Virus record (IMG/VR): IMGVR_UViG_2974512537_000001 | Coordinates: 17,077 to 81,076 of that record | DNA length: 64,000 nucleotides | DNA from: a virus | Lineage: Duplodnaviria > Caudoviricetes | Reading direction: 5' to 3' (one strand) | In this document: positions 1 through 64,000 of the stretch, in pieces | How positions within the stretch are numbered: position 1 is the first letter of the stretch | Layout: each line of letters opens with the position of its first letter | Program-made: the position numbers and the translations under genes | Notes under the pieces: generated by a model | Database searches by the model: none | What the model saw: the letters and a program-made list of their open reading frames with translations, nothing else | What the model was told of the DNA's origin: nothing

Positions 1-182
1 CATTGTCATCTGACCAATAGTCCTTGTTTTTGTCGAAAATTACAACGTCATCGGGGGACACATGCTTAAAACCAACGCTATCCAAATAATAAAATTCACC
101 GTCCAGCTTTACAATCTTTCGGTTAAGTTCTGTTTCACCATAGAAAGCGAAGAAACTTTTAATGTCCACAACAGATAAAACC

Positions 183-422
183 TTATTTCCTTTTCTTGTG
201 TAACCAATCATTTTTTGTTCTCTCCTTATCCTTATAAAAAATCTGACGTGTTTCACCGACTTCTGTGATGGCATACTTCACGTCATCGCCGGCCTTAGCT
301 TTCAATCCATCAATCGGATTATAATTACAGCTTTTCCAATAATTAGTGTACCAAGTCAGTTGGTTTGTCTGTGCCCAAGCTTTTGATTCACCAAGTGTTT
401 TGAATTTCTTTATTTCATTCAT
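183..422 (-). CDS. hypothetical protein
   Basis: 79 aa ORF, start overlaps the upstream gene end, same strand as neighbours. Confidence 0.6.
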   Translation of the reverse strand: MNEIKKFKTLGESKAWAQTNQLTWYTNYWKSCNYNPIDGLKAKAGDDVKYAITEVGETRQIFYKDKERTKNDWLHKKRK

Positions 423-747
423 TAAATTCCACTACCCCAGTAATTAGGAATGCTGTTGCTACGATTGCTACTAACCAAGCGGCACCATTACTAAAACCTG
501 CACCTGCACAGATAGCGAAACCAGCAACCCCAATTGCATAGAAAATCATGGCTGGAATGCTGAAAGTCAAACTGAACGTTTCTTTATTGATGGCCGACAA
601 CAAATACGTGTACAGTGTTGTCAAGACAATCATGAACACTGCGTGCTTAAATCCGGGGCCTTTTAGAATATCAGTATATTGGTATACAGTGTACAACACA
701 ATCCAGTAAGAAGCAAGTAGTGCAATCATTTTTAATAGTTTATTCAT
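415..747 (-). CDS. small multi-pass membrane protein
   Basis: About four hydrophobic segments; start moved to ATG 747 behind GAGGTG SD. Confidence 0.65.
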   Translation of the reverse strand: MNKLLKMIALLASYWIVLYTVYQYTDILKGPGFKHAVFMIVLTTLYTYLLSAINKETFSLTFSIPAMIFYAIGVAGFAICAGAGFSNGAAWLVAIVATAFLITGVVEFNE

Positions 748-1120
748 GGTAATCACCTCGATAGATAGTCGTATTAACGTCATAGCCGTGGTCTAACAGC
801 ATTTTCTTACCTTCGTCTGACATTACTGTGTAGCCACTGTTGATTTTGTGCGTGATGTAAAAGTAATTATAGAAAACCGAGGTTAACAAAATTCCCAAGA
901 TATTAATAAATGGATTAAAACCAGTAAAAACGTAAATCGCTAAAATTAATAGGAACCCTAGAAAATCACCTCGGAATAACGGAGCAATTGGCCCAAAGAA
1001 TGTAACCGTGAAAGATAGCCCTGATGGTGCCGATTTTGTCTTGCCTGTTCGTGGATTGAATAAATAAACTTTTCGGTTGGTATCATCAAATACCGTGCTT
1101 AGATACTTTTTAATCTTCAT
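740..1120 (-). CDS. membrane protein (DUF2628-like)
   Basis: GLSFTVTFFGPIAPLFRGD followed by TM helices; AGGAGG SD before ATG 1120. Confidence 0.6.
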   Translation of the reverse strand: MKIKKYLSTVFDDTNRKVYLFNPRTGKTKSAPSGLSFTVTFFGPIAPLFRGDFLGFLLILAIYVFTGFNPFINILGILLTSVFYNYFYITHKINSGYTVMSDEGKKMLLDHGYDVNTTIYRGDYHE

Positions 1121-1132
1121 TTTCAATTCCTC

Positions 1133-1306
1133 CTATAAACGTGTTTTAGCTTCAATTTTGTCTACACAATCTTTCGGGACGTTCGTAACCTGACCACAGA
1201 TAGAACAGTGCAAAACTGATAAACCTCCGAATGTTTTTAGCCAAGGCTGGTCAGTTACCAAAACCCAATGGTGTTTGTGTAATTTTGTTGGTTTCCTAAA
1301 TTTCAT
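1133..1306 (-). CDS. 57 aa putative Zn-binding protein (not in ORF track)
   Basis: Hand-translated MKFRKPTKLHKHHWV...LHCSICGQ...; GGAGGA SD upstream; HxH and CxxC motifs. Confidence 0.6.
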   Translation of the reverse strand: MKFRKPTKLHKHHWVLVTDQPWLKTFGGLSVLHCSICGQVTNVPKDCVDKIEAKTRL

Positions 1307-1309
1307 GAT

Positions 1310-1630
1310 TTATTTCCTCCAATCAACAGTTAAAAAGTGTTGTTCGCAAGGAATCCAAGCGGCCGGAAATAATTCGACCTTATAACCAAGTGATTTTAAC
1401 CACTTTTTGATTTCCTTGTAGTTCTTCAACAGTAAATCTTCTGGCTCAAAATATCCTTGACAATCTTGGTTTTTGTAGACAGAAATTGTGACATCAAAAC
1501 CAAAACCAGTCAGCGAAAGAATATCTCTCATTACCTTTTGTTTATCATCGTCTAGGCTACCCAGATTGCTTTTAGTTGCTTTACTTCTAACAGATAATTC
1601 GTAAGCCTCTGCTTGTGTTAGCTCTCGCAT
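1310..1630 (-). CDS. hypothetical protein
   Basis: AAGGAG SD upstream; preceded by a TTGACA-17-TAAAAT promoter. Confidence 0.65.
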   Translation of the reverse strand: MRELTQAEAYELSVRSKATKSNLGSLDDDKQKVMRDILSLTGFGFDVTISVYKNQDCQGYFEPEDLLLKNYKEIKKWLKSLGYKVELFPAAWIPCEQHFLTVDWRK

Positions 1631-1754
1631 TACTATCACTCCTTTTTTCTTATCACACTCTGTATTTTACCTGAATACATCGTCTATGTCAACCATTATT
1701 TAAAATAATCTTGATTTTTCATTCATATTACCTCTTCCCTTTAATTTATGAATC

Positions 1755-1785
1755 AATTATACTGCGTATTCTACCAAATGTCAAC
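1755..1785 (-). promoter_or_regulatory. sigma-A-like promoter
   Basis: TTGACA-17 nt-TATAAT on the minus strand. Confidence 0.75.
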
Positions 1786-1833
1786 ACTTTTTAAAAAATG
1801 CAAAAATAAAAAAGAGCATTTCTGCTCTTAATT

Positions 1834-3576
1834 TTAGAAGATGAAGTTATCTTTATTAACCCCGACCTCAACACCATCACTTTTAACTAATTTCTCAACA
1901 GTCAATGTCGGAATCGGTCGTCCAGTCCAGAAATTAAACCCTGCCGAACAAATAAAACTAAAACATTTATCGCCGAAGCCAGACTCGACATATCGTTTGA
2001 TTTCCTCATCAGCATTAAAGTCGTTAACTATAATATCCCCCAATGTGATTTTCAACCAATTATTCTTTAATGTGATATTTTGTTTCTCAACCTTTAGTCC
2101 AAGCACAGCTATAAGTGGCTCGTCTTTTGCGCCACGGAACGTTTTGGAACTTTGATAGATTGCTCTAATTTCTGCTACACTTGGCAATTCGTTAACTAAC
2201 GCTTCATCAACACGATAAACATAATCAGGAGCGTCATTGACGGCTATTCCAATCGCTTCTGAAACATCGTCAAACTGGTTAGCCTTAAAACCAACACCGA
2301 ATGCCTGCTCATGACCTGCGGCGAAAGCATTAACGCCTTGTAACAGTTGCAATCCATTAATTGTCACTGGAAAGCGTCCAGAACCGTCTAGGCGCTCACC
2401 GTTGCGTTTTACTACCAATGTTGGTTGCTTAGTATTGCCGAGCATTTTGTTCGCGACTAAACCAGAAATCCCTTTGTCGTATTTCTTGTCTAATACAGCT
2501 ACGTTGAAATCATCATTTCTGTTAGTGAGAAACTCAACGTCCCTTAGGGCCTTTTTAACAAGCCTATCTTGACGTCCTTTTACTTTATCCAGTGTTCGTT
2601 TTGCACGCTCGTATACGTCCATTTTGACGGTTTCTGTGTGGAATTTACCATCTTGTCCTTTATGACGAACACTCACGGGTTTTAATTCATCTTGGTCAAT
2701 CAAAGCGTCAAAGATAAGTTCGCGGTCTTCGTGTTCACCAATTCGTGACACAGCATTGATACGGGGTATTAAACTAAATTGCAAGTGTTTAACCGTAAGA
2801 AGTTCTAGGTCATCTTCAAAGAAAGTCGTCAACATTTTGCTGTTCATATTCGCTAACCCTTTTTGAACAATTTCCCAAATGTCTTTATCGTCCAGATTAC
2901 TCATATCTGCAATCTGTCCCAAGGCCGCCAAGTCATAATTAAGCTCAATATCGTACTTCTGCTTCCAGAGTTTAGTAACCAGTAATGCCATACCCGCACC
3001 AGTCAAGTTACGGTCTAATTCCGAATCTTGATATTGATTGCTACAAATCAAGAACTTGTCGGGGTTATCCAATAGATACGATTCCTGTTCCAGAATATGA
3101 TGGTCAATTACAATGCACTTTGTCCCATTCTTTTCCAGCTCTGCAATCGTGTGTAAATCGTTAGCTGAACTATCAGGCAAGAATAGATAATCATAATCTT
3201 TCTTGACCAAGTCAATGTTTGCTTTAATACCATGCAACTTAGCATTCGGAAGCAAAGTATCAATATCCAGCTTATTATTAATGGCTTTCAATGCCTTGTA
3301 AATAATTGCCGCAGAACAGAAACCATCAACGTCCACGTCCACTAGGATAGCTGTTTTTAGGTCGTGTCCGTGCAAGTCATCGGCTATCTTGCCCAACTTG
3401 TCTTTGTATGGCAAATCCTCAACATCAACAGAGCCATCGCTCGTGTTCCAGACGTTTTTCTTGCGGTATTCAATCGCTTGTTCAACAATATCGCCGACAT
3501 TTTTAGGTATAATTTCAATATTGAAACCATCAATTTGGTCGTTTGCTAAATCTTCATCACTTTTTACAATTCTCAT
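1834..3576 (-). CDS. recJ: RecJ-like ssDNA exonuclease (DHH family)
   Basis: DVDVDG, DHH, ADM, and GGH-equivalent AGHEQAFG motifs. Confidence 0.85.
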   Translation of the reverse strand: MRIVKSDEDLANDQIDGFNIEIIPKNVGDIVEQAIEYRKKNVWNTSDGSVDVEDLPYKDKLGKIADDLHGHDLKTAILVDVDVDGFCSAAIIYKALKAINNKLDIDTLLPNAKLHGIKANIDLVKKDYDYLFLPDSSANDLHTIAELEKNGTKCIVIDHHILEQESYLLDNPDKFLICSNQYQDSELDRNLTGAGMALLVTKLWKQKYDIELNYDLAALGQIADMSNLDDKDIWEIVQKGLANMNSKMLTTFFEDDLELLTVKHLQFSLIPRINAVSRIGEHEDRELIFDALIDQDELKPVSVRHKGQDGKFHTETVKMDVYERAKRTLDKVKGRQDRLVKKALRDVEFLTNRNDDFNVAVLDKKYDKGISGLVANKMLGNTKQPTLVVKRNGERLDGSGRFPVTINGLQLLQGVNAFAAGHEQAFGVGFKANQFDDVSEAIGIAVNDAPDYVYRVDEALVNELPSVAEIRAIYQSSKTFRGAKDEPLIAVLGLKVEKQNITLKNNWLKITLGDIIVNDFNADEEIKRYVESGFGDKCFSFICSAGFNFWTGRPIPTLTVEKLVKSDGVEVGVNKDNFIF

Positions 3577-4610
3577 AAACTCATTACCTTTCTAGTCTTC
3601 ATTAGTTTTAAAAATGTTTCTTTCCCACAATCAGTGGGGCTGTCCTTGTAACCAAGTAAACCGTCCACATCATCAAAAATAACTGTCACGTTGAATCTAA
3701 GCAATAGTTTGCTAAACATCTTCACAATCAAGTTGGCATGAATATTGTAGCCAACATCGTCTTTGTAGTCCTTATCAAGCCCGACAACTACTTCGTTGAT
3801 GTCCAGCTTCATCAACTCGCTTATCTGCCAATCAGAAATGCTTGACCCAGAAAGCGCTAAGCCATTACCGTGCCCGTTCATCATCGTATCTAACTGCATA
3901 ACCGACTTTTCAGATTCAAAGATAATCACCTGTTTTGTCCTCATGATTGTTTCCTTGTTCTGGAATAAACCATACCAGTTAAGGCTGGTCGGGAACGACA
4001 ATGTCTTACCCCTAAATGTTACTGGCCGATACTTACCATACATTTCAACCTCATAATCATCTAAGCTTCGCCCACGAATCCCAATCAATTCACCATATTT
4101 ATCGACTTGTGGGATTATCACTTTATTATCAGGGATTGAGAACCGAATGCCGAACTTTGCTTGCGTTTCAGCACTAATCCCCTCATTCACCCAGCCCTCA
4201 TAGGCATAATTGCTATAAGAACTTAAAATCTCAGCACTCAGCCTTTTTATGTCAGCAGAGCTTTTGTTCTCATGCCTCTTTTCAAGTTGCTTTGCTGGAT
4301 TATATAGCTCCTGTGCCACAAAACCAACTTGATGGCGCCTACCAACAATCATGTCAAGTTCATTCTGGGCTGTATGGTAATCGCAATTTTTGTAGTGCAT
4401 AATTAATCCGACCAAGCTCATAGAACCGCAACTTGAATAACAATAGAGATTAACGGAATCGTCATCATCAAAATAAGCATACAATTTAAAGTTACCACTC
4501 CCATCAGGGTGGTGGCAGTAAGTTCTCAATTGATAATTTCCGTTTCCCTCCCGATAATCAAGACCATAATAATCAATGACTTTGTTTAAATCACTCTTAA
4601 AATATTTCAT
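3573..4610 (-). CDS. DNA primase (Zn-binding + TOPRIM)
   Basis: CHH...CYSSC Zn domain; IFESEKS and GLDKD TOPRIM motifs; adjacent to helicase. Confidence 0.85.
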   Translation of the reverse strand: MKYFKSDLNKVIDYYGLDYREGNGNYQLRTYCHHPDGSGNFKLYAYFDDDDSVNLYCYSSCGSMSLVGLIMHYKNCDYHTAQNELDMIVGRRHQVGFVAQELYNPAKQLEKRHENKSSADIKRLSAEILSSYSNYAYEGWVNEGISAETQAKFGIRFSIPDNKVIIPQVDKYGELIGIRGRSLDDYEVEMYGKYRPVTFRGKTLSFPTSLNWYGLFQNKETIMRTKQVIIFESEKSVMQLDTMMNGHGNGLALSGSSISDWQISELMKLDINEVVVGLDKDYKDDVGYNIHANLIVKMFSKLLLRFNVTVIFDDVDGLLGYKDSPTDCGKETFLKLMKTRKVMSL

Positions 4611-4621
4611 TTTTCATACCT

Positions 4622-6226
4622 CTAAAAGACTAAATCTTCATCGACACCGAACTTTCCATCACTACCAACTGTGATTTTAGTTCTCGGCACATCGACCAAG
4701 TTATAATTATAATCAGTCACGAACAACGGATAGCTATATAGCGTACCTAGGTTTGTGTACGTCCAAATAACTACCGATTTCTTTCCAAGACGGTTCTTGT
4801 AGATAAAGTGTCCCATGTTTGGTTCTAAACCGTAAGGGTTAACGTCTGAATTATTAATCAGGTTTTCCAAATTCTTTAAGTCTTTTCCGTTTGCCTCTGC
4901 TGAAATTACGCCAACGTCAATCTTATCAGCAATTGATTTGGAATCACGTAAGGCACGTTCTGTACGTGAGTATTCGTAATCCAGCTCACCAGATGGGCTA
5001 ATCTGCGTTGCTGATTGAATAAAAATATCGAGTTCCTTAGCCTTGGAACGAAGCTTGTCAGTCAAAGCTAACAAGATACGGTCGTCACGAATATCGCGTC
5101 CGCCGTAAAGTTCGGAACCAGTCCGCAATAGCTTAGGAACTGCTTGGATATAATCAAAGTTGACATATTTCACATCATAGTTAAAAACATATTCGTCAAT
5201 AATTGACATGACATCGTCAATACTGAAATCTTGGATTTCCTTGAAGTGCATTGGCGAATCGTGCAAAACCTTAGCGGCATGAGCAATGGTCTTCTTGGTT
5301 ATCGGGTCGTAGTTACCACGCCGAATAACTTCTGGTGTTAAATTAGTGATTGCCGACAACAGAATCATTTGAATTTCATGTTTATCCAACTCTGTTGAGA
5401 TAAATAAAGATGGCTCAACGTCATCATTTTTAACCCACTTTTTAGTATGCCAATTGTATTGTTCTGTGATGGACACGTTAATCAGGTCTGTAAGCCCTAA
5501 ACGGGTCTTCCCACCACCAGTTTTCATTGAACGCAAGAATAGCTTTCCGAGTTGCATACCACCCGTTAGAGAGTTCATGAAACCATCTTTAAAGCCGTAA
5601 CCATATTGAGGGGCGTCATTGATATGTTCAATAAAGTCCTCAATATCATCGCCAGCAGAGAAAGATGATGAATTATTTTGCCAATCTGAAACTTCATTTC
5701 TAATACCACTGACGATTTGAGTAAAGTGGTTGACAATGTCTTCCTCCGATAATTGACTAAGCCGTTTTTGTTGGTCTTCCAACAGCTTAACGTCCTCAGT
5801 GTGAATATCATAAATATCGCTAATGTCGATACCTTTTTCTGCAAACTTACGAAGCACCGTCATCTTCTTTAGATAATGGTAGTTTGAGTTAAACGTACCA
5901 ACGTTGGCGTTGTCTTTTGCCGATTGAATGTAATCAATCCCCTTAGCAGAAGTAAAGATTGAATGATACTGTTCAAACTGCGTCAAGTACGTGTCAACGT
6001 CAATTGCTGATATTTCTTTTAAGTGTTGCGATTCTTTAATAATATTGTTGATTGCAAAGAAGATAATGCGGTGAACTTTGTTCTGAAAATCTTCTTTGTC
6101 CAAGCATACGTTATCTGAAAGTAATTTTTCCGGGTTATTTAATAGGACACCCAAAACTCCAAAAATCTGGCTTTGTGGGATTAATGCCTTTAATTCGTTT
6201 TGGTTAATCAAATAAATCATCTCCAT
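4622..6226 (-). CDS. DnaB-like replicative helicase
   Basis: Walker A TGGGKT; FISTEL, FDYIQ, ATQI and DKID motifs of SF4 helicases. Confidence 0.85.
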   Translation of the reverse strand: MEMIYLINQNELKALIPQSQIFGVLGVLLNNPEKLLSDNVCLDKEDFQNKVHRIIFFAINNIIKESQHLKEISAIDVDTYLTQFEQYHSIFTSAKGIDYIQSAKDNANVGTFNSNYHYLKKMTVLRKFAEKGIDISDIYDIHTEDVKLLEDQQKRLSQLSEEDIVNHFTQIVSGIRNEVSDWQNNSSSFSAGDDIEDFIEHINDAPQYGYGFKDGFMNSLTGGMQLGKLFLRSMKTGGGKTRLGLTDLINVSITEQYNWHTKKWVKNDDVEPSLFISTELDKHEIQMILLSAITNLTPEVIRRGNYDPITKKTIAHAAKVLHDSPMHFKEIQDFSIDDVMSIIDEYVFNYDVKYVNFDYIQAVPKLLRTGSELYGGRDIRDDRILLALTDKLRSKAKELDIFIQSATQISPSGELDYEYSRTERALRDSKSIADKIDVGVISAEANGKDLKNLENLINNSDVNPYGLEPNMGHFIYKNRLGKKSVVIWTYTNLGTLYSYPLFVTDYNYNLVDVPRTKITVGSDGKFGVDEDLVF

Positions 6227-6677
6227 TTATTTCCTTGATTTGCTTATGTCTGCGTTCTGGCTTAGCTATTACTACGACCGCTTCTCTCCCAGTTGCTTGA
6301 TTGTCATTCTTGCTATCCTCTTTATAGCTAGAACAACTGTCATAGTAATGCTTAATTAGGCCAATTCCGTATTTTCTTTCAAATACAATTCCTTTTTCCT
6401 TTTTAAGCCACGTTGCCGTGCGATACATGCCCTCATATGTCATACCAATTTTACGATATTTCTTGATTTGGTTCTCAACAATCGCTGGAAGATAAGGACT
6501 GCCCTTATAATCTCCTAGCAATAATATTGTGAGTGACGTCCTGAACTCATAATCACTCATCACTTCATTTAAACATTTATCACAATAGTTTTTGCCGTGA
6601 AACTCTGTTAATTCGTCTTTAGGGTGTTTAATTCCTTGCTTGTAGCAATTAGGCCCGTAGCAAGTTATTAATCTCAT
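6204..6677 (-). CDS. hypothetical Zn-binding replication accessory protein
   Basis: CYGPNC...CDKC; coupled to the helicase gene. Confidence 0.6.
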   Translation of the reverse strand: MRLITCYGPNCYKQGIKHPKDELTEFHGKNYCDKCLNEVMSDYEFRTSLTILLLGDYKGSPYLPAIVENQIKKYRKIGMTYEGMYRTATWLKKEKGIVFERKYGIGLIKHYYDSCSSYKEDSKNDNQATGREAVVVIAKPERRHKQIKEINGDDLFD

Positions 6678-6761
6678 GTACCATCAATCCTTTCTTTTAC
6701 TATACAAGTATTATAACACAAAAAAACACGCCTTGCAAGCGTGTTTTCAAACTTTTTAATT

Positions 6762-6962
6762 CTATTCGTCTGATGATGGTGAACAGAAAATCATTGGAGC
6801 CACAATCGACAGGATATAACCAGTGACTCCAGCTCGGAGTGCTAGAGCAAGCGAAACATTAAAGCCCCATAATGCGCCAAGAACTGCCGCTACGATACCG
6901 TAGAATACTACCATCAATGCCGCTACCAATAAGAAAGTCAAAATATTAATTAAAGTGTCCAT
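6762..6962 (-). CDS. small membrane protein
   Basis: Two hydrophobic helices. Confidence 0.6.
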   Translation of the reverse strand: MDTLINILTFLLVAALMVVFYGIVAAVLGALWGFNVSLALALRAGVTGYILSIVAPMIFCSPSSDE

Positions 6963-7669
6963 TATTTTAAAACTCCTCGCTTCTCTCGTGTATTTTTAAT
7001 TTCGTCAAATTCTGAATCAGTCAAGTAACCTAAATCAACTAACGTTTTTTCAATCGTGTCTAAAACAATAATCCTATCTTCGGTGCTGTTCACAAAGTCG
7101 TACTTGTTTCTGTCGATTCTAACAATTGGTGCTTCGCTGTAAGAATCAGCCCAGTTCTTAAAACCATCATTAATTGAGTGGTAGTATTCAATCAGTGCCG
7201 GGTCAGTCGTTTCCATTGTACGATTGCGTTCTAAGATACTCTTAATCTCATTCTCTGGGGAAATATCTAAGAACACATATAAGTCTGGATAATGTCCTTT
7301 TGGTTCCGCACTAACTGAATCTAACATGTGGCGCAATAACTTCAAATATAAGAAATATTCTTGGTCTGTCGTTTCGCCACGGTCGTGAATAACTTTGTAG
7401 ACAATCGAATCCGCAACCAAATTGGAGTCCATGACAGCACGGTCTTGCACGACAGCTTCTCGTAGTTGTGAGAAACGTTCATCGAGCCATGCGATTTGCA
7501 AAGGAAAACCATACTTCTTACGAGTTTCTTTACCACCAGAATAATAATCCTTTAGAATCGGAATAGCATATGGGTCTTCCAAATATTTTTTTGCACTCAA
7601 ATCTTCGCCTAAAATTTTTACCAACGAGCTCTTTCCAGCCCCGAATGCGGCCATAATATTGATTAACAA
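6962..7669 (-). CDS. deoxynucleoside kinase
   Basis: P-loop AAFGAGKSS, YLEDP, LQIAWLDERF, PDLYVFLD and R-x-R lid typical of the dNK family. Confidence 0.85.
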   Translation of the reverse strand: MLINIMAAFGAGKSSLVKILGEDLSAKKYLEDPYAIPILKDYYSGGKETRKKYGFPLQIAWLDERFSQLREAVVQDRAVMDSNLVADSIVYKVIHDRGETTDQEYFLYLKLLRHMLDSVSAEPKGHYPDLYVFLDISPENEIKSILERNRTMETTDPALIEYYHSINDGFKNWADSYSEAPIVRIDRNKYDFVNSTEDRIIVLDTIEKTLVDLGYLTDSEFDEIKNTREKRGVLK

Positions 7670-7687
7670 ATTGATTCCCTGTCCTTT

Positions 7688-8185
7688 CTATTTTCTGATT
7701 GAGATTTCCAAATTAACAAACTTATCATTACTGCACGTGTTAAAGAACTTCATCAATTGCTTCTTAGAATAGCAAACAGGCTGGTCAGTGCAAACAATAA
7801 AGTTTAGTGAATTAATATATGCCGGAACGCCATCTAAGGTTAAACGACACGTATCACTATCTTGTACAGCCTCATCAACATACATGGCAATCTGCTGACC
7901 ATCGTAATAACGTTGTTTGAATTGAAGCATACGGTCAAAACCATCTTGTTTTCTTAATGACTGTTCAAATTGCTTCCAGCGTTCAGCATACTGGGTAATT
8001 TTGTCAAGTTCTAAAATAATATCATCTTTGCGTCCAGCTCTGGTAGCGTACTTCATAACGTTAAAACGGTAAGCGCCACGCATTTCGTCTTCTGGTAAGA
8101 TATGTTCAAGGTGCGACAACAAGTCCTGACCATCTTTTTGATAGTGTGCTGGAACCGCACTTTCATTACTGAATTTTAATTTCAT
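7688..8185 (-). CDS. DUF3310-like protein
   Basis: PAHYQ...GAYRFNVMKYATRAGRKD..ELDK signature. Confidence 0.7.
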   Translation of the reverse strand: MKLKFSNESAVPAHYQKDGQDLLSHLEHILPEDEMRGAYRFNVMKYATRAGRKDDIILELDKITQYAERWKQFEQSLRKQDGFDRMLQFKQRYYDGQQIAMYVDEAVQDSDTCRLTLDGVPAYINSLNFIVCTDQPVCYSKKQLMKFFNTCSNDKFVNLEISIRK

Positions 8186-8450
8186 AATCGTCCAACCCCA
8201 TTTCTTTAGTTTGTCCATCTTCTTTAAATCCCTCTAGCGCAATTGCTTTACCACTACCATAGATAGTTGTCACTCGTTCGTAGCCCTCATCGACCAATTG
8301 CTTCGATAATACTATGGATAAAATTGAAGTTTTATTCAGAATTACATCTTGTCCCTCTATCTTAAAAAGCGACATAAAGTATTCAAGACGGTTTGAATCA
8401 GCTTCTAATTCCTCATATTCGTCTGGACTCATAATGATTCGCTTTTCCAT
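8166..8450 (-). CDS. hypothetical protein
   Basis: GGAGGA SD; first gene behind the minus-strand promoter at about 8485-8515. Confidence 0.65.
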   Translation of the reverse strand: MEKRIIMSPDEYEELEADSNRLEYFMSLFKIEGQDVILNKTSILSIVLSKQLVDEGYERVTTIYGSGKAIALEGFKEDGQTKEMGLDDYEIKIQ

Positions 8451-8617
8451 CGCTATTTCCTCCTTTTTTGAATGTGACTATATAATAGCATGATTCTAAC
8501 ACAAAGTCAATAGTAAATTGCAAAAAAAGATAAAAATATTTTTTAGTTGACAAGAAAAGACCGTTGTGATAAGGTGATACCGTAGCGCAAAAAAGTTTAA
8601 AAAGCTAGTAAAAACTC

Positions 8618-8646
8618 TTGACAAACTTGAAAAAATGTGCTATTGT
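8618..8646 (+). promoter_or_regulatory. sigma-A-like promoter driving the large ncRNA candidate
   Basis: TTGACA(8618)-17 nt-TATTGT(8641). Confidence 0.7.
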
Positions 8647-8652
8647 ATAGAC

Positions 8653-9445
8653 ATAAAATAAATGAAAACTTAATAAGCACCAGATATTCAGCGCAGAAAA
8701 CCTACTGCGTTACTAACAAATAGGTAAGTGCCGGTATTGCTTTAGGAGATTTGAAGTAATACTGGTTGCGTCAAGGGGTAAAATTTCCGAAGCCTCTAAT
8801 CGTATGATGAAAGCTAAGTCCTTATGAAATGGATATGCTAAAGACGGAATGGAAAAGGGTCAGGGTTCGGCTGGCTTGTACGCAAATAGGCTCTGGTAGA
8901 TATGAGTTCTACGAAGTTTCCTACTAATCGGCAACAGCACTTAACTCACTCTGTAAGGCAAACTAGAATAATGCGAAAGCTAAGCTACTTGGACAGATGA
9001 CGTAGTAGTAGAAAGCTAGTGATTAGTTGAAATACTAATCAAGGATAAATCTCCCGTGAGGCGACACTATCAGCGTTGCGAACAACTCACAGTCTTTTGT
9101 TTCTTAGTCAGTGTATTAGTCTACACTTTTTACATGAGCTAAGGCAAAGGACTGTTCAGCTCAACAAATCGCATTACAAACAGCGGTGAATCATAACTTG
9201 TTCTAACTAGAAATTACATCAAACAAATCAAACAACGTCAATCTAAATATTAATTGGTTTTGGGTTTTCGGGTTGGTGACACATATGTGTGTGTCACAGT
9301 TGGTGCTGGACTAATAACGCTTATCATATACTAGCGTGACGTAGCCCGAAACACATTTTGAAAGCTGACTCTACGGCAGGAACGCTATTCAGTTGACATA
9401 CACCAGACATGAGCGGTTTCTAAGCGAAAGCGTAGTGTACAATAC
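8653..9445 (+). ncRNA. large structured ncRNA candidate (GOLLD/ROOL class; family not confirmed)
   Basis: No ORF >=60 aa; own promoter and terminator; many stems with G-U pairs and GNRA loops (8731-8765, 9021-9040, 9089-9155, 9263-9352, about 9399-9439). Confidence 0.7.
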
Positions 9446-9494
9446 TTAATAGAAAAGACACATGATTTTTAATACAATATGATACATAACTAAC

Positions 9495-9549
9495 CAGCAT
9501 ATCCATAGATACGAATATACAATCGTATTTTAAGGTATGCTGTTTTTTT
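9495..9549 (+). terminator. intrinsic terminator
   Basis: CAGCATATC...GGTATGCTG stem followed by a T7 run. Confidence 0.65.
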
Positions 9550-9648
9550 ATTATCACCTCAATAACATATTAACAGTAAAAAACACTTGCAATCTTATTT
9601 ATTTTGTGCTACAATATATAATATAGAAACGCAATAAATGATAAAGGA

Positions 9649-9840
9649 GTGATTATCTTGTTTTCTGTTGGTGATTTTGTTAAAGTTAAAAATACAGATA
9701 TTTATGGAGTTGTAGTCGCACTAATCAATGTATTCGATGTAGCTCAACATACAGACGATATGTTGGCTATTTCTATTACTGGTTCCACCGAAACAAAGTT
9801 ATTTAATCGAAGCAGTGTAGAAAAAATCTTACCAGAATAA
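9649..9840 (+). CDS. hypothetical protein (small beta-barrel-like)
   Basis: AAGGAG SD; FSVGDFVKVK pattern; promoter upstream. Confidence 0.6.
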   Translation: MIILFSVGDFVKVKNTDIYGVVVALINVFDVAQHTDDMLAISITGSTETKLFNRSSVEKILPE

Positions 9841-9912
9841 TTTAAAAAATCTTGACATAAAAGTCACTTTTTGTTATAATGTATTTATAAATGATAAGGA
9901 GTTGGAAATTCA

Positions 9913-10155
9913 ATGAGAGAAATTAAGAATAATACTGTCAACATTGGTGGCAGAGAATTGTGTTTATCAGATTTGTGCCAGGTAGTATCAGTTAGTGATG
10001 ATATGCCGCTTCTTATCACGCAATGGTTCGACTTTATCGGAAGCCGTGATGAATGCTGGGATATGGTTAATACTACCGATGTTGTTCCACAGAAAGGTTC
10101 TCATCTGTCTGTCGTGACAAGTAAATGGAGTACGGTAGAACGGGAGGATTGGTAA
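9913..10155 (+). CDS. hypothetical protein
   Basis: AAGGAG SD; TTGACA/TATAAT promoter at about 9852. Confidence 0.65.
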   Translation: MREIKNNTVNIGGRELCLSDLCQVVSVSDDMPLLITQWFDFIGSRDECWDMVNTTDVVPQKGSHLSVVTSKWSTVEREDW

Positions 10156-10156
10156 T

Positions 10157-10591
10157 TTGGGTTTACAACATTATGGTAATAAAATTAAAGAAAATGGTAT
10201 TACGTTTGATTCTCAAAAAGAATATGATTTCTATGATAGGTTTTTGAGGAACTCTGATGTTGAATCAATCACTATACATGAGAAGTTTAATTTATTAGAA
10301 AAGAACGTTATTAACGACAAAATCACATTGCGTGGCATTACCTACCGACCAGATTTCGTGGTACGAGATAAAGGAATTATTAAACACGTATATGACGTAA
10401 AGAACGGATTCACACCTTATGCGATTGACCGTGGAGCAGGAATTGTATTCAAACTATTCGCCAAGCAATATGGTATTCCTGTTGAAGTCGTTGTTGTAAG
10501 GAAACATGATTTTAAAACAAAGGTTCTTGGTACAACTAAAAAATATGATATTAAGATTCACGAAAATATAAAATACGACTGGAGCGAATAA
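10157..10591 (+). CDS. DUF1064-like PD-(D/E)XK endonuclease
   Basis: GITFDSQKE, YRPDF, YDVKNG motifs. Confidence 0.75.
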   Translation: MGLQHYGNKIKENGITFDSQKEYDFYDRFLRNSDVESITIHEKFNLLEKNVINDKITLRGITYRPDFVVRDKGIIKHVYDVKNGFTPYAIDRGAGIVFKLFAKQYGIPVEVVVVRKHDFKTKVLGTTKKYDIKIHENIKYDWSE

Positions 10592-10593
10592 AA

Positions 10594-10911
10594 ATGTTTA
10601 GACGATTTGAAGGGGCGTTAAACGGCGTCACTTTATTTGACTTAAAAAAGATTTTCTTTGAAAACTACTATGACCAAACGCACAATGCAGAACAGCGTGT
10701 TGCAGACTGCAAAAAGTTCCTTGAAGAACAAAGCAATGGATTTTTCGGTGAATATTTCAGCTCTCAATTCTTAGTGTCTACCCCTAAAGACCAAGTTGAG
10801 TCTGAAAACGACAATGTTTCTCACTTCCTAGAGGTTGTAGCGACCTACGTTATCTTAGGTGATAGTGAAGATTATCCTTTGGATAAAGAATTATTTGCAA
10901 GAAATTTGTAA
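10594..10911 (+). CDS. hypothetical protein
   Basis: ORF coupled to the upstream gene. Confidence 0.6.
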   Translation: MFRRFEGALNGVTLFDLKKIFFENYYDQTHNAEQRVADCKKFLEEQSNGFFGEYFSSQFLVSTPKDQVESENDNVSHFLEVVATYVILGDSEDYPLDKELFARNL

Positions 10912-11123
10912 AAATGGTTGACTTTTTAATAAGAAAGTGTTAATATATAATCGTAATAAGATAAATATAAGGAGTGATAATGATGGTTAAAGAACCTGTT
11001 GCTTAAAAGCTGGATAATCGGTTAGTCGAAAAATAAATTTAAAAAGTGCTTGACTTATGTTTTAATCAATGTTATAATTATGAAGTAAAGTTGAATAAGA
11101 AAAAATATTGGGAGGAATTTTAT

Positions 11124-12107
11124 ATGACTGAACTTAAAGAATTAAAGGGCAATCAACTTTCAGTAACTGGTACTTTAGCTGAAAAATCACTTGAATTATC
11201 AACTGACCGTGATGGTAATGAAATTATTAAGGGATATATTCGTGTTCAAGTAGAACAAAACAATCGAGTAAACGTAGTTACTTTCAACGTATACAACCGC
11301 AAGTTCACTCGTAGTGGTTCTGAAAATAAATTGTTTGCTGGTTTTGTTACTGTTATGAATCAATACAAATCCTTACAGGACACTAACGGCAACAAAGACG
11401 AAGCAGACCGAGTTCAAATTATCGGTGATTTATCATACAACGTTTATTCATCTGATGGTGAAACCGTTCGTGAATCAAATCGTTTCCGTGCAACGACATG
11501 CCACCGTGTAAATGGTCAAGATTTAGAAGATGACACTTACGGTAGCATTCCGGCAGTTATTGAAAGCTATGACGAAGACCTTGACAAGGACGGAAATCCA
11601 ACTGGTTTATGGAAAGTTAAAGCATTCACTGTGGGTTATAATGGTCGAGTTGGTCGTGTAATGGACTTAAAGATTGCTAGTGAATTGGCGTCTGAAATGC
11701 AAGGTGCATTCCCAGAAGGAACTACCGGCGTACTTTACTACAATATTTTGAACTATGTTGTCGTTAAGAAGCAAAATGTTGACAATGATGGCGGTGGTTC
11801 ATTTGGTCAAATTCATGCAGTTGTTCAATCAAATTCTTATGTTCGTCAATTGTTAATCGTTGGTGGTGCACCGTTAGAAAATGATGAATTAGCACTTACG
11901 GAAGACCAAATCCAAAAGGCTCACGAGGAATTACGCAAACAACGTACAGAAGCAATTTCACGTGCAAACAACAAGCCAACTGCCCCTGTTAAAAACACTC
12001 AACCAGTTCGTCAAGGCGGATTTGGTAGCGCAGTAAAGAACGAATCAAACCCGTTTGCTAACAGTGGTGCAGGATTAGAAATTTCTGACGATGACTTGCC
12101 ATTCTAA
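11124..12107 (+). CDS. single-stranded DNA-binding protein
   Basis: OB-fold-like body and acidic tail ending DDDLPF; GGGAGGA SD before ATG 11124. Confidence 0.75.
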   Translation: MTELKELKGNQLSVTGTLAEKSLELSTDRDGNEIIKGYIRVQVEQNNRVNVVTFNVYNRKFTRSGSENKLFAGFVTVMNQYKSLQDTNGNKDEADRVQIIGDLSYNVYSSDGETVRESNRFRATTCHRVNGQDLEDDTYGSIPAVIESYDEDLDKDGNPTGLWKVKAFTVGYNGRVGRVMDLKIASELASEMQGAFPEGTTGVLYYNILNYVVVKKQNVDNDGGGSFGQIHAVVQSNSYVRQLLIVGGAPLENDELALTEDQIQKAHEELRKQRTEAISRANNKPTAPVKNTQPVRQGGFGSAVKNESNPFANSGAGLEISDDDLPF

Positions 12108-12167
12108 GATTTGATTGCGATGTTAATGTCCAAGCATAGTTTTTAAAAATAGGAGGAAAACACGATA

Positions 12168-13211
12168 ATGATTGATTTAACGAAGATTGAACCTAACAAA
12201 GTTTCTACTGACCCTTCAAGTTACAGCTTATTGCTGTACGGGCCGTCTAAGATTGGTAAGACGACCTTTGTGCAAGAACTGTTCCCTAAAGTGCTTCATA
12301 TCATGACTGAAAAGCGTTACGGCGCTTTAGATGGTGCGATGGTTCAATATGTGTCTAGCTGGAGTGAATTTAAACAAGTTCTATCGCAGTTAAAGCGTAA
12401 AGAAGTTCAAGAAATGTTTGACGCCATCTCAATTGACACAATCGAAAACCTGTACCGTTATGCAGATAAATTCACGGCTTCTCAATTTGACGAATTTAGT
12501 GTTGGTGATGGTAATGTTGGATATGGGCGTGACCATACACGCCTAAACGAAGTTTGGTTCCGTGGTTTGAAAGAATTAGAATCATTACCTTACACGAATA
12601 TCTTTGTTTCGCACTCAATTGAAAAGATTGTAAAAATGCCGTATATCAACTCTGCTGAATTTAATTCAATTCCTGACGCTGTCGTATCACAAGAAAGCGA
12701 TGGAACAGAAATGGTTGAATTTACAAAGATTGTTCCTGACTTGAAAGAAAAAGCATTGGGGCCGGTTACTAAGATGGTTGATAACGTATTGTACGCTGAA
12801 AACAACTTAGTAAACGGTAAAGAACAACGGGTATTACACTTACGTGGAACGCTTCAATATGAAGCTGGTACAACATTCAAAGGTGTTAAACCGATTATTC
12901 CATTCACTGCCGAATCGTATAAAGAAGAAGTTAAACGGGTTCTCGGTGGCAACTATGAAAAGACAACTGACAAGAAAGTCTTACACGCTGACACCAAGGA
13001 CGTTGAATATGACTTTGATGACTTGCTAGAAAAGACCAAAGAAGTCGCAATCTTGTTCCAAAAGAACAACGACATTAAGACTTTGACAACAATTGTTGAA
13101 AAGACCTTAGGTAAAGGTAACAAGGTTAACGATTTAAACGAGGGTCGTGTTGAAGACCTAGCAATCATCTTGGCAGACTTGACCGAAGCCGCAGAAAAGA
13201 AAGGATATTAA
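12168..13211 (+). CDS. AAA-family NTP-binding protein (Sak4-like)
   Basis: YGPSKIGKTT Walker A, ISIDTI Walker B, IFVSHS; adjacent to SSB. Confidence 0.75.
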   Translation: MIDLTKIEPNKVSTDPSSYSLLLYGPSKIGKTTFVQELFPKVLHIMTEKRYGALDGAMVQYVSSWSEFKQVLSQLKRKEVQEMFDAISIDTIENLYRYADKFTASQFDEFSVGDGNVGYGRDHTRLNEVWFRGLKELESLPYTNIFVSHSIEKIVKMPYINSAEFNSIPDAVVSQESDGTEMVEFTKIVPDLKEKALGPVTKMVDNVLYAENNLVNGKEQRVLHLRGTLQYEAGTTFKGVKPIIPFTAESYKEEVKRVLGGNYEKTTDKKVLHADTKDVEYDFDDLLEKTKEVAILFQKNNDIKTLTTIVEKTLGKGNKVNDLNEGRVEDLAIILADLTEAAEKKGY

Positions 13212-13217
13212 AAACTA

Positions 13218-14450
13218 ATGGCAACTTACACAGACAACAAAGGCAAAACGCATGAAATTGACGATATTGGGCTGGAAACAGCCTCTCGGTATAAGACTGA
13301 ATTACAACGTGAAAACGGACGGGCTAACTGGGGCAAAGTAGCCCGTTTGTTGCGACAAGATGGTTATGACGCAAAGCAATGCGAAGGGTTGCGACAACTG
13401 GTAAAGAAATATCAACGTAGAACTGGCGTATTAAAGTCATCTAAGGAACAGCGTTCCTTGGAATTAGACCACAAACGTAATGCTCTTGATAAAGAAATTG
13501 ATGAAATGTTGCTGGAAAAGCGTGAATTACAATTAATGCGGCGTGAATTTAATAAGAGTCGCCGTGACTATGCTGATATGGAATTATTCAAGCGTGACGT
13601 AAAGCGGTCATTAAAAGATGGCATTACAGTCGTTCCTAACGAACTGGATTACCCTGTTGTAAAACCGCTAAGTGACGGAAGCGTATTAATTGTTGCGTTG
13701 TCAGACCTCCATATTGGAGCTAAAGTTGATGTAGATGGTTACAAATATGATGAAGACATTGCTAAAGATAAATTATCTGAATATGCAGACAAGGTAATTC
13801 GATATGCTAGTTTTTCTAAGTTCGGTGCGATTTACATTGAGAACTTAGGCGATTCTATCGAAGGTGCCTACATGAGAAACAATCAATCATACGAAATTAC
13901 GATGAAGCTGTCTGAACAAATTAATACGGCGATTAAATTGGTTTCAGAATTTGTTGTCAATATCGCTAAGAACACTGGCATTCCAGTTATTTATTCGGGT
14001 ATCTTAGGCAATCACGACCGTGCCAACGGTAATAAAAAGGATAACTTGCCTGATGATGGCTTTTCAACAGTGCTGAATGAGGCCATTAAGCTGATTGCAG
14101 AACAAACTTCTTATGATATTACCGTAAAAGAGCCTGATAAAGTTACCGAAGACCATTTGAGTGTCAATGGAAACAATATCAAGTTCGTACACGGCGACCT
14201 TCATAACCTTGCTAAAGCTGAAACATTGGCAACGTCTTCACAATTCGACAGCATGTTATATGACGCAATTTTAGGTGGACACTTCCACAGTATGTCGATA
14301 CGTGAGGAATCTGGGCTAGTTATTCAATCTGGTAGCGTCATTGGCCCTACGAGTTATTCAGAACGACTGCACTATCGAGCCTCACGCTCACAAGTTATGT
14401 TAGATGTAAGTAGTGATGGAACGGTTACTCCGTTACCAGTTATTTTATAA
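13218..14450 (+). CDS. calcineurin-like metallophosphoesterase with N-terminal helical region
   Basis: SDLHIG, LGD, GNHD, HGD and GHFH motifs all present. Confidence 0.8.
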   Translation: MATYTDNKGKTHEIDDIGLETASRYKTELQRENGRANWGKVARLLRQDGYDAKQCEGLRQLVKKYQRRTGVLKSSKEQRSLELDHKRNALDKEIDEMLLEKRELQLMRREFNKSRRDYADMELFKRDVKRSLKDGITVVPNELDYPVVKPLSDGSVLIVALSDLHIGAKVDVDGYKYDEDIAKDKLSEYADKVIRYASFSKFGAIYIENLGDSIEGAYMRNNQSYEITMKLSEQINTAIKLVSEFVVNIAKNTGIPVIYSGILGNHDRANGNKKDNLPDDGFSTVLNEAIKLIAEQTSYDITVKEPDKVTEDHLSVNGNNIKFVHGDLHNLAKAETLATSSQFDSMLYDAILGGHFHSMSIREESGLVIQSGSVIGPTSYSERLHYRASRSQVMLDVSSDGTVTPLPVIL

Positions 14451-14489
14451 AAACTGATAGAACACAAAATAGAAAGAGGTATAAAAACT

Positions 14490-15227
14490 TTGGAAAATAA
14501 AAATTTAAGTTACAATCCAGAATCTGTTAGTCGAGTATTTAATTGGCATTGGTACAAAGACCAGATGACCGGCTGGACAAAATCCAGCTATGTCTTGCTG
14601 GTAATTGGTTGGCTGTTCCTATTATATGTTGGTCTTGGTCATGGAATTACTGGTTTGGGAGTAACTTCAACGATTGCCGGGTTGATTGGTTTTACTTGTA
14701 CGTTAAGTATCACGAATGGACGTCCTATCAACGGTGTTCTGGGCTTCGTTTCTGCGGCTATGCTGATTTACGTGGCATTAAAGACAGGGAACTTCTCTGA
14801 TATTGTTATGCAAGGCTTCTATATCTTCCTGTTGGACTTGCCGGTGCTATTTAATAAGACTTGGAATAATGGTAAAGATTTAGAACCTCGTAAGATGAAC
14901 TCCAAGTTCGCTTTGCAGACAGCATTAACTTTCGTTGGTTTCTTTATCGTGACATACGGTCTTGATACGGTTATCTTAACGAGTCCTCGTCCGTTTATTG
15001 ACGCATTTGCCGCTACTATCGGTCTTACTGGGGCAATCTTAACCGTTCGCCGTTTCCGTGCTTCTTACTACTTCTGGTTTGCACAAGGTCTTAGTTCAGT
15101 CGCATTGTGGTTGGTAACTGCTATGCAAGGAGAAGCTGTTTGGGTTCTGTTCTTTACCTACATGCTATATATTATGAACGACCTTGTAGCGTTCTTTGAC
15201 AGTAAGTGGTTTGCAAAGAAAAAATAA
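14490..15227 (+). CDS. pnuC: PnuC-family nucleoside/nicotinamide riboside transporter
   Basis: About seven TM helices; G.FSD..MQ.FY, DA....IG..GAIL, WF.Q....V.LW pattern. Confidence 0.8.
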   Translation: MENKNLSYNPESVSRVFNWHWYKDQMTGWTKSSYVLLVIGWLFLLYVGLGHGITGLGVTSTIAGLIGFTCTLSITNGRPINGVLGFVSAAMLIYVALKTGNFSDIVMQGFYIFLLDLPVLFNKTWNNGKDLEPRKMNSKFALQTALTFVGFFIVTYGLDTVILTSPRPFIDAFAATIGLTGAILTVRRFRASYYFWFAQGLSSVALWLVTAMQGEAVWVLFFTYMLYIMNDLVAFFDSKWFAKKK

Positions 15228-15305
15228 AAATTGAATAATTGTGGTTGTAAAACCTCCTTATCTGATGTATAATATAGTTACATTAAAGATGAGGAGGTTT
15301 TTTGT

Positions 15306-15821
15306 ATGGAAAAAGAAGTTTGGAAGCCAATATTGGGTTATCCTAATTATGAAGTATCTAGCCTTGGTAGGGTTAGGTCAATTACTAGAAAAGTTAAAAC
15401 AAGAGGAAACGGAACCAGAACCGTCAAGTCTAAAATAATCTCACAAGACACAACTGGAAGGTATCATATGGTGACGCTATACAAAAATGGCGTGCCAAAA
15501 AATGTATCTGTTCATAGACAAGTAGCTCTGGCTTTTATTGATAACCCAGACAATAAGGAAACTGTTGACCATATTGATAGAAATAAAGATAATAACAGGG
15601 CGTCCAATCTTAGGTGGGCGAGCAGGCTAGAACAAGAGAAAAACAAGACATTCCCACAAAGAGAAATATATGCAATCAAAGATAATAGAAAAATGAAATA
15701 TTCTGGGGTTAATGATTGTGCAAGAAGACTTGGACTTAGCGCCTCAAAAATAAGTGCTTGTTTGAGAGGTAGAAGAAATACACATGGTGGGTATCACTTT
15801 TGCGAGTGCAACAAGAAATAA
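15306..15821 (+). CDS. free-standing HNH homing endonuclease (NUMOD4-HNH-NUMOD1)
   Basis: EVWKPI.GYPNYEVSSLGRVRS; VHR.VA.AF, VDHIDRNK.NN...NLRW; C-terminal HTH. Confidence 0.9.
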   Translation: MEKEVWKPILGYPNYEVSSLGRVRSITRKVKTRGNGTRTVKSKIISQDTTGRYHMVTLYKNGVPKNVSVHRQVALAFIDNPDNKETVDHIDRNKDNNRASNLRWASRLEQEKNKTFPQREIYAIKDNRKMKYSGVNDCARRLGLSASKISACLRGRRNTHGGYHFCECNKK

Positions 15822-15914
15822 AAATAATTTAATTATGGGCTTGACTATAAGCACAAATCATGATATAATTACAGATGTAATAAGGATTTGAAAAAGAAAG
15901 GAAAAGTGATTGTG

Positions 15915-16256
15915 ATGGGTAATGAAGAAGAATATATTAGAGAGCTAGAACAACAGGTTGATGACCTTGAAGCTGAAAATGATTCACTTGGCACTGAGCT
16001 TGATAATAGCGAGATTGATAACCAAGAATTATCACGAGAATATGATTCTCTTGAACAAGACTATGATGATTTGTATAAGGAAAACGTCAAATTAAGAGAA
16101 AGGCTTGAAAACTCTAATGTACCTGAAATTATCAATGATATTCATTCCATGATTGGTAATGGTATTTCTTACACAGAATTTAAGAAGATTGCAGATATGT
16201 TGTCAATTAAGTATTCTATTAAGGAGCCAATATTTGGTTTAGATTATGGTGAATAA
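15915..16256 (+). CDS. acidic coiled-coil protein, paralog 1
   Basis: Heptad repeats; C-terminal IGNGI...FKKIADML...YSIK.PI.GLDY shared with the next gene. Confidence 0.7.
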   Translation: MGNEEEYIRELEQQVDDLEAENDSLGTELDNSEIDNQELSREYDSLEQDYDDLYKENVKLRERLENSNVPEIINDIHSMIGNGISYTEFKKIADMLSIKYSIKEPIFGLDYGE

Positions 16257-16327
16257 TACAGACGTTAACCGTGTTAAAATGTATTCGCAATGAGGATAAT
16301 GTTTGAAAAGAAAGGAAAGTGTTAAAA

Positions 16328-16678
16328 ATGACCGATAAAGAGCGAATTGTAAAGTTGGAACGCCAATTGGCTGACGCTACTGCTGACATTAAAATTTTAG
16401 AGGAAGAAAATGAAAGCCTCCAAAACGAAGTTGAAGACGTTGAAAAAGACAATCAAGCGTTGAGCGTCTGTTATGAACTTCTGGGGCAAGACTATGACGA
16501 CTTATACCGTGAATACGATGAATTAGCTAACGGTGATAATCGCACTGTACATGTAATTATTGATAAGATTCATGAACTAATTGGTAATGGTATTACGGCA
16601 GGTGATTTCAAACGTATTGCCGATATGCTGGCAACCGAATATTCTATTAAGGGGCCTATCTGCGGCCTAGATTATTAA
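16328..16678 (+). CDS. acidic coiled-coil protein, paralog 2
   Basis: Clear tandem paralog of 15915-16256. Confidence 0.7.
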   Translation: MTDKERIVKLERQLADATADIKILEEENESLQNEVEDVEKDNQALSVCYELLGQDYDDLYREYDELANGDNRTVHVIIDKIHELIGNGITAGDFKRIADMLATEYSIKGPICGLDY

Positions 16679-16691
16679 AGAGGTGGCTGAC

Positions 16692-16850
16692 ATGGAAGAC
16701 AGTAGGTTGGAATTAGCTCAACAGCTATGGTATTATCAAGACAGAGTTGCTGAACTAGAGGAACAATTAGATGAGCTTAAACTAGAAAACGATGACTTGC
16801 GTTATGAATTGTATGAATTAATGAAAGGTGATAAAAATGGAAAAAAATAA
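16692..16850 (+). CDS. 52 aa acidic coiled-coil protein (not in ORF track)
   Basis: Hand-translated MEDSRLELAQQLWYYQDRVAELEEQLDELKLENDDLRYEL...; GAGGTG SD. Confidence 0.6.
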   Translation: MEDSRLELAQQLWYYQDRVAELEEQLDELKLENDDLRYELYELMKGDKNGKK

Positions 16851-17154
16851 AAAACAGATTCGAGTAGATTTATATACTAAGAAAAACTGCGGTCAATGTC
16901 GAATGACAAAGAAACTTCTCGACCACTACGATATTGCTTACTTTGAAACCGACATTTCAGCCTTGTCAGAAGATGAAATTAACAACTTAAAGGACGAGGG
17001 ATTCTGGCAGGCTCCTATTGTTTCATTTCGTTATTTGGAAACTGGCAAGAGTGCTCGGTGGTCACAGACTGGTATGTGGGGAGGCTTCCAACCAGACGCA
17101 ATTAAAAAGTTAGCAGTCCTATATGGTACTAAACGTAATAAGGCGGTGGAATAA
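16837..17154 (+). CDS. nrdH: NrdH-like glutaredoxin
   Basis: LYTKKNCGQC, QAPIV, WGGFQPDAI. Confidence 0.85.
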   Translation: MEKNKKQIRVDLYTKKNCGQCRMTKKLLDHYDIAYFETDISALSEDEINNLKDEGFWQAPIVSFRYLETGKSARWSQTGMWGGFQPDAIKKLAVLYGTKRNKAVE

Positions 17155-17156
17155 TA

Positions 17157-17486
17157 ATGAGCGTGAAAGATTATTTGTTAGATAATTTTGATGATATTGC
17201 CGGCGATGGCGACTTTGTTGTTGTGTTAAACAAGCCGGGATATAACAAACTAATTTCTGTAATCATTGCCAAACAAGACGCCGATACGTTTATGAAAGAC
17301 ATTGAGGATTTTACAGACGATGATTTGGTCTTCAATGATAATACGGCACTTCTGGCGATTGCACGGCTGACAGATGGTAGTTCGTCAGTTGATTCTATTA
17401 CTGACGATTATCAAGATTTCATTGAATATGGAACGTTGCCATCAATTTACGCCTTGATGAAGTTCAGCGAAGATTTTGGAAATTGA
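17157..17486 (+). CDS. acidic hypothetical protein
   Basis: Coupled ORF, very Asp-rich. Confidence 0.65.
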   Translation: MSVKDYLLDNFDDIAGDGDFVVVLNKPGYNKLISVIIAKQDADTFMKDIEDFTDDDLVFNDNTALLAIARLTDGSSSVDSITDDYQDFIEYGTLPSIYALMKFSEDFGN

Positions 17487-17505
17487 GATAAAATAGGGGG
17501 TAGCA

Positions 17506-18120
17506 ATGAATAAAAAGAAGTTATTACTTGGAGCACTTATGATTTCGCTTGCAGTTGTTTTAGGAGGCTGTCAATTTGCAGATAGCTGGTTATCGGACTT
17601 TAAGCAACAAACCTATGGATTGCCTATGACGGTACAAACATATGACTACAATGCACAAAAAATTGACACTATACACGGGAAATCATTGTCGATTGCACGA
17701 GATAAAGAGTTTGACCAAGTAAATGAAAATGGCGAAACATCTAAGGCTTCATCTGTGCTTAATATTACATTAGGCGGAAAACAAATCACTCACGTAGGCA
17801 GTAGTTTAATCGCCTACCAAGATGGATTGACTAACGTACTTGACAAATATCCAAAGCGATATAACGTTACTAACAATAATAGTTCAGTTCCGTTTATGAA
17901 CCGCTTTGTAAACAAGTATCAGAACTATTTTACAGGTTCTAGTAAGGTTGTTCTTATTCGCTCACAAGCCGGCCAGCCAATTGCTACTTTCGCTGGTGAT
18001 ACAGTTAGTTATAAGTCAACAGAGGTTCCTAGTAGCACGTCACTTTTGATTGATGGCAAGCGACTATTTATCTACCGTTGCGATTATACTATCTACACAA
18101 CCAACACATTACTAAAGTAA
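17506..18120 (+). CDS. lipoprotein (DUF5052-like)
   Basis: Basic N-terminus, hydrophobic core, lipobox LGGC. Confidence 0.7.
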   Translation: MNKKKLLLGALMISLAVVLGGCQFADSWLSDFKQQTYGLPMTVQTYDYNAQKIDTIHGKSLSIARDKEFDQVNENGETSKASSVLNITLGGKQITHVGSSLIAYQDGLTNVLDKYPKRYNVTNNNSSVPFMNRFVNKYQNYFTGSSKVVLIRSQAGQPIATFAGDTVSYKSTEVPSSTSLLIDGKRLFIYRCDYTIYTTNTLLK

Positions 18121-18186
18121 CTGGTCATCAACAGGAATGCGAATAAGGCAGAACACGGACAAACTTAGTAAACAGGAGGAAATACA

Positions 18187-18381
18187 ATGTACCAATACAA
18201 AGATGGGCCTTTGGGTATCACGATTATTTTAGGACACGTTACTAGTGTCTTCTATAATAAATTTGCAGATACATTTGATGTTTATTTAACGGATAATGAC
18301 GAACCAAATGAAATTCCAAATAAGTTTTATGACGACTTTATGAATAATCTTAATTTATATATTCAAAGTCAGGTCAAGTAA
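18187..18381 (+). CDS. hypothetical protein
   Basis: AGGAGG SD. Confidence 0.65.
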   Translation: MYQYKDGPLGITIILGHVTSVFYNKFADTFDVYLTDNDEPNEIPNKFYDDFMNNLNLYIQSQVK

Positions 18382-18400
18382 AAGGAAAGAGGCAATTAAT

Positions 18401-18640
18401 ATGGTTAATAAAGATGAAGCATGTATGGCTATGCCGGACACCGAGCATTCAGACCGTGAAAAGTTAGCTCGTAGCCGTGAAATTAGACATAATAAACAAG
18501 ACGAAGTTCTATCTAAGATGGGCTACACTTGGAACTCGAACGTTAAGGCTTGGTGGTCAGACAACTTAGAGTCATTACCGCTACTTAAAGATAGCGAAGC
18601 ACGTGCTCTAGCAGATGAAATTATTGATTTTGTAATTTGA
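18401..18640 (+). CDS. hypothetical protein
   Basis: GAGG SD, in operon. Confidence 0.6.
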   Translation: MVNKDEACMAMPDTEHSDREKLARSREIRHNKQDEVLSKMGYTWNSNVKAWWSDNLESLPLLKDSEARALADEIIDFVI

Positions 18641-18732
18641 TAACTATAAAGCTTGACAAAGCATATCAGAAATGGTATGCTTTTTACATAGAAAGAAGGA
18701 ATAAAAATGAAAATGTTTGGTGGTTATGAACA

Positions 18733-18921
18733 GTGAACTGGTTTAATAGAAATAAAAAATGCCCGTATTGCACTCAAACAATGCCTTTCATGAATAGAAA
18801 AGGGGTTGAGTTGAGAATTGTATATGGGAACAAACTATTTACAAGTGACGAAAGTAAGCAGGTTAATATCACTATTAACTATTGCCCGATGTGTGGCAGA
18901 AAGCTGAGAGGGGTTAAATGA
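18733..18921 (+). CDS. Zn-ribbon protein
   Basis: CPYC...INYCPMCGRKL; GTG start overlaps the stop of a 9-codon uORF. Confidence 0.6.
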   Translation: MNWFNRNKKCPYCTQTMPFMNRKGVELRIVYGNKLFTSDESKQVNITINYCPMCGRKLRGVK

Positions 18922-18960
18922 TGGAAAATGAAATCTATATTTTGGATAGGAAGTGAAATC

Positions 18961-19188
18961 ATGGAGCCGTTTACCACAGCATGGTATTTAGTGTTACTAG
19001 GAGTGTTTGTTGCATTCGTGTTGGTTGTCATTATTTCCATTGGAATTATGACATCGGAAACAGAAGACGGCGAGCCACTATTCCTAGCTGGGTATTTGTT
19101 ATTGTTTAGCCTTGGAGCGATTTTGGGCTGGGGCGTAGCCGGAGGATTATTAGCTATGTTTGAACATTTTATACTACGCATGGTATAA
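18961..19188 (+). CDS. small membrane protein
   Basis: Two TM helices. Confidence 0.6.
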   Translation: MEPFTTAWYLVLLGVFVAFVLVVIISIGIMTSETEDGEPLFLAGYLLLFSLGAILGWGVAGGLLAMFEHFILRMV

Positions 19189-19205
19189 AAAATGTATTTT
19201 TTAGC

Positions 19206-19234
19206 TTGACAAAAACTGTTTCTGGACGTATAAT
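19206..19234 (+). promoter_or_regulatory. consensus promoter for mazF
   Basis: TTGACA(19206)-17 nt-TATAAT(19229). Confidence 0.8.
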
Positions 19235-19267
19235 GTAATTACAAAATATCAAGGAGGAATTATTACG

Positions 19268-19630
19268 ATGTTAGTAAATAATGAGAGAATTGAACGAGGA
19301 AATGTATACTACGCAGATTTGGGCGAACGGCAAAACAGCCGTGACGCTGTACAGAGAGGACGCCGCCCCGTGTTGGTTGTGTCAAATAACTTGGCAAACA
19401 AATACTCACCAGCAATTACGATTGTGCCGTTGACTACTCGCAACAAGCACCATTTACCAACTCATGTCGAATTTGAATTACCAAATCACGGTGAAATGGT
19501 TTCAAACACGGCGCTTTGTGAGCAAGTTAGAACGATTAATGTTGACCAATTATATTTCAAGATTGGTGTTTTGGACGATGATATTATGAAAGAAGTCAAT
19601 AAGTGTTTGGGGGTGGCATTATCGCTGTGA
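19268..19630 (+). CDS. mazF: MazF/PemK-family endoribonuclease, no adjacent antitoxin
   Basis: RGNVYYADLG...Q.G.RPVLVVSN..ANKYSP.ITIVPLTT, ALCEQVRTI; catalytic Arg and Thr equivalents of B. subtilis EndoA retained. Confidence 0.9.
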   Translation: MLVNNERIERGNVYYADLGERQNSRDAVQRGRRPVLVVSNNLANKYSPAITIVPLTTRNKHHLPTHVEFELPNHGEMVSNTALCEQVRTINVDQLYFKIGVLDDDIMKEVNKCLGVALSL

Positions 19631-19956
19631 AAGTTTATCTTACTTATTATAAAGCAAGTGATGGTGTTAGAGTTGCATATGCCTGTGCGGGCGATTACTG
19701 GGTGAACTTCTATTTTCGGAGATTCGATAAGAGCAACACTGAAAAAGATGTCCTTAATTATATCATGAGCTTTGCAGACAAGAGTAATGAGAAAGTCTTC
19801 ATCATCTCAAATAATCAAAAGATGATTAGAATTATGCAGAAAATGGAAGATACAGACAACGTGTCATTCATTGGTAGATATGAAAGCGAACAGACGCGTG
19901 ACATTTTCGTCAAGCTTCAAGTAGCACTGACAAAAAAGGAGAATTATAATGATTAA
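19627..19956 (+). CDS. hypothetical protein coupled to mazF
   Basis: GTG start overlaps the mazF TGA (GTGA). Confidence 0.65.
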   Translation: MKVYLTYYKASDGVRVAYACAGDYWVNFYFRRFDKSNTEKDVLNYIMSFADKSNEKVFIISNNQKMIRIMQKMEDTDNVSFIGRYESEQTRDIFVKLQVALTKKENYND

Positions 19957-20482
19957 TCGGAACGAAATCTTGGCTTATTCCAGAAGTGAGCATTTTAAGA
20001 AAAGAGCACGTCAGAGATTTGGGATTTCCAAGTCGCTTATGCAACCTTGGTTGCTTAATATTGTTTCCCACGGTATTTTCAGCAAGACGAATCAAGACGG
20101 TATTTGGTTCTTAGACGTTGATGAAATTCGTGTCGTGGTTGACGTTCACAACAGAAGCGTAGTTACCACATACTCGCTTCACGATATTGTATGGATTTCT
20201 AAACGGGCCGGCGATGAGCTAATAAATAAGGGGGTGATTGATGAAGTCATTGATGGACTAACTGGGGCATTCGATGGTATGCTTCGTAAACAAAATAAGA
20301 AAATCAATAGTATCATTAAAGCATTAGATGAACTTCAAGATGTTCATAATGTCACTAAGCGCAAAGATTATTACCTAGAGCAAGAAGATAAGATTTGTGA
20401 AATTGAAAAAGCATTAACTGCTGAATTGAATAACAAGCGAGAATTAATTAAAATTCAAGCAAATGTACTTTGTAAAGAATAA
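19949..20482 (+). CDS. putative RelE-like/DUF4258-like nuclease domain plus C-terminal coiled coil
   Basis: SEHFKKRARQRFGI...IRVVVD...VVTTY pattern, recognised by eye. Confidence 0.45.
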   Translation: MINRNEILAYSRSEHFKKRARQRFGISKSLMQPWLLNIVSHGIFSKTNQDGIWFLDVDEIRVVVDVHNRSVVTTYSLHDIVWISKRAGDELINKGVIDEVIDGLTGAFDGMLRKQNKKINSIIKALDELQDVHNVTKRKDYYLEQEDKICEIEKALTAELNNKRELIKIQANVLCKE

Positions 20483-20559
20483 GTAATTCCGCTGTAACGG
20501 TTTTGAAACAATTATATGTTATAATATGGTTATCAAATAAAGAAAGAGGTTTTTTATTT

Positions 20560-21249
20560 ATGAAAAAAGCATTGGTAGCAAGTTCAATGGTACTAGGTTT
20601 AGCATTCGGAGTTCAAGTGGCCAACGCAGACACTTACACTGTCCAAGCTGGAGATACTGTTAGTAAAATTGCTTACCAGCACGGGACGACTGTTAATGAT
20701 ATTGTTGCACAGAACCAATTGAGCAACCCAAACTTGATTTATGTTGGCGACAAGTTGGAAATCAGCGCACCGGCAGTTAACTACCAAACTTATACGCAAG
20801 CACCTGTTAAGGAGCAGGCACAAACGCCGGTCGAGCAACCTAAAGCGACACAGGTGCAACAACAGCAAACACAACCAGTTCAATCAGCACAACGACAAGT
20901 ACAGAAGCCACAAGTGCAACAACCACAGGAACAACAACAAGTACAACAACCACAAAGTAATCAGAGTTCTGTTATGTCTAAAACTTCTGGTCAGTTGAGT
21001 CAAGCGGAAATTAATCAAGTGGCACAGGAAATGAGTTCACGTACTGGCGAATCGTCAGCAACATGGTCGATGATTATTAATCGTGAATCCCGTGGCAATG
21101 TCAATATTTCAAATTCGCAAGGGAGCGGAGCTTTTGGCTTATTCCAAAACATGCACATTAGTAGCGGTAACGTTGGTACACAGGTTGATAAAGCAGTTCA
21201 GCTCTATCATGCACAAGGAATCCAAGCTTGGCAACAAACAGCATATTAA
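20560..21249 (+). CDS. secreted LysM + lysozyme-like (SLT/SceD/Apf-type) protein
   Basis: Signal peptide ending ANA-D; LysM YTVQAGDTVSKIA; Q/P-rich linker; IINRES.G.....GAFGLFQ. Confidence 0.8.
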   Translation: MKKALVASSMVLGLAFGVQVANADTYTVQAGDTVSKIAYQHGTTVNDIVAQNQLSNPNLIYVGDKLEISAPAVNYQTYTQAPVKEQAQTPVEQPKATQVQQQQTQPVQSAQRQVQKPQVQQPQEQQQVQQPQSNQSSVMSKTSGQLSQAEINQVAQEMSSRTGESSATWSMIINRESRGNVNISNSQGSGAFGLFQNMHISSGNVGTQVDKAVQLYHAQGIQAWQQTAY

Positions 21250-21254
21250 AAATT

Positions 21255-21278
21255 AAGGCGCTTAGGCGCCTTTTTTAT
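21255..21278 (+). terminator. intrinsic terminator
   Basis: AAGGCGC-TTAG-GCGCCTT followed by a T run. Confidence 0.85.
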
Positions 21279-21339
21279 TTGCATTTTGAAGCCGATTATG
21301 GTAGAATTAGGTTGTAAATTAAAAAAGGAATGATGGAAA

Positions 21340-21702
21340 ATGGAAAATGATTTGTTTACAGAATTACGTGGGTCGGCCAAAAGAACAATTGAAGAAAAAG
21401 GCAAGCCTGACTACTGGGACAAACTGGTTGAATTTATGCGAAGCTCTGCAAAAAATGGTCATTATTGTTTGGAGCTTCAAGGGCGGTTGTATAATGACCA
21501 AGAACCGAGCGATAGTTCAGCAAAGTTATTGAAAGATATTCTCAAAAATCAAGAGTTGTATGCGGCCAACTTGCGAGAGAATAGACTGGAAATAGAGATA
21601 ACTACGCAGGTCAATCTCTTGCCATCTAGCCAATTTATTGACCGAGGCCATTATCTTACAGAAGTGCATTTGAAAATTGATTGGGGCGATGATAATGAGT
21701 GA
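21340..21702 (+). CDS. hypothetical protein
   Basis: ORF behind a promoter-like element. Confidence 0.65.
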   Translation: MENDLFTELRGSAKRTIEEKGKPDYWDKLVEFMRSSAKNGHYCLELQGRLYNDQEPSDSSAKLLKDILKNQELYAANLRENRLEIEITTQVNLLPSSQFIDRGHYLTEVHLKIDWGDDNE

Positions 21703-22009
21703 ATTTATGAATGCTAAAGAGGCACAGGAATTAGTTAAAAAGAATAAGCAGAAGCGTATTGAATATTATCTTGATAGAATTGGCCAAGACAGGAAAGCCA
21801 ACATGATTAAAAGAGCGATTGAAAAAGCTGTGGTTGATGGAGAAAATTGTGCTTATGTAAAATTCCACACCAAAACAGACGATGATAGAATCACAGCTAT
21901 TGAGGAATACTTTACTAAACTCGGTTACGACATTTTCTTTGATAGAAAGTGGTGTCGAGTCAAACTATTTAAAAGAAATTTCCCGAAGCCACCAAAAATT
22001 AGCCGCTAA
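21695..22009 (+). CDS. hypothetical protein
   Basis: ATG overlaps the upstream gene end. Confidence 0.6.
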   Translation: MSEFMNAKEAQELVKKNKQKRIEYYLDRIGQDRKANMIKRAIEKAVVDGENCAYVKFHTKTDDDRITAIEEYFTKLGYDIFFDRKWCRVKLFKRNFPKPPKISR

Positions 22010-22250
22010 AATAGTAATTCTGAAAAAATAGTCTTGTGAGAGTTCGTTAGAGTGATTTTAAAAAATCTCATGGCTTATTATACTAGGCACCCAGTAAAAT
22101 CGCTTAGAATCCATCTGACAGGCGTATATTGGATTATAGCGATTATTTGGTCAAAAATGACGAGTAAAATCCCGATTTTATTCAAAAATTGTTGACTTTT
22201 GGATAAAAGGTGATATAATAGAATCATAATAAGGAAATGGAGGAATGTAA

Positions 22251-22514
22251 ATGAAACGTTATTTGGCGAAAGTAAATTATAATACGCCAGATGGAAAGCA
22301 TGTGACTACGTTGTACAAGTTGTTGGAGGCAGAGAACGAAATTGACGCTCAATTAAAAGTAATTTTCGACAAGACTTCTAGCGGTGAATTAAATCTTTAC
22401 GACCAATACTTTGCAGATGGCATGTATGAAAAAGAGATTGTCGGGGTTTACGAAATTGATGAAAATGGCGAAGCCTTTGAAGATTGGCCTGAATCGAAAG
22501 TTGGTGATGAATAA
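22251..22514 (+). CDS. hypothetical protein
   Basis: GGAGGA SD; TTGACT-17-TATAAT promoter at about 22192. Confidence 0.7.
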   Translation: MKRYLAKVNYNTPDGKHVTTLYKLLEAENEIDAQLKVIFDKTSSGELNLYDQYFADGMYEKEIVGVYEIDENGEAFEDWPESKVGDE

Positions 22515-22810
22515 TGGCTTTAGAAATTAAGCTATCGCCATCTTGGGTGATTATTGGTAACGATTATTCGCCAAGCGGAGTAATCTTGTTACACAAAGTA
22601 AGGTCAAAGAGCAGTTCAAAAGTTCGTGAAGAACGCACGTACCACTCGGATTTGGCATATGCGCTAAAGTATTATGCTAAAGTGGCGATTGCTAAGAAAG
22701 AGAAGAAAGTCAAAAGCATTAGAGATTATATTGATGAATACGAAGTGATTTTCAATGAGGGAGTTGAACGAATTGAAGAAGCAATTAAAGCACAAGACAC
22801 CGACAAATAA
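22514..22810 (+). CDS. hypothetical protein
   Basis: TAATG coupling. Confidence 0.65.
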   Translation: MALEIKLSPSWVIIGNDYSPSGVILLHKVRSKSSSKVREERTYHSDLAYALKYYAKVAIAKKEKKVKSIRDYIDEYEVIFNEGVERIEEAIKAQDTDK

Positions 22811-23114
22811 CATCTATAAACGGTATTACGCCGTCTTTCACGGCGACCAGCCTCGTAGCCGCTGGAACCACGCCCACGGTAATCACAAGACTCCGACTGG
22901 CGAGAGCTTTGCCACGTTCTATAATAGCCCTAAATTTAGTGCAATTGCCGTTGATTTAGGACAAGGATTTTCAGTTGCGGGTACGGGAACACCAGTTAAG
23001 TCTTACGCTGAAAAAGATGTCCTTGCCATTTATGCAGTATTACAAGCTGTCGGTTTCAATGATGATGAAGTCAGCCACATTATTGATGAACATATGAAGA
23101 AATTAAAATCATAA
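22755..23114 (+). CDS. hypothetical protein (start uncertain)
   Basis: ORF ending at a terminator; 56 nt overlap makes the start doubtful. Confidence 0.5.
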   Translation: MRELNELKKQLKHKTPTNNIYKRYYAVFHGDQPRSRWNHAHGNHKTPTGESFATFYNSPKFSAIAVDLGQGFSVAGTGTPVKSYAEKDVLAIYAVLQAVGFNDDEVSHIIDEHMKKLKS

Positions 23115-23121
23115 TTATTAC

Positions 23122-23149
23122 AAACAGTCGTTTTTACGACTGTTTTTTA
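23122..23149 (+). terminator. intrinsic terminator
   Basis: AAACAGTCG-TTTTTA-CGACTGTTT followed by T run. Confidence 0.8.
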
Positions 23150-23209
23150 TTTAGGCTTGCAAAATTAAGCAACATGTGCTATTATAATAGTATCGAAGGA
23201 GGAATTATT

Positions 23210-24598
23210 ATGAACAAAGAGGAATTAATTAAATACGGTTACGGGAATCTTCACGGCCACACAGACTTATCAAGTAACCTACGCCTGTTAGATAGTTCAA
23301 TCACAGTTAAGGAAATGTTGGATTACGCTAAAGAGATTGGATTAAAGGCGGTATCGTTCACAGGACACGAAGCATTGAGTGACCATATCAAGGCGGAACG
23401 CTATTACCATGCCAATAAAGATAAGTTCAAGGACGTTAAACTTGTTCTCGGTAACGAAATCTACTTGGTCAAAAAAGGCGATATGGAAAAGGCAGAGGAA
23501 GCTGGCGAACCTTTTAAGTTCAACCATTTCCTGCTGAATGCCTTAGATAAGAAAGGCCACGAGTTCTTGCAGAAGCAAAGCTCATTGGCGTGGTCACATT
23601 ACCACGTATATCACGGTATGGAACGTGTTCCAAGCTTCTACGGCGAAATCGAAGCACTTATGAAAAGCGGTGATTACAAAGGCCATGTCATTGCCAGCAC
23701 AGCTTGTCTTGGAGGATATGTAGCACAGGAACTTCTCGCTTACGAAGATGATAATGACAAAATTCATCTCGACAAGGTAAAAGGCATGATTAACTGGTCG
23801 ATTAAAGTGTTCGGTAAAGATAACTTCTTTCTTGAACTCATGCCTAGCCATCACAAAGAACAGATTGTCGTCAACAACTGGTTGAAACGGATTAGTGAAT
23901 CACTAGGCGTTCCGTTTATTATTACAACCGATTCTCATTACTTGAATGAAGCTCAACGTCCAGTACACAGTGCTTTATTGCGCTCACGTAATCAAGACCG
24001 AGATTTATCAGTATACGATACAGCGCATTTGTTCAGTGTAGAGGAACTATTTGAGTTCTTTGATGATGATACATTGACAAAAGCGTTCACCGCACTACAT
24101 TCGATTATTGACCGTGTTCAAGATTATTCATTGGAACATACGCCAATTGTTCCAAAAGGACGTATTCCAGAGTTTGATAAGCCAACTTACGAAGACTTCT
24201 ACCACGGTGAAGATTTACCAAACATTAAGGTTATGGTTGAAAGTGAACACGAAACTGATGGCTATTTGATGAAGTTAGCTCTCGGTGGTCTTAAAAAACA
24301 CGGGCTACTGGATAAAAATGATTATCTAAAGCGCCTTGATTTGGAAGTTGGAGAACTTGTCAAAATCACTGAAAATATCGGCCAACCAATGAGCTCTTAC
24401 TTTATTGCACAGCATGACTTTGTTGATATTATGTGGAGCCAAAGCTTAGTTGGCCCCGGCCGTGGTAGTTCATCGTGCTGGTTGTTAAACTATTTGATTG
24501 GATTGACACAAGTTGACGCTTTGAAGTACGACTTGCCGCACTACCGTTTCCTTTCAGCAGAACGGGTTACTGAAAATACTGCTTCTAACTATCCAGAT
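23210..24598 (+). CDS. dnaE: DNA polymerase III alpha (DnaE-type), exon 1
   Basis: PHP domain (HGHT, GHE, TACLGG, TDSHY), GPGRGSS, ends FLSAER...NYPD. Confidence 0.9.
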
Positions 24599-25608
24599 GA
24601 ACTTTAATCAACGTCTGGCTTGGTGGTGACACCTCGAAATAATTCCTAGTGAACGATTAACAATCGGTGTGAGAATAGCTTAAAATGTATCTGGTAGGAA
24701 ATGACCAGTTAATATTCTTGCTAACAGGGAAACCCTTAAAGGGCAATCGCTGTGCTAAATTTAATGTCGTGTGTATATCGTCTTATAGGAGGTAAGATAT
24801 GAGAGGGATATATGCACATGTGAATAAAATCAATGGGCGTGTGTTCTATGTTGGTCAACAAAGGGTCAACAATAACAGAGCATATGATTTTAAAACCCAG
24901 AGAAATGATGAGTATAAAAAGTATGTTGAAAAAATTGGTGTTGAAAATGTCGATGTAGTTTGGCTATACGAGTCTGCTAACTATAACGAAAATCTTTTTA
25001 CAGCAGAGTGGGTATACCAAAACAAATATTATCAAAACGGGTTCTTAAAAACAAAAGAGCTTATATTTAATGGTAAAAATAATCCAAATTATAATAACCA
25101 TTGGAATGAAAAACAACGCAAGCTCATGTCTGAAAAGATGAAAAATCGTTATGATGGTAAGCGTAATCCAAACTACGGAAACAGATGGGACGATGAAAAG
25201 AGAGAAAAAGCTAGAGAAAGAGCTAAAAAACAGGGCGAGTTTTCTGGCACTCACAATCCTAAAGCTTCTCCATGTGTTCTTTATGGCCCAAATGGATTTG
25301 AAAAGAAATTTGAGCTATTAAAAGAAATGTCTAAATGGGTATCTGATAATATAATTCATGGAGAACTAAAGGATATTACGTCAATCAATCGTAGCCATCA
25401 CATTAAAAAAGAGTATAAAGTATTAGATAATTGGAGCTACAAAACATACACACGACATTAATAAATGTGAAACGACCATCGAAAACACACATCAATGATG
25501 TGGAAGTGAGTAGAGTACACCTTAGCTTGCGGGCTATGTGTGGAAGCGCTAGGCTCTGACGAATAGTCAGATGAAGATATGGTCTACCCTCATGGCAACA
25601 TGAGAGTG
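24599..25608 (+). mobile_element. group I intron in dnaE
   Basis: Exon CCAGAU pairs with GUCUGG (24613-18) with a U.G splice pair; P7 GACCA(25474)/UGGUC(25580); terminal G 25608; splicing restores PD|IDTD in frame. Confidence 0.9.
24799..25461 (+). CDS. intron-encoded GIY-YIG homing endonuclease with NUMOD3-like repeats
   Basis: GIY...YVG; G.xNPNY repeats; lies in a loop closed by a perfect 16-bp inverted repeat (24761-76 / 25446-61). Confidence 0.88.
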   Translation: MRGIYAHVNKINGRVFYVGQQRVNNNRAYDFKTQRNDEYKKYVEKIGVENVDVVWLYESANYNENLFTAEWVYQNKYYQNGFLKTKELIFNGKNNPNYNNHWNEKQRKLMSEKMKNRYDGKRNPNYGNRWDDEKREKARERAKKQGEFSGTHNPKASPCVLYGPNGFEKKFELLKEMSKWVSDNIIHGELKDITSINRSHHIKKEYKVLDNWSYKTYTRH

Positions 25609-28080
25609 ATTGATACAGATACAGAAGCCTCGAAGCGTGAAAAGATTATTAACAAAGTTAAAGAAGTATATGGAAAAGATAAGGTTCTCAACTTTGCAAC
25701 TTTCACGACAATTGGCACACGTGCGGCCATTAAGTATGCTGGCCGTGGCTTAGGGATTGATAATAACGAAGTTAATTATATTGTTTCCTTGCTACCGGCA
25801 GACGGACATGACGAGTGGCCGATTACTGACGCCTTGCTTGGTAACGATAAAAAAGACAGAAAACCATCTAATAAACTGTTGTCAGAAGTGAACAAGTACC
25901 CTAATATGAAAGAAACGATTCTTGGTTTGTTCGGATTGGTTGTCGGCCGTAGCGAACATGCTTCTGGTGTGTTGGTTGCTAACAATGGCTATACAGAACA
26001 TAATGCCGCAATGTTCACACCAAACGGAATTGCCGTTACTCAATTTGACGCTGACGACTCTGAATATGCCGGCATGATTAAGTTCGATTTCTTGTCATTA
26101 TCAGCTCTGGATAAAGTTCATTGTGCAATTGATATGCTGATTAAAGATGGTCTAGTTGATGAACAAGGCACGTTGCGTGAAATCTACATGAAATATTTTG
26201 GCCCAGAAGCACTGGACATGACTAATCATGAAATGTACAAAATGCTGTTTGACGGGAAGGTCATTGACGCTTTTGAATTTAGTTCGTCAGTTGGTTATAA
26301 GACGTTGCGTAAGCTAAACGCTCGTGATTATATGGCTTTGGTATCTGCCAATGGTCTTATGCGACTGACTGGTGGTGACAGCGATGAACTAGCGCTTGAC
26401 CGTTTTATTCGCTATCAGAACAACCCCGGCGACTGGGATAGGGACATGAACAATGCTGGACTTAATGACAACGAAAAGCAATTAATGCACGAACTGCTTG
26501 ATGATTATAAAGGGGTCAACAACTCACAGGAACGCTTAATGCAAATGGTGTTAAAGATTGCTGACTACTCATTACAAGAGGCAAACAAGTTGCGAAAGTC
26601 AATTGCTAAAAAGGACAAAAAGAAGCAAGAGGAACAACACGTATTCTTTTTGAAAAAAGCTAAGGAACACGGTCTTAGAGATGAGTTTGCAAAATACGTC
26701 TGGGACGAACAAATTGCTATTCAATCGGGGTACGCGTTTAGCGTCAGCCACTCATTGCCATATACGTTGATTTTGATGGTTGAAATGAATATCTGCTACC
26801 GATTCGACCCAATTTATTGGCAAACCGCTGTATTATCGGTCAATGCCAAGACGTATGGTGATGAAATGGCAAATCCAGACTACAATAAACTCGCAACAGC
26901 GATTGGTCAACTTCCAAAAGGATTAGTGACCTATCCAGATATTAACCGTAGCGAAGTAGGGTTCGTCCCTAAGATTACCGAACAGTCTAAAAATATTCTG
27001 CTGGGACTGAATGCCATTTCTGGTATCGGTACTAATGAAATTGAAAGTATTATGAACAATCGCCCTTATAGTTCATTAGATGATTTCATGGAAAAGAATA
27101 AAGAAGTCTTCTCAATTAAGAAGATGATTCTCTTAATTAAATCCGGGGCGTTCAATTGCTTTGAAAGTGACCGCAGAAAGCTCATGATTGATTATATTTC
27201 CAAAGTAACAGAACCAAAAGCAAAACTAACCACGGTTCAGATTAAAAAGATTAAAGATAAGATTCCAGATGAATATGAGCTACAAAAGAATGCTTATCTA
27301 ATGAAAAAGCATGTCAAGGACAATGACGTTAAACTTGATAGTCCGATTGGTCGCTGGTTCCTCAATACCGTTGAACCTTTAATCGTAGAATACGAGAGCG
27401 GATTAAAGAAGACCCCAGAGGATAGCTTATGGAGCATTGATGATGAGCGTCTTGTCATTGATACAAAGCGTTATAACAAATGGTTTAATGTGTTTGCAAA
27501 ACCATTAAAAGAGTGGCTGAAAACTCCAGAGGCGGTTGAAATTGAGCGGAAAAAACGTTGTGCTGAATTATGGACTAAGGAATGCAAAGGGAATCCAGAA
27601 CACTGGGCTTTTGAGGCGTTAAACTTCTACCCTGAAAAGCATGAACTTGAAGTGTCAACGCTTGGAACAATGCTCAATTATCAGGCGTTTAACGATTTAG
27701 AACCAGAACCAAAAGTCATTAAAGAAGTGACTAGCCGGAACGGACGCAAGTTCTCAATCTATGAAAACCATATTATTGCAGGAACTATTGTAGCAAAGAA
27801 TAATATTAAATCAACGGTTAGCCTATTAACACCAGATGGGTTAGCAATTGTGTCCTTAGGACGTCAATTGTACGCAAAACTTGGTAAAAAAGAAATGGTC
27901 GGCCAAGGTAAGAATCGTCATTGTGTTTCAGACAGTTGGCTGGAAAGAGGTAATAAGTTGGTAGTAACCGGCTATCGTCAGCAAGATTCGTTTAGATTAA
28001 GACGCGACCATAACCTTAGCACAACGGCAATGTTGATTAACGGATATGGCAGTAAAGTAAGATTGGTTTTCGACAAATAA
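25609..28080 (+). CDS. dnaE: DNA polymerase III alpha (DnaE-type), exon 2
   Basis: IDTD, SEHASGV, KFDFL.L, GYAFS.SHS..Y, HhH motif L..I.GIG, OB domain. Confidence 0.9.
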   Translation: MDTDTEASKREKIINKVKEVYGKDKVLNFATFTTIGTRAAIKYAGRGLGIDNNEVNYIVSLLPADGHDEWPITDALLGNDKKDRKPSNKLLSEVNKYPNMKETILGLFGLVVGRSEHASGVLVANNGYTEHNAAMFTPNGIAVTQFDADDSEYAGMIKFDFLSLSALDKVHCAIDMLIKDGLVDEQGTLREIYMKYFGPEALDMTNHEMYKMLFDGKVIDAFEFSSSVGYKTLRKLNARDYMALVSANGLMRLTGGDSDELALDRFIRYQNNPGDWDRDMNNAGLNDNEKQLMHELLDDYKGVNNSQERLMQMVLKIADYSLQEANKLRKSIAKKDKKKQEEQHVFFLKKAKEHGLRDEFAKYVWDEQIAIQSGYAFSVSHSLPYTLILMVEMNICYRFDPIYWQTAVLSVNAKTYGDEMANPDYNKLATAIGQLPKGLVTYPDINRSEVGFVPKITEQSKNILLGLNAISGIGTNEIESIMNNRPYSSLDDFMEKNKEVFSIKKMILLIKSGAFNCFESDRRKLMIDYISKVTEPKAKLTTVQIKKIKDKIPDEYELQKNAYLMKKHVKDNDVKLDSPIGRWFLNTVEPLIVEYESGLKKTPEDSLWSIDDERLVIDTKRYNKWFNVFAKPLKEWLKTPEAVEIERKKRCAELWTKECKGNPEHWAFEALNFYPEKHELEVSTLGTMLNYQAFNDLEPEPKVIKEVTSRNGRKFSIYENHIIAGTIVAKNNIKSTVSLLTPDGLAIVSLGRQLYAKLGKKEMVGQGKNRHCVSDSWLERGNKLVVTGYRQQDSFRLRRDHNLSTTAMLINGYGSKVRLVFDK

Positions 28081-28112
28081 AAAAGGACACCCAATTTCGG
28101 GTGCCCTTTTTG
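28079..28112. terminator. bidirectional terminator between convergent operons
   Basis: AAAAAAGGACACCC-AATTTC-GGGTGCCCTTTTT. Confidence 0.8.
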
Positions 28113-28117
28113 TTTGA

Positions 28118-28366
28118 TTATTTTACTAGATAACCGATTTTTACGCCATAATAATCATATTCAGTAATATCCATCTTTTTAACCATTGCGTTGTATTTTC
28201 GCTTATTAATCTTATTGTCATCTTTGTTGGCTTTATAGTATAGTAATTCAAGGTAGTCGTCCAAGTCACGCTTCGCGAGGAATGCTGACATACCTTTCGC
28301 TCGGCAATCGAATAGGACTGCCCGTGTTAAAGTTGCTTCGCCATCTTGTACTTCTACTGTATTCAT
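28118..28366 (-). CDS. hypothetical protein
   Basis: GGGG SD; last gene of the late operon. Confidence 0.6.
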   Translation of the reverse strand: MNTVEVQDGEATLTRAVLFDCRAKGMSAFLAKRDLDDYLELLYYKANKDDNKINKRKYNAMVKKMDITEYDYYGVKIGYLVK

Positions 28367-28383
28367 AATTTAAAACCCCTTTA

Positions 28384-29355
28384 TTAAATTTCAATTCCGA
28401 ATGCGTCACTCAATTTGTCATCATCATGGTCTTGTAGATAACCTTGCGTGGTTTCAGAACTTGAATGATGAGCAACCAGTTTCAGCACTTCCAAAGGTAA
28501 TGCGTCCTTATCTGCTTCCTTTAATACGTGATGAACACCAGTAGAGTAGTTTTCAAGACCAGTACGTCTGAAATCGTGAGGGTGAACAGTAACTTCATGG
28601 CCGGTGAGTTTTGTTAAAATACGACCGAATTGGTTGCACCATTCATAGAATACGGAGTAGTTAATTGCGTGGCGTTCGTCACCGTAGTCTGAAATCCATA
28701 AACTATCAATGTCATCATCGCCCCGTTGCTTTAAATAAAGGTCAGCGATTTGTTGAGTGCGCTTGAAGTAGATTAATTTAAAGCGTTTTGCACGCTTACC
28801 AATAACGGTGTTTGTTTGATTTGATTCTACGAATTTATCCTTTTTAACTTGTAGAATTTCATTTCGCCGACCACATGACTCATAAGCAAGGCTGACAAAT
28901 AAAGCCTTTTCGTATTTCTTACGGCGAATTAAATAATCTAGCAACATGTTAACTTCGCCATCTGTTAAATAGGTGTGTGTTTTAACAGGTTCTTTGATAA
29001 GACCCTTAATGGCGTGCATTTGGTTTACTTCGTAATCGTAGTCTTCGCTGATTGTCAGATATTCCAAAAAGTTTCTAAGACTACTTTGAAAGCGATTGAT
29101 ACGCGCATGGCTGGTTCCGTCACGTTGCATTAATAAAAAGAAATTACGGAAGTCTTTACGCTTTAATTGCGTTACGGTCTTCTTAGGATATTTCTGATTT
29201 GAATAGCACAAAAATCCACGAATATCAGCTTTGTATTGGTAACGGGTCTTAACAGCACGACCGTTAGCTTCCAATTCCAATAAGTAATCTTCTAGGGCTT
29301 CTTTGTCTTCGTCTTTCACTTTCGTGTCCCAAATTTCTTGATTAAACAGTTCCAT
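28384..29355 (-). CDS. tyrosine recombinase (XerC/D-like)
   Basis: SAM-like N-domain; catalytic R (CGRRNEI), HxxR (HDFRR), H and Y (HHSSSETTQGY). Confidence 0.85.
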   Translation of the reverse strand: MELFNQEIWDTKVKDEDKEALEDYLLELEANGRAVKTRYQYKADIRGFLCYSNQKYPKKTVTQLKRKDFRNFFLLMQRDGTSHARINRFQSSLRNFLEYLTISEDYDYEVNQMHAIKGLIKEPVKTHTYLTDGEVNMLLDYLIRRKKYEKALFVSLAYESCGRRNEILQVKKDKFVESNQTNTVIGKRAKRFKLIYFKRTQQIADLYLKQRGDDDIDSLWISDYGDERHAINYSVFYEWCNQFGRILTKLTGHEVTVHPHDFRRTGLENYSTGVHHVLKEADKDALPLEVLKLVAHHSSSETTQGYLQDHDDDKLSDAFGIEI

Positions 29356-29418
29356 TGTTTCTCACCATTCCTTTTTATTGTTTTTGATATGTACCCCACA
29401 CAATGTGTGGGTTGTTAA

Positions 29419-29889
29419 CTAATTCTTGTCGATAGGTGCTTGTGAAGCAACGGGTGCTTCCGAACTAGCACTTGCTTGTGAGGTTACAGGAGCGCTCGAA
29501 CTAGCGCTCTCTGGTAACTTATCAGCCGGTTGTGATTCGTTAACGTGCTTCTTTGCTTCTTCTAGCGTTTTTTGAGCCTCAACCAATTTATTCAACAGGT
29601 CTTGTTCGCTCTTTGTTAGGCTATCAGAGTTGCTCTTAATATCGTTACCGACATGTTCAAGGATAGAGTTATCCGTGACAGTACCGACAAATGTAAGCAC
29701 AGAACCAACAATGGTGAATACCATCAATACTTCACTATTGTCAATTTTCAATCCAAAGAATGCCGAACCAACAGCTAAGCCAATGATAAAGATAGAACCA
29801 ATGACTTGTAACCAGTAGCTAGGCTTGTCCTTGTTAGCTTCATACGTTTTTACGAACTGTGAAATAAAGTTGTTAAATGCAGTTTTCAT
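29419..29889 (-). CDS. holin-like membrane protein
   Basis: Two TM helices, charged/low-complexity tail, in the lysis cassette. Confidence 0.65.
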   Translation of the reverse strand: MKTAFNNFISQFVKTYEANKDKPSYWLQVIGSIFIIGLAVGSAFFGLKIDNSEVLMVFTIVGSVLTFVGTVTDNSILEHVGNDIKSNSDSLTKSEQDLLNKLVEAQKTLEEAKKHVNESQPADKLPESASSSAPVTSQASASSEAPVASQAPIDKN

Positions 29890-30215
29890 TTTTTGTTTTG
29901 CCCCTTCCATAGTGACCGTAACTCTTCATCATGTCTTGCGATTGTGACTTTGATTTCACCAATCTCTTCTGAGTGTTCTTTCAACGCGTTTGTAAACATT
30001 GTAGAACTTTCTTGTTGTGACGCCGATAATCGGTTAATTGTTTCACCTAAGTCGCTGATTTTATCCATCAACGGGTCAACGATGACTCGTTTAAACAACC
30101 AAGATATTAATGATACAAAAGCGCTTATGATGGCAATTAATTCCACCCACTCGTTTAAATTATATCCGAGGATAACATGTGGAGGAACCGTAGCAATAAT
30201 GTTACCTAACAGCAT
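29886..30215 (-). CDS. single-TM + coiled-coil lysis-cassette protein
   Basis: TM LIAIISAFVSLISWLF followed by heptads; between lysin and holin. Confidence 0.6.
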   Translation of the reverse strand: MLLGNIIATVPPHVILGYNLNEWVELIAIISAFVSLISWLFKRVIVDPLMDKISDLGETINRLSASQQESSTMFTNALKEHSEEIGEIKVTIARHDEELRSLWKGQNKK

Positions 30216-30230
30216 AGTGTTCCTCCTCCA

Positions 30231-31625
30231 TTATTTGATAATCAGTCTTTGGCCGGGATAAATCGTGCTATACATTGAAATTCCGTTTAGGCTAGTGATG
30301 TTGCTGATAGTAGTTCCGTGGTTGTTGGCAATCTTCCATAGGCTATCACCAGACTTAACTGTGTAATAGGTATGAGAAGCACCAACAACACGCTTGCCGT
30401 AGCTTTGACCACCGTTTACGCCTAATGCGATATAACCATAACGGCCGTTAGAACGTGAATATCTCGCCCAGACATAATCAGACTTGATAATCACTTGATT
30501 GTACTTAACACTTTCACCCTTGTAATAGGTCGCTACCTTAGCGTAGTTAGTACCGGCACCTGTACGGACGTTTAAAGTCGTGTTAGGATAGAACGTACCA
30601 TTTTGGTTGTAGGTTTGGCTAGTAGCCTTGTGGCTGTTAGCTGGTTTAGCGTGTGAGCTAACATTTTGTTTTGCAACGTATTCAGCTAACGTCCAGCCAA
30701 TGACGGTTTTGCCGTTCTTTAATAATACCATTTGGTTAGATTTACCTTGCGTTACTTGCTTGATTTGACCAACGGTGTAGGTCTTCTTTAAAGCAGAACT
30801 AGCAACTGAAACCTTAGAATCGCCAACGTTCCATTTAGCTCCACTGGACTTAATCTTGACCTTATCGCCAACCTTAAATCCACCAACGTAATATTTCTTT
30901 ACGTTTTGTTGACTCGCGGAACCAGAACCAATCCACCATTTAACAGGGTGCTTAGCTGTGATGACCTTGCTGGTATCTACGCCTCGTCCAAGACTGGTTG
31001 AGTAACCAGAATCCGTGTACTGCCACATGGAAGTGTTGCCGTTGAGGTAGCGGTTACTATAATTGGCTTCCCAGAAAGCGTCATAGTTGGCCATGCTTCT
31101 AATATAGCTGTTGTAGAAGTAGCTACCAGAATACAGGATAACTGGACGACTCGTTAAACGTTGCATTTCTGCGCCCCAAGACTTAACGGCACTGGCATAG
31201 GAACCACTGGTAGTAGTATATTCTTCGGCGTCATTAACAAAGAATTTGGCGTGCTTAGCACGGTTATAAAGGTCACGGGCTTCTTGCTTGGCGTCAGAAG
31301 CGTTCACATACCGTGAGTATGAATAAACGCCATATGGCGTCCCAGCCTTTTCTAGGTTAGCGATTGTGTTCTGGTATTGAACATCTTTATAATTAGAGCC
31401 ATACTGAACACGCACAATCACAAATGACGTTTCAGACTTCAAGGCTAAGGCTTTTTGGTAGCTTACATAGCCTTGCCATTCTGAAATATCAATGACCTTT
31501 TTAACAACAGCGCCGTGACTGGTGTTAGCGGCACTAGCGTTTTGTGGACTGACAGCAGAGGCAGATAATCCTAACGATAATGCCAAAGCAGTACCACATA
31601 ACAAATGCTTTAGTTGTTTTTTCAT
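30231..31625 (-). CDS. endolysin: signal peptide, GH25 muramidase, SH3b, LysM
   Basis: VIDISEWQG, DAEE, MWQYT; LNVRTGAGTNY SH3; YTVKSGDSLWKIA LysM; start at ATG 31625. Confidence 0.9.
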   Translation of the reverse strand: MKKQLKHLLCGTALALSLGLSASAVSPQNASAANTSHGAVVKKVIDISEWQGYVSYQKALALKSETSFVIVRVQYGSNYKDVQYQNTIANLEKAGTPYGVYSYSRYVNASDAKQEARDLYNRAKHAKFFVNDAEEYTTTSGSYASAVKSWGAEMQRLTSRPVILYSGSYFYNSYIRSMANYDAFWEANYSNRYLNGNTSMWQYTDSGYSTSLGRGVDTSKVITAKHPVKWWIGSGSASQQNVKKYYVGGFKVGDKVKIKSSGAKWNVGDSKVSVASSALKKTYTVGQIKQVTQGKSNQMVLLKNGKTVIGWTLAEYVAKQNVSSHAKPANSHKATSQTYNQNGTFYPNTTLNVRTGAGTNYAKVATYYKGESVKYNQVIIKSDYVWARYSRSNGRYGYIALGVNGGQSYGKRVVGASHTYYTVKSGDSLWKIANNHGTTISNITSLNGISMYSTIYPGQRLIIK

Positions 31626-31746
31626 TTTGTCGTCCCCTTTTGTGTTTTTGTGTTTTTGTTTATTGATAGTTTTAAAAATAAAATTCAAATTTTATTCTAA
31701 ATTAAGATGAGTGCCTTTAACTTGTGCTTATTCAATTGTCTACCTC

Positions 31747-32259
31747 CTATTTTAATATGTCTTCTGGTGCCAGTGAGTATGGCGTTGCAGTGGTTCCTTT
31801 CTCTAATTTCAAGAACCTAACATATACGTCCATTGTTCCATAAAAATCAAAAGCATATCCTTTGCTATTAAATGAAGTCGTTCTTGAAACCCGTTGCCAA
31901 TCATTAGTTGGAGTCATGCTGGCCATCTGTTCGGGGTCTTCCCAATTTTCCCAGCCTAGTCTGCTAACTATACCGGTTCCTTTAACCTCGGCCGAGATAA
32001 CATACTTTCCGGTTGTTGGAAAATTAAACCACCTATAAAATCCTGAACTATTGCTAGTGCCAATGACATGTAGCGCTACTTCACCACTGTCCATTGTGAC
32101 TTTCTGGATTGTACCGCCCGAGTTATTAGTAATGCCACCAAATGAAAAATCATATGAACCACTAATCAGATTTCGCCCGTAAACTTGCTTGCCATTGCTG
32201 AAAACCTTGTCAACTGCCTTGCCATCTTTAATCCATGCACCATGTGTTATATCTGCCAT
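31747..32259 (-). CDS. tail accessory protein with carbohydrate-binding-like domain
   Basis: GRNLI... and LKLEKGT.ATPYS.APED CBM-flanking motifs. Confidence 0.65.
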   Translation of the reverse strand: MADITHGAWIKDGKAVDKVFSNGKQVYGRNLISGSYDFSFGGITNNSGGTIQKVTMDSGEVALHVIGTSNSSGFYRWFNFPTTGKYVISAEVKGTGIVSRLGWENWEDPEQMASMTPTNDWQRVSRTTSFNSKGYAFDFYGTMDVYVRFLKLEKGTTATPYSLAPEDILK

Positions 32260-32264
32260 TTAAA

Positions 32265-32771
32265 TCACCCCTGAATCACGTATAAACCAGTTTTGTCGGT
32301 TAATGAATCATACTGTTCTTGGGTAACGATTTTAACAGTATTGGCAACAATAGTATTAAATTTATTAACAAAATCATCAAAAGAAATCGTAGTAATCGTG
32401 CTACCATTAGCGCTCTGAATGTTATTATTGATTGTGAACCCTGTTAAAGCACCACTAGGGTAGATAGCGACCCCACTATCATAAGTTACCCAAACCTCTA
32501 ACAAGTAAGAACCTGCTGGAAGCCCACTCATAAAATCAGAGTCAAACTTAATGACTACTTTACCAGACAATGGGTCTTGAATATTATCAGATGTAATTGT
32601 TTGCGATTTTAGGTAGCCCGTGCTGTTACCTAGCTTGGCAACAATGCTCTTTGCGTTAGTGAGGTCAACAGGATTGCTATCTTCACCCAATACCATCACA
32701 AAACTGGTAGTCGTGTCGCCAATTTTTACGGTTTGAGCGGAAGTGTCAGTAAATTCTAATGTTTTTGCCAA
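32265..32771 (-). CDS. BppU-like baseplate protein
   Basis: VDLTNA, G.V.I.F, LPAGSY.LEVWV...G..IYPS. Confidence 0.7.
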   Translation of the reverse strand: MAKTLEFTDTSAQTVKIGDTTTSFVMVLGEDSNPVDLTNAKSIVAKLGNSTGYLKSQTITSDNIQDPLSGKVVIKFDSDFMSGLPAGSYLLEVWVTYDSGVAIYPSGALTGFTINNNIQSANGSTITTISFDDFVNKFNTIVANTVKIVTQEQYDSLTDKTGLYVIQG

Positions 32772-32787
32772 ACTAAATCATTCCTTT

Positions 32788-33210
32788 CTACCGCTTGTCA
32801 AAGTCAACGTCTAACGCTTCACATAACGCGTCATAACACATTGCTTCATCACCAGACACGTTAATGTCGGCATGTAACAAAAAGTCTTGACAGTCTTCTT
32901 TATGGTGTGAATAAGTGGCCTTTTCAATTTCGCCGTTTTCCATCATCAGTTCAAAATAAGCATTTTTGAAGGCTTCCCCGTTTTCCGGGGTAAATTGATA
33001 TTGGTCGTTTTTGACAATCAATTCGCCATTGTCATCTTTTGAAGCGTATTCCTTAATCATGTCGGCTTGAAGACCGGCAATTTCCTCGTTTTTGTCGGCC
33101 AACATTTTAATCAGTCGTGTTCGAGCGATTGATTGATAACCAGCAAGTGGCAACCGTTTTAAAAATTCAATTGATGGTGCAACGAATTGATTTTGTAATT
33201 CAAATTTCAT
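32788..33210 (-). CDS. DUF1617-like phage protein
   Basis: SIARTRLIK, YA.KD.NGE signature. Confidence 0.65.
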   Translation of the reverse strand: MKFELQNQFVAPSIEFLKRLPLAGYQSIARTRLIKMLADKNEEIAGLQADMIKEYASKDDNGELIVKNDQYQFTPENGEAFKNAYFELMMENGEIEKATYSHHKEDCQDFLLHADINVSGDEAMCYDALCEALDVDFDKR

Positions 33211-33223
33211 AATTTAAACCCTC

Positions 33224-33445
33224 CTATTTTGCTTCATCGGTCGGTCTTAATGCTGTTAAACTGTCAATTAATGTGTTCAACACTTTTAGTTTAACATTAT
33301 CAACACCACCCACAATAGCAGTATTAAACTCGTCCATGGCAATGCTTACTTGTGAACTGATTGCTAGACTATTAATCTGAATACTAATGGTCATGATATT
33401 GTTCGTATAATCTGGTTTATAGTTCGTAATCAAAATGTTATCCAT
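33224..33445 (-). CDS. hypothetical tail-region protein
   Basis: Coupled to the tail fibre gene. Confidence 0.6.
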   Translation of the reverse strand: MDNILITNYKPDYTNNIMTISIQINSLAISSQVSIAMDEFNTAIVGGVDNVKLKVLNTLIDSLTALRPTDEAK

Positions 33446-36400
33446 TTAATTTTGCCTCCAATTCTAATAAATGTCCGTTTAGCTTATCAATTTCCTTTTG
33501 TTGTTCTTGTATAGTTGCTAACATAGCATTTTGAAGTACGATATTCTCAATACCGGATAGCTTTCCATCTTCATCACGTGCAACAAAGATGTCTGGTAGA
33601 TTCCATTGCTTGTCCTCGTTAACATCATCAACAATCCCTGATAGTCTAAGGTTGCTGGTATTATCATCATCTTTATACTGGTAGGTTGCTAGGTCGATTG
33701 AGTTAACTAACTGCGCCCAATAAGCTGTATCAGTCTTTTTAACGCCCTTCTTCTCAGATAACAGCGATTTAGATACAGACCCCTGATAGTTTAGACTAGC
33801 TACATTTAAGTCAGCTCTTCCACCTTTACCTGAGTTGATATAAAGTCCCTTACCATCTTGCATAGTAATAGAATGAGCGGTGTTAATACCAATATTACCA
33901 ACCTGTATATTACGTTTAAATTCAGTGTAGTTTGAACCAGCCTTGTCAATACCAAAGTTAATAATCTGATTGCCGTTAACGTCACCAATCCGCCACCAAG
34001 CAGAATCAGATTGTCCACGTATGTTACCATACGCGTCCATAGTCATTCCGTTGCTACCAATATTACCGGATTTACCAGCGAAGTTTATTTGTTGTGTTGG
34101 CCCATATAGATAGATTCCTGTGGCTGGCGTCACATCAACATAACCCGTGATTGTTTGCGGCTTATTGAAGTCTGAATCCTTAGATGTTGTATATCCAGAC
34201 TGTGAGTGGAATCCTTGACCGTCCAATGCCGAATTATAAGCGGTGAAGTGTCCGTCACTACCGGCTACCATTGAGCGGAACTTGTGTTGCAACCCCCCAG
34301 ATTCGATGATTGATTGTAACCCAACCATCTGGTCGTAGAACGTTGTCTTGTATGTTCCGTTAGACTCAATGGTCATTGGATAAAAATGAGAAGTGTTGTG
34401 TTGGTTATTGATAACGTCCCCACCGTGGAAAGTTGCACCGTTGATGGTTACGCCGGTAATTGTACCGGCATTTATTGTTGGCGAATACAATTTACCGCCG
34501 TTAAGCGTCATATCCTTAGCCGTTATCGCACCATTTTGGCTTACCGTAAAAGTTCCATTGTTGGTCGTGAAAGTGTTAGCCGCAATATCAGCCGCTGTCA
34601 ATTTTTTGCCAACAAGGAGCGTGTCGATATTAGCACTTTTCATAATAACGGGGTTAGCACTATCAAGGAAAACGCTATTGGCAGACAATGTCAGTTGACC
34701 ACTAGATGAAATCAAAGTTTTACCAGCTTGAAGATTAATCTGGTCAAGCAAACCATCTTTAGTAACTCTAAGATTAATATTATCAGACATCTGAGAAATC
34801 ATTGAATCTTGACCACCATATACATAAGGTGTCGCAGTGTCACCGGGTTCCATCTTTAGTTCAGTAAAGAACAAACCAGAAGAAGCTCCGTTATTAGAAC
34901 CTATATTATCGACCCTGATATAACCTTCATTATCATTGGCCCCAGTTGTAAATGTAACTGTGTACTGGTCAATGTGCGATGGAGAAGTCACTAAACTCGT
35001 GAATAGTCCGTGAACGGTGTCGTAGTCTTTAGTAGAACCATAAGCACGTGATAAGAAATATACATTAGCTCCAACAACGTTAGACGAGGCAAATGCTTTA
35101 AATTGGAACGTATATTTAGTGTTTGGTAATACTGAAAAGCGCAATGAACCAGCGGCAGAAGTTGCATTTTGTGCTGTATAGAGTTGTAATAGCTTTCCAG
35201 TTCCATTTTGATAGAAGTTATGGGTCACTGCTAATAGTTGCTTATCAGTTGCGCCCCACGCCATTAACTGCCAACCTTCTAATGAATCTGAAAAATTACT
35301 AGAGTAAGGTATTAAATTAACATTGTTAGCGTCTTTCTTAGAAACCTTGCTTAAAATCGCGTTATCAGTTTGCGATTTATATGAATTAAAGTCCGTAGAT
35401 GTAACTTTCGAGGCAATCTGTTGAGCAGTTGTAGTTTGATAAGCCTCAAAGTCTTTGGTAGCTACCTTTTGAGAAATTAAATCAGCCGTTTGTGATTTGT
35501 AAGTTGAAAAATCGCCGTTACTTACTTTTTCGGCAATTAATTTATCCGTCTGTGTCTTATAGGTATTAAAGGCGCCATTGCTTACCTTATCTGCAATTTG
35601 GTTAGCGGTTTGCGTCTTATCTGATTGATAAGTGCCATTATCGACCTTAGAATCAATCAATTTATCAGTCTGCGTTTGATAAGTCTTGAAGTCATCGGAG
35701 GACACTTTAGAAGCGATAGCGTTAGCCGTCTGTGTTTTATCGGATTGATAAGTTCCATTATCGACTTTAGACGCAATCAATTCTGCGGTTTGATTTTGGT
35801 AAGTCTTAAAAGCACCATTATCAACTTTCTGTCCGATTAACTCATCGGTTTGAGTTTTGTAAGAATTAAAGTCGCCGCTACTTACTTTTTGGTCTATCTG
35901 ACCACTCAACTGTGTGATTTGAGAGTTAGTAGCTTGGTCTTCGGGGTTGACCGAATAATCAGTAGCTACACTACCTTTTTCAAACTTAGCTTTAAAATCA
36001 TTATATTTTCTAAAAGATACTCTAACATATGCCGTGGCAGAAGTGGTGGTTAAAGTTTTAGATACATGTTCTGTTGTATCCGCAGATTGCGTAGCCCCAG
36101 CTCCAGAAGGCCGTGAAATAAATTTTTTGTCAGAGTCGTATTGTCCAATGCCATACCAGTAGTAGTTTCCTTTCGGAGTAGTGCCCCACATTTGAAAAGT
36201 GTAGGCAGAACTAGCACTCACCGGAATATAATCAGACGCTATTTCATTCTGGAAAGAAGAAGCTGGGTCAACATTTCCAGTTCCACTATCTATATACCCA
36301 GATGTAGCCGTTGATTGCGAAAACAGGTTGGTTCCAACTGTGCTATTATTCACCTGTGTTTGCAATGTTTGAAAATCCTTAGATTCAACCTTACTAATAA

Positions 36401-37877
36401 TTGCTTTATCAGTTTGTGACTTATATGAATTAAAGTCGGCAGAAGATACTTTTGAGGCAATTTGGTTTGCTGTCTGTGTCTTATCTGACTGATAGGTGCC
36501 ATTATCAACCTTTGAGTTAATTAATTCGGCAGTTTGTGTCTGATAGGTCTTAAAATCGCCATTATCGACCTTGCTTCCAATTAACTCGTCAGTTTGTGTT
36601 TTATATGTTGAGAACTCGCCATTGCTTACTTTGTCTGCAATTTGACTGGCGGTTTGTTCTCTGTCAGATTTGTAATCGGAACTCGAAACTTTGCTTGAAA
36701 GTGCCTTATCAGTTTGGGCTTGATAAGTTTCAAACTCACCAGAGGAAACCTTAGAAGCAATAGCTTCGGCAGTTTGTGTTTTATCAGTTTGATAGGTTCC
36801 GTTGTCAACCTTGGATTCAATTAACTCGCTGGTTTGAGTTTGGTAAGTTTTAAAGTCGGCTTCCTTAACCGTTTGAGCAAACTGACTGGCGGTTTGTGTT
36901 TGATATGAATCGAACGTGTCATTAGAAACCTTTGTGCCCAAACCATCTTCTAGTTGTGCAATGGTTACGGTTGAGCCGCCCCTTAACTTCACAATTTCAG
37001 CGTTAGCACCGTTAGCCGTGTCAAGAGCACTGTTGGCTTTTGATGAAGCTTCGGCGGCAGTTTTAGAAACTTCTGACACAGCACTTGCCTGTGAAGCAAT
37101 CTGTTCATCGGTGTAATCAGCGGCTGATTGTGCTTTATCAAGAGCACTGGTAGCCGCTTCCTGTGCTTTAGCAGTGGCCGCAGATTGTTTAGCGATTTCA
37201 GCGCTAGTCTTGCCGTCAACCTCTTCGGCCTTAGCAAGAGCGCTATCGGCCGCACTTTGAGCTTTAGCGGTAGCTGTGGACTGCGCGGCTATTGCTGAAT
37301 CGGCTTGACTACCAATCACTTGGGCTTGGCTAAATGCGCCGTCAGCGGCACTTTGAGCCTTAGCAGTAGCTGTTGATTGTACAGCTATCTCTGAATTGGC
37401 ATAAGTGTAGGCACTATCTGCGGCTGATTTAGCAACATTAGCTGTTGAGGCCGCTTGACTTATGGCACTCGCGGCACTGGTGAATTTATCGTTTGTGTTA
37501 TTTTGTAAAGCGTTTTGAAGCTTTGCTAATTCTTCATTGTAAGCGTCTTGATACTTTTTGTATCTTGCACGGTCAATATCACTAGCATGGTCAGGGTCTG
37601 CCAGAATATCGGCCATAAATATGTTTAAATTGTTATATGCCGTAGTTACGGCGGTTATATCAATTCCCTCATCTTTAGCGTTCTGAACGAGAACGTTATA
37701 TTGAGATGTTAAACCGGCGAATTGTACGATATTGTTTTGTTTTTCAATGACGTTCATCATATTAGGGTCATTTAAGTTTTCAACGCCCCTAACCGCCTTG
37801 TCGGCAGTATCCTGTGAATCTTGCGCTAGTCTAGTAGGGTTGGTGATATTAACTTCAACGAATGCGCTTCGTGACAT
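33438..37877 (-). CDS. tail fibre / host-specificity protein
   Basis: Ala-rich coiled coil, ~18 aa F.TYQTQTA..IASKV repeats, two CBM-like inserts, C-terminal S74-like chaperone (SLLSEKK.V...YQYK). Confidence 0.8.
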   Translation of the reverse strand: MSRSAFVEVNITNPTRLAQDSQDTADKAVRGVENLNDPNMMNVIEKQNNIVQFAGLTSQYNVLVQNAKDEGIDITAVTTAYNNLNIFMADILADPDHASDIDRARYKKYQDAYNEELAKLQNALQNNTNDKFTSAASAISQAASTANVAKSAADSAYTYANSEIAVQSTATAKAQSAADGAFSQAQVIGSQADSAIAAQSTATAKAQSAADSALAKAEEVDGKTSAEIAKQSAATAKAQEAATSALDKAQSAADYTDEQIASQASAVSEVSKTAAEASSKANSALDTANGANAEIVKLRGGSTVTIAQLEDGLGTKVSNDTFDSYQTQTASQFAQTVKEADFKTYQTQTSELIESKVDNGTYQTDKTQTAEAIASKVSSGEFETYQAQTDKALSSKVSSSDYKSDREQTASQIADKVSNGEFSTYKTQTDELIGSKVDNGDFKTYQTQTAELINSKVDNGTYQSDKTQTANQIASKVSSADFNSYKSQTDKAIISKVESKDFQTLQTQVNNSTVGTNLFSQSTATSGYIDSGTGNVDPASSFQNEIASDYIPVSASSAYTFQMWGTTPKGNYYWYGIGQYDSDKKFISRPSGAGATQSADTTEHVSKTLTTTSATAYVRVSFRKYNDFKAKFEKGSVATDYSVNPEDQATNSQITQLSGQIDQKVSSGDFNSYKTQTDELIGQKVDNGAFKTYQNQTAELIASKVDNGTYQSDKTQTANAIASKVSSDDFKTYQTQTDKLIDSKVDNGTYQSDKTQTANQIADKVSNGAFNTYKTQTDKLIAEKVSNGDFSTYKSQTADLISQKVATKDFEAYQTTTAQQIASKVTSTDFNSYKSQTDNAILSKVSKKDANNVNLIPYSSNFSDSLEGWQLMAWGATDKQLLAVTHNFYQNGTGKLLQLYTAQNATSAAGSLRFSVLPNTKYTFQFKAFASSNVVGANVYFLSRAYGSTKDYDTVHGLFTSLVTSPSHIDQYTVTFTTGANDNEGYIRVDNIGSNNGASSGLFFTELKMEPGDTATPYVYGGQDSMISQMSDNINLRVTKDGLLDQINLQAGKTLISSSGQLTLSANSVFLDSANPVIMKSANIDTLLVGKKLTAADIAANTFTTNNGTFTVSQNGAITAKDMTLNGGKLYSPTINAGTITGVTINGATFHGGDVINNQHNTSHFYPMTIESNGTYKTTFYDQMVGLQSIIESGGLQHKFRSMVAGSDGHFTAYNSALDGQGFHSQSGYTTSKDSDFNKPQTITGYVDVTPATGIYLYGPTQQINFAGKSGNIGSNGMTMDAYGNIRGQSDSAWWRIGDVNGNQIINFGIDKAGSNYTEFKRNIQVGNIGINTAHSITMQDGKGLYINSGKGGRADLNVASLNYQGSVSKSLLSEKKGVKKTDTAYWAQLVNSIDLATYQYKDDDNTSNLRLSGIVDDVNEDKQWNLPDIFVARDEDGKLSGIENIVLQNAMLATIQEQQKEIDKLNGHLLELEAKLNG

Positions 37878-37889
37878 TTAAAAACCTCC

Positions 37890-40277
37890 TTAGTCGTTAT
37901 CTGTGCCATCATCACCATCACCGCCACCACTGATAACTGGCATTTCTGGCCGGTAAATAATGTCCGTAACATATTGCATTTGTCGCTTCGGTGGCTGACT
38001 GTTTGATGGAGTGACGCTAAATGAATGAACTAAAGTTCTTTTACCGTTAATTGTTGCGAATGATAGACTTTCTGGTTCAATTATTTTGTCAGTTGGCAAT
38101 CCTAGACCGATTAACGGGTCGTAATACGGGTGAATAACTTCGCCACGGTGTAAAATGTTTACACAGTAGAAAGAACATGTTTTGGCTAGATATTGGTTAC
38201 CAACGCTCCAATAAACGTATGGAAAATCTAATGCTTGTCCCTGAAAAATATCGGAGTCACCGTTAAAATCATAATCAAGCATGTCGATTGAATACAGAAC
38301 TGTTTTAACGCCGGATAATAGGTCGCCTACGTCCAATATAAAGAACTTGTAACCACCACTACTGTAACCCATCATATTATGAGCTCGGTCAAAACTAACA
38401 CGAGGATAGCCACCGGGAGTTAATAAGTGTTCTGTGTCGTTAATGTCTAGCGTCTTGCCAGCTTTAAATTGGAATCTAACAATATCCCAGTTACCTTGAC
38501 TGTTTCTTTGGTTAGTAATAATCCACGGTTCACCATTTTGATACATGACGCCAAACGAAGTGCCGTGTCCGCCACCTTTTAAAACCATTTTATCAATGAG
38601 CTTAAAGTCTTTATCACGGTGCATATAATTGCAATCATCACCGGAAGTTGCGGCTGACACGTACCAAGTACCATCGTCCAACTGTTCGAGGTGTTGTGCA
38701 ATACGGTGAACGTCACTATCATACGGGTCAAACTCCCCAATCTTCTTGTAACCATTCGGGTCAACCGTTAACTCTGGTTCGTCCGAGATATAGTCACCAT
38801 CAATATACGCTCTAATGTTACCCATCAAAGATGGTGTCACACTAACTAGATTACCAGTTGCTTCCCAGTTCGGGTCGATTGAACCGTCTGTGTTAATGTG
38901 TCGCCATGCAAAACCTTTTTTGTCAACATATGTGCTGATGTTTTGCTTTCCGACAAATGCACTTAATAATAGACGTTTTGAAGTTTCGCCCTGTGCAAAG
39001 TCAAGGCCATCTGGGTGTGACAATACTGGGGTAATAGCCGTAGCGTCATTGATAGCCTTAGCAACAGCGTCCGATAATGCTGATTGATAATTAGTCAACC
39101 ATGCTGGGGTAGCTACTGGAACGGTTACGAACTCACCAAAGGCAATGGAACTTGAATATGGCGATGAGAAGCTGATTGTTCTTTGAATAACTCGTCCAGT
39201 GGCGTTTAACGCTGGTGTAATGTGTTCGTCTTTAAAACGAATCGTAGCACCTAATGGCGGTAAAAATCCGGGGACAACATTGACTTCGTAATAAGTTCTA
39301 GGGTGGTTGAATAGTTTCAACATCTGTTTAGCCCAAGACTTTAACCCAGCGTTATCATTAATCTGGTTCGCAGAAATAACACCCTCTAGGTATTTGCCCT
39401 CTAATGACCCCTCATAATTATATTTTTCATTAGCGTCATCATCAACAATATAGGTAGCTCCATTGTTGTTAGGAGCCATTGTTGAACCGTTTGAACCATA
39501 AGCGTATAGTTTAGTAATAGGAGCTGAAACCGTAACACGTTTAATGTTTGTAATGTTTGTGCCAAATACGGCCTCTTGGTAAACAATACCAGAAGACAAT
39601 TCGTCTGCTACTTCTACTACTTTTTCTACGATTTTACCTTGTGTGTTGATTTCAACATAAGCGTCAATTTCAACGTCAAACATTTGTAGTGCATTTTGTA
39701 GTAGAACAGTACCTTTTGTTTTACCGTCAAAAGAATCTGAATCTACTAAGGACACGCTATTTGTATTATACTTTACTTGCCAACCAGAATTTTGAAAGAC
39801 CTTACTAAAAACTTGTTGTACATTCTGCTTTGTGACTGTTGCTTTTAATGGAACTGTAAAAGCCAAATCTCTTAACATCATATTGCATACATACGCAACT
39901 GTGTTTACAGAAGTTGTTGCGGTTGATTCTTCCGATGTTGAATAAATGTACATAACGTACCAGCGGTTAAGGTAGTCGTCATGATATGCTAAATAGTTAC
40001 CAGATACTACTTTATCACTGTCTGGTTGTCCTTGTGGAACCGTAATAGTACCGCTGTGGTCATATTTCTTTGATTGTGCGTTAAGGTTGGTCTTGCCATC
40101 AAAACTATCTTGCGTACCAACACTAACGTCATCATCATATTGTGTATTTTGTTGGTCTGAATCCGCCAACTGCATAGTAATGGAGTCGTTAGTAAATTTT
40201 GTAGCTCCATCAACAGTCAATAGGCCGACATTGTTAAAATGTGAATCCAAAATGAGATATTGATTACCTAATGACAT
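37890..40277 (-). CDS. Tal-like baseplate hub with C-terminal beta-propeller
   Basis: ITKLYAYG and Y.V motifs of the Tal family; GGGHGTSFGV propeller motif; follows Dit. Confidence 0.75.
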   Translation of the reverse strand: MSLGNQYLILDSHFNNVGLLTVDGATKFTNDSITMQLADSDQQNTQYDDDVSVGTQDSFDGKTNLNAQSKKYDHSGTITVPQGQPDSDKVVSGNYLAYHDDYLNRWYVMYIYSTSEESTATTSVNTVAYVCNMMLRDLAFTVPLKATVTKQNVQQVFSKVFQNSGWQVKYNTNSVSLVDSDSFDGKTKGTVLLQNALQMFDVEIDAYVEINTQGKIVEKVVEVADELSSGIVYQEAVFGTNITNIKRVTVSAPITKLYAYGSNGSTMAPNNNGATYIVDDDANEKYNYEGSLEGKYLEGVISANQINDNAGLKSWAKQMLKLFNHPRTYYEVNVVPGFLPPLGATIRFKDEHITPALNATGRVIQRTISFSSPYSSSIAFGEFVTVPVATPAWLTNYQSALSDAVAKAINDATAITPVLSHPDGLDFAQGETSKRLLLSAFVGKQNISTYVDKKGFAWRHINTDGSIDPNWEATGNLVSVTPSLMGNIRAYIDGDYISDEPELTVDPNGYKKIGEFDPYDSDVHRIAQHLEQLDDGTWYVSAATSGDDCNYMHRDKDFKLIDKMVLKGGGHGTSFGVMYQNGEPWIITNQRNSQGNWDIVRFQFKAGKTLDINDTEHLLTPGGYPRVSFDRAHNMMGYSSGGYKFFILDVGDLLSGVKTVLYSIDMLDYDFNGDSDIFQGQALDFPYVYWSVGNQYLAKTCSFYCVNILHRGEVIHPYYDPLIGLGLPTDKIIEPESLSFATINGKRTLVHSFSVTPSNSQPPKRQMQYVTDIIYRPEMPVISGGGDGDDGTDND

Positions 40278-40329
40278 TCCATTACCTCCAAATCGTTATT
40301 TTATGTACCGAGGGTTTCCCCTCGTGAAA

Positions 40330-42108
40330 TTAAAGTTTTCGTGGTAGATATTTTAATACCATCTTGGAATCTTCCAAGTCACCAACCATGTTAAGTGAGT
40401 TAACACCCGGCTTTAATTTAGGATAGCTGGTAGACCAAACTGGATAAGCGATTCTACCACCAATTGTTGTCCGTTGCGCTTCTGAATCCATGACAATTTC
40501 AGAACCAGCACTAGCGACATATGTTGGTGTTGATGAGCTTGGTACGTCATTGTGCTTCCATAAGTCAATGCTAGTCAAGGATAAATAAGGCGCCCGATAC
40601 TTAATGTTTTTATCGTCCTCGGTGATAGAGTGCTTTAAGAACATGACCCCAAAACCACCCAATGCTGTTTGGTACTTATCGCCAGTATTAATTGGTTGTT
40701 GTGAATGAGCAATCAAATATTTGTTAGGGTTGGTATATGGTTGTCCGTTGTCAAGGTTATATTGGACAACTGACCAGCTCCATGTATTACCGACATGTTG
40801 TAAATCCATTTTAATCCAGCCGTCAGTCAAAGCACCAGTTTCTTGACGGTTCCACACAGTAACATAAGTGTCTACCTTTTGGTTGATAGTTTTCTTTGTT
40901 ACCTTACCATTTCTTGAACGAGTTCTGATTGTTTTCCTAACCGTCTTAGTACCAGTTTTAATCTTAATTGCCATATCTCTCTTATTTGTAAAAGCTCCGC
41001 TAGGCCCAGTTGTGGTTAATAAATCACGATGTTTTCCATCGTGAGGAGCGAACGTTGAACCCGGCTGACAAATTTGTAACCGGCACCGCGGCCGACCGCC
41101 ACCTCCGGGGTCAACGATACAGAAGTTACCGATTGTCTTACCGTTAGTATCAGTCCATTGGAACTGAACCGCACCCATAGCACGTTGGTCGTGTGTGCTG
41201 TTATAGCGTCCGTGATGAATACCGACTTTTAAGCGCCAATCAGTAAGTGATTGTGTTAAACCAGTATACCTTAAAGCTGGGCCATACCAACCTGATTGAT
41301 GAGTCCCGAATTGTTGATTGTAACCACCGGGGTCACGCTTAACTGTCATGGCGGAAGTATCACTCTTAATCATCGCTTCTCCTTGGAATACGGTATAGTC
41401 ACCGCCATTAGGCCCAACCAAACCACCAATAGCACTTGCATCATTCGTCCACATTGCCATTGTTTCAACAGGGTCGCCCAACACCTTTTCCCACTCTTGA
41501 ACAGCCTGTTCTTGTTCCATCGGGTCTTCTGGGCCGATACCGTAGTTACCACCATTAAGAGTGTAGCCCACGTATCTTAGTGCCCTCTTAGGGATAATCT
41601 GAATGACTGGCTCTGTTTGTGCTGTACCGTCAACCGTGATAACATTTAGCCCCGGCTTTAAGTCAACCTCAACTTGCGGTAAAGTCGCTCGTGGGTCAGA
41701 CATTACGAACGTAATCGTAGAAGTAGAATCCCAAGTGCCCTCTTGCGTTACTTGCGGGTCGCTAATTGCGGTGATATGTCCCCAATAAGTTAAATCTGGT
41801 TGGAAGCCAAAGACCAACGGAATTTCTTGGTCATTGTCTGGTTCATCTGTTAATAACAGTCCAGCCAAAGTTTGTGCATATTCAACGTATGATTTCGAGT
41901 TATGTGGTGCCATAATTGTAATTGGAATATTAATTGTTTTTGTGGTATAATCAATACCACCGAAATGAACCCCGTATTTTGCCGGAATGTCGGTTGATAG
42001 TTCCGACATTGTCGGCGCAATCGGTGGGAGCACCATTCCCATGATAACATGTAAGTCTGTGCGACTGTTAAGGCCGCCCAAGCTAAATTCATCTTCTTTT
42101 AATGCCAA
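40330..42108 (-). CDS. distal tail protein (Dit) with insertion
   Basis: F.LGGLNS, L.F..QPD..YWG, F..SDP, L.PG.N.L. Confidence 0.8.
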   Translation of the reverse strand: MALKEDEFSLGGLNSRTDLHVIMGMVLPPIAPTMSELSTDIPAKYGVHFGGIDYTTKTINIPITIMAPHNSKSYVEYAQTLAGLLLTDEPDNDQEIPLVFGFQPDLTYWGHITAISDPQVTQEGTWDSTSTITFVMSDPRATLPQVEVDLKPGLNVITVDGTAQTEPVIQIIPKRALRYVGYTLNGGNYGIGPEDPMEQEQAVQEWEKVLGDPVETMAMWTNDASAIGGLVGPNGGDYTVFQGEAMIKSDTSAMTVKRDPGGYNQQFGTHQSGWYGPALRYTGLTQSLTDWRLKVGIHHGRYNSTHDQRAMGAVQFQWTDTNGKTIGNFCIVDPGGGGRPRCRLQICQPGSTFAPHDGKHRDLLTTTGPSGAFTNKRDMAIKIKTGTKTVRKTIRTRSRNGKVTKKTINQKVDTYVTVWNRQETGALTDGWIKMDLQHVGNTWSWSVVQYNLDNGQPYTNPNKYLIAHSQQPINTGDKYQTALGGFGVMFLKHSITEDDKNIKYRAPYLSLTSIDLWKHNDVPSSSTPTYVASAGSEIVMDSEAQRTTIGGRIAYPVWSTSYPKLKPGVNSLNMVGDLEDSKMVLKYLPRKL

Positions 42109-42176
42109 TGGTCAAACCCCCTATAAAATGTGTTTTTTATTGCGAATATGTACACGAGGGTTGCCCCTCGTATAAC

Positions 42177-45100
42177 CTAGTTAATCAAGTTGTTGTATCT
42201 TGCTTTAGCTAGGCGTTGTGCTTCAACAGCGTCTACGACACTTTGAGAAGCAACGTAAGCAACGTTTGGCGTATTGTTTGATGACAAGATAGCTTGCAAT
42301 AATGCGTTCGTTTGCTGGATAGCGACCGCAATCTGGTCGAGCTTTTCGCTATCAGCAGACTTTACATTTTGAGTATCTACGGTAGTAGCAACGTTCCCGC
42401 TTTCGAGATAACTAATTGATTGCTTCAATTGACGAATTGCGGCGTCTTTGTTGGTCAAAGACACAACCATTTCTGGTTTGTTGTGTTCCGCAATGTTAAT
42501 CATTTGAGCTTTGTCAACAAGTCCGCCATGTTCCATACCCTTAATGTAGCGGTATACAGCAGAGGCGTTCCGCAGACGAGCACCACCAGAAGCGTCCATG
42601 TTACCACCGGATTCCCAAGTTGCAAAGAATCTTTGAGCGGCGGCAGTAGGATTTGTCATTCTCAATACGGATTTTAACATGCCGTTTGCGCCGGGTTCAT
42701 TTAAGGCATAGCCAATCTGACCAGCGGCAGAGTTCCATGCGTAGCCATGTCTTCTTAACCAGTTACGTAGCCCAGTTTCACGAGTGAACGTCCACTGACC
42801 CAAACCAGTACCGTGGTCACTGGCGTTGACGGCGGAAGGGTTCAAGTTGGATTCTTGAATCCAGTTACCTAAGATACCGGCAATACCACCGTTATTTGAA
42901 GCTGGATAAGCCTTTTTGAACGCTTTAGCTAACGCCCGTGCGCGTGAAGCAACGCTACCACCGAGCTTGACGTTACCGACAAGTTGTTCATCTTGGCCTG
43001 CTTTTAACATCTTTTTGAACCAGCTAGTAAGGGAGTGGATAACAATATCACCAGTCATACCAACAGCTTTAGCGGCGATACCACCACCCTTTGCCAGAGC
43101 GTTTAATGGTGAGGCAATCATAGCTGATAAATACTTAGCAGGTGATTTAATCATCTTACCTAAGTTATCAATAAGTTTAGAAGCTTTAGTTTTAACTCCA
43201 GAGAACCAGTTACCAACGCCATGAACGGCGCCGCCAATAGCGCTACCAATACCATCTAACCAACCAGTTGCAGAAGCGAATGCTGGGATTTTACCACCAT
43301 TGTGTTCAAGGTAAGGCTGGATTACTCTAGCGTCTTCACCTTTGGCGATTTCCGTACCTTTTGGCAAGTTTACAATGATATTGCGCTTGTTAGGGAACAT
43401 ACCCATGCGGCCATCTGGTAGCTTATAAGCTTCACGCCAGTAACGTGACTTGGCGTCATTTACTAACGCTGGGCCTCCCGGCGTACCTTTAGCGTAGGTG
43501 CTTAGCTTAGCCGAACCGTAACTAGCTGTGCTAAGTCTAAAGCTCTTGCCAACACCGATTTTCTTTTCGACACCGTTAATGGCTCCGGCAACGGCATTCC
43601 AACCTTTAACAACAGGGTGAATAACACCATTGTTAACAATTCCGGCCATTGCGTTCCAGATACCATGCCATGCACCTTTTAGTGCGCCGGAAATCCGACC
43701 CGGCAACTTCTTAAAGAAACTTGCCATGTTATTACCGAATTTAGAGATATTTTTCCAAATACCCTTAATCCAGCCGCCGATGGTGTTAGATACATTTTTC
43801 CATGCTTTGGCAACCGGTGATAGCAAGTTTCTGAACCACTTAGTCACATTTTTGTAGATTTTTTGAGCCCAACTACCAATCGCATTAGAGATAGATTTCC
43901 ACCATCTACCAGCAGTTTTGGAAATTGATTGCCAAGCCTTAGCTACGGGGCTTAACAGCCTTCCGACCCACTTAGTAGCAGTTTTGTAGAGATTATGAAC
44001 CCAGCGACCAACAGTTCCTGATATGTTCTTCCACCATTTTTCAGCAGTTTTAGAGATGGAATGCCAAGTTTTAGCCAATGGACTTACTAATTTTCCAATC
44101 CATTTAGTGGCGGTGTGGTACATATCCTTAACAAATTTTGTGACAGTTTTTAAAGCGCCACTCCATGCCTTAGAAATGCCTTTACCGATTTTACCCATCG
44201 TTTTTTGAATTGGTTTGACCATATTGTCAATGGTCTTACGAACGTCCTTGGCCCATCTTCCAATTGTCTTGCCGACCTTAGAGAAGATTTTGCCCATGCT
44301 TCCGAGAGCCTTACCAATTCCCTTAAATAACTTGACTAAACCGATTGCGGCTAACTTTCCGGCAATTGCTCCTAGGGCGGCAATAAACTTGCCAATACCC
44401 TTAACCACACCGGCAATATCCTTGCCAATCGTTACAATTGACTTACCAACTGGGCTGGTCTTAAACCACTTACCAATTTTCTTAAAAGGTGTTTGAATTG
44501 CCTTAACTGCTGGAGCAAAGAACTTACCAATCCCCTTAGCCCAGCCTGACATGGTTTTACCGACACCGGCCAGCATTTTAGAGATTGATTTTCCGATACC
44601 TGTTTTGCCAAGACCAGAGAACATCTTACTAAATGCTGAACTGATTGATTTGCCAAGACTACTTAAACTAGGCATTTTAAGCCCTTTGAACAATCCGCTA
44701 AACCACTTACCAATTCCACTAATTTTAGGCAGTTTAAAGTTCTTAAACATTTTGCCAAAGTTAGGCATTTTAAAGCCTTTGAACATTTTATCAAAGTGAA
44801 TACTTGGTAGCTTTAGCTTACTAATCCACTTACCAATGCCACCAAACCAATCACCGATTGATTTTTTAATAGTGGACATTTTAGGCATTTTGAAGTGTTT
44901 CATGGACTTCTGGATTTTTTTACCTAGTTTTCCGCCCCAGTCGCCACCTTTGTCACCACCGATAAAGTTACCGGCAAGTCCACCAACGGTAGAACCAATC
45001 TTAGCACCGGCTACTGTCCCTGCCGGGCCAAAGAAAGTACCAAGTCCACCACCGACTAGACCACCAACACCAGTACCGATAGCACCAGCGCCGACTGAAC

Positions 45101-47840
45101 CGGCCAATTGGCCAACAGTAGAACCAATCTTTTCGCCAGAATTATGTTTATTCATACCGATGAGGTTAGTTGCGGCAAAGGCAGTTTGGAGCCAAGGAAC
45201 ACGTTTAAGGAGGCCGCCAGTACCCCGTGCTAGTTTACCAAGCTTGGAGCCGGTAGTACCAATCCTACCAACTCTTGATGAGATAGATTCGGCGTCTTCT
45301 GTGGTCGTTTGACCTTTAGCCATACGCTTTAGGACAGACAATTTAGACCGAGATTTCTTGGCCGCCTTGTATTCCTCACGGGTTCCAACAGATTCTATCG
45401 TGGAACCACCTTTTCCGCCCCGTCCTTTAGAACCGCCACCGACACCAGCTCCGGCTTCTGACGCTTCTGCTCCAGCGGCTTCTCCGGCCTCGCCCCAAGC
45501 CGCCGCAAGAGCTTTAACAGCGGCCGTTTGTTCGTTAATTGCGGCTATGGCAGATTTACTTGAACTGGCAGTTTCAATCTTAGACTTGCTGAATAGTTTA
45601 GAAATAACGGTAGCGATTGTTCCTGAATTACGAATGAAAGCGGCAATTACACCAGTAACAGCACTAATTGCTGGAACCAATAGAAGCGTTGCTCCGGCGG
45701 CTTTTTTAGCGGAAGGACTTAGCTTATCAAACTTATCCATTAATCCGGTCAGCGCCTTAGCGCCTTTGGTTAAATATGGAAGTAATACGTTTGCAAACTC
45801 AATCTCTAAAGCTTGAAAAGTGACCTTAAACTTGTTAAACTGGTTTTGCGCAGTTTCCATGTTCTTTGCAGATAGACCACCAATGTAGTCATTTTTTGCA
45901 GACCTAGCAACCTCGTCATTAAGTTTTCCAAGTGATTTATAATTATCAGTTAAGATACCACCGGCTTGTTGACCAGTCGTACCAAAGATTGCATGGAACA
46001 CGTCAGTACGGTCATGACCAGATAAGCCCTTCATGTGACGGTTCAAAATGCCGAAGATTTCCGACATTGACTTCATCTTACCGTTCTTATCTGTAAAACT
46101 ACTTGTTGATAATCCTAATTTCTTCAAAGCGCCAGTAGCGTTATCAGTAGGAGATACCAATGAGTTAATCGTCTTACGTAATCCAGTACCAGCCTTGTCA
46201 GATTCCAAACCGTTGTTGGATAAAATACCCATGGCACTAGCAGTTTCGGAAATACTAAATCCAGCTTGGTGAGCTGTGTTACCAACGTATTCCATACCTT
46301 TACCTAAACTCTGGAAGTCGGTAGCCGTCATATCAGCGGCGTAGGCCATTTCATTAACGACCTTAGCCGTATTCTTAGCCATTTTACCGGTGGTATTCGC
46401 TCTTAGACCGAATGATTCCAAAGTCTGCGTAGAAACGGCTGTGACGTCATTAAAGTCATCACCAGTGGCGATAGCACCTTTAACCAACGTCTTCATCGCG
46501 CCTACCGCCTGTGATGAACTATAACCACGTTTGATTAAGTCTTGATAGCCATCAGCAATTTGTTTTTGCGTCAAACCATATTCCTTAGAATAAGCTTTGG
46601 CGTTTTCTTTCATTTTAGCGAGGTTACGATTAATCTCTTTGGTTCCTTCTGTGTTAGACTGAACGATTAAGTTCTTAGTCTTTGTAAAAGAAGCCTGTAA
46701 TGAGGTTGCCATCGTAACGCCTTGCTTAGTCACAGCGGCAAGCCCTAAGGTTGCATAACCAGTACCACGAGAAACAGCAGACATCGCAGTGGCAACGCCA
46801 GAATATTTTTTCTGCATACCACCAATTTTGTCGCTGAATGAGTTTATCGCTGTACCAGATAGGCCAACACGCTTGTTTAAAGAACGGATTTTTGATTCCG
46901 TTGCCCCAATTTTCGCACCTAGTTCGTTGACCTTTTTAGCTTGCGTTGAATAAGCCGCACTTGTTTCGCCGGAACGTCTTTTGACTAACGCCAATTCAGA
47001 CGCTTCGGTCTTGTATTGAGCCATTAACCCTTTACGAGAACCAATTAATGACTTCAATTCTACCGCCATTGCAGAGTAATTCTTGCCCTCTGCTCGCAAT
47101 CTTGAAGCAAGCGACTGCGATATTTCCGCAGTTGACTTAGAATACTGCTCCATCTTGTGTAGGCCAGTAGAATACTTACGCTGTTCCTCACGGGCTTTAG
47201 CGTAAGCTTCACGAGCTTTTGATACAACGGCAGACTGTTTGTTAATATCAACGTTAGATGAACTAGCGCTAGATTTTAACGCCTTGAATGCCTTTTCCTC
47301 ACGACCGAGTTCATCTTTTAAAGCAGATGTCTTGGCCGCCAAGAGTTGTTTATGTTTGGCGCTTGCTTGTTCCTCTTTGCCCTCTGCTAGTAAAGCCTTT
47401 TCGTTTGCCTCAATCGCACTGGTATAAGCTTTATGCGAGGTTTTGGCCTTGTCGATACCAGTTGAGAATCTGATTTCGGCGGCACGTGCACTTGCCAATT
47501 CGCTTTGACGCCGTTTCAACGCCGCATTACTTCGGGTTAATTCGTTCGTCCAGCGCATAACCGCAAGTTTTTCCTTGTCAGTTTGAGCATTGGCATGTTT
47601 TAAGGCGTCAGCTAAACGCTTGTTATAATCAGATTGTAGCTCAATTTCTTTGTTAAGTCCTGTTATCTTGGCTTCCAGAGCACTTGCACTGTCACCAGCG
47701 GCTTGCATTGCAGAAGCGTTAGAGCGCCATTCGTGGCCTGTGGAGCGAATAGCTCCTTTTAACGTACGCAGGCTTGATTGAGCCTTGGTATCGTTAATAT
47801 TAACATTATATGTTAAGCTACCATATGCGGCCTGTTTCAT
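42177..47840 (-). CDS. tape measure protein with C-terminal lysozyme-like domain
   Basis: 1887 aa; TP901-type core; W/F periodic repeats; GILGNWIQES...GLGQWT. Confidence 0.92.
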   Translation of the reverse strand: MKQAAYGSLTYNVNINDTKAQSSLRTLKGAIRSTGHEWRSNASAMQAAGDSASALEAKITGLNKEIELQSDYNKRLADALKHANAQTDKEKLAVMRWTNELTRSNAALKRRQSELASARAAEIRFSTGIDKAKTSHKAYTSAIEANEKALLAEGKEEQASAKHKQLLAAKTSALKDELGREEKAFKALKSSASSSNVDINKQSAVVSKAREAYAKAREEQRKYSTGLHKMEQYSKSTAEISQSLASRLRAEGKNYSAMAVELKSLIGSRKGLMAQYKTEASELALVKRRSGETSAAYSTQAKKVNELGAKIGATESKIRSLNKRVGLSGTAINSFSDKIGGMQKKYSGVATAMSAVSRGTGYATLGLAAVTKQGVTMATSLQASFTKTKNLIVQSNTEGTKEINRNLAKMKENAKAYSKEYGLTQKQIADGYQDLIKRGYSSSQAVGAMKTLVKGAIATGDDFNDVTAVSTQTLESFGLRANTTGKMAKNTAKVVNEMAYAADMTATDFQSLGKGMEYVGNTAHQAGFSISETASAMGILSNNGLESDKAGTGLRKTINSLVSPTDNATGALKKLGLSTSSFTDKNGKMKSMSEIFGILNRHMKGLSGHDRTDVFHAIFGTTGQQAGGILTDNYKSLGKLNDEVARSAKNDYIGGLSAKNMETAQNQFNKFKVTFQALEIEFANVLLPYLTKGAKALTGLMDKFDKLSPSAKKAAGATLLLVPAISAVTGVIAAFIRNSGTIATVISKLFSKSKIETASSSKSAIAAINEQTAAVKALAAAWGEAGEAAGAEASEAGAGVGGGSKGRGGKGGSTIESVGTREEYKAAKKSRSKLSVLKRMAKGQTTTEDAESISSRVGRIGTTGSKLGKLARGTGGLLKRVPWLQTAFAATNLIGMNKHNSGEKIGSTVGQLAGSVGAGAIGTGVGGLVGGGLGTFFGPAGTVAGAKIGSTVGGLAGNFIGGDKGGDWGGKLGKKIQKSMKHFKMPKMSTIKKSIGDWFGGIGKWISKLKLPSIHFDKMFKGFKMPNFGKMFKNFKLPKISGIGKWFSGLFKGLKMPSLSSLGKSISSAFSKMFSGLGKTGIGKSISKMLAGVGKTMSGWAKGIGKFFAPAVKAIQTPFKKIGKWFKTSPVGKSIVTIGKDIAGVVKGIGKFIAALGAIAGKLAAIGLVKLFKGIGKALGSMGKIFSKVGKTIGRWAKDVRKTIDNMVKPIQKTMGKIGKGISKAWSGALKTVTKFVKDMYHTATKWIGKLVSPLAKTWHSISKTAEKWWKNISGTVGRWVHNLYKTATKWVGRLLSPVAKAWQSISKTAGRWWKSISNAIGSWAQKIYKNVTKWFRNLLSPVAKAWKNVSNTIGGWIKGIWKNISKFGNNMASFFKKLPGRISGALKGAWHGIWNAMAGIVNNGVIHPVVKGWNAVAGAINGVEKKIGVGKSFRLSTASYGSAKLSTYAKGTPGGPALVNDAKSRYWREAYKLPDGRMGMFPNKRNIIVNLPKGTEIAKGEDARVIQPYLEHNGGKIPAFASATGWLDGIGSAIGGAVHGVGNWFSGVKTKASKLIDNLGKMIKSPAKYLSAMIASPLNALAKGGGIAAKAVGMTGDIVIHSLTSWFKKMLKAGQDEQLVGNVKLGGSVASRARALAKAFKKAYPASNNGGIAGILGNWIQESNLNPSAVNASDHGTGLGQWTFTRETGLRNWLRRHGYAWNSAAGQIGYALNEPGANGMLKSVLRMTNPTAAAQRFFATWESGGNMDASGGARLRNASAVYRYIKGMEHGGLVDKAQMINIAEHNKPEMVVSLTNKDAAIRQLKQSISYLESGNVATTVDTQNVKSADSEKLDQIAVAIQQTNALLQAILSSNNTPNVAYVASQSVVDAVEAQRLAKARYNNLIN

Positions 47841-47851
47841 TTAAAAACCCT

Positions 47852-47885
47852 CCTTGCAAAAAACAAGCCCGCCAAAGCGAACTTA
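47852..47885 (-). terminator. intrinsic terminator-like hairpin before the TMP gene
   Basis: AAGTTCGC-TTTG-GCGGGCTT then GTTTTTT. Confidence 0.55.
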
Positions 47886-47914
47886 ACTAACAAAAATAAG
47901 TAAAAACAATAACA

Positions 47915-48136
47915 TTACCCCTCGGCAATGTTATCTTCTAACCAGTACCCTAAAGGAACTACCTCATCGTCAGAACCAGAACCATCGCTGTTGTCATCAA
48001 CAGATAGCATTTCTAGTAAATCAAAATAATTGGTTTCCTCTAGGTTGTTGAACGTGTCTTGCTTTTGAGCAACTAATGCTTTTTCAAGACGATTAATCTC
48101 GTCCAGCGTTTCCTGAAACGTCTGCGGTTCCGCTGG
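47915..48136 (-). CDS. tail assembly chaperone C-terminal extension (gpT-like), no own start
   Basis: TFNNLEETNYFDLLEML gpT-like motif; +1 frame overlapping the end of the chaperone gene; no SD-supported start. Confidence 0.6.
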   Translation of the reverse strand, partial: PAEPQTFQETLDEINRLEKALVAQKQDTFNNLEETNYFDLLEMLSVDDNSDGSGSDDEVVPLGYWLEDNIAEG

Positions 48137-48491
48137 GCGTACTGTCGTCTTCGTCACCGTCCACAATCTGGTCAATGTGCATAACCTTTTGAATGATTTG
48201 AGCGAACAACTCATCGGTCTTATCTGAATCCAAGTCTTCAAGTTTATCAATTTGTGATTCTGATAAACGCAACATGTCAGCAATATATTCGGTGGTTGCT
48301 TCGTTAGCTTCGTACTGGTTCTTTAAGAACGCACTGTAAGCTTCTTCATCGGTCATGTTTTCGGCGTCAATGTTACCTAACGCTTCTAACTTCATTTGCA
48401 CCTTTAACGTCTTTTTGATATTTTTGTTAGTTTCGTTTACTTCAACGGGCTTGCGAATACCTAAGTCTTTTGCATTGATTTTGACAGTCAT
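48093..48491 (-). CDS. tail assembly chaperone (gpG-like)
   Basis: Between MTP and TMP; GAGGAG SD before ATG 48491. Confidence 0.8.
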   Translation of the reverse strand: MTVKINAKDLGIRKPVEVNETNKNIKKTLKVQMKLEALGNIDAENMTDEEAYSAFLKNQYEANEATTEYIADMLRLSESQIDKLEDLDSDKTDELFAQIIQKVMHIDQIVDGDEDDSTPSGTADVSGNAGRD

Positions 48492-48620
48492 GTGAATCTC
48501 CTCGTCTTTCATCTAATATTTTATTTTTGGATATGTACACACACACCCCAGACGGGGCATGTAGGTGATTATTCAGCCTCAATTGTTACATTACTCACAC
48601 TAGGAGCAACCTGAGCTAAT

Positions 48621-49238
48621 TTAGGCTTGGCCGCCGCTACTCGCAACAGCATTACCCGGAAATACGAAGTTAGTCCAATCTTCAATTTTGAAAGTGTCCT
48701 TGGCTTCGTCACCTTTAGCATAAGCGGCCTTATCAGATTGACGGTTAACACCAGTAAACGTTAATGAGTCTGGTGCCAATTGTTCTGATTCGGTGTTCGT
48801 TTGCATGTTGTGTTCTTCCAGACCGAAAGTACCTTTCAATAAGGCGAAGTGTAACTTGTTGTTCAAACGGCCGTGGGTGATAAATTCAATAACTGAATAT
48901 GGCGCACGGGTGTCTGACGTAACAACAGAGAAACCTTTTTCATTGTCAACACCAGTAATAGCGTCAATGATGTCTTCTGGAATATCGTTAGCACCAACAG
49001 TTGCTTGAACAGACCCAACACCTTTACCAGACGTTTCAACGACCATGTCAGAACCGTAAATCTTAGTCATCGTTGGAGTAAGACCAGTAATATTACCGAC
49101 CGTCATACCTTGTGCGGTAGTTGAGTCTAACGTGTACACACCAGTCGTACCAATTGCCGTGTTTGTCGTATCAACTTGTTCCTTGTCTGTTTCAAAGATA
49201 GCAAGCCGAGCGCTATCAATACCTTTGGTTTTTGCCAT
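48621..49238 (-). CDS. major tail protein
   Basis: Position; ITGL.P, YS.IEF, FALLKG.F pattern of phi13-type MTPs. Confidence 0.85.
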   Translation of the reverse strand: MAKTKGIDSARLAIFETDKEQVDTTNTAIGTTGVYTLDSTTAQGMTVGNITGLTPTMTKIYGSDMVVETSGKGVGSVQATVGANDIPEDIIDAITGVDNEKGFSVVTSDTRAPYSVIEFITHGRLNNKLHFALLKGTFGLEEHNMQTNTESEQLAPDSLTFTGVNRQSDKAAYAKGDEAKDTFKIEDWTNFVFPGNAVASSGGQA

Positions 49239-49257
49239 TATTGATTACCTCTTTCTT

Positions 49258-49635
49258 TTAATAAATAGTTTTCTTAAAGTGATAGGTTGAGTAAAGTTGT
49301 GAAGTCTTTGGCTCACGGTCAACACCGCCACCAATTGTTTGATACCAACCGTTATGTCGTAGCATGTTACGAACAGGGCGCTCATATAAAGCTGTGACAT
49401 CACCCTTGATACTTAGTGGGTAAAAGAACTGTACCTGTACCGTACCATCGTCAGCGATTATATCATCGCTACCGAATTTGCTAGGAATCCGTGAAATATC
49501 ATTTACTAAAATGACTATTTTATTCTTAACTGACGCCTTAATATGGTCAGGAAGACCATACGCAAAAACGTATTTAGGGTCGATTCCATCAATGTTAGCG
49601 TCCCTGATTAATTGTTTAACGTCATTTGAAATCAA
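49258..49635 (-). CDS. tail terminator / completion protein
   Basis: Position; VQVQFFY, D.EP.T. Confidence 0.7.
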   Translation of the reverse strand: MISNDVKQLIRDANIDGIDPKYVFAYGLPDHIKASVKNKIVILVNDISRIPSKFGSDDIIADDGTVQVQFFYPLSIKGDVTALYERPVRNMLRHNGWYQTIGGGVDREPKTSQLYSTYHFKKTIY

Positions 49636-49638
49636 ATC

Positions 49639-50091
49639 TTACAACCCCTTTGCCTTAAAAATAGCCTTAGCTGTTTGAGTTTGCGCGGCAAAGATTTGGT
49701 CATACGGCATGGTTTCAACGGACTTTTCAAACCAGAACTGTGCAGGCTGACGATATGTTCCCCAATCAGTCCAAACGGCAATTGGATAAGCCTTTTGCTC
49801 AAACCCTAATTCAGTGCCGCCATCAATAAATTGGTTCGGTTTATGCGTGATATGGTCACGCAAGTGCCCGATTGATTTTCCATATAGTTTTTTATTACGA
49901 ACATCTTCAAATTCATCATAAGGTGTGCTATCATATAGGTGCTTTTCAGCAATCGGGATAGCGGCTTCAACAATAGCTGAACGTTCCTTACGGGTTAATT
50001 TGAGCTTATCTAACTGCCTTAATAGTTCGTCTTCACCAGTTACCTCAATTGAACCTAATCCGCTAGTGACCAATTGTTTTTTAGTCGCCAA
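49639..50091 (-). CDS. HK97 gp10-like tail component
   Basis: HLRD.I, GT..Q.AQ.WF; TTG start at 50091. Confidence 0.7.
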   Translation of the reverse strand: MATKKQLVTSGLGSIEVTGEDELLRQLDKLKLTRKERSAIVEAAIPIAEKHLYDSTPYDEFEDVRNKKLYGKSIGHLRDHITHKPNQFIDGGTELGFEQKAYPIAVWTDWGTYRQPAQFWFEKSVETMPYDQIFAAQTQTAKAIFKAKGL

Positions 50092-50500
50092 ATGCGCCAC
50101 CCCCAAATGAATCGGAAATACCAGACGAGCCACCGTTCTTAATGACTGATTTCAACGATAATAAGTCATACGATACGATTGCGGCGGTATCTGGTACGAT
50201 GTAGGTTACGATATAATACTTCTTTCTGAATCTAGCTCGGTAACTATCATAGTCAAAGTTTGGTCTGTGTTTAACGGCAACTACGATTGTATCTTCGTCA
50301 TTCATTCCGTCAACACTCGTAATATTCCTATCTGATACTCGATATTGTGCGCAATGAAAAGTATACTTAACATCAAATGTATCGTCATTAATATCCGCTC
50401 CAGAGTTGATAATATTTCCGTTGTCAAGCTCTACCCACGAGTCGTTTGTGCCGAGTTCTAATTTTTCTTTGTAACGCCATAGGTCAACCTTATTTGCCAT
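50081..50500 (-). CDS. head closure / head-tail adaptor
   Basis: Position; DTI.VAV.H pattern. Confidence 0.7.
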   Translation of the reverse strand: MANKVDLWRYKEKLELGTNDSWVELDNGNIINSGADINDDTFDVKYTFHCAQYRVSDRNITSVDGMNDEDTIVVAVKHRPNFDYDSYRARFRKKYYIVTYIVPDTAAIVSYDLLSLKSVIKNGGSSGISDSFGGGAFGD

Positions 50501-50516
50501 CTTATCACCCCACTAA

Positions 50517-50804
50517 CTAGATTGAGAAGTTTCTACCATAATTCATAATGGTTTCTAGTGAGGAGGAATTAACAGTGCCACTGACGGGTGCTCCGTCACG
50601 TTTCAAGTATAGGGTCGTAGCAACTTCTAATACGGCTCTATCTACGATAGCCTCAAATTGTTTTTCACGAACACCCTCGAATTGACCGGCAACTCTTGAC
50701 ACGTAAAAATTGACGTAGTCAACAGCATGGTTAAAATATAAATCAACATCTTCATCAGAATCTGCGTTAATTTGATTCTTAAAGTCATCAATTGTCACTG
50801 ACAT
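50517..50804 (-). CDS. head-tail connector (gp6-like)
   Basis: FKNQIN.D..ED, AV...A..LY..R. Confidence 0.75.
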   Translation of the reverse strand: MSVTIDDFKNQINADSDEDVDLYFNHAVDYVNFYVSRVAGQFEGVREKQFEAIVDRAVLEVATTLYLKRDGAPVSGTVNSSSLETIMNYGRNFSI

Positions 50805-50846
50805 CTATTACAACACCTCCTATGTACGCCCCAAAACGGGGCAAGA

Positions 50847-51323
50847 TTATTGAGCTGGTTTTTGAGATGGAGCAACTGGAGTTCCTTTTGCTTCATCTGA
50901 TTTTTCAGAGTCGCCAGCGGCGTTTGTGCATACACCTTGCAGTGTATATTCAGTACCATTTGTTAAGCCGTCAACCGAGCCGGTTAATGACGTACCGAAA
51001 TCGGCAGTGCCGTTGTTCCCATCTGCTGTTTTCCAGTAAACAGTGCGCTTAGTGACCGCTGTACCGACATTCTGACCGTCAGAGAAGGTGACATCTAATT
51101 TACCATCACCAGCGCTAACCGCTAATGACGGCTTGCCGGGCACTTGGTTAGTGGTTGTAAAGTCACCAATCGTTGTCTTTGCACTTTCACCAGTATAGGC
51201 AATCTTATAACCAGAATACTTAGTGGCTGGAGTGAGTCCATTGATAGTAACTGGGGACGGTTGATTAGTTACAATCTTCTTATCCGTGTTGTCGTAAACA
51301 TCAAAATTCTTTGTCAAGGACAT
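50847..51323 (-). CDS. FN3-domain virion accessory protein (truncated FN3 + complete FN3)
   Basis: GLTPATKY and GLTNGTEY FN3 signatures; domain 1 starts at the strand-C equivalent. Confidence 0.75.
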   Translation of the reverse strand: MSLTKNFDVYDNTDKKIVTNQPSPVTINGLTPATKYSGYKIAYTGESAKTTIGDFTTTNQVPGKPSLAVSAGDGKLDVTFSDGQNVGTAVTKRTVYWKTADGNNGTADFGTSLTGSVDGLTNGTEYTLQGVCTNAAGDSEKSDEAKGTPVAPSQKPAQ

Positions 51324-51445
51324 TTCCTCCTTATCTTTGTAAATATGTACGCCCCCTCAAAAGAGGGGGTTGTTATCAAGTTTATTCGGCCGCAACTTTT
51401 ACGCTACTCACATCTGGAGTAACCTTAGTGACCTTTGGTGACGGA

Positions 51446-52735
51446 TTAATTACTCGCAGGCTTAGCAACCACGAATGCGTCAGGGTTGGTAACAGCACCG
51501 TCCATGTAGCCGTCAAGAACAACCAAATGACCACCAGCAAGCGCTTGTTGCGTATCAGCAGTAACGTGAGTTAAACGCAACCCTTGTTTAGTCATAATAG
51601 TGTAACCAGCGCTAAAGTTACCTAAAACGATTTGACCATCTGCGTTACCGTTCAATTGGTCAGATACGAACACAGGAATGCCTTGGAATGAGAATCCCGG
51701 CCGAACAGCCACAGCACCAGCAATAGTGTTTTGCATTTGTGGCTTGAAGATTAAGTGTTCGTTGTCATCATCTTTCATCTTTGATAAAGCGTTGAACACT
51801 TCACGAGATACAACAAATACGGCACGGTCTAAATATGCTGGATTAATTGAAGCTGTTAATTCAATCAATTCGTCCAACGTAGGAGTTGCACCGGCCAATT
51901 GAACAACTTGAACACCGTTATCTGCGGCAACAACTGGACGGAAAGTCTTTGAAGCGGCTTCTGGAGTCTTAGCACCAACTAATACGGCACGTTCGATAGC
52001 TTTAGCCAATGAACGACCTAAACGACCAACAGCGTAGCCAACAATGTCAGGAGCACCATCGTTAATCATCATGTTCGATAATTGCATTGAAGCACCGACA
52101 CGCTTTTGAGTTAATTCAACATACTTCAATGATGGAGTTTGTGCTTTTACTTCTTCAAGTTCACCAACGAAACCATCATCGGAAGTATCACTTTCACGGA
52201 CAACCCGTAAGTTACCAGTTACAGAACCAATCTTGTTTGACAATGCAAACACTGGTGAAGTTTCTTGTAACTTTTCAACAATGGTGTCAGCAACGGTCGT
52301 AGGAACGAGAACACCGCCGTTAGCTTTTTGACCATCAACGGCTTGTCCCCATGACAAACCATTGTCTGGTAATGCACGGTCTTCTACATCAAGACCTTCA
52401 TCATGTTCTTTTACGGCTTCAATATAGTCACGAACCGCTTTGCTACCTTGCATGTTGTCACGGAATAAATCTGCGGCCGCCCGCTTTTCAAGTTTCTTTA
52501 AATCTGCCATGTCTTTTTCAGCTCCTCGTGTATTATGTTGTGTAGGAATGGCGCTACTGCGTTGTTCATCTAAACTTGCGATTTCGTCATTGATAGAAAC
52601 AATATCTGACTTGATAGAACGCATTTCTTCTAATTGTTCGTCAGTAATAGTGCCATCTTCAATAACTGGTTTAAAGTCGTTCAGCTTGCTCTTTAAAGCC
52701 GAGCGCTTTTCCAAAAGACCTTTCTTTGTTTTCAC
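51446..52735 (-). CDS. major capsid protein, HK97 family
   Basis: Coiled-coil delta domain, GGVLVPTT, G.P.F, GNFS.GY, D...V..P.AF. Confidence 0.92.
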   Translation of the reverse strand: MKTKKGLLEKRSALKSKLNDFKPVIEDGTITDEQLEEMRSIKSDIVSINDEIASLDEQRSSAIPTQHNTRGAEKDMADLKKLEKRAAADLFRDNMQGSKAVRDYIEAVKEHDEGLDVEDRALPDNGLSWGQAVDGQKANGGVLVPTTVADTIVEKLQETSPVFALSNKIGSVTGNLRVVRESDTSDDGFVGELEEVKAQTPSLKYVELTQKRVGASMQLSNMMINDGAPDIVGYAVGRLGRSLAKAIERAVLVGAKTPEAASKTFRPVVAADNGVQVVQLAGATPTLDELIELTASINPAYLDRAVFVVSREVFNALSKMKDDDNEHLIFKPQMQNTIAGAVAVRPGFSFQGIPVFVSDQLNGNADGQIVLGNFSAGYTIMTKQGLRLTHVTADTQQALAGGHLVVLDGYMDGAVTNPDAFVVAKPASN

Positions 52736-52738
52736 TAA

Positions 52739-53959
52739 TTAGACCTCCAAATCATTAATTTCTTTTAATAATTCACGTGCTTCCATACTGCGCTTTTCAG
52801 CGTTTTTGCAAGCTCTAGTGTCATCTTCCGACCCGTCTTCATTATTACCTTTAGAATCGGTTTTTGATTTATCGTTAGGTTTACCATCTGATTCGCCAGT
52901 GTTTTCACCATTATCTGGTTTATCGTCACGTTTTTTTGGCTTTACGATAACTTCGTTTGCCGGAAGCTTTGCGCGCTTATCTGATTTCATTGAGTCAGTT
53001 TCAGTGTCATCATCTGGCATATCAGAACCGTCTGGTTCAGGAACATCGCCCTCACCATCGCGTTTAGCTAACGAAGTTTTAATACCTTCCAAGATAGAAG
53101 CGACAATACGGTCTGTCAATTCATCAATGTCAATAGTTTGTGACGGAGCTTGTGCGTCTTCTGATTCTACTTGGCCGTCATCGGTTAAATCATCATCAGA
53201 TGGTTCATCATCACGCTTTTTCGGTTTCACAATTACTTCATTGGCTGGAAGTTTACCACGTTTTTTTGGCTTTACGATAACTTCATTTGCCGGAAGCTTT
53301 GCGCGCCGTTCTAATTCAGCGAATAAATCTTTAGTTTCTACATCTCGTAGTTCCAAGTTGTTTCCCTCCTTAATATTAACAACTTCCGATACGCTATTAA
53401 TACCCCTATGTTCAAGTTCTTTTAACTCTTTAAGACCACGAGCTTCAATACTTGAACTTAGATAAGCAGGGAAACGTACCGCAGATACTTCTTTTAAGCT
53501 AATTTCTTTGACGGTTCGTAGCGGAATACCGTCATCAAATCGGCCACCAGACCTATCCCACTCATCATCAAGGACGATAAATCCAAAACTCATACTCGTA
53601 ATAACACCGCTCTTGATAAGTTCATAGGTGTCACGACCATCATTCGTGTCTAGGATTTGTGCTTCCATATACAGGCCGTCATCGTCTGCACGGAGTGTCA
53701 ATGAATGATTAACAGTGGTTGCTAGTAGCTTTTGAGCGTCATGCTCCGCATAAAAATCAATCGGGTCTTTTGTTTTAACGGCTTCAACAAATGCTTGCGG
53801 CAAAATAGTTTCACGGAAAGGGGCACCATCGGCAGACATTACTTGGCTGTAAGAACCAGCTCTGTTAACATAACCAGATACCTTTAGAGATTTATCATCA
53901 AAAGATAAATCCCGTGTTTCAAAACTAAGTGTCCGTAATTCTTTTTGTTTAATCGTCAT
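52739..53959 (-). CDS. HK97-family prohead protease with long acidic repeat tail
   Basis: EHD, DDDGL, MSFGF, EVSAV.FPAY; 3x KLPANEVIVKPKKR. Confidence 0.9.
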   Translation of the reverse strand: MTIKQKELRTLSFETRDLSFDDKSLKVSGYVNRAGSYSQVMSADGAPFRETILPQAFVEAVKTKDPIDFYAEHDAQKLLATTVNHSLTLRADDDGLYMEAQILDTNDGRDTYELIKSGVITSMSFGFIVLDDEWDRSGGRFDDGIPLRTVKEISLKEVSAVRFPAYLSSSIEARGLKELKELEHRGINSVSEVVNIKEGNNLELRDVETKDLFAELERRAKLPANEVIVKPKKRGKLPANEVIVKPKKRDDEPSDDDLTDDGQVESEDAQAPSQTIDIDELTDRIVASILEGIKTSLAKRDGEGDVPEPDGSDMPDDDTETDSMKSDKRAKLPANEVIVKPKKRDDKPDNGENTGESDGKPNDKSKTDSKGNNEDGSEDDTRACKNAEKRSMEARELLKEINDLEV

Positions 53960-55403
53960 TACCTCCTAACATATTATTGTCAGCCTTTGTTTGGTGGCTG
54001 TCATCTTGATTCTTTTGGTTAGGAGCTTTTTGAATACCTTTCGATTCCCCAGAGGAAACGTTATCTAACGTTTGGTTCTTAGGAGTAATCTTTGTGGGGT
54101 CGCCAGAACTCTGTGTAGCACCGCCAGCGACACCTAAGTTAGGAATCTTCATCTCACCAGTCTTAGGATAGTAGAGAACAGAACCAAGACTAAGGTTGAT
54201 GAAGTCTTCACCCTCGATATTACTAAAGCCAAACTTGTTACGGAACTCATCGTAAGTGATAAGCCCTTGCTTGTATAAGGCGCCATATGCGGCAACTTTT
54301 TCTTTGAAAGTGTTTTGCATAATGGTGTCGGTATCAAACTTAAAGAAGTAGCCTTGCTCTTTTTCAGATTCTAACAACAATTCCTTGTTGATTGCGGCTT
54401 CAAAACTTGCTAAAATAGGCTTTAGACAATACTGGAAAAATTGTAGGTTATTTTGCTCGTTAGAATTATACTTGTTAGCACCAGCGTTGATAAGTGTTTC
54501 TGGCAGATTAAACATACGAGCAATCTCACCTAACATGCTTTTCTTACTAGAATCCAATTGCATGTTATCTGGATTAGTACTGATTTGTTGGTAAGATAGA
54601 CCACCTTCCAAAAACAGCGTCTTACCAGAATTACCAGCTCCGGCGTAAGTCGAAGCGAACTGTTGCTTCAATCTGGCAAGAACTTCTGGTGCAACTGCTC
54701 TATCAGAACGTACGGCACCAACAGGAACCGCACCGTTAGATAACAGGTTCTTTTCATAATCGCGTTGTGCTAACGCCAGTTGGAGTGTTCCAGTGTAGTT
54801 TGCCATAATGCCGTCTGCTGTAATACCATCTTGCGAATCGGAAATAACGTTCATCAAGTCTTCCTCATCGTACTCGAATGAACCAGCTTCTGAATTATAG
54901 GTGTAAACACCATAATATTTATAGCCACCGTAAGTGTAAACCTCGGTAGTCATATAACGAGAAGCTAAAGGATAGATGGCATTAATTTTACCATCGTTTG
55001 TTCGCTCAATGTAAGTCAACGAGCGACCATACAATAGCAAGTCTTTAACGACTGAACGTTTATACGTGAAAGCAGACATTTCCTCATTCGCTTGCTTATT
55101 AAGCATTGCGATTCGTTCGTCATCTTTAACAGGAAGTGGGACACCTTGGTCGCTTGTCTTCATCAATAAAATATCAAGAGAAGCTACCGTATCAGCAACC
55201 AACGCTAACGCCGCACTGAATGCCGGAATTTCCATAACCGTATCTTCGGTGATAGGTCTGTCATCACCAGTGAAAGATAACGGCCCTGTACCAGTCTGTG
55301 ACCGAACAAAAGTACCGCCACGACTGTCCTGTCCCGGCTGTTGTTGGCTAAATGGAATCTTAAAAATGTTTTTTAAAGACCATTTGTTTTTTGTATTAGC
55401 GAT
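53949..55403 (-). CDS. portal protein, HK97 family (proposed ATC start at 55403)
   Basis: LL.GRS, EIARMFNLP, NEQ..LQF, RNKFG; frame open 56 codons above the first ATG, up to an ATC 8 nt after AGGAGG. Confidence 0.85.
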   Translation of the reverse strand: MANTKNKWSLKNIFKIPFSQQQPGQDSRGGTFVRSQTGTGPLSFTGDDRPITEDTVMEIPAFSAALALVADTVASLDILLMKTSDQGVPLPVKDDERIAMLNKQANEEMSAFTYKRSVVKDLLLYGRSLTYIERTNDGKINAIYPLASRYMTTEVYTYGGYKYYGVYTYNSEAGSFEYDEEDLMNVISDSQDGITADGIMANYTGTLQLALAQRDYEKNLLSNGAVPVGAVRSDRAVAPEVLARLKQQFASTYAGAGNSGKTLFLEGGLSYQQISTNPDNMQLDSSKKSMLGEIARMFNLPETLINAGANKYNSNEQNNLQFFQYCLKPILASFEAAINKELLLESEKEQGYFFKFDTDTIMQNTFKEKVAAYGALYKQGLITYDEFRNKFGFSNIEGEDFINLSLGSVLYYPKTGEMKIPNLGVAGGATQSSGDPTKITPKNQTLDNVSSGESKGIQKAPNQKNQDDSHQTKADNNMLGGNDD

Positions 55404-55418
55404 TTTGAATCCCTCCTT

Positions 55419-57131
55419 TTAAAGTAATGTGATGTTGCTTGCACCACCCATAATATTGGAAAATTCCTCGATTTCCCATAGGGACATAGCGTCAACAACT
55501 GCGGCGGCCATATCAATTTTACCGCTTGACTTTTTCTTGTTTAAGAAGTATGATAGATTACTGTCAGTGACCATCTTAGCATTTAAGAAGTTCTGACGTA
55601 ACATATCGTTTTTATCGTAAGCAAAATTTCCGTTTTGTAAGGCTTCGCGTAGAAGCTTCGTGCCCGGATATAGGCCACGTGCGTTCTGTGGAATTTCAAC
55701 GCCGTCATAACCACTAGCCATGAACTTGGCGACCGTAGAACGTGCATTCCACTTATCGTAACCGAAACCTTTAATCTTAACGCCATACTTTGATTCAAGA
55801 TTGAAAAAGAAATCTTCTACAAATCCATAATCAATCGTTTCGTGACCAGAGGAATATCCCCAGCCCTCATTTTCGGTGTGTTGATAATCCCAGCCCTCAA
55901 CCTTAGTCTTAACAGCGATTCGGTCTGCTGGGAAAAACGACCATGCTTTAGCAACATATTTCTGATGGTCTTCATCGAAAGTGACCATAGCTAAACCAAA
56001 GTTATCGTGACTTTCGGCAAAGTCAAGACCGACAAATACGTCACGACCGTACCAGTCAAGACCTTGTGGTAATTCGGCTCTGTCGAGTTCATCTTCGGTT
56101 GTGAATTGCTCACCTTCATCACCGTCAACGAAGATATTCATGTACTTTGTTAAGAAGTTTTGACGCTTATCTTCATAATTAACGGCGTCTTCTCGCTCGT
56201 TTAATAAACGTTCTTTAACCTTTGGTATTTCTTGTGATAGTGGGTTGACTTTTATCAGTTCTTCATCATTTGTAGCCCACTCTTTAGGTTTATCTGGTCT
56301 ATAAATCAATGCGAAATACGTGGGGTCATATAAATCACCGTCAGCAATCTTATCAGTGGCACGTTTAATTTCCTGTGTCATTGGATTATCGAGAGAGTCA
56401 TAAGCAGTTGAAATGATGATACCTAATGGGTTATCAACTAGTGTTTGACCAGATTTCATGGCGTTAACTGGATAACTGTTAGGTAAAGCACCAACTTCAT
56501 CGGCCAAAAACGCTACTGGTTCACGAGCGTCAAGACGATTATTACTATTCGCTAGTGGTTTGTAGCTGTTTTTGGTCAATAAACACGTAATATCCTTATT
56601 GTTGACTTTAAAGAAACGTGACAATTCAGGTGAACCGTCAATCAAAGAGTCAATTTGTGTTTTTAGCATTGAAGATAACTCTAAATCTGGCGCTACGGAA
56701 TAAAACTTTGAATATTTCGGCTCCAGAATAAGCAACAAAATAAAGATAATTGCAGAAATGAAAGTTTTCCCGTTCTTTCTGGGTATTAACATCGTTGCTG
56801 TGTTGTATCTTCTTAGCTTGTGATTGTCCTTATGACGCCAACAAAAGATATTGACAAAGAAAAACCACTGAAAACCAGCCAGCGAATCGTATGCACTCTG
56901 ACCCCGTCTGGGGCCAGTTGCCATAATAATTAATTTTAATAGCTTAGAAACACGATTAAGTGCATTAATATCAAAATAATAGTCACCTTTACCAGCAAGG
57001 CTCTCGTCAACTTCTCTGATAAACCTATCACAGACGAGTTTGACATCTTTGTTAGCTAAGGCTTCACCATTATGAATCTTTAAAGCATATTGATAAGCTG
57101 GGTGGTTGAAAATATCTTTTTCTTTCAACAT
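55419..57131 (-). CDS. terL: terminase large subunit
   Basis: PRKNGKT Walker A, ADEV Walker B, ISTA, GLDFAE..D, GYDKWN, KIDMAAA. Confidence 0.95.
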   Translation of the reverse strand: MLKEKDIFNHPAYQYALKIHNGEALANKDVKLVCDRFIREVDESLAGKGDYYFDINALNRVSKLLKLIIMATGPRRGQSAYDSLAGFQWFFFVNIFCWRHKDNHKLRRYNTATMLIPRKNGKTFISAIIFILLLILEPKYSKFYSVAPDLELSSMLKTQIDSLIDGSPELSRFFKVNNKDITCLLTKNSYKPLANSNNRLDAREPVAFLADEVGALPNSYPVNAMKSGQTLVDNPLGIIISTAYDSLDNPMTQEIKRATDKIADGDLYDPTYFALIYRPDKPKEWATNDEELIKVNPLSQEIPKVKERLLNEREDAVNYEDKRQNFLTKYMNIFVDGDEGEQFTTEDELDRAELPQGLDWYGRDVFVGLDFAESHDNFGLAMVTFDEDHQKYVAKAWSFFPADRIAVKTKVEGWDYQHTENEGWGYSSGHETIDYGFVEDFFFNLESKYGVKIKGFGYDKWNARSTVAKFMASGYDGVEIPQNARGLYPGTKLLREALQNGNFAYDKNDMLRQNFLNAKMVTDSNLSYFLNKKKSSGKIDMAAAVVDAMSLWEIEEFSNIMGGASNITLL

Positions 57132-57250
57132 ATCACCTCATTATATGCTATAATGTAGACTGTAAAATCTACATTTTATGTACTCTCGGCCTAAAATAAC
57201 ATGGAAAGAAAACACCGAGAAGCGTTTTGCTTTATTGTGATTAAGCTACA

Positions 57251-57323
57251 AACTCCCAGCCAGACTCGAACTGGCATTGCAAGATTAGAAGTCTAGTGTG
57301 TTATCCGGTTACACCATGGGAGC
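57251..57323 (-). tRNA. tRNA-Arg(UCU)
   Basis: Cloverleaf GCTCCCA/TGGGAGT, loop CT-TCT-AA, TTCGAGT; CCA not encoded. Confidence 0.8.
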
Positions 57324-57324
57324 A

Positions 57325-57520
57325 TAGTCCTAGCTTGGGCCACACTGTTAGGAGGTGTGCTAGGTGCAATTATGTATGGGGTCGGATAAGTAGACGTCAC
57401 TTATCGGGACTGGCGGTCAGATACAAAGCCTCTGCCGAGCAATATGGTGACCCTCCAACCATATTAATGCAAAAGTGCTGTTTATAAGGCCCGTTTAGAA
57501 GACGCGAGCGCGTTTAACTT
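57325..57520 (-). ncRNA. structured non-coding segment
   Basis: Stems AATATGGT/ACCATATT, GATAAGT/ACTTATC, CCTAGC/GCTAGG, CACAC/GTGTG; no credible ORF. Confidence 0.5.
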
Positions 57521-57522
57521 AA

Positions 57523-57615
57523 CGTGATTGGTGTGGAATCGAACCACACGCGGTAGCTAACCTCCTGACACAGCCATTGCCTTATTCTAGGTCTTACTTG
57601 CCATGCTTCAACCAC
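57523..57615 (-). ncRNA. tRNA-like RNA B (non-canonical)
   Basis: 7-bp acceptor GTGGTTG/CAATCAC, 6-bp T stem with TTCGATT loop, no canonical D or anticodon arm. Confidence 0.55.
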
Positions 57616-57688
57616 ACGCCGACTTCCATTTTTAGTTTAATGGTAACTAACGTTTTTTGACGTACACGCCATCAGTCGCTCACTGTAA

Positions 57689-57795
57689 TGTGCTTGGTAG
57701 GGATTTGCACCCCACACAAGATATGAGTACCTTTCAATCACGTATGGCCTGAGAACCCCACACAATCTAGCGTCTACCTATTCCGCCACAAGCAC
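57689..57795 (-). ncRNA. tRNA-like RNA A (Leu-like D arm, branched anticodon region)
   Basis: GTGCTTG/CAAGCAC acceptor, GCGGAATAGGTAGACGC D arm, 6-bp T stem, about 50 nt in place of the anticodon arm. Confidence 0.6.
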
Positions 57796-57809
57796 TTTTT
57801 TACGTATTA

Positions 57810-58034
57810 TTAGTTATTTCTTGGTTCATTCATCATGACAGAACTTTTTAATTGAGAATCTAAACATGTGAGCAAAGCCATTGCCTTATCATATTCTTCC
57901 CATGATAATACACGAGCGTCTAATGATGAAACAACGCCTTCAAGCCTATCTAAAATATCTTGATTACGATAAACTTCTTCTCGTTCTGTTTTTAAATCAT
58001 TAACAACCTTTTCATTAGGTACTAATTCAGACAT
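57810..58034 (-). CDS. small helical protein inside the tRNA cluster
   Basis: AGGAGG SD; 74 aa. Confidence 0.6.
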   Translation of the reverse strand: MSELVPNEKVVNDLKTEREEVYRNQDILDRLEGVVSSLDARVLSWEEYDKAMALLTCLDSQLKSSVMMNEPRNN

Positions 58035-58063
58035 ATTATCATATCCTCCTACAACAACGGTTA

Positions 58064-58147
58064 TGGCTTTGGTAGGATTCGCGCCTACTCAGTCTTTCGA
58101 CAACGGTTTTACAGACCGCCACAGCTCTCTAACTCTGTCGCAAAGCC
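58064..58147 (-). tRNA. tRNA-Tyr(GUA)
   Basis: GGCTTTG/CAAAGCC, loop CT-GTA-AA, long variable arm; atypical T loop CGCGAAT. Confidence 0.8.
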
Positions 58148-58163
58148 ATTTTAAAGTAAACTA

Positions 58164-58238
58164 TTGCGAGTGGCAGGAGTCGAACCTGCTATTTAAAGGT
58201 TATGAACCTTTCGTGATTTTCCGTTTCACTCCACCGCA
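58164..58238 (-). tRNA. tRNA with CAU anticodon (Met or Ile2)
   Basis: AAAGG-TTCATAA-CCTTT arm, canonical T arm, acceptor stem with a one-nt bulge. Confidence 0.65.
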
Positions 58239-58239
58239 A

Positions 58240-58322
58240 TGCTCTAGGTAGGACTCGAACCTACACGTCTTACGACACAAGATTCTAAATCTTGCGTGCC
58301 TGCCAAATTACACCACTAGAGC
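58240..58322 (-). tRNA. tRNA-Leu(UAG)
   Basis: GCTCTAG/CTAGAGC, loop TT-TAG-AA, variable arm GTC-GTAA-GAC. Confidence 0.88.
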
Positions 58323-58328
58323 TTATTA

Positions 58329-58402
58329 TCGGGATAGCTGGATTTGAACCAACGACATCTCGGTTCCAAACCGAGTGAACTACCAAACTGTCCTATATCC
58401 CG
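58329..58402 (-). tRNA. tRNA-Pro(UGG)
   Basis: CGGGATA/TATCCCG, CTCGG-TTTGGAA-CCGAG, TTCAAAT. Confidence 0.9.
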
Positions 58403-58408
58403 TTAATA

Positions 58409-58480
58409 CTGCTCGGGCTGGAATCGAACCAGCGACCTCTTGATTAACAGTCAATTATTCTACCGCTGAACTACCGAGCA
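58409..58480 (-). tRNA. tRNA-Asn(GUU)
   Basis: TGCTCGG/CCGAGCA, loop CT-GTT-AA, TTCGATT. Confidence 0.88.
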
Positions 58481-58484
58481 ATGA

Positions 58485-58742
58485 TTATGTATGCCCGACA
58501 CACTGGCACCCTAAGTGTCATGTTATCAGGGCTTTATCTATCTCAACCGAGGCTAGACCAGACAGATTTGGTTTTTCTACTAGTAAAAGAATGCTTGCCT
58601 CCAAAGGCTACTCCATTATGGAACTTTTACTTTCGGGTGCGCGCTTCTCGGAACTTAAATCACTATGTACATAAGTCGGGTACAAACTACCCCGCTCTTA
58701 ATTTTAATCAGATATATGTACTTCCAGCCGATTAAGACTGGA
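58485..58742 (-). ncRNA. structured non-coding segment between terS and tRNA-Asn
   Basis: Stems TTCCAGTC/GGCTGGAA, GTACATA/TATGTAC, GGGTA/TACCC, GTAAAAG/CTTTTAC, GCCC/GGGC, GACAC/GTGTC. Confidence 0.5.
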
Positions 58743-58747
58743 ATTAA

Positions 58748-59254
58748 TTAATCTTCGCTATTAATAATACTTTCAAGTGCGCTAGTACCTTTGCTTCTAT
58801 CTTCAATGGTTAATGCACTTAGCTGTGCCCGGCTTGATGGTGATAATCCATACTGCGTTGACAACACCCTGAACCTATCAAAGAATTTAAGGTGAGTTTT
58901 GATGTACGGATTCTCAACCGTCTTAAAACCATTTTTGGTTTCAACGGTAATCATCAATTTATTACCGTTTTCTGCCATAGCCTTATTTGACTCTTCCATA
59001 CGAGCAAGACATTCAGCTAAGGCCGCTACACCGAATCTATCTAAGTTAGAAAGAATATCAGACTCTTCAAGTAGGTCACAAATGTAAAAGTAATACTTTT
59101 CGGCCGCTTCCCAGCCCCTGATAAACTCTGGTGGCACACGCACTTCATCGGTAGCGCCTTTCAGCCGTTCCTCGTCTTCCATTCTTCGTCTTAAAGATGA
59201 AGCCGATTCGTTGTGGCCTTTAACCAGCGCCGCGGGCTTTCTAGCGTTAGGCAT
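58748..59254 (-). CDS. terS: terminase small subunit (P27-like)
   Basis: M..ARKP, L...D...L..YC-like helix, NPY.K, QYGLSPSSRA. Confidence 0.85.
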   Translation of the reverse strand: MPNARKPAALVKGHNESASSLRRRMEDEERLKGATDEVRVPPEFIRGWEAAEKYYFYICDLLEESDILSNLDRFGVAALAECLARMEESNKAMAENGNKLMITVETKNGFKTVENPYIKTHLKFFDRFRVLSTQYGLSPSSRAQLSALTIEDRSKGTSALESIINSED

Positions 59255-59266
59255 ATGTTCACCCCC

Positions 59267-59707
59267 TTAGAAATGAAGTGTATCATCTAGGTTTATTGTC
59301 GCTTTTGTTGTATTCCAGTCGAAATCAATACCATTTAAACCCATGGCTAAATTGCATTCACGACAAAGCGTAACGCAATTTGATTCGTCATACATCAGCT
59401 CTGGGTGATTGACACGCGGCTGAATATGGTGTACAGTTAAATCATCATACGTGTGCTTGTGTAGCTTTATTAAGCAACGCTGACACTCACCACCATCTCT
59501 CAAAATGATTTTCTTTCTAAAAGAACGCCATCTTTGAGAAGTCAGAGCTTTTTCTGTAATTGTTCGATTTTGGCGTGCTATCCTTGCGTTATGATTGTTA
59601 CGTTTCCTTTTTACAGGACAATCATGCGTACTCTTGTCAACAATCATTCCGCAGTAAGGACACACAGACAAATCTCTACCCGATTGTGTATTCTTCAAGG
59701 TTATCAC
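59267..59707 (-). CDS. packaging-associated HNH endonuclease
   Basis: CPYC...H.CP; RD.G.CQRC, VHHI.P, N...LC..CN; directly upstream of terS. Confidence 0.85.
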   Translation of the reverse strand: MITLKNTQSGRDLSVCPYCGMIVDKSTHDCPVKRKRNNHNARIARQNRTITEKALTSQRWRSFRKKIILRDGGECQRCLIKLHKHTYDDLTVHHIQPRVNHPELMYDESNCVTLCRECNLAMGLNGIDFDWNTTKATINLDDTLHF

Positions 59708-59807
59708 CGTCTACTTCAAGTAGACAACCACAATACGGACAAACAACATAGTCATCTTTTTTATCTATTTCAACTGGAGTCGAACATGACGGACAATTTT
59801 GTGTCAT
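59676..59807 (-). CDS. 43 aa Zn-ribbon protein (not in ORF track)
   Basis: Hand-translated MTQNCPSCSTPVEIDKKDDYVVCPYCGCLLEVDGDNLEEYTIG; GAGGAG SD. Confidence 0.7.
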   Translation of the reverse strand: MTQNCPSCSTPVEIDKKDDYVVCPYCGCLLEVDGDNLEEYTIG

Positions 59808-60022
59808 GTTAAAAACTCCTCTCTGGTTTTGTTATTTACAGTCCCGATAGAAAAAGGCATAGGAAAACATTGCGGGACATCGCAGTTGTGCGCCGAACAG
59901 CGGTTTTTTTAGATAATAATTATCTGCCACACCGAGTATATATGTAGAGAGAGAAATTAATCTCTCACAGGAGGAAAGTGTATGAATAAGGAAAATGAAA
60001 ATGAATGAATTAAAGGAGAGGT

Positions 60023-60223
60023 TTAGTCGTCAGACAGGCTTTTGATAATATCTCTGGTTTCAACGGATAAGTCGTCTAGCCAAGGTTTTTGAGATTCAAT
60101 ATTTGGCTCTTTATCCCAGCCGTGAATCAAGTGGCGAATCGCATTGAGCTTTTCGTCTTCTGTAACACAATCACTTGCATACAGGATAGCTTTAATAAGA
60201 GTTAATTTGTGATTGTTCGACAA
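60023..60223 (-). CDS. hypothetical protein
   Basis: AGGAGG SD before TTG. Confidence 0.6.
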   Translation of the reverse strand: MSNNHKLTLIKAILYASDCVTEDEKLNAIRHLIHGWDKEPNIESQKPWLDDLSVETRDIIKSLSDD

Positions 60224-60817
60224 TATCGTGAAACCTCCTTTGTGAAATAACTTAAATTATATGCTTTCAATATAGGTTGAAAAAGACGAATAGTGATGGT
60301 TGTTGAAACTTATTTTCGACAAATAAAGTGACTAATGAAAATTTTTTTATTTATCTTTAGGATATTTTGGTGCTTAAATATGTTAAACCATACCTTTTAT
60401 CCTTATTAGGTAACTCGCTTCGCTTCGTAACTCACAGTAGCTCGCTTACGCTTCGCACTGTGAGCAACTCTATCATCAAACATACTAATTATGTACAACT
60501 ATCAATCACACCAAGTGACAAGCTAGGTGACACATCACAGACACGTCGAGCCATTTACTAGGTGACTATGCTGGGCAAGCCCAGACCCCTCACCCCCAGC
60601 CTACGTGTCGACTCAGCTAAAGCTTCGTCAACACTCCGTCCCCCTCTCATCACTCTACGTTACACTATATGCTGAATCAGACGTTTGCTGTTTGTGAAAA
60701 AATAAAAATTTCTACACATAAAATATCTCTCATTAAATTCTAATTTAAAAAGTTTTGGCGGTGGCTAGAAACGTTGATATAACGGCATTCTTGATTTTTG
60801 ACACAAATAAAAAAGAT

Positions 60818-60846
60818 TTGACAGACTCGACTTTACATTGTATAAT
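60818..60846 (+). promoter_or_regulatory. consensus sigma-A-like promoter
   Basis: TTGACA-17 nt-TATAAT. Confidence 0.8.
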
Positions 60847-60878
60847 ATAGTTACAAATTAAGAAAGGAATGATTTTTT

Positions 60879-61481
60879 ATGTTGGCAGGAAAGTATGAAT
60901 TAGACGAGAATAAACTTATCGCCGGTTACAACGGTGATGATTCGCTAAGCTACGATGAGGGTGTAATTAAGAGTTTGGAGTCGGTCGATGATATTCTGAA
61001 ATATAATATGTTGGTGCCATATTCTGATGACGCCCAAAAGCTGGCCATTATCATCTATAAGATTCGTAATGACCAACCCGTTTCTGATGAGGAGTCCGAC
61101 TTCCTAGATACAATAAATTCGAGATTCATTGTCCACTCTCAACGAAACGATTTGACTAAACGTGAGATTTTTTGCCTGTTCATGAACCAATACTGGGATT
61201 GGTCAGCATTGGAACTACCAAAAACCAAAGACGTTGATGTTAGTTTCAAGGCGCTATTCTCGGCTTACGCACAGTTTTGCAGTGATAATCATTTCGACCG
61301 AGCTACTCGCCGATTGAAAAGAACAGAATTTGAATCGTATTTGAGTCACTACGGCTACATTAAGCGCACACAGAGAATTATTGCAGGCAAGAAACGTGCT
61401 GTCAAAGTAATTCTTGACTTACCAAGTTACAAGCAGGGGATTGAGATTCCTAAGTTTGATTTACGAGAATATTACAAATAA
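60879..61481 (+). CDS. hypothetical protein with C-terminal winged-helix-like region
   Basis: LFSAYAQFC...FESYL resembles the C-terminal wHTH of D5/P4-type primase-helicases (by eye). Confidence 0.6.
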   Translation: MLAGKYELDENKLIAGYNGDDSLSYDEGVIKSLESVDDILKYNMLVPYSDDAQKLAIIIYKIRNDQPVSDEESDFLDTINSRFIVHSQRNDLTKREIFCLFMNQYWDWSALELPKTKDVDVSFKALFSAYAQFCSDNHFDRATRRLKRTEFESYLSHYGYIKRTQRIIAGKKRAVKVILDLPSYKQGIEIPKFDLREYYK

Positions 61482-61553
61482 AAATAAAAAAGTGCTTGAC
61501 TTTTACCGCCTCGTGCGGTAAGATACATATATAAATTAAAGGAGGTGATAAAA

Positions 61554-61721
61554 ATGGTTTACGGACTTATTCGCTTTATTATTATGGTAACTGTCGGTAC
61601 AGTGATTGCTATCACTCTCGCTTTAGGTGTTGGATTTATCGTAGGTACACCAGTTATTTGGAAGTGGGTAGTTGGCGTTTTAATCATTGTATTTGGGGTG
61701 ATTGATAGAGTAGTTCGATAG
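61554..61721 (+). CDS. 55 aa membrane protein (not in ORF track)
   Basis: AGGAGGTG SD; two hydrophobic helices. Confidence 0.65.
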   Translation: MVYGLIRFIIMVTVGTVIAITLALGVGFIVGTPVIWKWVVGVLIIVFGVIDRVVR

Positions 61722-61734
61722 GAGGAAATTAAAA

Positions 61735-61962
61735 ATGGAAGAAATCAAAATTCTAGTTGAAGCTGACAAGGACGGTAACAATGACTTAACCGTGATTCAA
61801 CCAAGTCAGGGTGTACGGGCTTCTGATGTGATGACTGTTATAAGCGCACCTCTCATGGACGTGGTTCTTGATATTTGCGATAACAGTCAGGGTGAAGCAG
61901 TTGACTTACTAATTTTTATGTTAAAAGGCTATGCAAAAGCTAATAATATTGATTTAAAATAG
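61735..61962 (+). CDS. small early protein, paralog 1
   Basis: TAGGAGGAAATTAAAAATG leader; similar to the next ORF. Confidence 0.7.
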   Translation: MEEIKILVEADKDGNNDLTVIQPSQGVRASDVMTVISAPLMDVVLDICDNSQGEAVDLLIFMLKGYAKANNIDLK

Positions 61963-61974
61963 GAGGAAATTAAA

Positions 61975-62199
61975 ATGATTAAGATTTTAGTTGAACAACA
62001 AATTGATGGCAACGGGAACAAAGCAACAATTATTGAACCGAAAGATGGCTTAAAAGCTATTGACGCACTGACGACACTGGCTTCACCTGTGGTTAACTTA
62101 ATCCTCGAAGCTACCGATAACGACCGTGAGAAGTCGATTGAAGCTCTAACAGCGTTGTTAGATAGTTATATTGAAGCCAACGACATTGAAACACGATAG
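61975..62199 (+). CDS. small early protein, paralog 2
   Basis: IKILVE...G..A.D..T..A.P......AN.I shared with 61735-61962. Confidence 0.7.
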   Translation: MIKILVEQQIDGNGNKATIIEPKDGLKAIDALTTLASPVVNLILEATDNDREKSIEALTALLDSYIEANDIETR

Positions 62200-62205
62200 G
62201 AGGAA

Positions 62206-62400
62206 ATGAAGATGAAAGACAAAATGACGGGCAACATTGCAATTGAAGTTACTGATGACCAAGTTAAATTTAAATCTGAATTGGACGAACAAACCACGTG
62301 GGGGTTCATTATCGTATCTTTAATCAACCTATCAAAACGACTCGACCTTGATGAAGATGAATTATTAGAAATGGTAAAATACACTTGGAAAGAGATGTAA
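62206..62400 (+). CDS. hypothetical protein
   Basis: TAGGAGG SD. Confidence 0.65.
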   Translation: MKMKDKMTGNIAIEVTDDQVKFKSELDEQTTWGFIIVSLINLSKRLDLDEDELLEMVKYTWKEM

Positions 62401-62416
62401 AATTAAGGGGAAGAAA

Positions 62417-62749
62417 ATTAAAATAACTGGGAATGGAATCTTTGAAGTAAACTTAGCAACTTTGGAAGCGCAGTGGCGTGAATCATGGGCAGAAGCTTCA
62501 CGAGAGTTAGGAATCAGCACGTCAAACATCAATGACGTTATTGATGGTCGAGCGCGTTCAGCGCTAGGCTACTGGTTCGTAAATGACGATGATGAAGCGG
62601 TTGAAAATGTCCATAAGAAGTTTCATGGTGCTCAAAAAGAAGGGCTATGGTTTACGGAAACTGGTGACAAAGAAGTAGACAATAAGTTAATGAACTTTGT
62701 TGTTGGAGCGCACCATGATAGTAATGCTATTTTAAAGGTTGAAATTTAG
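62417..62749 (+). CDS. stand-alone NUMOD1/IENR1-like HTH protein (start uncertain, possibly ATT)
   Basis: WRESWAEASRELGIS.SNI..VI.GR...A.GYWF; frame open upstream of TTG 62462. Confidence 0.55.
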   Translation: MKITGNGIFEVNLATLEAQWRESWAEASRELGISTSNINDVIDGRARSALGYWFVNDDDEAVENVHKKFHGAQKEGLWFTETGDKEVDNKLMNFVVGAHHDSNAILKVEI

Positions 62750-62761
62750 GGAGTGATAATA

Positions 62762-63502
62762 ATGGAAAATGAATTGGTAATCATGCACGACCGACAGGCG
62801 GTGACGAGTAGCTTGCAAGTGGCAGAAACGTTTGAGAAGCAACACAAAAATATCATCAGAGATATTGATAAGTTACTGGAATCTGGTGGCTCAAAATTGA
62901 GCCGCGAGATGTTTTCCAAAGGTGCTTATGCAAATCGTGGTAAGCAATACCCAATGTATTACATGAACCGTGATGGTTTCACGTTGTTGGCCATGGGCTT
63001 CAATGGCAAGAAAGCAATGCAATTCAAGTTGAAGTATATTGAAGCATTTAATTCTATGGAGAAGCAACTTTCAGTTAAGACTGACAGTTACATGATTCAA
63101 GACCCTATTAAACGAGCGGAACGTTGGATTGAGGAGCAGAGGGAACTGAAAGAAGTCCGAAAGGAGTTGGAAATCACTAAACCTAAAGCACAATTCGCAG
63201 ACGCTGTATCTACCAGTAAAACGAGTATTTCGATTACTACTCTTGCTAAACTGCTCAAACAAAACGGCGCTGATATTGGACGGAACCGATTGTTTGCTTG
63301 GTTGCGTAATAACAACTATTTAATCAAATCAGGTAACGACCGCAACACGCCAACACAACGTTCAATGGAGCTAGGGTTGTTTGAAGTAAGAGAAAAGACT
63401 TATTTTAACGATTATGGTGACACTGCACTTAGCAAGTCTTCACGAGTTACTGGTAAAGGACAACAATATTTCATTAACAAATTTTTAAAGGAACAATATT
63501 AA
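62762..63502 (+). CDS. Rha-family + KilAC antirepressor-like protein
   Basis: TSSLQVAETFEKQHKNIIRDI, MNRDGFTLLAMGF; KPKA.FAD.V, GRNRLF.WLR, VTGKGQQYFINKF. Confidence 0.88.
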   Translation: MENELVIMHDRQAVTSSLQVAETFEKQHKNIIRDIDKLLESGGSKLSREMFSKGAYANRGKQYPMYYMNRDGFTLLAMGFNGKKAMQFKLKYIEAFNSMEKQLSVKTDSYMIQDPIKRAERWIEEQRELKEVRKELEITKPKAQFADAVSTSKTSISITTLAKLLKQNGADIGRNRLFAWLRNNNYLIKSGNDRNTPTQRSMELGLFEVREKTYFNDYGDTALSKSSRVTGKGQQYFINKFLKEQY

Positions 63503-63516
63503 GGAGGAATCGAAAG

Positions 63517-63825
63517 ATGACAACAATTAATTTTGACAACACAATCAAAGCAACGGAAGATTATAAAGTAGGCGACTGGTTAATGCGAGTTATGAATGAA
63601 CGAGTTAACGATAACTACGTTGACGACAACCATATTTATCATGTGACAAGTATTGCGATTAATGACAGTACCAAGAAATATGTTCTAATTCCAGTTAGTG
63701 AGCACCCCATCTTAGCGGCAGAACCAATGTTTGACACGCTGTATGAAATGGCGAGCTATTATTTCGCACAGAACATTAAACTTGTTAAGGTTGACGTTAA
63801 CATGAACGTTAAGTTGAGTGAATAG
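63517..63825 (+). CDS. hypothetical protein
   Basis: AAGGAGG SD. Confidence 0.65.
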   Translation: MTTINFDNTIKATEDYKVGDWLMRVMNERVNDNYVDDNHIYHVTSIAINDSTKKYVLIPVSEHPILAAEPMFDTLYEMASYYFAQNIKLVKVDVNMNVKLSE

Positions 63826-64000
63826 AGGTTATTTAGTCGTCAAAAAATTTGGCGGCTTTTTTGTAAATATGGCTTGACAGATTTTGAAAAAGTGTTATCA
63901 TGAGAACATGAAAGGTTGATGATTATGATTAAAATGGATAAGTATGCCAAAACTGCCCAAAAAATATTTTTCCAAAAAATGCTGAACTAGGATTTTGTGC

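Follow-up and report, generated by a model that had tools for sequence, protein, structure and literature searches.

A predicted +1 frameshift docking tag on the tail-tube protein of a Lactobacillus phage

Introduction

Minor, C-terminally extended forms of phage structural proteins are made by programmed ribosomal frameshifting in several systems. In the Listeria phages PSA, A118 and A500, both major structural genes yield a minor long form, Tsh-L (tail) and Cps-L (capsid), by recoding near the 3′ end, and the tail gene uses a +1 shift (PMC5009743). The extension is a long polypeptide, and the site is CCC_UGA, or CCC followed by a pseudoknot. In Bacillus phage SPP1 the tail-tube protein gp17.1 has a frameshift-made long form, gp17.1*, that puts a covalently fused, whole fibronectin type III (FN3) domain on the outside of the tube; the long form is a minority (about 3:1) and is dispensable (PMC8718954). 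Lactobacillus phage A2 is a siphophage in which both the major head and major tail proteins have extended forms (gp5A/B and gp10A/B; cited in PMC7260188 and PMC5009743), but A2 uses −1 shifts and its extension is described as Ig-like, that is, a whole domain (PMC5009743).

Two further systems are relevant as analogies. The yeast Ty3 element shifts +1 at GCG_AGU_U, producing Ala-Val when the A is skipped, without re-pairing of the peptidyl-tRNA in the +1 frame (PMC5009743). Ty3 depends on yeast-specific tRNA supply and a 3′ stimulator, and nothing comparable is known to have been shown in bacteria. In chaperone-usher pili, an incomplete Ig-like fold is completed by a strand supplied by another polypeptide.

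In the present study we analyzed a 64,000-nucleotide stretch (hereafter the window; positions 17,077 to 81,076 of IMG/VR record IMGVR_UViG_2974512537_000001) of an 81-kb virulent Lactiplantibacillus plantarum siphophage of the Tybeckvirinae. Our starting point was an original prediction, made from the sequence alone, that the major tail protein (MTP) gene carries behind its stop a hidden +1-frame peptide homologous to an extension of the major capsid protein (MCP), that the shift occurs at GCC-TAA, one base away from the CCC-TAA site of SPP1 and Listeria phages and therefore possibly weak, decayed or mechanistically different, that one ligand, probably the FN3 protein, decorates both head and tail, and that processed mRNAs would retain the tags. 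We found the observation to be correct, whereas the interpretation was supported only in part.

Results

Anatomy of the tail-tube and capsid tags

All genes of this region are on the minus strand, and the region is 97% identical to phages P1 and P2, 83% to ATCC 8014-B2 and Gut-P1, and 73% to Lenus, Nyseid and SA-C12. The relevant features are the following.

48621..49238 (−), MTP (tail tube) gene, 205 aa, zero frame, ending GGC CAA GCC TAA
48638..48644 (−), GCG AGT A, codons 199-200 of the MTP, the favoured +1 shift site (read GCG as Ala, skip A, read GTA as Val)
48620..48626 (−), GCC TAA A, the originally proposed shift site at the zero-frame stop, an alternative or ancestral site
48569..48640 (−), +1-frame tag of 23 sense codons (VAAAKPKLAQVAPSVSNVTIEAE) plus the TAA stop, the last 17 codons lying beyond the zero-frame stop
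48541..48562 (−), hairpin (ACAUGCCCC-GUCU-GGGGUGUGU) directly after the tag stop
48531..48538 (−), GTACATAT motif following the hairpin
51446..52735 (−), MCP gene, 429 aa, ending CCT GCG AGT AAT TAA
51382..51457 (−), MCP heptamer GCG AGT A (51457-51451) and its 23-codon +1 tag (VINPSPKVTKVTPDVSSVKVAAE) with stop
50847..51323 (−), FN3 protein, 158 aa; residues 1 to about 60 form a truncated FN3 'acceptor', predicted to lack strands A and B, and residues 71-146 form a complete FN3 domain
48131..48137 (−), CCC AGC G in tail chaperone G (48093-48512), the likely +1 site giving the G-T fusion; the T ORF runs to 47915 in the +1 frame
58329..58402 (−), phage tRNA-Pro (anticodon UGG), cognate for CCA, the codon reached by a +1 slip on CCC_A

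The MTP matched Pfam Phage_TTP_1 over residues 1-197 (E 2.9e-27; 95.7 bits against a curated cut-off of 22) and is 77-98% identical to the MTPs of phages P1, 8014-B2, Gut-P1, Lenus and SA-C12. The MCP matched Pfam Phage_capsid (E 5e-41). Behind the MTP stop the +1 frame reads ...AAAKPKLAQVAPSVSNVTIEAE and stops at 48571-48569, and behind the MCP the +1 frame reads NPSPKVTKVTPDVSSVKVAAE and stops at 51384-51382. The two 18-mers share 9 of 18 residues without gaps and at the same distance to the stop, as originally predicted. Among 49,560 stop-free 18-mers in all six frames of the window, the MTP peptide is the single best match to the MCP peptide; the next best has 8 identities, and four have 7. 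Of 1,999 stop-terminated 18-mers, only these two reach 6 or more identities. However, a profile built only from tags that are neither MTP tags nor from this window ranked the window's MTP tag 4th of 2,467 fragments, at E 2.3. The similarity within this one window is thus weak on its own, and the case rests on comparative data.

Both tags are followed by a hairpin and then GTACATAT, at 48531-48538 and 51343-51350. This motif has 6 matches in the window against 2.2 expected; five are on the minus (coding) strand, and the four that were inspected lie between genes. A hairpin sits at the same place in all relatives. Of the proposal that processed mRNAs retain the tags, only this hairpin-GTACATAT anatomy was confirmed.

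Conservation and coding constraint

In the window, P1, P2, 8014-B2, Gut-P1, Lenus, Nyseid, SA-C12 and the metagenomic contig L012, the +1 frame behind the MTP stop is open for the same 17 codons and reads K[LIV]..[VI].PS....[VA]TI[EV][AT]E, although the DNA has diverged to about 50-60% identity. The same holds for 21 codons behind the capsid stop. Across the three genera, pooled pN/pS is 0.39 in the tag frame (pS 0.64), against 1.14 and 1.41 in the other two frames. The tag frame has no stops in any relative, while the others have 0-4. Absence of constraint had been named in advance as grounds for rejecting the prediction, and constraint was found. The window's MTP tag is the most divergent one and differs from that of P1 at 3 of 17 residues; three of the four nucleotide changes between the two are non-synonymous.

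The tag frame overlaps the 3′ end of the MTP gene without a start codon of its own: the only upstream start is a GTG deep inside the MTP gene. Independent translation was rejected because there is no conserved start codon or ribosome-binding site, and a −1 frameshift was rejected because the −1 frame has stops.

Occurrence of the tag in other phages

Wider searches with MTP and MCP alignments returned mostly the same phages, whereas tblastn against phage records was more informative. The MTP of Staphylococcus phage 6ec ends ACT CCC TAA G, a textbook +1 site, and its +1 frame carries the same 17-residue peptide, reading KNVSVSARTDSAIVDAE. In Enterococcus phage IME196 (Efquatrovirus) the MCP and MTP both end CCC TAG T and carry nearly identical +1 tags, STPPVVGQVTPAETSA.IEL. 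In L. brevis phages JNU_P2 and 3-521 the tag is in frame at the C-terminus of FN3 proteins: the JNU_P2 FN3 protein and two 3-521 proteins end with it. Gp071 of the myophages Iacchus and Semele, which ends in the same Thr-rich tail as the 3-521 protein, needs a +1 shift after GCG AGC A to reach the tag. All 20 tags, from capsid, tube and accessory genes, align right-justified without gaps and stop at the same position. The more distant IMG/VR contigs L013/L014 have the tag on the capsid only, with a tube protein that ends in a Thr run, and two acceptor genes. We conclude that the tag is a real protein module. The Leuconostoc phage phiLM33_01, a distant relative without the tag, looks A2-like: −1 frame extensions with Ig-like (Big_2-type) sequence, judged by eye, follow both genes.

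A truncated FN3 domain as the predicted acceptor

Residues 10-46 of the FN3 protein encoded next to the capsid gene match Pfam fn3 positions 36-72 of 84 (E 0.024), so about 26 N-terminal positions are missing; the first 60 or so residues match only the C-terminal two-thirds of FN3-like profiles. When tag and acceptor were joined, the fn3 match did not extend onto the tag (15.0 against 15.3 bits). Homologues of the acceptor occur alone, as a 66-aa protein after the IME196 capsid gene, whose homologue in phage vB_EfaS-271 was detected by mass spectrometry with 94% coverage (PMC7503890); duplicated in L013; fused to collagen-like repeats in 6ec gp46 (E 6e-7); and fused to Thr-rich repeats in Iacchus.

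In 8014-B2, L013 and a further locus labelled L016, the capsid tag, the intergenic spacer and the acceptor gene happen to lie in one frame. We therefore translated the natural DNA with stops read as Gly, and two such read-through chains were modelled by AlphaFold. In the 8014-B2 chain the tag forms strands at residues 7-13 and 18-23, with pLDDT 97 over residues 11-20, and the spacer is disordered. The model superposes on solved FN3-FN3 tandems over residues 1-198, with 170-180 of about 177 ordered residues aligned (Z 13-14), which places the capsid tag as strands A and B of a predicted seven-strand FN3 sandwich. The divergent L013 pair behaves the same way (strands 11-17 and 22-27, pLDDT 86 and 79). 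These are predictions that used capsid tags joined to the acceptor in a single chain, since no natural DNA places the MTP tag and the acceptor in one frame, and they lack a negative-control peptide, although AlphaFold may pack any beta-prone peptide into an open sandwich.

Tag and acceptor co-occur in the six tag-bearing lineages examined. 6ec carries the tag only on its MTP and has an acceptor domain in gp46. The tag-less relatives VPE25, phiLM33_01 and Ldl1 have no acceptor anywhere in their genomes. In Iacchus the tag ends eight codons before the acceptor's start codon, in the same frame, which looks like a domain cut in two. LpeD, on the other hand, has an acceptor but no tag on the upstream gene.

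Candidate shift sites

GCC_TAA is probably not the working site. The link to CCC_TAA is real in one sense, as the homologous position is CCC TAA G in 6ec and CCC TAG T in IME196, but the window itself has GCC TAA A and no CCC codon before the stop. A better candidate is GCG_AGT_A at 48644-48638, six codons upstream, which would give a 23-codon extension rather than 17 and replace the last six zero-frame residues. In-frame GCG_AGT_A occurs only twice in about 18,200 codons of the window, at codon 199 of 206 of the MTP gene and codon 427 of 430 of the MCP gene, with about 0.8 expected anywhere. The MCP heptamer is kept in L013/L014 and in JNU_P2. GCG_AGY_A precedes +1 tags in four further gene contexts (L013, JNU_P2, Iacchus and Semele), whereas the codon before the stop varies among AAT, AAG, GTC, AAA and GGC, and in those genes the distance to the stop also varies. 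The in-frame JNU_P2 copy has GCA instead.

In the two sister genera the MTP carries CCC AGY at this position. ACG CCC AGY is invariant in the overlap of the tail chaperone G and T ORFs, which are in the +1 arrangement in all nine phages compared, and in 8014-B2 the 12-mer CCC AGC GGA ACC is identical at both sites. CCC is rare here (1.9 per 1000), and a role of the phage tRNA-Pro(UGG) in frameshifting may be inferred. Homology between the MTP and MCP tags (PAPK against PAPT) begins upstream of the MTP stop, which also favours the upstream site.

Several findings weaken this assignment. GCG_AGY_A has no described bacterial precedent, and the peptidyl-tRNA cannot re-pair in the +1 frame. AGT and AGC are not rare codons in this phage (14.5 and 11.4 per 1000), and Lpa804 has GTG, not GCG, before AGC A. 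The consensus fold of the MTP 3′ ends gave only small hairpins and no conserved stimulatory structure (covariation term −0.47), and the conserved hairpin lies 60-85 nt downstream of either candidate site, too far to act as a frameshift stimulator. The resemblance to Ty3, which shares the first six letters and the Ala-Val outcome, is a mechanistic analogy and not a claim of membership. We consider GCG_AGT_A somewhat more likely than not, GCC_TAA unlikely, and both or another site possible for the remainder. Either site would give a 222-aa long form (MTP-L) containing LAQVAPSVSNVTIEAE; the two versions would differ in six residues at the junction, with the tryptic peptide IEDWTNFVFPGNAVAVAAAK from GCG_AGT_A and IEDWTNFVFPGNAVASSGGQAK from GCC_TAA.

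Discussion

In the explanation that we favour, with a probability of roughly 0.6, a minority of ribosomes translating the tail-tube mRNA shift +1 near its 3′ end, most likely at GCG_AGT_A, to make MTP-L, and the capsid gene does the same at an identical heptamer. The tag would be a flexible linker plus two short beta-strands corresponding to strands A and B of an FN3 domain, and would complete in trans the FN3 domain of the 158-aa protein that lacks exactly those strands. This donor-strand or split-domain 'plug and socket' would tether the FN3 protein to a fraction of tube and capsid subunits, and its second, complete FN3 domain would point outward, as Ig-like decorations on other phages do. 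The anatomy, the conservation, the coding constraint, the in-frame homologues and the co-occurrence of tag and acceptor are shown by our data, whereas it is inferred that the shift happens and where, that the MTP tag binds like the modelled capsid tag, what the stoichiometry is, and what the displayed domain does. That MTP-L is made and selected for appears likely; that it docks the FN3 protein by strand complementation is more likely than not. Literature searches on frameshifting or proteomics in 8014-B2, P1/P2, Lenus/Nyseid, SA-C12 and Efquatrovirus found no report of a long MTP or MCP form and no proteomic data for this phage group; MTP-L and its binding to the FN3 protein are inferred from sequence and fold prediction. 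With respect to the original prediction, the homology, the constraint and, by inference from fold predictions and co-occurrence, the shared ligand hold up, but the proposed shift site probably does not.

The same product could arise by a shift at the stop codon, with peptidyl-tRNA-Ala on GCC, the slowly decoded UAA in the A site and tRNA-Lys reading AAA in the +1 frame, giving the junction ...SSGGQA-KLAQ.... GCC TAA R is invariant in eight phages, the first +1 codon is always Lys, and stop codons are strong +1 stimulators (PMC5009743). Yet GCC can re-pair with CCU at only two of three positions, and the invariance is also explained by dual coding, Pro-Lys in the tag frame and a stop in the zero frame. 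Among capsid genes that carry the tag, the codon before the stop is not conserved (AAT, AAG, GTC), whereas GCG AGT A is. We regard this alternative as unlikely.

It is also unlikely, though not excluded, that the tag is translated but works without the FN3 protein, for example as a beta-strand arm cementing neighbouring subunits in both lattices, or as an assembly or regulatory signal. The tag is short and beta-prone, C-terminal arms of tube proteins make inter-ring contacts in SPP1 (PMC8718954), LpeD has an acceptor without an adjacent tag, and the fold predictions concern capsid tags rather than the MTP tag. The joint presence in six lineages and joint absence in three, the in-frame tags at the ends of acceptor-bearing proteins, the arrangement in Iacchus and the fold predictions argue against it. 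Least likely is that the stretch is not translated, being a conserved RNA or DNA element, part of the hairpin-UACAUA processing or terminator unit, or a decaying relic of an old extension. It does lie just upstream of a conserved hairpin, and the changes between the window and P1 are mostly non-synonymous, but the DNA is poorly conserved while the peptide, its frame and its length are kept, pN/pS is below 1 only in the tag frame, no conserved structure was found, and in-frame protein homologues exist.

Compared with the Listeria phages, relatives such as 6ec and IME196 use the same kind of site, CCC followed by a stop, but the extension here is only 17-23 residues, predicted to be the first two strands of a domain whose remainder is a separate gene product, and the likely shift sites in this phage are non-canonical. 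In SPP1 the whole FN3 domain is fused to the tube protein; here only the docking strands would be fused, the FN3 protein would be recruited non-covalently, and the same tag is on the capsid. In contrast to chaperone-usher pili, two strands rather than one would be donated, from a C-terminus, to an FN3 fold, with no chaperone or usher and no sequence relationship; the in-frame tags on acceptor-bearing proteins of JNU_P2 and 3-521 would allow head-to-tail chains. We found no description of such an arrangement in the literature searched.

More tentatively, phages of lactobacilli, enterococci and staphylococci may share a modular display system, in which a 17-23-residue tag is appended to a tunable fraction of capsid, tube or other virion proteins by +1 frameshifting, or fused in frame, and captures any protein that begins with the strand-deficient FN3 socket. 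In Lactobacillus phages the recoding would use a previously undescribed bacterial class of +1 sites, [GCG/CCC]_AGY, which resembles Ty3 and in this one late operon would serve three genes: capsid, tube and tail chaperone G/T.

In the known frameshift-made long forms of capsid and tail proteins the extension is itself the displayed domain, whereas here it appears to be only a docking peptide for a separately encoded protein. This would be a new way for a virus to set the copy number of a decoration, through shift efficiency; the same decoration could go on two unrelated lattices; and cargo could be swapped, because sockets are fused to FN3, collagen-like or Thr-rich modules in different phages. 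It also predicts unannotated protein forms in many Lactobacillus, Enterococcus and Staphylococcus phage genomes, some of them therapy candidates, and offers a natural small tag-and-catcher pair for phage display. If confirmed, GCG_AGY_A and CCC_AGY would widen the known repertoire of bacterial +1 recoding signals.

Putative recoding signals and RNA elements in the window

The tail assembly chaperone ORFs G and T overlap in the +1 frame rather than in the usual -1 arrangement. The sequence ACG CCC AGY is invariant in the overlap in the window, in seven relatives and in the IMG/VR contig L013, where the overlap is only 56 nt, and this points to a +1 G-T frameshift at CCC_AGY. The window features concerned are:

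47915-48512, minus strand, overlapping chaperone ORFs G and T
48131-48137, minus strand, heptamer in the G/T overlap
57251-58481, minus strand, cluster of phage tRNA genes

The tRNA cluster comprises Arg(TCT), Leu(TAG), Pro(TGG) and Asn(GTT). Of these, Pro(TGG) could favour the CCC-to-CCA slip, while Asn(GTT) reads the first +1 codon after the capsid stop. In addition, the motif GTACATAT occurs five times on the coding strand, at positions 29387, 42146, 48531, 51343 and 58714 (all minus strand), with 6 matches in total against 2.2 expected. The four copies that were checked lie between genes. Those after the MCP and MTP tags directly follow a hairpin, and relatives keep a hairpin plus [GA]TACATA[TA] at the same places.

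Tags, acceptors and other extensions in other phages

In Enterococcus phage IME196 (NC_028990; L027 119-1701 and L032 514-1080 in the loci examined), the capsid and tube genes both end CCC TAG T and are followed by near-identical +1 tags, which are also almost identical at the DNA level. The 66-aa protein annotated as ‘major tail protein’ after the capsid gene is only the strand-deficient FN3 socket. In Staphylococcus phage 6ec, the annotated ‘hydrolase domain protein’ gp46 (locus L031, 2886-3461) begins with the acceptor half-domain (E 6e-7) and continues with collagen-like G-x-x repeats, and is the likely partner of the 6ec tube tag.

Long -1-frame extensions follow both the capsid and tube genes in Leuconostoc phage phiLM33_01 (locus L024, 5706 and 6666), one of which is annotated as a separate small ORF. 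By eye, their sequence looks like Big_2-type Ig-like domains. In VPE25 (locus L023, 5688), a -1-frame Thr-rich extension follows the capsid gene. Proteins of about 295-320 aa with similar N-terminal sequence, as judged by eye, lie next to acceptor genes in two unrelated phages, namely L013 (1952-2920) and Iacchus (gp073; locus L033, 3398-4285), and a Pfam scan of the L013 protein returned no match. Thr-rich tails on the neighbouring proteins, and on the L013 and VPE25 tube proteins, could be glycosylation targets. Finally, proteins of JNU_P2 (locus L028, 4001-4504) and 3-521 (locus L029, 3467-4495) carry both the socket at the N-terminus and the tag in frame at the C-terminus, and could polymerise head to tail by strand donation.

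Follow-up and report, generated by a model that had tools for sequence, protein, structure and literature searches.

Putative +1-frameshift tags on the capsid and tail-tube proteins of a Lactobacillus phage, and a truncated FN3 protein that may dock on them

The major capsid gene of a Lactobacillus phage (Caudoviricetes) is followed by a short open stretch in the +1 frame and then by a gene encoding a protein with two FN3 domains, the first of which appears to be incomplete. This arrangement raises the question of whether the +1 peptide is appended to some of the capsid subunits and supplies the strands (A and B) that the neighbouring protein lacks, as the original prediction, made from the nucleotide sequence alone, had proposed. 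We addressed this question in a window of 64,000 nt, that is, the whole stretch of DNA analysed (positions 17,077-81,076 of IMGVR_UViG_2974512537_000001), in which every gene treated here is located on the minus strand.

The capsid gene (51446..52735), identified in the ORF list, encodes a zero-frame product of 429 aa of the HK97 type (Pfam Phage_capsid PF05065, E 5.3e-41), whose homologues are annotated as major capsid proteins in phages P1, ATCC 8014-B2 and Lenus. Its 3′ end reads ...GCG AGT AAT TAA. Behind the gene, frames 0 and −1 reach a stop after only a few codons, and the +1 frame extends to a last codon GAA (51385) and a stop codon TAA (51384-51382). The resulting peptide comprises 21 residues when counted from AAT 51447, or 23 when counted from GTA 51453; the latter form (51382..51453) is referred to here as the capsid tag. 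By chance alone, one genome may well contain a +1 open stretch this long. The frame is open, of equal length and similar in sequence in 14/14 related loci, whose FN3 proteins are 58-98% identical, so that the conservation in relatives on which the original prediction depended was found throughout. The variable sites of the tag are distributed over codon positions 1/2/3 as 7/9/18. In an example pair, pS was 0.85 and pN only 0.09 (Fisher p = 2e-8); other pairs gave a synonymous excess with p values of 6e-5 to 3e-4, and over several deep pairs pN/pS in the tag was 0.1-0.3. Judged from this substitution pattern, the tag is under purifying selection in every relative examined, among them a phage whose capsid protein is dissimilar to that of the window by BLASTP, and the +1 peptide behind the capsid stop, as had been predicted, behaves as a real coding feature. 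In the Lenus-type loci, the tag frame is closed 6 codons upstream and contains no start codon, and the tag can therefore be made only as an extension; this rules out independent initiation, which we had considered. In every locus the extension is limited to 21-23 residues, and in none does it contain a complete Ig-like or FN3 domain.

The major tail (tube) protein gene (48621..49238; 205 aa; Pfam Phage_TTP_1 PF04630, E 2.9e-27), annotated in relatives as encoding the major tail protein, carries a second, homologous tag at its 3′ end. This tag lies in the +1 frame at 48569..48640 (23 codons, 48640-48572, and the stop codon TAA, 48571-48569); it has the same length as the capsid tag and is identical to it at 10/23 residues. 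Six-frame translation of the window revealed only two tag-like peptides, those of the capsid and the tail tube. The tail tag is conserved in phages P1, ATCC 8014-B2 and Lenus and in loci L027 and L014, and thus both the capsid and the major tail genes carry at their 3′ ends a conserved out-of-frame ORF without a start of its own. The occurrence of homologous sequences on these two unrelated genes is consistent with a docking tag shared by head and tail.

The FN3 protein gene (50847..51323) encodes 158 aa when read from ATG 51323, although the true start is likely to be TTG 51317, which is situated 8 nt after the SD sequence GGAGG (51330-51326); related genes are annotated with a TTG start, under the label "tail protein" or "hypothetical". 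Domain 2 (residues ~61-150; 50874..51143), the putative displayed domain, is complete, as originally predicted: it matches Pfam fn3 (residues 71-146; 26.4 bits at a cut-off of 25), single FN3 chains align to it with Z 13-14 and rmsd 1.7-2.0 Å, and it has the seven strands of an FN3 fold. Domain 1 (residues 1 to ~58; 51150..51323), the proposed catcher, contains only strands C-G, and its residues 1-60 gave no match to Pfam fn3 (PF00041). The claim that it begins directly at strand C, without A and B, is supported by three lines of evidence: (i) in 20/20 homologues the protein starts directly with the NFDVYD motif of strand C, (ii) the AlphaFold monomer model (pLDDT 93.6) shows strands C, C′, F and G in this domain but no A or B, and (iii) in profile alignments to solved tandem FN3 proteins from the PDB, query residue 10 or 22 corresponds to chain residue 53 or 69 (offset ~43-47), which indicates that ~25-30 N-terminal residues of a canonical FN3 domain are absent. 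Domain 1 therefore does not form a complete seven-strand sandwich in one chain. Its structural neighbours in the Atlas are stand-alone proteins of 65-77 aa and the N-termini of Big_2 proteins.

The tags and the truncated FN3 gene occur together in lineages whose capsid proteins are unrelated. The capsid protein of locus L014 shows no BLASTP similarity to that of the window, and the FN3 proteins of the two are 42% identical. In L014 (8.5 kb) the sequence GCGAGTA is present in exactly two copies, at the capsid end and at the tail-tube end, and both copies precede a homologous +1 tag of 21 codons. Conversely, phage ATCCB, which belongs to the same subfamily, lacks all three elements: the FN3 gene, the capsid tag and the tail tag. 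The predicted association of the tag with an FN3 gene whose domain 1 lacks strands A-B thus extends across relatives.

Could the tag occupy the place of the missing strands? We modelled a read-through product of an ATCC 8014-B2-type locus, in which the tag and the FN3 gene lie in one frame, as a single chain with the stop codons read as Gly. In the AlphaFold model the tag forms two strands (residues 7-13 and 18-23; block pLDDT 97), and the linker next to it is disordered. Domain 1 shows strand E in this model only, and not in the monomer model. Only two of the five read-through models were confident (mean pLDDT 88 and 87, as against 75-77 for the others), and tandem FN3 structures align over 175-177 of the 177 ordered residues. 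The modelled position of the hairpin alongside domain 1 is consistent with that of strands A-B, and the original proposal of an A-B-type hairpin is to this extent borne out by structure prediction. However, domain 1 is also modelled confidently without the tag, which means that the model does not show that domain 1 needs it. An FN3-like signal in the tag was not picked up by sequence profiles. We assembled a generic FN3 profile from giant FN3 proteins (about 2,900 repeats); against it, shuffling the tag did not lower the bit score of a tag-domain 1 chimera, and domain 1 alone reached only 4-12 bits; hhalign profile-profile comparison of the tag alignment with the FN3 protein gave no match, and Pfam detected no additional fn3 stretch in the read-through product. 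A MAFFT alignment of the free tag peptides (A4) was discarded, as the peptides were misplaced onto the strand E region.

The feature that the capsid loci share at the putative point of entry into the tag frame is an in-frame heptamer, GYG_AGU_A, which is invariant among them (GCG_AGU_A, with GTG_AGT_A in locus L017). In the window this candidate +1 shift site is located at 51451..51457, and a second in-frame copy (48638..48644) lies six codons before the stop of the tail protein gene; across the long ORFs of the window (64 kb), GCG_AGU_A has no further in-frame copy. In L017 a TGA keeps the +1 frame shut up to the GUA of GTG_AGT_A. The sequence and the distance between the heptamer and the zero-frame stop vary freely (2-7 codons, with differing codons), and the stop follows the conserved site after one, two, three or more codons. 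The tail genes of ATCC 8014-B2 and Lenus carry the same tag without the heptamer and have CCC_AGY_G instead. This latter sequence is also the +1 shift site of the tail assembly chaperone gene in locus L029 and in the window, where CCC_AGC_G (48131..48137; chaperone gene 48093-48512; Pfam Phage_TAC_3) opens a gpT-like +1 ORF of 72 codons and is the only in-frame CCC_AGY in the long ORFs. Taken together, the GYG_AGU_A tags and the CCC_AGY_G tags and chaperones have in common an AGY codon in the A site. Downstream of the heptamer we found no conserved sequence, and RNAalifold gave −3.2 kcal/mol with almost no covariation; a crude test, confounded by an indel, detected no unusual conservation of synonymous sites in the last capsid codons. 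To our knowledge, GCG_AGU_A has not been recognized as a shift site in bacteria.

We assign a probability of about 0.6 to the explanation that these elements constitute a three-part virion decoration, in which +1-shift tags dock a split FN3 protein on the head and the tail. Some of the ribosomes translating the capsid and tail-tube mRNAs would slip into the +1 frame at the in-frame copy of GCG_AGU_A while the Ala codon occupies the P site and AGU (Ser) the A site, and would continue from GUA through another 22 codons, generating a fraction of subunits with a 23-residue C-terminal tag. The tag would fold as a β-hairpin equivalent to FN3 strands A and B and would complete, by fold complementation, the five-strand domain 1 that starts at strand C. 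The FN3 protein would thereby be fastened to the head and the tail with its complete domain 2 facing outward, and a single FN3 protein probably clips onto both structures. By analogy with what has been proposed for other phage Ig-like domains, the outward role of domain 2 is probably carbohydrate or surface adhesion.

The route into the tag frame originally suggested was a different one, namely that peptidyl-tRNA-Asn hops from the AAU before the capsid stop to the AAU 4 nt downstream, aided by a phage-encoded tRNA-Asn(GUU). The capsid genes of the window and of the Lenus-type loci do read AAT TAA T, and the phage encodes this tRNA (its others being Arg-UCU, Leu-UAG and Pro-UGG). However, the Asn codons are not conserved: the last sense codon in relatives may be AAU but also AAG, AAA, GCC or CGC, for landing they offer AAC, AGU or no triplet at all, and the tags of the tail genes begin six or more codons before the stop. 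Such a hop would moreover leave the invariant GYG_AGU_A unexplained. We therefore reject the stop-hop, which retains at best a very slight probability, and the role in recoding attributed to tRNA-Asn(GUU) is not supported either. A bypass of the T4 gene 60 type (take-off at GAA, landing at a GAA just before the FN3 start of the window) was also considered and dismissed, since relatives lack a matching landing codon. Less improbable, though still quite unlikely, is a shift at another position between GYG_AGU_A and the zero-frame stop, perhaps a gene-specific one such as a shifty stop. In most capsid loci the stop follows just two codons after AGU, and at some stops AAA/AAG precedes UAA/UAG, which resembles the Euplotes type of +1 site; yet the interval in question is the part that varies in sequence and length, and the heptamer or CCC_AGY_G is all that the sites share.

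Two further explanations accept or dispute the tags themselves. The +1 ORFs might be untranslated remnants of complete frameshift-added FN3 domains, or be conserved as a nucleic-acid element (a terminator or processing site, for example). Each tag is followed by a hairpin and GTACATA, and, as noted above, so short an ORF is not improbable by chance in one genome. Against this stand the dominance of third-position changes, the preservation of length and stop position in 14 loci and on two genes, the lack of a conserved RNA structure in the tag, and locus L014, which keeps the tag without the hairpin in a capsid-FN3 gap of only 47 nt; we regard this explanation as very unlikely. Somewhat more weight, although it too is unlikely, may be given to the possibility that the frameshifted tags act alone (e.g. 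by reinforcing contacts between subunits or by contacting the host surface) and that the FN3 protein has another binding place on the virion, or none. The failure of sequence profiles to see FN3 strands A-B in the tag, and the confident modelling of domain 1 by itself, agree with such a separation. It leaves unaccounted for, however, the joint presence of tags and truncated FN3 gene in two lineages with unrelated capsids and their joint absence from ATCCB, the fact that domain 1 is without exactly the two strands that a hairpin of 21-23 residues would supply, and the confident tag hairpin of the read-through model. There is also a solved precedent for docking by a short hairpin, in phage Tuc2009.

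In Tuc2009, the 25-residue C-terminal hairpin of BppU completes a sheet of domain 2 of BppA, an incomplete β-sandwich of 57 residues, forming a titin-like composite (PDB 5E7T; PMC4742702). The sizes are nearly equal to those found here, i.e. a 23-residue tag (a predicted hairpin) and a domain 1 of ~58 residues. The two systems differ in that the Tuc2009 hairpin is encoded in frame and placed on one protein of the baseplate, whereas the tags described here would be added by recoding to two proteins, of the head and the tube. Structure 5E7T was not among the PDB profile matches at E up to 1, a comparison with little power for a domain of this length. Completion of an incomplete Ig-like fold by another chain, giving a very stable attachment, is also known from donor-strand complementation in chaperone-usher pili and from the engineered SpyTag/SpyCatcher pair; the pili donate a single strand (G), and SpyTag is joined covalently, through an isopeptide bond within a CnaB fold. 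Here, in contrast, an A-B hairpin is the proposed donor, and we see no sign of a covalent bond.

Frameshift-made long forms of both the major capsid and the major tail proteins have been described in Listeria phages PSA, A118 and A500 (Cps-L and Tsh-L) and in Lactobacillus phage A2, and both shifts of PSA are +1 (PMC5009743). The phage analysed here resembles them in being a siphophage of Bacillota with frameshifting at the 3′ ends of the capsid and tail-tube genes and a minor, C-terminally extended form of each product, both of which we infer. The Listeria and A2 extensions are whole domains, Ig-like in several cases, whereas here the extension stops at 21-23 residues and another gene encodes the remainder of the domain. 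Nor are the shift sites alike: the Listeria phages have CCC_UGA and ACA_CCC_UCC, as against GCG_AGU_A or CCC_AGY_G here. Listeria phage Tsh is distantly homologous to the tail-tube protein of the window, with 27% identity; in Listeria phage LP-HM00113468 a homologous Tsh is present, and no extension of it was found. In Bacillus phage SPP1, the tail-tube gene reportedly has a +1 frameshift at its end, through which some tube subunits acquire an FN3 domain (gp17.1*). There the whole FN3 domain lies within the extension and no separate partner is needed, whereas in the present case the domain is split.

The closest counterpart of the heptamer is eukaryotic. The +1 site of yeast Ty3, GCG_AGU_U, yields Ala-Val and depends on the slowly decoded AGU, with a peptidyl-tRNA that cannot re-pair in the +1 frame, and the +1 site of EST3 is CUU_AGU_U (PMC5009743). 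The Ty3 site and the heptamer agree in their first six bases (P-site codon GCG, A-site codon AGU), and an Ala-Val junction would be expected here as well. The seventh base is U in Ty3 and A in the phage, and Ty3 needs a 14-nt 3′ stimulator, whereas no conserved element was found in the phage loci. At sites of the Ty3 type, slow decoding of the A-site codon goes back to scarce tRNA-Ser(GCU).

A search for longer homologues returned only giant multi-FN3 proteins, which also dominated an FN3-profile search of 1.84 billion representatives, and no fusion of capsid and FN3. Nothing was found in scans of genome contigs, or when the L014 protein was used to scan viral contigs; the alignment of the tags was too variable to serve in a locus scan. 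Our literature search found neither a paper describing a split-FN3 tag system nor any proteomic or structural work on these phages, and papers on L. brevis phages and on Gut-P1 contained nothing on these proteins.

A wider reading, to which we give slightly less than an even chance, is that phages of Bacillota widely combine a tag, made of FN3 strands 1-2 by recoding, with a portable five-strand catcher for display on head and tube, and that the tag is added here by a Ty3-like +1 shift without re-pairing (GYG_AGU_A), the first such shift in bacteria. The catcher, which would occur both by itself (65-77 aa) and in fusions with FN3 or Big_2 domains, would then bring any display domain to the head and the tube. 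The logic of GYG_AGU_A would be that of the CCC_AGY_G chaperone shift: a P-site U34 tRNA with a weak third-position pair, then A. If this is true, (i) the copy number of decorations on the head and the tail would be set by the rate of frameshifting and not by gene dosage, (ii) any structural protein could become a docking site by gaining 23 residues, and such portability would explain the same cassette on capsid genes without detectable similarity, (iii) bacteria would possess a new +1 recoding signal, its first six bases those of the yeast Ty3 site, and the "no re-pairing" mechanism could be tested in a simple bacterial system, and (iv) a small, natural, non-covalent tag/catcher pair from a food-grade Lactobacillus phage would offer a ready display scaffold.

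Between the capsid tag and the FN3 gene lies a hairpin rich in G+C, with its stems at 51369-51363 and 51358-51352, and then GTACATA (51350-51344; whole element 51344..51369); the same arrangement is repeated 3′ of the FN3 gene and 3′ of the tail tag. Genome annotation currently misses all three products of the putative system.

The capsid region, with all genes on the minus strand, encodes a prohead protease (52739-53959), the major capsid protein (Pfam Phage_capsid, E 5e-41; 51446-52735), an FN3 protein of 158 aa (50847-51323; a single Pfam fn3 match, residues 71-146) and a gp6-like connector (50517-50804). Identity of this region is 93% to Lactobacillus plantarum phages P1 and P2, falling to about 80% for ATCC 8014-B2 and Gut-P1 and to about 70% for SA-C12, Lenus and Nyseid; these phages are all members of the subfamily Tybeckvirinae. 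The major tail (tail-tube) protein (48621-49238; Pfam Phage_TTP_1) and a tail assembly chaperone (48093-48512; Pfam Phage_TAC_3) are also encoded on the minus strand.

The zero frame of the capsid gene ends with GCG AGT AAT TAA, while the +1 frame continues for 21 codons from AAT (51447), or 23 from GTA (51453), to a TAA at 51384-51382 (minus strand); downstream of this peptide, the capsid tag, come a hairpin and GTACATA, then the FN3 gene with its ribosome binding site. A single open frame of this length is unremarkable by itself. We therefore relied on comparison of 14 loci drawn from phage records, viral contigs, metagenomes and assemblies: in all 14, the +1 frame was open to the same position (usually terminated by a double stop), and frames 0 and −1 were closed. 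Among six gap-free capsid tags, 7, 9 and 18 variable sites fell at codon positions 1, 2 and 3, respectively. Nei-Gojobori counts for the tags of two related loci, L012 and L015, gave pS 0.85 and pN 0.09 (Fisher p = 2e-8), and for several further deep pairs p ranged from 6e-5 to 3e-4. Six or seven codons upstream of the tag, a stop closes the +1 frame in the P1 and Lenus groups, and in the Lenus-type loci no start codon lies after it. The constant open frame, the closure of the other frames, the excess of third-position and synonymous changes, and the upstream closure without a start therefore indicate that the tag is coding and can be reached solely from the capsid frame. The tags are thus very probably real coding features, which confirms the original observation of a +1-frame peptide behind the capsid stop.

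A second tag was found in the tail-tube gene, where an in-frame GCG AGT A (48644-48638, minus strand) lies six codons upstream of the stop, and the +1 frame runs for 23 codons from the GTA of this heptamer to a TAA at 48571-48569. The two tags are of equal length and share 10 of 23 residues; their alignment with 12 tags from relatives gave the consensus VxxPxPxVxxVTPxVSxATIxAE, in which one Pro is invariant. Within the long ORFs of the 64-kb window, in-frame GCG_AGU_A occurs only twice, at the capsid and tail-tube ends, and its six-frame translation contained no other tag-like peptides. The tail genes of P1 and of the related locus L027 are arranged as in the window.

Despite 93% identity from capsid to connector, the capsid tag (51385-51453, compared with 2368-2436 and 5169-5237 of L011) has strongly diverged from that of P1 (pS 0.68, pN 0.25). 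In P1 the capsid tag is of the ATCC 8014-B2 type and the tail tag of the window type; the tags therefore seem to be swapped as small cassettes. A G+C-rich hairpin immediately followed by GTACATA and then the ribosome binding site of the next gene is present in three copies (minus strand), after the capsid tag (51344-51369), the FN3 gene (50826-50846) and the tail tag (48535-48560). This element, which is kept in relatives (in the Lenus group as CATACATA), could serve as a terminator, as a processing site or as an element of a late promoter.

The tag had been proposed to be reached by a hop over the stop codon from AAU to AAU, helped by the phage tRNA-Asn. This route did not withstand comparison and was rejected: the capsid gene's last sense codon may be AAU, AAG, AAA, GCC or CGC and its stop either UAA or UAG, the landing triplet is variable or missing, and in tail genes entry into the tag frame comes at least six codons ahead of the stop. 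The invariant element at the capsid end is instead GCG_AGU_A, or GUG_AGU_A in the related locus L017, in which a shift upstream of the heptamer is not possible because TGA in the +1 frame immediately precedes GUA. Downstream of the heptamer, conservation was detected only at the protein level, and no conserved RNA structure was found behind the shift site. We thus replace the stop-hop with a +1 shift at GYG_AGU_A, which comparison of these loci makes the probable source of the tags.

Homologous tail tags of the ATCC 8014-B2 and Lenus groups lack the heptamer and carry CCC_AGY_G in its stead. The latter is also the sole route into the gpT-like chaperone frame in the related locus L029 and in the window (CCC_AGC_G, 48137-48131, minus strand; the only in-frame CCC_AGY in its long ORFs), where frameshifting is obligatory. 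All sites therefore share a zero-frame A-site Ser codon, AGY, preceded by GCG, GUG or CCC. In Bacillota, these three codons are probably decoded by U34 tRNAs through a weak third-position pair. The A following the P-site codon may pair with U34 and thereby become unavailable to the A site, in which case GUA (or GCG/GUG) would be the next codon read. At the Ty3 site of yeast, GCG_AGU_U, which gives an Ala-Val product, slowly decoded AGU is required and re-pairing of the peptidyl-tRNA is impossible (PMC5009743). P-site GCG and A-site AGU are common to Ty3 and the window, whereas the seventh base is U in the former and A in the latter. The gpT-like part of the chaperone is a 72-codon ORF entered by a +1 shift; the phage tRNA-Pro(UGG) is cognate for the +1 codon CCA at this site, which in L029 lies at 7112.

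The claim that the first FN3 domain of the neighbouring protein lacks strands A-B and the second is complete was borne out by homologues, profile alignment and AlphaFold. In all 20 homologues the N-terminus lies no more than a few residues from the NFDVYD motif, and none extends further. On the minus strand, ATG 51323 is only 2 nt past the GGAGG core and TTG 51317 is 8 nt past it; this spacing, together with the TTG start annotated in P1, ATCC 8014-B2 and Gut-P1, favours TTG 51317 as the probable start, which would shorten the protein by two residues and leave only three or four ahead of strand C. In profile alignments with solved tandem FN3 proteins, query residue 10 or 22 lies opposite chain residue 53 or 69, so that about 25-30 residues at the N-terminal end of the fold are missing from domain 1. 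The AlphaFold monomer (pLDDT 93.6) has a complete second domain and a first domain with strands C, C', F and G only, the strand E segment not being assigned as a strand; Foldseek and VIA-align matches were FN3 tandems and single FN3 domains. The nearest ESM Atlas structural neighbours of domain 1 (51150-51323, minus strand) are clusters of stand-alone hypothetical Bacillota proteins of 65-77 aa (TM 0.71-0.75 over 58 residues) and the N-termini of 167-169 aa Big_2 proteins of Bacillota, which hints that a five-strand domain 1 may be a portable module.

In loci of the ATCC 8014-B2 type, a single frame contains both the tag and the FN3 gene, with four stops and the hairpin between them. Replacing each stop with Gly gave a read-through of 198 residues, which was aligned with two similar read-throughs and FN3 homologues and folded with AlphaFold. 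The best model shows the tag as two strands, residues 7-13 and 18-23, in a block of pLDDT 97; the strand E segment becomes a strand, and the 21-residue artificial linker is below pLDDT 50. For the tandem FN3 structures titin A77-A78 and PTP-delta Fn1-Fn2, the alignment covers 175-177 of the 177 ordered residues, tag included. Only two of the five models reached the confidence of the best one, and AlphaFold may lean toward completing a familiar fold. Against a generic FN3 profile the true tag scored no better than shuffled tags, and profile-profile comparison of the tag with the FN3 protein gave no match. The proposed docking by strand complementation is thus supported, as far as computation allows, by the modelled hairpin and not by the profile tests; we put at roughly 0.6 the probability that the tags contribute strands A-B and so attach the FN3 protein.

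The most distant FN3-protein homologue (42% identity) is encoded in L014, a prophage-like part of a metagenomic contig of 412 kb, whose protease is of the ClpP type and whose capsid protein has no BLASTP similarity to that of the window (E 0.13). The 8.5 kb of L014 contain GCGAGTA only at the ends of the capsid and tail-tube genes, once each; both copies are in frame and each precedes a homologous 21-codon +1 tag. The stop of the capsid tag and the FN3 ribosome binding site overlap, and no hairpin separates them. Lactobacillus phage ATCCB (loci L007, 2639-4315, and L025), of the same subfamily as the window phage, lacks the FN3 gene and both tags; a transposase gene and a small ORF on the reverse strand stand where the FN3 gene would be. 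In these loci the tags and the truncated FN3 gene are thus inherited and lost jointly.

The SPP1 tube protein gains an FN3 domain through a +1 shift. Long capsid and tail-tube forms are made by frameshifting in Listeria phages PSA, A118 and A500 and Lactobacillus phage A2, several of the extensions adding Ig-like domains (PMC5009743). The Tuc2009 protein BppU ends in a 25-residue hairpin that completes a sheet of the 57-residue domain 2 of BppA, forming a titin-like composite (PMC4742702); the likeness lies in fold completion across two phage proteins, solved structurally there and only predicted here. Our literature search found no published description of a recoded hairpin docking a split FN3 protein. 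What is new is the combination: recoding would supply the hairpin alone, the same one on two unrelated structural proteins; the remainder of the FN3 domain is encoded, with a putative display domain, by a gene of its own; and the shift site would be of the Ty3 kind.

Two distant relatives of the window phage, Enterococcus phage vipetofem (L008, 3302-3440) and phage 9183 (L010, 3252-3350), carry a −1-frame capsid extension of about 30-45 codons, almost pure Thr, followed by a gene for a conserved 290-aa protein without a Pfam family. At the junction 9183 has a classical slippery C_CCA_AAA; vipetofem carries GCA_AAG ahead of the stop. This extension looks like a different type of frameshift-made capsid tail, perhaps a target of glycosylation.
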